Below, piece after piece: positions 1 to 20,000 of a DNA stretch of 20,000 nt (positions are counted from its first letter, which is position 1; each line of letters starts with the position of its first letter). Source of the stretch: Spirogloea muscicola. Its lineage: Eukaryota. The stretch lies in contig WELB01000013.1 of assembly GCA_009602725.1 (NCBI GenBank), positions 236,638 through 256,637 of the forward strand, given 5' to 3'. Position numbers and translations under genes: made by a program. The notes beneath the pieces were generated by a model. The model saw only the letters and a list, made by a program, of their open reading frames with translations, was not told the DNA's origin and did no database searches.

Positions 1-1895
1 CGACCGCAAGCTGCTACTGCCAGTGCTTCCGCTGCCAAGCCGCCAGCGTGTGCAACCTGCCAGCTGCGGGAGGTCCAGGATGGCGCCGCACCCGCTCCAC
101 TGGTCCATATTGGGGCCCACATCAGGTCAAGCAATCAGCAAGCTCTTGGACTTTGCTGTATTTCCTGCAATCCTGAGGACTACGGTGGGGCAGCGGCTGA
201 TTCATGGCAAATGAAGTGCTTGCGGGCAGATTGATTACCTTGGACTCAACAACAACGACACGAGTGACGGAGCTTCGCTGCACCACATCCATGGCAATGG
301 CATCAGCTGAAGGGAAGAGGACCACGGTCGAAGTGGGGTCAAAATGTGGGACGGTACTGCCATTGCCCTCCACTGCGTCGTGGACCTCCACCTGCCCGGG
401 GCAGAGTATCGCCGCCTGCACGCCCGTGCTCATCGTCCGACTCTCCCGCTTGTGCAGCACACTGTCCATGATGCGGCATCTCCAAGTTAGGTGTGCCATA
501 GTCAGGCCACACCCGAACTTCGGGCTTGCTTGCACGCAGGCCGCACCAAAGGCCAGAGGCAGCCCCTCATCTGCTTGACATTTCAAATCTAAATCCTGAC
601 CCTGACCCCATTTCAGACTGTGGATCTGCTACTGCAAGGACCTTGGGAGCGTGGCATCAGCTAGGAGCGAAAGACTGCTACAGAACTTTTCAGCACCACC
701 ACAGTGTGGGGCATCAACTGAACTATGCGGTGCATCACCTGCCGCAACTCCCATACCAAACCCATAAAAGCAGCTAAGTGCGTGCTGCTTCGAGCAGACC
801 GGCCAGACGAGCAGAAAAGCAGAGGATACGAGAGCTAGCAGACAGCATTGCCAGCAGCTCCTTGGGCCAAGGAAAACGGTGACAGCGACTGCAGGAGAGG
901 CGCAGTGGCAACTCAGGGAGCTTGCGGATGAGGGCAAATGCATAACGTGACAGGAGTGGCCTCAGTCCGTCCTAGAACGCTTGTCGACATTGAAGGCGCA
1001 GAGGCCCGCATCCGACATATGCTTGTCAGATACGTTGTTTCGTCGTCATCGGCCACGCCACGAGCACCTCAAGCTCAAGACCACTCTCGTCAGGTCCCCC
1101 TAGACTCTGGCCCCTTCGCCTGGGTGAGAATACAACCACGCCGCACCTACCAGCAAAGAACTTGTGGGCTCTGACTACCGCAAAGCTCGCAACAGCTGCT
1201 CACACCCGGTAAGGCTTTACGACACTCAAACAGGGGCTGTGCATGCAGCCTGCATTAGGCTTGGAATCAGGCCCATCTTTGGGCGTGCCGGAAAGCGGTC
1301 ACTCCTCCACTGCGATCCCCGCCGGCCAGAAGCAGTGGGCGAGCCGCGCAGCGGCAAGCGAGGCCTTGCTGTGGCACTACCGAATCAGCTGTAAGAGCCG
1401 CCAGCGAAGGATGGAGCGAAGAAAGCGCCGGCGGCTACTTCGACACGAGGCTCGGGCTTGCGAGGGTGCGAAGCGGCTTACTCCGGACGTACATGTCAAC
1501 TCGCAGCGGCAGGGCCACGCACGGGACGCCGTCGGTCAAGGCCTGCGGCAGCGGCGGCGACGGCGGCGGCAGCGGCGGCAACAGCAGCGGCGCCGTCAGC
1601 GGTGCAGCAGCAACGATAGGCGCGGGATGGCAGGGCTTGAGGGGTAAGAAGCAGAGGGTTAAAGCTCCAGAGCGGCGGAGGACTTGGGGTTTTCCGGGTT
1701 CTACTGGATCTGGGCAAAGCGATACCAGGAGGCAGGTCGCGCAGAAGAAGCGGCGCGAGATGCCGCAGCCGGGGCAGCGCGGCCGCGCGCCCGCGGCTGC
1801 CGCGGCGCGCTCGAGCGGCGCCGCGNGCCCGCCGAGAGCGGCGGCGGCTCCGCCGGCGGCGGCTCCGCCGGCGGCGGCTGCGTCGTGGAGCCCAT
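1..1895 (-). CDS. DTWD1: DTW-domain protein (tRNA-uridine aminocarboxypropyltransferase, DTWD1-like), 3'-partial, at least 4 exons
   Basis: Hand-spliced exons 1895-1726, 1542-1493, 461-239 and 99-<1, all GT..AG with consistent phases. Protein: MGSTTQPPP...RPRCPGCGISRRFFCATCLL|ALTDGVPCVALPLRVDI|VLHKRESRTMSTGVQAAILCPGQV...VVLFPSADA...VVVVESK|WSGCGAILDLPQL. This matches the DTWD1 pattern (CxxC-SR-xCxxC, LPxxxDI..H..E...ST). A single n at 1826 coincides with a frame change, probably an assembly gap. Confidence 0.85.
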
Positions 1896-2041
1896 GGGCG
1901 AGTAGGGAACCCAGAACCTCGGCGAGGTGGTGTGTGGGCGCCAGCTCCCGTCAGCGTGCACCCGACGACATGACGCCCGGCGGCTGGTGACGCCCCGCCC
2001 CGGAGTAGCTGCCTGGGCGCCGGCCCCGGGCTCTCTACGGC

Positions 2042-2070
2042 CCCTTGCCCCCATTGGGAGAGCCACTTCT
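2042..2070 (+). mobile_element. 29-nt retroposon 3'-terminus insertion with 8-bp TSD
   Basis: cccttgcccccattgggagagccacttct is flanked by tctacggc (2034-2041 and 2071-2078). The same terminal sequence occurs in reverse at about 9104-9128 and 7580-7600. Confidence 0.75.
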
Positions 2071-2255
2071 TCTACGGCGGACCACCGGCTCTTGGGCCTC
2101 CTCCCTCCCTGCCTCGTGGGCGTCACTCAATGCGAGTGCGGTGCCCGTCACGTTGATCCTGCGGAGCTGGCCGCACACATGCTCCGTTGCGCACATGGGG
2201 GCGAGCGGACCGCTTCCCACGACCTCCTGCGAGATGGTATGCAGGAGGTGTTTTC

Positions 2256-2281
2256 AGAGAAGTGCGCGCCCATAGAGAAGA
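2256..2281 (-). mobile_element. 26-nt retroposon 3'-terminus insertion with 8-bp TSD
   Basis: The reverse complement tcttctctatgggcgcgcacttctct matches the copy A terminus at 3186-3215. It is flanked by gtgttttc (2248-2255 and 2282-2289). Removing it restores the host frame EVFSEAGFKVAVE. Confidence 0.85.
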
Positions 2282-2313
2282 GTGTTTTCGGAGGCTGGCT
2301 TTAAGGTCGCGGT

Positions 2314-2512
2314 AGAAGGAAGCGGCTGCTGATAGTAAAAGAGCGGCTGTGAAAGCCAGCCAGATGCATACAGGTGTTCATGACGGAGCCACAGGCTAGG
2401 CAGCCAGGGCGCTCTTAGTAACCCCGTGTCAGCAGTAGGAAGTCAGATGAGCTGAGGGGAGGAAGAGCAACCCCGCTGCGCAAGCCAGAGGCTGCTGCAA
2501 GGGCACGACCAG
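2314..2512 (-). mobile_element. 199-nt antisense insertion (ORF end plus 3' UTR) of a related subfamily with TSD
   Basis: The minus strand encodes GRALAAASGLRSGVALPPLSSSDFLLLTRGY* (stop 2415-2417), then a ggctggctttcacagcc hairpin and a ...gccgcttccttct end. It is flanked by cgcggt (2308-2313 and 2513-2518). Confidence 0.85.
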
Positions 2513-3220
2513 CGCGGTGGAATATTCCTCCATAATGCCCATCCAGCTGGGCGCGGACGGCCAGCCCCATACACGACGCGCCGACCTGGTCGCCATCCCG
2601 CCCGGCGGCGGTCCCCACATCGTCGTTGATGTGGTGACAACTGACTGCATCAACTCCGCCAATCCCACCAGATCGGCGTCGTTTGCAGGGCACGCGGTCG
2701 GCCATGCGGCCCGGGGCAAGGAGCGCAAATATGCTGATCACCCGGTTGGGGATGAATTCGCGGCCCTGGCGATGGATGTACACGGGGCTTTCGGCAGCCG
2801 CTGGCTGGATCTCCTTCAGCGGCTTGCCCGCCAGGCCATTGACCGGCGGCCGGGTCTGCCAGGGGCGATGCCCGGCTTCAACGCAGCCGGTTCGCTCGCA
2901 CAAGTCTTCCGCATGCGCCTGGCCGTATCGCTTCAACGCTCCCTTGCCCACGCCGTCCACACGCGAGCAGGCCGTGCTATGGCCGCCGCCTCTGGGTCTC
3001 CGGCGGAGTGCCTCTTTCCCTGCAGCGAGCTACTCAGACCTGATGTTGCTCACTCGTGGGTACTGAGCTTCCCTCCGTATCGTCTATGTGTTTTGCAGTG
3101 TTTTGTAGTGTAGTCCTTTTTCCGGCTCCTCTTTCTTTGGCTTTGGACATTGTCCATTCTTTTTGGGCTGGCTTTGCTTAGCCCCTCTTCTCTATGGGCG
3201 CGCACTTCGTTCTCTACTGT

Positions 3221-3780
3221 ACTTGTCCATTCCCATGGGCTGGCCTCTCACAGCCACCAGTCGATTGGGCCGCGCTTTCCTCTACTGTGCCTCTGTACTT
3301 AGGCCATTTTGGCCTTCGTTTGTTTCAAATACACGAAGCTTTTCCACTGCCTTCGCGCCATTTTGCGCCTTCCGGCCCATCGGATCTTGTCATTCTTTTT
3401 GGGCTGGCCTTTCCCACTGAGCATCCCTCTGCATCATCATTAATCAGCAAGCGCGGCCAGATTAACGGGTGGCTGGGAGAGGCAAGCCCAAAGGAATGGA
3501 TAAGGTCTGAAGGAGCCGGAGTGCCTACATTATTATTGGTGTGTAACCTTGTCTTTTTCTTTGGATTTGGACATCGTCCATTCTTATTTGGGCTGGCTTT
3601 GCTAGCCCCCCCTTGCTGGACTTCATATACTCGCCCAACCATGCCGAGGGACGTCGTCCAGCAGCACGGCGAGAGAACTCTTCCAGAGACCGGACTGCTT
3701 GCGTTTGATAGTCGCATGCGCTTGTTGGACCTATGGAGAGGGCCTAGGCCAATGCTAGCCGGCCGTGCTCTTGTTGCTGC
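3221..3780. mobile_element. Stack of short retroposon 3'-end fragments (both orientations) plus a degenerate ORF-end remnant
   Basis: Repeated ttgtc(c)attc..gggctggc.. units at about 3222-3279 (TSD ctctactgt at 3212-3220 and 3280-3288), 3387-3420, 3470-3520 (minus) and 3570-3612. A second terminal type ggccattttggccttcgtttgtttcaaa starts at 3302. An RMRL..AGRALVAA remnant lies at about 3710-3780. Confidence 0.7.
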
Positions 3781-4330
3781 GTTTGTCTATCGCATGTGGT
3801 AATTAATTGCACTGGCATGTTTGGTTGACAACTCACTCTCCTTTCGCCTGGCCTACCTCAGGCACCGTCCTTTTGGAAGGGGTCTCTGCAAGGCCAGTCA
3901 GCACCGAGTCAATGGTCAGGCCGTTCCTTGGCAGCTGGCCGCGTCCAGCCACCCCACAAGACTATGCAAAACTAATGAGGCCGTACACACTTTACTCATC
4001 CAACTGCTTCATGCATACTCTCTGAGACATCTACGTGTCTACTCAGATGATTCTACATAAATATTGCACAAAGGTCGTCTGTAGTCTGCACATGACACGT
4101 CCAAGAAAGGCTGCATCCGCCTTCTTCCTAGTCCACACTGGCGAAGTGACTGGAACGATCCAAAACATTGGAAATCTGGACTGGCGGTGTGGTCTTTTAC
4201 GTCTTCGTTGCAGCTGTTTACTGCTGCAACTTTGCATGCTTCCATTACGAGATGATCGAGTAATGCATAGCTCCATTCAAGGTACTACCCCATACCAAAT
4301 CAGGAATAGTCTACCAATATCAATTGTTGA

Positions 4331-7025
4331 TCAATCCTTGGCATCGGTGATGCCGCCATTTGTGATCTGGTAGGTGCACTCAGCCTCAGGTAGGCTTGGA
4401 GCATCGTAAACCTTGCAGATCCGCTGCTCACCTTTCCCTTTTCTCAGCATTAGCCTCACAGTCGAGGCGTGGGCAAGGACATGCCCACCTGCCGGCTTCT
4501 TCGGATCAGCAACGAATGTTCCACCGCCAGGATCAGCAATCACTGCAAATGACGGATTGAGGAGGTCAGAGCCTGCAGCTCCTGTCAGTGCAGGCTTGGT
4601 TTAAGAAAAAGTTCAATACTGTCGGCCATGCTTCATGCACACCTTGGTTGGTAATGAATACTGCCACATTGAATTCCTCAGCAATTTTTATCAGCCTGGA
4701 GAGCATCTGCGCCAACTTTTGCTGCAAACATGATGTGCATTTATTAGTAATACTGCTGAGCCTGGAAACGTCAAGCTGTCACTGTCAATCCCAGCCCAAG
4801 CAGCACCGTTGTTGTGGTCTCACAGACCTGGCGCTCAGCAAGCTCTCCACGCCCCGAGAAGTCAACACGGAAGAGAGCTGTGATTGAGTCAACTACCTGC
4901 AAGGTCAACAAGTGAGAGCTGTTGAAGAGCACGTCTCTTCAGTAGCAGATGTGAAAGCTTTTGTGCAAGGGATTCCTGACTATGCATACGGCAGACAGCC
5001 ACGCAGGTCAGAAAAGGTACCAGGAGCTTGAAGGGTTCCTCCGACATTTTGGCAGCCAATCCTAGGAGAAGGTTGAATTGGTGTTCATGTGTGTACGCTC
5101 TAGCATACACTATCTGAGAATTCTCAGAGGCAGTGGACCAGTATCATTGTCAGATACTCCTATAAGATACACCTGAACCCTGAACCGCTCCACAGAACGT
5201 GACCCACGAGGGTCTGGTCAAAGTGCTTACATTATCAAGCACAGCACTCGCGTCCAAGCCAAATCTTTCTGCAATTGGCACAATGCGCTCTGGACGGCTG
5301 CGGGCGGCTAAGGCAAGTGTGACTGGTGCCAAGTACTACCAAAGGTCTTCATGTAGAGGCTTGAGATGCTAAAATTCCGAAAAATTCTTTGTACTCATCA
5401 CCAAGCCACAGAGTATAGATAGAAATGACAGACATCATAGCATGTCTCGCACTGACTCGTTAGAGGATACAAAGTTCCTTCGGTGTCGACGTACGCAACC
5501 TTGCCATTCCCTCCATTCATTGACAAAGGTAACTGACAAGTCACATTTGAAGATGTTGCTCAGCAGCAATTAACATCTTAAGATGATGCACGATTAGTGA
5601 TGCGACAATAAGCCCACAGCTGCTTTTTGGCAGCAGAAAATGTTGCACCCACAATAAAAACATGACAAGAGGACGGCTCCGTACTTGGGTTGACACGCAT
5701 AGAGTGTGTGCGATCTGTGTCTTCCCAGTCCTGCACAGTGGAGAAATTAGATTGCAAGATGTGAAGTATCAAGAATGGACAGTCATATCAGTAGACTATC
5801 TACCCAGCACAGGCAATGCACAAGATACATGATTACACACCATGCGATCTGTTCCAGCAACAATCCAATCTCCAACTTAATTCCTCGAATTTGTGGCACT
5901 TGTGGTAAGAGTGCAGGGAACTAGCTTAGTACCTGAACTCGCCAAATGCTTCTGTGATAGACATGGTTTCAATACCTCCTGCACACTTGCTGTGAACAAT
6001 TTATTTCTCAAACAGATCATTGACAGCAGTGCCACAATGCCATAAATGCGGCCGTAAAATCGCGCATGTGACACGAGGATGGCAACTAGCAAGCAAGCCC
6101 TTACCTCCGAGCAACTCATCAAATGCTGAACTTCCTGTGGTTATTTTGACGACTGCTTTTCTCTGGACGGGGCCACTGAAGCAGATCTGAGGGCCTATGC
6201 TTATACTTCAAAGCTCAGCCTTCTGTATAAGTGCAACAATGCCATGCTAAATGGCTCCTAGAACTGATAAACTGCTGACCTTATGCTTAACATCTTTGTC
6301 TAGACTGACCTTGTTTAGTATTTCGGTGCCTGTCGAGTAACCAAGGTTCTGCCACAGACGTATATGTCAGTGTCAAATACAGGTTGGAAAAAGCGTAAGC
6401 AGATAACATATATTTATCTGCCCTACACGCGTAGAAGCAGTATGGCAAGCTGGAACTTACAACTAGCTTCTCTGAGGCTTCCAGGATCTTGTCGACCTTT
6501 GCTTCTGAGAGACCCTTAATGTTGCAAAGAGCCTGAATCAACGGCGGGCGAACAGGCCTTCAGTGCCAAAGCAATGACTCAACAAAGACAATGAAAAGCC
6601 AATGAGACATTCTCGCCAGTTGAGTCTCCCTGGTGTGTGCCTTCATGCGTCTAGTGACTAACGTGAGTCATGTTATGCCAGCTTCTTCACACCTTTTTGG
6701 TTCTCATCATTAGTCCATTGCATGTGAAGATACCAGCCTCCTGCAGCTTCTTGACATCGCCAGCGTTTATGCCATGCGCTGTTACTGCAGATCAAGAATG
6801 AAGATGCAGCGTTGCCTGTGCGGAAGTGCGCCGTACGTTGATGAGGTGTTGGATATAGGGTGTTATGCATGCAAAGCTGGCATCAGTCGAATAGAGGAGC
6901 TCTGTGGTATCCTGAGGGGCTCTGAGCCAGTGAGTTCGTGTCAAACGCTTGTCAATGGGCTCGAAGCAGTCTTCCTCCTCGTCTGACTCGTGCTTGAGGC
7001 CCTTGTCTTCCATTTGCGCGGCCAT
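4331..7025 (-). CDS. DMC1: Meiotic recombinase DMC1, 13 exons, 337 aa, intact
   Basis: Exons 7025-6947, 6784-6693, 6532-6461, 6348-6310, 6162-6105, 5978-5933, 5730-5685, 5532-5471, 5297-5231, 5113-5021, 4896-4828, 4721-4643 and 4542-4331 total 1014 nt, all GT-AG and in frame. Walker A is GEFRTGKT and Walker B is LLVVDS. DMC1-type segments are [49 protein letters not shown] and [16 protein letters not shown], whereas RAD51 has GGNIMAHAS. Confidence 0.97.
5298..5470 (-). other. Putative U12-type (minor spliceosome) GT-AG intron in DMC1
   Basis: The donor reads TT|GTATCCTC (U12 consensus RTATCCTT). A branch-like TGCCTTAGC (consensus TCCTTAAC) lies about 10 nt before CAG, and there is no polypyrimidine tract. 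Confidence 0.65.
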
Positions 7026-7473
7026 GGATGAAGACAGGTCAGCCGCGCGCGGCTGCCAGCGCCTGGCCGGTCCCGCCGTAGTCCTCCGGGCTGATCACGT
7101 CGCAAGGCCAAGCGGACTGACTGGCGGGCCAGCAGAATGGCCACCGGTGCGACGGCGCCTGCCCGATTGGCGGCGTCTGCGGCGGAGATGCGCAGGCCTC
7201 TGGCAAGTACGTGCGCCAGATCGCGGCGGCGGCGGCGGCGACGGCGGCGGCGGCGGCGATTTACCTCCTGGCCGGGCGCGGTGCTGACGATGGGCGGGGT
7301 ATCGAGCTGGATCTCAGCCAGTCAGTCCAGCCAGTGGCCCATCAGGCCCGCTACAGTGGGGAGAGGGGAGCTGCTGGTGCCCGTCGGATCGTGCACTGCA
7401 TCGGACGGCATCGGGACGACCCGCACTGGAAGCCTGAGCCTGCAATAATAACCTTTTTCCTAAGAAATTCGAA

Positions 7474-7650
7474 CCTTGTCAATTCTTTCGGGCTGGCTTT
7501 TCACAGCCCTTGCCCCCCTTTGGGAGTGCCTCCTCTCTGATCCCGCCCGTAACGACGACGAAACAGCGCGTCCAAATTGAGAAGAAGTGGCTCTCCCAAT
7601 GAAAGATTTCCGTGTCTTTGAAACAATCGAAGGCCAAAATGGCCAAGTAC
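7474..7650. mobile_element. Tail-to-tail retroposon 3'-end fragments upstream of DMC1
   Basis: Plus fragment ccttgtcaattctttcgggctggcttttcacagcccttgccc...tcctctct spans 7474-7538. Minus fragments lie at 7580-7600 and 7601-7650; the latter closely matches the reverse complement of 3295-3344. Confidence 0.75.
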
Positions 7651-7692
7651 AAATGCAAGCACATCTTATGACGTAGTAGCTAGCATCTAGCA

Positions 7693-7980
7693 GCTTCTAG
7701 AGCTGCTAGAGTAGGAGTAAGGCAGCAGCAAAGGTAGGAGGAGGGATGGCCGGGGGGGAGAGAAGGGCCGGCAGTGCCCCTGGAGGCCTTTCCTGCGTCC
7801 GCTTCTGGAGCTGCTAGAAGAGTGAGGCAGCAGCAGTGGCAGGAGGAATGGAGGGGGAGAGAAAGAGGGCCGGAAGTGCAGAAGGGAGTGGGGCCTTGTC
7901 GACCTGTCCTGCTGGAGCTGCTAGAAGGAGAGTGGGGCAGCAGCAGTGGCAGGAGGGATGGCAGGGGAAGGGGAGAATCT
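7693..7980 (+). repeat. Diverged tandem repeat, about 3 x 107-108 bp, purine-rich
   Basis: The core ct(g/a)gagctgctaga..agt..ggcagcagca..gg..ggagg.atgg recurs at 7697, 7805 and 7912. Confidence 0.75.
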
Positions 7981-8794
7981 CCCCTCAATGACGCCCTCAC
8001 ACTCCCGGACGAGGTGTTTCGCAGTGCCGTCCACCGGCTCCTGGGCCTGCCGCCACCATGTCTCCAGGGTGTGCAACAGTAAATGTGGCGAGCGAGGGGC
8101 CGAGCCTGGGGAGCTGGCCGCTCATGTTCTGCGCTGTTCCCACGGCGGAGAGCGGACAGCGGCCCACAACCGTCTCCGGGATGCGATGCATGGCATCCTT
8201 GTGGAGGCCGGCTTCTCAATGGCAGCCGAGAACTCCGCCGTCATGCCGCTCCAGCAACGGGCCGACGGTCTCGACGCGAAGAGCGCGTCTCCACGCTCTT
8301 CGCGTCGACCTTGTGGCCACTGCACCAGCCGGCGGGCCACGTCTTCTCCTGGACGTGGTGACCACTGACTCGTATGACCGCTCACACCCAGCCCAGTGTG
8401 CCACCAAGGCTGGGTATGCGGTAGCCTGCGTCGCTCGGGCCAAGGAGCTAAAATACGCAGATCACCCGCGGGAAGACGAGTTTTTCCCGCTCGCCATCGA
8501 TACGCACGGGGCGCTGGGCGCTCGGTGGCTCGAGCTGCTCAACCAGGTCTCACGCCACGCCATTGTCCGCCGCTTCCATGGGGAGCCGGTGGACTCCCAC
8601 GCAGCAGGGTCGCTAGCGCAGGTGTACCGCATGCGCTTGGCCGTCTCGCTGCAGAGGTCTATGGCCCGCGCGCTGCACCTGCGTGCAGGCAGAGCCCTCG
8701 CTGCTGCCTCTGGCTCTGGCCAGGGAACCCGCTTCCAGGAACCCAGTCTCTCTGACCTGAGGCTGCTTAGCAGGGGTTACTGAGTGCTTCGTAG
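7978..8794 (+). mobile_element. 5'-truncated CRE-like RLE retrotransposon, copy B (second subfamily), frameshifted
   Basis: LTLPDEVFRSAVHRLLGLPPPC / KCG..ELAAHVLRCSHGGERTAAHN / RVDLV..LLLDVV..KELKYADHP..FFPLAIDTHGALG..RMRLAVSLQRS..SDLRLLSRGY* (stop 8781-8783), spread over three frames. Confidence 0.88.
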
Positions 8795-9145
8795 AGAAAG
8801 GCCGAAAGTGCCGCTGAGGGCCTTGTTGACCTGGCCTGCGCCCCCCATGGGGGCTGAAAGCCAGCCCGAAAAGAAGTGACAAAGGTTCGAAGGGGCCAAA
8901 TAACGGAGGGGCCTAAAACGCTTTGTCAGAACGGATGTAGGATAGGAACTGAGAGCAGTGGCTGTCAGAGGAGAAGGCGCGCGGTGCGCATGAAAATGAA
9001 ATAGAGGCCAATTCTGGCCTTACAAATGTCCTTTTAACTGGGTAATGAGCTGGCTAAGGGGGCTATCAGAAGAAGGGATCGCCCATTGAGAACAGGGGAA
9101 GCAGTGGCTCTCCCAATGGGGGCAAGGGGCTATGAGGCCAGCCCG
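8795..9145 (-). mobile_element. Minus-strand retroposon 3'-end fragments
   Basis: gggctgaaagccagcccgaaaagaagtgacaaagg (about 8851-8885) and gtggctctcccaatgggggcaaggggctatgaggccagccc (9104-9144) are reverse copies of the terminal hairpin unit. Confidence 0.65.
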
Positions 9146-10595
9146 CCCGAAGGACCGGCTGGGGCTCGTCGGGAAGCGTACGCGTCCTTCGACACCGGCA
9201 TCCTGGCGAGCGCGGCGGCCACCCTTCTCCAGCCCGCCAGCCGCTCTGCTGCAGGCTAGCCTGCCTGTCAGCCGCGGCGGCTTGGGCTGCCGCCCAGTTG
9301 CCCGCGCCTTTGAGGCGGCATACCTGGGCAGTTGGGGACAGGTCGCCGTTCCCATCTGCCAGCGCTTCCTCGTCCACGGCAATCGCGCCCTGGAGCGGGC
9401 GGCAGCTGAAGTGGAGACCGGCCAGCTGCCCTTCCTGGCAGCCCTCCGTTCTGCCCGCGACGGGCTCCTGGCGGCCCACCCCGACTTGTCGGAGCAGGCG
9501 TTCCCCTTCGTTCACCTCGCCCACACCCCTGACCTGCGTGCCCAGGCACGCTACATGGTGCTGGCGGAGAAGGTGGCCTTCGACAAGGCAGTGAGGCTCG
9601 TTCCTCGGCACGACCTTCGAGGGCGTGCCCGGCTCCTGTCGGCCTCCTCGCCCGGGGCGGCAGCGTGGTTAACTGCGCCTCCCCTTTACGCGGCGCTAAT
9701 CATGCCCGACGCAGTCTTGTGCACGGCCGTCCACCGGCTCCTGGGCCTCCTCCCTCCCTGCCTTGTCGGTGTAATGCAGTGTGAGTGCGGAGCCCGCCAC
9801 GCCGACGCGGTGAGCTGGCTGCTCACATGCTCCGCTTGCGCACGGAGGCGAGAGGACCGGATCCCACGACCTCATGAGGGACGGCATGCACGGAGTGTTC
9901 CTGGAGGCGGGCTACACGGTGGCCGTGGAGAACACTTCCATCATGCCCATCCAGCTGGGCGCGGGACGGTCAGCTCCATACCCGGCGCGCCGACCTGGTC
10001 GCCATCCCGCCTCGGAGGAGGTCCTCGCATCATCGTGGATGTGGTGACCGTCGACTGCGTCGACTCCGCCAACCCCACCAGATCGGCGTCGACCGCAGGG
10101 CACGCGGTCGGCCTGGCGGCCCGTGGCAAGGAGCGTAAGTTCGCCGACCATCCTGCTGGTGATGGAAAAGCGGCACTGGCGGTTGACGTCCACGGGGCTT
10201 TCGGCAGTCGCTGGCTGGACCTCCTCCAGAGGCTTGCCCGGCAGGCCATTGATCGGCGGCCGGGTCAGCCAGGGGAGCTGCCCGGCTTCAACGCTGCTGG
10301 CTCGGTAACGCAGGTCTTCCGCATGCGGCCGTCGGTCTGTTTCCAGCGATCCCTGGCTCACGCAGTCCACTAGCGAGCAGGCCGCGCCATGGCTGCTGCA
10401 TCTGGGTCTAGGCGGAGTGCTTCTTCCCCAGCTGCGAGTTACTCGGACTTGCTGCTGCTCACTCGTGGGTACTAAGCTTCCATCTGCGTTGTCTCGTGTC
10501 TAGCTGTGTACTTTCTTTTCGGCACCTTTTGGCTCTCTGGATCTTGTCCACTCTTTTGGGCTGGCCTTGTTCAGCCCATCTTCTCTATGGGCGGT
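9146..10595 (+). mobile_element. Longest CRE-like RLE retrotransposon copy (C): RT-thumb end, zinc knuckle, RLE and 3' UTR; pseudogenised
   Basis: QASLPVSRGGLG (thumb), ARLLSASSPGAAAWLTAPP and AVHRLLG (CRE-like post-RT motifs), CECG..H..C, IIVDVV, KERKF, VDVHGAFG. It has several frameshifts, a premature TAG at 10371-10373, the original stop LLTRGY* at 10473-10475 and a hairpin at 10558-10577. No RT core (YxDD) is present. Confidence 0.9.
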
Positions 10596-10828
10596 GGCTG
10601 GGGAGAGGCCTGCCCAGAAAATTGCATTACCAAGTTTGAAGGGGCCAGGGAAAGCGCTTCAGCACACAGGGAATCAAAGAGCTACGAAACACTCAGTAAC
10701 CCCTGCTGAGCAGCCATAGGTCGGAGAAACTGGTCTCCTGGTAGCGGGTCCCCTGGCTAGGGCCAGAGGCTGCAGCTAAGGCACGACCGGCACGCAGATG
10801 CAGCGCAAGAGCCATGGACCTCTGCAGC
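10596..10828 (-). mobile_element. Antisense 3' fragment, subfamily of copy B
   Basis: The minus strand reads LQRSMALALHLRAGRALAAASGPSQGTRYQETSFSDLWLLSRGY* (stop 10693-10695), followed by the 3' UTR and hairpin. Confidence 0.85.
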
Positions 10829-11630
10829 AAAGAAAGTGCTCTCTCAAAGAAGGTAGGGGCTGGAAAAGAAGAAAAGCGCTTTCAGGAGAGGGCGGTGGCT
10901 GTGACAGGCCAGCCCAAATAGAATGAACAAGGTCCAAAGAGCCGACAGGTGAAGGTGCCTAAAACCACACAGCGAGACACGAGACTACCGCAGATGGAGG
11001 CTCATTAAGGGGGCAAGAACTGTGAAAAGCGAGCCTGAAAAAAAGATCTGACAAGGTCTGAAGGGGCCGAGAAAGCGCTGAAACAAATTTCTAGGCAAGT
11101 ACGACGTAAGATAATCCATAAGTAACCTTTATTTAGCAGCCGCAAATCAGGAAGACTAGCCGCCAGGAAGAAAGAAGGAAAGTGGCTCTCTCAAAGGGGA
11201 AAGACTCTTCCAGTAGAGGTCGATGGCTTTGATTGGACAGCCCAGAAAATGGAATGAACAAAGTTCGAAGGGGGCGAGGGCTGTGGAAAGCCAGCCCGAA
11301 AAATCTGAAATTCTGAAAGTCCGAACGGGCCGAATGGCGCTGAAAGACGTAAGTATGCAGGAAGCAAGGAAGCAGTCTCCTTTACGGAAGCCAGAGGCTG
11401 CAGCTAGAGCACGGCCAGCGCACGCAGGTTCAGGAAAAAAAATAAGTAATTTCATGCAAAAAAGATGAGCTCTTTCACAGGGGACGGGAGCCAGCCCAGA
11501 AAGAATGAACAAGAAAGGAACACTCTTCCAGTAGAGGGCGATGGCTGTGGGTGGCAAGCCCAGTAAAGAGAATGAACAAAAGAGGTTAGAAAAGCGCCAA
11601 AGCACACAGCGACTCAAGTGGCCACTGGGT
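10829..11630 (-). mobile_element. Head-to-tail array of short retroposon 3' ends
   Basis: About seven terminal units of the type ag(a)aag..gc..ggctg..gccagccc.aaa.gaatgaacaag occur near 10830, 10870-10945, 11010-11070, 11170-11265, 11270-11305, 11460-11512 and 11513-11585. An AGRALAAASG ORF end lies at about 11385-11428. Confidence 0.75.
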
Positions 11631-11929
11631 GCTCAATAATCCCTGTTGAGCGGCCGCAGGTCAGAGTAACTAAGTCTCCGTGTAGGGGGTCCCCTGTCTG
11701 TAGCCAGAGGCTGCATCCAAAAAGCGACCGGCACGCAGATGCCGCGTGTGCCATTGACCGCTGCAGCAATACTGACAGGCGCGTGCGATACATCTGGCGA
11801 GAGAGCCTGCCGCGTTGAATCCGGCCTGCTCCCCTTGGTAACGTCAGGACACAGCGCTGCGCGCTAGCCGGTGCAGGAGCTCAAGCCACCAAGAGCCGAA
11901 CGCCCCCGTGGACGTCGATGGCAAGGGGG
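11631..11929 (-). mobile_element. Degenerate RLE-domain fragment (subfamily of copy B)
   Basis: The minus strand gives PLAIDVHG.., WLELLHRLARSA, FNAAGSL, QMYRTRLSVLLQRSMAH and DLRPLNRDY*, with frameshifts. Confidence 0.8.
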
Positions 11930-12562
11930 ATGAACAAGGTCAAAAGGGCCGGAAGGCGCCAAACCCACACAGCTATGCAAGAAGAAACAGCTCTTACAAA
12001 TTAAAGAAAAAAAGCTCGTCCAAAGGGGGCGGGGGACTGTGAATGGCCAGCCCAGAAAGAATGAACAAGGTCCAAAGGGCCGAAAGGCGCCAAACCCCAC
12101 AGCAATGCAAGAAACTACAGCGAATGGGAGCTGAGTAATAGTCAGCAGCCGCAAATCGGAGTAAGCTGGGAAAGAGGCACCCCGACGAGCCCCAGAAGCA
12201 GCAGCCATGGCACGGCCTGCCCGCGCAAGGGCACTGCGTGAGCTTAGGACCGTTGGAAAAATGTGGATAGCGGCATACGAAATACCTGGGCAAGCGACCC
12301 AGCGTCGTTAGCCGGGCAGCTCAGCTTGCTCCCTGCCGACGATCAATGGCCCGCCGGACAAGCCGCTGCAGAAGGTCCAGCCATCGCCTGCCGAACGCCC
12401 CGTGCACGTCCATCGCCAGCGCCACAAACCCATCGTCGGCTGGGAGATCCGCATATTTCTCGTTGCCGCTGGCAGCCTTGCGTCGACCGCCCTGCTTCCG
12501 ACGCCGATTGGGTGGGGTTGGCGGAGTCGACGGAGTCGGTAGTCACGACGTCCGCGATGATC
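11930..12562 (-). mobile_element. Degenerate RLE-domain copy (subfamily of A/C) with 3' UTR and a duplicated UTR segment
   Basis: IIADVVTTDSVDSANPTQSASEAG, KYADLPADDGFVALAMDVHGAFGRRWLDLLQRL, AGRAMAAASGARRGASFPAYSDLRLLT. The UTR segment 12061-12121 is repeated at 11930-11992. Confidence 0.85.
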
Positions 12563-12621
12563 CAAGAGACCAAGTAACCAAAGAAGTGAGCTCTTCTAAG
12601 TAGGGCGGGGGCGGGGGCGGG

Positions 12622-13177
12622 NNNNNNNNNNNNNNNNNNNNNNNNNNNNNNNNNNNNNNNNNNNNNNNNNNNNNNNNNNNNNNNNNNNNNNNNNNNNNNN
12701 NNNNNNNNNNNNNNNNNNNNNNNNNNNNNNNNNNNNNNNNNNNNNNNNNNNNNNNNNNNNNNNNNNNNNNNNNNNNNNNNNNNNNNNNNNNNNNNNNNNN
12801 NNNNNNNNNNNNNNNNNNNNNNNNNNNNNNNNNNNNNNNNNNNNNNNNNNNNNNNNNNNNNNNNNNNNNNNNNNNNNNNNNNNNNNNNNNNNNNNNNNNN
12901 NNNNNNNNNNNNNNNNNNNNNNNNNNNNNNNNNNNNNNNNNNNNNNNNNNNNNNNNNNNNNNNNNNNNNNNNNNNNNNNNNNNNNNNNNNNNNNNNNNNN
13001 NNNNNNNNNNNNNNNNNNNNNNNNNNNNNNNNNNNNNNNNNNNNNNNNNNNNNNNNNNNNNNNNNNNNNNNNNNNNNNNNNNNNNNNNNNNNNNNNNNNN
13101 NNNNNNNNNNNNNNNNNNNNNNNNNNNNNNNNNNNNNNNNNNNNNNNNNNNNNNNNNNNNNNNNNNNNNNNNNNNNN
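12622..13177. other. Assembly gap (556 N)
   Basis: Run of n with G-rich sequence on the left and C-rich sequence on the right. Confidence 0.99.
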
Positions 13178-13245
13178 CCCCCCCTCCACCCCTCCTTCCT
13201 ATTGCTTGCTCGCTCAATCTCTCTCCTTCACTCTATCTCCACCCA

Positions 13246-13303
13246 GCTATAAGAAGGAAGATTTCGTTCCTTTGAAACAGTCGTAGGCCGATAGGCTATA
13301 AGA
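13246..13303. mobile_element. 40-nt antisense retroposon-terminus insertion whose 9-bp TSD contains a TATA-like box
   Basis: gctataaga at 13246-13254 and 13295-13303 flanks aggaagatttcgttcctttgaaacagtcgtaggccgatag, which resembles 7601-7635 (gaaagatttccgtgtctttgaaacaatcgaaggcc). Confidence 0.7.
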
Positions 13304-13410
13304 GGTGCTTCAAGGCTGCCCATAAGCTAGTGCAGGCACGTTGTTACTACTGAGGCCAGCTCTTGCGGCTTCCTCTCTATCTTTGGCCGCATTCTTCGTC
13401 TGTCCATGCC

Positions 13411-16400
13411 ATGGCTCGTCGGGCAGCAGGAGGCCTGCTGGCGATGGCTGTTCTAGCTGCCGGCGCCCTCCTCGCAACCGCAACAACTGCGCCAGGCGAT
13501 ATCGCTGCTCTGCAGGCATTCAAAGGCGGCATACAGTGGGACCCACTCGGCCTCCTAGCTTCGTGGAATTTTGCCAGTTCCGACCCCTGTGATGCCAACT
13601 TCACGGGCATCAGTTGCAGCGGAACTTCACAAGTGAGCCCCCCTCTTCCCCTCCCGCCCCCGCCCCGGCCCCCTGCCTGTCCTTCTTCCGCTGGTCCTCC
13701 AACAAATTCCACCCCTTCACAACTGGCTCGTCTCACCCCCCCTCTACGCCCTCTCGTGCCTCACTCCATGCGCCTCTGACAGACGCCGCTTGCAACGAGA
13801 AGCTCATTTGTGCTGATGCTGTCCTCGCATGCTGCATGGTGGCCAGGACGCCGGGCGGCGTGTCACCGATCTTGTGCTGCGCGGGAAGCGCGACCAGTGG
13901 CTCTTCATGCAGGGCAACATCGCTGGCGTGGCGGCCCTGACTGCGCTCAGGACGCTCGACCTCAACGGCAACGCGCTCACGGCGTCACTGACCAGCCTTG
14001 GCCTCGTGGGTCTGCCAGCGCTGCAGCGCCTCGACCTCGGCGGCAACTTCATTACAGGGCCGCTGCCAGCCGACCTCGCAGCGTGCGCCGGCCTCTCGTA
14101 CCTTGATCTCAGCGGCACGGCGCTGGATGGTCCCCTCCCGGCCGGCATCCTCGGCAGCCTTGTCGGTCTCACGCACGTCGATCTCTCCTTCAATGCCATC
14201 GCGGGGCTACTACCATCTGGCGAGCTTCGCAAGCTCACCAAGCTCAGGTATCACTACTCGCATTGGCAAATTCATGGGTACCTATGTTTTGTTTTCCTCA
14301 GGAGCACACTATATGGTGCGTGCACCACCTCCTCCAGAGACGGCCACTGACTGCACCTTGTAGCACTGCACCCGCTGCAGCTACCTGAATTTGCAGAGCG
14401 ATCCATTGGCGGCGCCGTTTAGCGGACCATTCCCAGACCTCACGGGCCTCACTGCGCTGTCGTACCTGGAGCTGAGTGGCAACGCCTTTGCGCGACCAAT
14501 CCCCGCTGGCAGCCTCGGCAGCCTGGCCTCGCTGCAATATCTCGGCCTTGCTGGCATGGCCACGCTCGCCGGCGAGCCCTTCCCACCCGGTGTTGCATCA
14601 CTCTTCCGCCTTACGGCCATCATGGCAACAGGTTGCGGTTTTGCCGGGCATCTGCCGCGGCTGATGCTGCCAGCGCTGGCAACCCTCGACCTTGGCGCCA
14701 ATGCGCTGGTCGGCCCGCTGAACCTCAGCGGCCTGCCAGCACTGCGCAAGCTGGCACTGGGCGGCAACCCCCTCGGCGGCTCACTGCCGGACCTCTCTGC
14801 CCAGGCGGCTTCTCTTGTGACCCTCGACCTTAGCGGCTGCAGCCTCGCCGGGCCTGTGCCCTCCACCACGCTACGCCTGAGCGCACTGCAGAGCATGGAC
14901 CTCAGCAACAACGCCCTTACTGGCACGCTCTCGATGCAGCTCGCCGTGCTGCCAGCCATTACTGTCATCAACATTGCCAACAACCGCCTCTCCGGCCCAT
15001 TGCCAAGCCTGACAATGGTGCCTACCCTCAAGGTGAACACAGGCGCTGCCCTGTCCCCTTTAAATACCCTCTACCTCCCCCCCTTCCCCCTTCCCCCAAT
15101 TTGTCCCCCTCCACCCTGCCACTCACTGGACGCCTTCCTCACAACTCACATTTCCTCTAGCTCTCTCCCTTCCACCCCCAGCCCCTCCTAACTTGGGCAA
15201 GCCCTCTCCACACGCTGTCGCCTGCAGCAATTCGGTGCTGCTGGCAACACTTTCTCTGGCAACCTGCCAAAGCTTCCGGCGTCCATGGTGAGCCTGGACT
15301 TCTCAGGCAACCTCTTCACAGGCAATATGGGGGCACTCGGCCCCTTCGGGAGCCTCCCGGCGCTCACTGGTTTGAAGCTGGCCTCCAACGGGCTGAATGG
15401 AAGGATGCCGGACCTCTCCAGTGCATTGGCTCTGGTGTTTGTGGATGTTACCAACAATCAGCTCAGTGGTGCCCCGCCGACAAATAAGGAAGTCCCACCG
15501 GGACTTGCCACGCTCCTCATGGCTGGCAACAAGCTCGCGGGTGGCTTCCAGGATGGGAAGCCATACCCGCTGTCTGTTCAGTACCTTGACTTCAGCTCCA
15601 ACCAGGTGAGCCTACCTGTTGCCTGCCAGCCCAAAGCATGCCAAAGGGAAGAGTAGCCCACAGTGCAGCAAATCATACTGTGCCCCTCAGTGTCCGCCCC
15701 CTTGTCACAACCCAGCATTGAGACCCTGCCAAGAGCGCGATACAGAGAGATGCAGGAAGAGGACTAGGAGAATGAGGGAAGCGGAGGGGAAGGAGAACAG
15801 GAAGCAGCATAGATATAAACTGGATTTAGGGGCACGACACTCAACAACCCTCGGCTCATGTGGCTGCTCGGCTTCTTTGCACAGATTACTGGGCCTATGC
15901 CGGCGTGGATGGGCGCACTGCCGTCGCTGTCCAATTTGACACTCTCGCGCAACCAGCTGAGCGGGGTTATCCCCAACTTCACAGGGGCGGGCCAGCTCAG
16001 CGCGCTGCTCCTTGACCACAACAAGCTCACTGGCGGCGTACCGCCTAGGTGCGTGCCATGTACCAGCTCAATATTGCAGGCTACTGTTGCCCTTTGTCCT
16101 GCTCAAGCAGCGAAGATGGGAACAGGTCCACCAAGCGCCGCACTGCCAATGCCGTCTTACTTTTTGTAACTCTGCAGTCCCAGAAGCCTGCGCTCATTGG
16201 TGAACTCGCTTTGACGCTCCCAATGTGCTGCCGACTTTGCAGCCTGGGCGGCCTGCCGCTCCTTGTTTTGAACCTGAGCTTCAACCAGCTGGCGGGGCCG
16301 CTGCCGGCGGCCTTCACCACTGGCATCTCCGCCAGCTTCTTCCTCTACTCGCTGGACCTCTCCAACAACCAGCTCACGGGCCCGCTGCCGGCGTTCCCGG

Positions 16401-16690
16401 CGGGCCGCGCGGGCTTCGGTCCGCCATTCGACCTCCGAAACAACTTCTTCTACGGCTCCGCCACCGGCGACGTGCTCGAGCTCTTCGCCGGCAACTGCGC
16501 TGCCACTGGAGTGCAGCGCAATGCGACCGATTGCGCGGCGTTCTGCGGCCTCGGGAGCGCCGGCGGCTCGTGCAGCGGCCACGGCGTCTGTACTCGCAGC
16601 ACCGACGGCCAGAAGAACAACTGCGCCTGCGACGCCGGCTTCAAGCCGGGCAAACTCGCCAACGGCACGCCGACCTGTGTTTCCTGTTAG
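13411..16690 (+). CDS. Secreted plant-type leucine-rich-repeat protein with C-terminal Cys-rich/EGF-like domain, 6 exons, 754 aa
   Basis: Exons 13411-13632, 13847-14247, 14381-15032, 15228-15605, 15885-16048 and 16243-16690 total 2265 nt, GT-AG and in phase. It has a signal peptide, an LRRNT cap (DIAALQAFK..DP.GLLASW..DPC..FTGISC), about 23-24 LxxLDLSxNxLTGPLP repeats, then NC..QRNATDC..FC..CSGHGVC..CACDAGF..TCVSC*. Confidence 0.92.
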
Positions 16691-17906
16691 CTGCTAACCG
16701 AGACCACCTAGACACTACCGATGCTACTCCTTGCTCCTCGTCCTTCCAGGTCCCAATTGGACCCCCTGTCTCACTAAATTGCACTACTTTGCACACCATC
16801 CCCAATTCTTTTACTGGCACGTCTCCATTCTTTCAACCATACACTTACGCTCGAAGCATGCCAAACTTCTAGTTGCAAGGGATTTCTTGTACTATGAAAC
16901 TTGGAACAATTGCTCTGTGCAAATAAATGTGCTCAGCGGTGACCACTTGTGCCCTATGCTGTTGTAGGCAACATCTGATGGGTTCAGCCATAGATTGTCC
17001 TTGTCAGTGGCATTCCACGAGTCATCATTTTGTGCGCTGGCACTTCCGCAATACCTGCCAATTGTGGTCCGATTGTATCTCACCATGATGGTCAGATTCT
17101 CAAAACAGCTAATAAATTTCTTGAGAACTTGCCCCTACATCTCCTAAACAGTTGCTTCAGTGTAATATAAATTCGACAATGCTCCTTAACCCCCATGCCA
17201 CGTGCCACCTGCAACTCCTGGTGCACGTGGTGGACTAGCCCAGCAGTCGCTAGCCTCTTCCCTGCCACCTTTCTCTACCAAGTCAGTACTCTGTGACGAC
17301 TGACTGAATATTGTTGAAAATGTGGAAAAGCTTGACATTATCTTGTTCTCTTTGGAGTTTAACAGCCTAAATCTGGAGTTCTATGTCCGTGTCACAGATC
17401 TGACCTTGAAAAGCTGCCTTTTGGAAGCTACCATCACACCGGGCCACCTTAACTTAATGAAAACAGCTCCTCTGCAACTCCAGTGCACCCCGTGTTGGAA
17501 GGAGACTTTGCAAACACCCTGTTTTAGCTCTTGCCAGGAGTGCATATTTATCATACCACTCGCCCTTGACGGTTTCGCTACGATGAGGCAGTCAGCCGCT
17601 TGAATGTGTATCTTGCCACAAAGCCTGTCCTGGGCGAATCCTCATAGCGGAGATCTGTAGCTGCAGACTGAGCTAGTGACATGCACTGTCACACTGTCTA
17701 CGCTACACATGCGGTCGCGCCGAGGCCACCTGACTTGTCCAGCCTGCTGGCCGCTGAGCTCTGCCAGGCCTTGCAAGAAATGCAATACTTCTCCAGCCCG
17801 CCGCAAGCACAGAGTGGAGCCTGCAGCGCTGCCGCAAGCCGACCAAGAATACAGTGGCCACTGCCACACTATCAGAACATCCTTATAACACCAAAAGCAA
17901 TTTAGG

Positions 17907-19892
17907 TCAGCGCCTCATGATACGCCCCCAATCTGTGGCAGATCCTTGGTCCCAAACAGAAAAGTCGTCGCTGTTGACAATGGTGGCAGCTGCGCCGTCC
18001 TTGAAGCTTGCTGAGCGTGGCATGGCCCACAGGTAACTGAGTTGTGGGGATTCTTGCCATGCAGCGCCCTTGTTGTCAGCACCATCCACCAGGAGCGCGG
18101 GAAGTGACTGTCCTGTGGCCTCTTGAAGCAATGAGATGGCGCGGCGGTGTGTGGGCGACGCCAGAGGCGGTGAAGGGTCCGCAGCGGCGGCGTCAGTCAT
18201 GGCGTCGTCATCAAGCCAGGGGTCGTCGTAGTAGCACTGCGTGCTATTGAGGGGCGAGCTGCGGCTGCTGCTGGTCGAGGAGAATGGCGACGCAGCGATG
18301 GGCGACAGCGTTGGCACATGCGGCCGCACCTTGTACCGGCAGCCTGCATGACCAGCCGCCGCCGCCGCCGCAGCCATTGCAGCAGCCGAGGAGGACATGA
18401 TCAAAATCCATCCACCATGCAAGCATCCCTTGCCTACTAATGCGGTTCTACAGGAACCAGTTCCGACCAGTCTCATCAATTTGCGGCGCCGACTGAATGT
18501 CAGAGCCACCACCTTCAGTGACTTCCATATGATATTGGTAAAAGCAAAGCGTATCAATCTCGATGTCCAAGCCAAATGCTCAGCTCACCGTTGGCACGCG
18601 CAGCCGGGGGCCCCAGCTGGGCACGGCACGTCGCGGCCTCCTCGAGCAGCAGCCGGCCTTTCTGCACGACGAAGAGCGAGCAGCCTGGCGGCTTGTGCTC
18701 TCGGCAGTAAACTCCGCAGCTCCCAATGCTCCTGCTCAGCATCACGCCGAGGCCGGTCATCAACGTCCCCGACCGGCACAAAGGTGACCTTGCCTGAGCA
18801 AGCAATGCCGTTGCTGCACACCACGCCCATGCCTCATCGAGTGCTCCGTGGCCTTCTAAGCATTTATCGCTCTCAGTGGCCTCAGGGTGGTGATGAGCAC
18901 GGTGCAGGCCGTTGCTTATTGAGTGGCGCATTGCAGCTACATCCAAGCAGGGCAATGGGCGGGCGCAGGGGGCGGTACCATGTGACCTGGTCGAACATCT
19001 TGCCAAGGAGAAGCTTGGGCAGAAAGCGCGCGGGTGAGCGGCCAAGCACGAGCTTCACCATGCCCGTTAGCAGCTTCACCTCCTCGATGACTCCCCGCCC
19101 CTTTTCTGCATGGACAGCCACCTTGATCTCCACTGGCAGCTGCGAAGGTGGCCACCGTGGCACAAGAGAAGAGTCAACGGCAGCACAAGGCCCATCAGCA
19201 CTGCCGCTGGCGCTGGCTATTGAGGTGTTGGAATAGTGCGGCGCAGCACGGCCGCCCTGCATTGTCGGCTACTGCAGTACTCGCTGGTGAGAAGGCAGCC
19301 ACTGCCCACCTCGAACTCGGCCTTGCAGTATGCCTGGAGCCGCGTGATGGCCGGCAGCACCGCCGCCTGGACGTGCGCTGCCAGGCCTCTAGCGTGCGCG
19401 GCGCCGCCGCCCTTGGGCGAGGACCCGTCCACTGCGACGCCGCCGCAGGCAGCGGCCGTCAGCTCCTGACGAGCCCCCGCCGTGGAGGCCCCACAGGCGC
19501 TGACGCCGAAGCAGGCAGGCGTAGCGGCAGAGGAGGAGCTCGCCGCCAGAGCGGCAGTGGGGTCTCGGCCGTCAACAGCTTGCGGCAAGACGTAGTGGAG
19601 ATGGTGCAGGAGTAACGGAGTGGGTATTGGGTGATGGAGGGCCTGAGTGGCCAAGTACAGTGGCAAGCATATCGACAGGTGTACATGACCTCCTGCTAGA
19701 GAGAGGGAGGGAGGTGGGCGCGCTCTCACGGGCTTCGGGCGGCGGCGGCGGTGGCGGCGGCGGCGGCTTGGCGACGTGGAGGAGGATGGTGGCGTCGAAC
19801 GGCTGCCACAGCTTCTCGACCGCCCACCGGATGGCCTCGCGCGCCGTCGCGCCGTCGCCGCCCACCACCACCACCAGGCTCCGGCCCCCCAT
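17907..19892 (-). CDS. Universal stress protein (USP/adenine nucleotide alpha-hydrolase-like) domain protein with low-complexity C-terminal tail
   Basis: Exon 19892-19730: MGGRSLVVVVGGDGATAREAIRWAVEKL..DATILLHV. Exon ending at 19310: ..LQAYCKAEFE. Exon 19139-18987: VEIKVAVHAEKGRGVIEEVK..LVLG. Exon about 18793-18589: GSCGVYCREHKPPGCSLFVVQKG. Last exon 18343-17907. The acceptors of exons 2 and 4 are uncertain. Confidence 0.78.
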
Positions 19893-19927
19893 CGCCGCCG
19901 CTGCCGCCGCTGCCGCCGCGGGCTGCT

Positions 19928-19929
<2 letters not shown>

Positions 19930-20000
<71 letters not shown>
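19930..20000. repeat. Poly-T tract (at least 71 nt, runs off the window)
   Basis: Direct observation. Confidence 0.95.

What the first reader, a model, noticed from the sequence alone, without database searches (positions are those of the whole stretch)
2034..2518. Ultra-short (26-59 nt) retroposon 3'-terminus insertions with clean TSDs that start at YTCY
Seen: within about 500 bp of one old copy there are three nested insertions, 29 nt (TSD tctacggc), 26 nt (TSD gtgttttc) and 199 nt (TSD cgcggt). Removing the latter two restores the host frame EVFSEAGFKVAVEYSSIMP. Two more cases lie at 3221-3279 (TSD ctctactgt) and 13255-13294 (TSD gctataaga). Read in element orientation, every insert ends in ...YTCT with no poly(A). 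Each TSD begins with TCT/CTCT, or extends by one mismatch to CTCY-GAAAACAC or TTCY-ACCGCG. Known: RLE non-LTR elements insert by target-primed reverse transcription and are often sequence-specific. Inference: this family primes by TCT microhomology at a short degenerate site (often TCT|AC) and aborts very early, scattering micro-inserts that repeat finders would miss.
Basis: partly seen in the sequence, partly recalled or inferred. Interest (0 to 1): 0.85.

Follow-up and report, generated by a model that had tools for sequence, protein, structure and literature searches.

The report
Tiny LINE tails after tail-like sites
Five short DNA inserts (26-199 letters) with duplicated flanks are real and match the very last letters of abundant repeats that are likely LINE-type jumping genes of an alga; they are ordinary in kind, but likely land just after, rather than being primed from, a four-letter site that resembles their own tail.

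Summary
All five inserts and TSDs are exactly as described. Inserts 1-4 are 3' termini of a high-copy, poly(A)-less non-LTR family with a C-terminal CCHC finger and restriction-like endonuclease (CRE-like). Intact relatives model onto R2 proteins, and homologues occur in Closterium; insert 5's link to this family is inferred. Two corrections. (1) Only inserts 2 and 3 lie inside the host copy; 1 and 4 sit on its two junctions. (2) The TCT is the element's own tail, so the TSDs are probably 5-8 nt and begin after YTCY. In the two informative cases the target has YTCC but the 3' junction has the element's TCT; primer annealing predicts the opposite. All 4 tail/target differences are U:G-wobble compatible, which fits RNA-tail positioning upstream of the nick, a model already proposed for EhLINE1 (PMC1635306). 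The two shortest inserts stop at a conserved 3'-UTR stem-loop. No genome was held, so the target logo and length distribution remain untested (four independent sites). Verdict: new member of a known kind, with a testable twist.

The parts
2037..3215 (+). Host copy: 5'-truncated RLE non-LTR element (end of linker, CCHC finger, RLE, 3' UTR, tail ending TCT), interrupted by inserts
   Evidence: 5' limit from loose ends at 2074
2042..2073 (+).
   Evidence: (family ends at 2073; continues upstream of 2042 into the shared UTR)
2037..2041 (+).
2256..2281 (-). Insert 2: last 26 nt of the host-type subfamily, inside the host ORF
   Evidence: 24/24 identical to 3185-3208; 3 of 7 joints land at 2256, none further out
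2282..2289 (-). TSD 2 upstream copy GAAAACAC (partner 2248-2255), preceded by CTCC
2314..2512 (-). Insert 3: last 199 nt (ORF end plus 3' UTR) of another subfamily, with 5-nt 5' microhomology to its TSD
   Evidence: family alignment runs to 2517, then loose end
2513..2518 (-). TSD 3 upstream copy ACCGCG (partner 2308-2313), preceded by TTCC
3165..3184 (+). Predicted conserved 3'-UTR stem-loop (GGGCTG-loop-YAGCCC) of the host; homologues in most UTR copies
   Evidence: 5/5 pairs in 11 of 16 copies; folding z-scores not significant
3221..3283 (+). Insert 4: last 63 nt of a third subfamily, exactly on the host's 3' junction
3216..3220 (+). TSD 4 upstream copy ACTGT (partner 3284-3288), preceded by the host's own tail CTCT
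13252..13294 (-). Insert 5: 43-nt 3' end of a related repeat (other copies 7603-7657 and 3288-3335); link to the RLE ORF inferred, not shown
13295..13300 (-). TSD 5 upstream copy TATAGC (partner 13246-13251), preceded by CTCT
9237..10593 (+). Longer uninterrupted paralogous copy (about 1.4 kb) giving the empty-site state for inserts 2 and 3
   Evidence: 32% over 394 aa to P0013
8005..8784 (+). Second, more diverged uninterrupted paralogous copy

Best explanation
The five inserts match element 3' ends and carry short flanking duplications, and are likely dead-on-arrival, 5'-truncated copies of a poly(A)-less CRE-like RLE non-LTR retrotransposon family, likely made by target-primed reverse transcription from a nick placed just after YTCY. 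Shown: exact 3' termini, variable 5' truncation, flanking duplications, a pyrimidine tail ending TCT, and YTCY upstream of all five sites. Inferred: the bottom strand is nicked after YTCY; the RNA's ...UCU tail probably helps pick or hold the site by pairing (with U:G wobble) to the bottom strand just upstream of the nick, and is then copied to its last base; a second nick 5-8 nt downstream gives the TSD; the 5' end joins by short microhomology or end-joining. Each junction keeps or re-creates a YTCY site, so copies pile up on each other's ends. The shortest copies probably arise when RT stalls at the conserved 3'-UTR stem-loop about 30 nt from the end.
For: Protein: window copies match P0013 (RVT_1) at 32% over 394 aa and profile A3 at 98.5% probability. 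A3 hits R2 proteins first in the PDB, and the P0013 model (pLDDT 92.7) matches R2 best, TMq 0.55. The host's finger/RLE spacing fits the CRE/MoTeR motif in PMC12857005. Ends: the insert-1 family ends at 2073; 3 of 7 joints into insert 2 land at 2256 and none beyond. Nick position: in cases 2 and 3 the upstream letter is C and the junction letter is the element's T; the case-2 C is conserved in both paralogues. Over the last 4 nt of the five tails, all 4 differences are element T / target C, and all 7 element Cs face target C. Chance of a compatible 4-mer is 0.021-0.038 per site, about 8e-4 for sites 2 and 3 together. Precedent: EhLINE1/SINE1 tail pairing to the upstream bottom strand was proposed in PMC1635306. 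Stem-loop: 5/5 pairs in 11 of 16 copies versus shuffled mean 1.5, max 6; inserts 1 and 2 start in or 2 nt past its 3' arm; 7 of the 9 tandem back-joints shown start in its loop or arm.
Against: Only four independent target sites: inserts 1 and 4 probably hit the two copies of one original site, and site 4's YTCY is the host's own tail. Case 2's difference lies in a CpG and could be later deamination. Some paralogues carry T at the case-3 position (table 5c, joint 2316-2526), so that difference could also be a later change. Cases 1, 4 and 5 fit primer annealing equally well. RNA pairing cannot be told from a plain DNA preference of the nuclease with this n. Stem-loop folding is not better than shuffles (z -1.14 to +0.48 for five copies), its conservation may be common descent, and the tandem joints are also explained by tail-loop microhomology. 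No RT-bearing copy is in the window, no tree with named CRE references was built, and no RNA run was listed.
Confidence: 0.6

Rival explanations
1. One reading: the nick falls before (Y)TCY, the RNA tail anneals to the primer end over 3-4 nt, and the TSD includes the TCT; the mismatches in cases 2 and 3 are later mutations.
For: Fits cases 1, 4 and 5 with perfect 8-9-nt TSDs. Short primer pairing is established: avian R2 needs at least 4 nt (PMC13580325), and about 80% of ZfL2-2 3' junctions show microhomology (PMC2666801). C>T is the commonest change among family contigs; the case-2 site is a CpG; the case-3 site is polymorphic in the family.
Against: It needs two independent post-insertion changes at the same relative position, both giving the element's letter at the junction, whereas the 30 other paired TSD bases show no mismatch. 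My rough odds, on assumed rates, are about 10:1 against.
Confidence: 0.2
2. Same nick position as the best model, but the RLE protein alone prefers YTCY in DNA. The tail resembles the target only because tails were captured from, or selected to re-create, target sites; no RNA-DNA pairing is involved.
For: Explains the junction letters equally well. A dispersed RLE with a loose DNA consensus is known: EhLINE1 endonuclease prefers GCATT in vitro. Self-targeting at junctions 1 and 4 fits.
Against: It does not predict that every tail/target difference is wobble-compatible (4 of 4), though this is weak because YTCY tolerance would look similar.
Confidence: 0.15
3. The short pieces are DNA-level events: repair-templated insertions, slippage or recombination among abundant repeats, or assembly artefacts.
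For: Repeat-dense window with an N gap (12622-13177). Many tandem 3' units show tail-loop microhomology and no visible TSD. No junction was bridged by 31 letters on both sides in the rows shown.
Against: Inserts 1 and 2 end precisely at their families' 3' termini. Inserts 2 and 3 split an ORF whose empty state is seen in two paralogues. A separately assembled contig carries the 5' junction of insert 1 with 0 mismatches.
Confidence: 0.05

Closest known systems
CRE-clade RLE non-LTR retrotransposons (CRE1/2, SLACS, MoTeR, FoTeR; dispersed CRE families of Ectocarpus)
   Same: RT followed by C-terminal CCHC finger and RLE with matching motif spacing; TSD formation (PMC3636483); mostly truncated copies; dispersed high-copy CRE families exist (4821 copies, 30 intact; PMC12477816).
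   Different: No multicopy gene or telomere target, only a 4-nt degenerate site; TSD 5-8 nt; longer C-H spacer (12 aa) and SHD instead of RHD. Clade not tested by a tree.
EhLINE1/EhSINE1 of Entamoeba histolytica
   Same: Dispersed RLE element with a T-rich tail and a tail-like stretch upstream of the insertion point; tail pairing with the upstream bottom strand was proposed for it (PMC1635306).
   Different: There the T-rich region lies 10-35 bp upstream and the example TSD is 22 bp; here the match is 4-5 nt flush with the inferred nick and TSDs are 5-8 nt. Relationship of the proteins not tested.
R2 (R2Bm, avian R2Tg) and L2-type ZfL2-2 primer-annealing TPRT
   Same: Closest solved structures are R2 proteins; 5' truncation and 5' microhomology joins.
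   Different: Their 3' microhomology lies on the primer side of the nick; here the two informative junctions carry element letters, pointing to the upstream side. No rDNA targeting.

Membership tests
RLE non-LTR retrotransposon | C-terminal CCHC finger plus PD-(D/E)xK-type RLE after an RT domain | tested here: met
   Motif spacing in host and P0013; RVT_1 in P0013; R2 best sequence and fold match for the relatives. The RT itself is absent from the window's truncated copies.
RLE non-LTR retrotransposon | TPRT signature: fixed 3' end, variable 5' truncation, TSD | tested here: met
   3' end fixed by contigs for inserts 1 and 2 only
CRE clade | REL motif C-X1-3-C-X7-8-H-X3-4-C-X9-10-RHD/N-X19-33-E-X9-21-R/KPD-X12-14-D/E (PMC12857005) | tested here: inconclusive
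   Host spacing 1,12,3,8,SHD,19,17,RRAD,14: catalytic part fits, finger spacers and R deviate; similar motifs occur in other RLE clades
CRE clade | RT phylogeny grouping with CRE1/SLACS/Cnl1/MoTeR | not tested
   No named CRE reference was returned by any search
CRE clade | Strict targeting of a multicopy gene or telomere repeat (typical, not universal) | tested here: not met
   Sites are a retrotransposon ORF, element junctions and the region upstream of an LRR gene
Primer-annealing TPRT (avian R2, ZfL2-2 type) | Target letters retained at the 3' junction where tail and target differ | tested here: not met
   2 of 2 informative junctions carry the element letter; later mutation not excluded
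EhLINE1/SINE1-type upstream tail pairing | Tail-like sequence upstream of the nick that the RNA tail can pair with | tested here: met
   4-5 pairable nt in 5 of 5 sites, four of them independent; pairing itself not testable
SINE / non-autonomous partner | Own 5' head (tRNA-like or other) joined to a LINE 3' tail | tested here: not met
   Inserts 1, 2 and 4 begin inside the shared 3' UTR and insert 3 inside the ORF; insert 5's family has no ORF link in the window, so it stays open for that one

The most novel reading that the evidence does not exclude
A CRE-like LINE family whose insertion site is chosen by its own RNA tail: the last 4-5 nt pair, with U:G wobble, to the strand upstream of the nick. 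Subfamilies with different tails would then have different targets, every insertion re-creates a target, and a 3'-UTR stem-loop caps a large class of 26-45-nt micro-insertions present in very many copies. This would be a genome-scale readout of a mechanism so far only proposed for EhLINE1.
Probability: 0.25. Interest if true: 0.68.

Novelty: new member of a known kind. Interest (0 to 1): 0.38.

Why it matters
Practically, a very abundant class of 26-60-nt inserts would escape repeat annotation and can hit regulatory DNA: insert 5 duplicates a TATA-like motif upstream of an LRR gene. Mechanistically, the junctions separate two ways in which an RLE element's RNA tail could meet its target, and thousands of copies with varied tails would make the untested EhLINE1 upstream-pairing model testable from sequence alone. 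RLE proteins are also of interest as insertion tools, so a tail-programmed site preference would be useful if true. If only the ordinary reading holds, it adds a CRE-like family in zygnematophyte algae that my ten literature searches did not find described.

Tried and rejected
No genome was held, so the genome-wide logo, length distribution and homeologous empty sites could not be done. Pfam found nothing in the four window element fragments scanned. phmmer of P0013 against the PDB found nothing; the profile did. The Atlas gave only unnamed eukaryotic clusters. No RNA holder was listed. Summed contig depth (2.3 million at 2050-2062 versus 73 in the unique flank) indicates abundance but is not a copy number. 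The 38 metagenome loci showed no DNA similarity to the window. I found no convincing TSD around the closest two (L002, L003), so the tail/target rule could not be tested in relatives. The TCT^AC preference could not be tested: only 6 of 66 loose-end rows were shown. Rejected: 'three inserts nested within the host'; a SINE reading for inserts 1-4; folding energy as proof of the stem-loop. Scan look-ups by place and sequence were empty. Literature searches listed no paper describing this family; the library lacks most subscription papers and Repbase reports.

Full report
Observation. All five repeat pairs and insert lengths are exactly as reported. With inserts 2 and 3 left out, the host frame is open and aligns gap-free at both sites to two uninterrupted copies at 8.0 and 9.7 kb, which gives the empty-site state. 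Direct repeats of this size occur by chance: about 2 8-mer pairs 20-70 nt apart per 1.66 kb in 200 shuffles, versus 16 observed. A match flush with a homology-defined boundary has P about 0.01, 0.003 and 0.0003 for 5-, 6- and 8-mers, so five among roughly 20 element ends is not chance. Most other ends have no visible TSD: of the 16 UTR copies in A2, only inserts 3 and 4 do. A contig from run X2 covers 1985-2067 with 0 mismatches, 26 letters into insert 1. That is short of the tool's bridging rule, and X1-X4 are one sample, probably the window's source.

What the element is. The host fragment's best longer hits are 12 EukProt SM-prefixed gene models and P0013, 13 hits in all. I recall SM as the prefix of a zygnematophyte alga, Spirogloea muscicola; no call names the window's organism. 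P0013 has RVT_1, matches the window copies at 32% over 394 aa, and 4 of 10 relatives looked up are Closterium proteins. A 70-sequence profile hits R2 proteins first in the PDB, then LINE-1. The P0013 model (pLDDT 92.7) matches R2 best, TMq 0.55. The host's finger/RLE spacing is 1,12,3,8,SHD,19,17,RRAD,14, close to the CRE/MoTeR motif in PMC12857005 (passages). So it is an RLE non-LTR element, probably CRE clade; no tree with named references was possible. The two closest metagenome relatives end in (GTTATT)n-like repeats, also without poly(A). Insert 5's family has no ORF link in the window; its assignment rests on its tail and target.

Anatomy corrected by read contigs. Family contigs continue upstream of 2074 with coding sequence that the window lacks (21-28 contigs per run), so the host is 5'-truncated at ACGGC and insert 1 sits on its 5' junction; insert 4 sits on its 3' junction. 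Both junctions read CTCT^AC, which suggests the host itself entered one CTCT^AC site and that both ends were hit again (inference). The insert-1 family continues upstream of 2042 into the shared UTR (35 contigs) and ends at 2073, followed by unrelated flanks (76 contigs, agreement 0.36, 6 of 66 loose-end rows shown). The TCT is therefore element tail. Of 7 joints into insert 2, 3 land at 2256 and none beyond. The insert-3 family aligns to 2517, so 5 of its 6 upstream TSD letters are 5' microhomology. Read this way, the inserts are 32, 26, 199, 63 and 43 nt, with TSDs of 5, 8, 6, 5 and 6 nt.

Which side of the nick? If the RNA tail annealed to the primer end, the DNA primer's letters would survive at the 3' junction (standard TPRT logic). 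In cases 2 and 3 the upstream site reads CTCC and TTCC, but the junction reads CTCT and TTCT, the element's letters. The case-2 C is shared by both paralogues. The simplest reading is a nick after YTCY, with the tail copied to its last base. Against this: the case-2 site is a CpG, and some paralogues have T at the case-3 position (table 5c), so two later mutations could rescue annealing; I put that at roughly 10:1 against on assumed rates. Over the last 4 nt of the five tails, all 4 differences from the target are element T / target C, and all 7 element Cs face C. That is what an RNA tail pairing to the upstream bottom strand with U:G wobble would allow. Chance per site is 0.021-0.038, about 8e-4 for sites 2 and 3, which did not need TCT to be noticed. 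Only four sites are independent. Upstream tail pairing was proposed for EhLINE1/SINE1 (PMC1635306, passages), so the idea is not new. Primer-side pairing is documented for avian R2 (PMC13580325, passages) and ZfL2-2 (PMC2666801, passages). A protein-only YTCY preference remains a close rival.

Why so short? A GGCTG-loop-YAGCC stem lies about 30 nt from the end and pairs fully in 11 of 16 UTR copies (shuffled mean 1.5, max 6). Tails diverge strongly, but folding is no better than shuffles and common descent is not excluded. Insert 1 starts in the stem's 3' arm and insert 2 two bases past it; insert 5 starts in a small hairpin of its own family. In one search, 9 of the 12 shown (of 19) between-letter rows are head-to-tail 3' units of about 35-67 nt, and 7 of these 9 begin in the loop or arm. 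This supports frequent very short copies and a stall at the stem-loop. Those tandem units mostly lack a TSD and show tail-loop microhomology, so slippage or template jumping may explain them. The window also has copies of 0.8-1.4 kb, and 5' truncation is normal for non-LTR elements (PMC2881922, passages).

Comparison and novelty. TSD-forming, mostly truncated, dispersed CRE families are known (PMC3636483; PMC12477816; passages). Non-poly(A) ends are known. I also saw passages of PMC6895275, bioRxiv 10.1101/845669, PMC4640811, PMC3747384, PMC9977147 and PMC11331408; no full texts or supplements were read. Ten searches listed no description of this family, in a library lacking most subscription papers and Repbase. 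Unchecked scan notes describe similar ultra-short LINE tails in other genomes; one pointed me to EhLINE. Verdict: real, a new member of a known kind, interest 0.38.

Noticed in passing
window 13246-13303: Insert 5 duplicates a TATA-like motif (GCTATAAGA) about 110-165 nt upstream of the ATG (13411) of an LRR gene (LRRNT_2 and LRR hits); a possible promoter change.
   Followed up: no
window 4331-7025, minus strand: Multi-exon Rad51-family recombinase gene (Pfam Rad51 on the last exon); I recall the sequence as DMC1-like. Element clusters lie on both sides of it (2034-3650 and 7430-12620).
   Followed up: partly
window 9069-9147, 10831-10918 and 7580-7657, minus strand: Ends of two different subfamilies joined head to tail with no TSD between them, the downstream piece only 22-32 nt; candidates for RT template jumping or slippage.
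   Followed up: partly
contigs of run X2 laid on 1985-2350: All 9 listed joints join the insert-1-type 3' end to an opposite-strand 3' end of the insert-2 or insert-3 type: tail-to-tail clustering of subfamilies elsewhere in the genome.
   Followed up: no
P0001: A predicted 755-aa gene model that is nine near-identical tandem repeats of the RLE C-terminal piece, i.e. a satellite-like array of an element fragment annotated as a gene. Several other SM gene models are also element chimeras.
   Followed up: no
L002:3790-3830 and L003:3700-3750: The closest intact relatives end in short (GTTATT)n-like repeats without poly(A); no TSD found.
   Followed up: partly
window about 3000: The host copy has one extra base relative to its family (1 letter left out in 48-55 contigs per run), shifting the frame just before the stop at 3064.
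   Followed up: partly
window 7693-7976: Three tandem purine-rich units of about 105-110 nt directly upstream of the 8.0-kb element copy.
   Followed up: no
window 1435-1950 and 17907-18584, minus strand: Open frames without a Pfam hit; the first has a CxxC-x7-CxxC motif and starts about 140 nt from insert 1.
   Followed up: partly
window 12622-13177 and 19930-20000: A 556-nt N gap and a poly(T) run to the window end; assembly quality is limited there.
   Followed up: no
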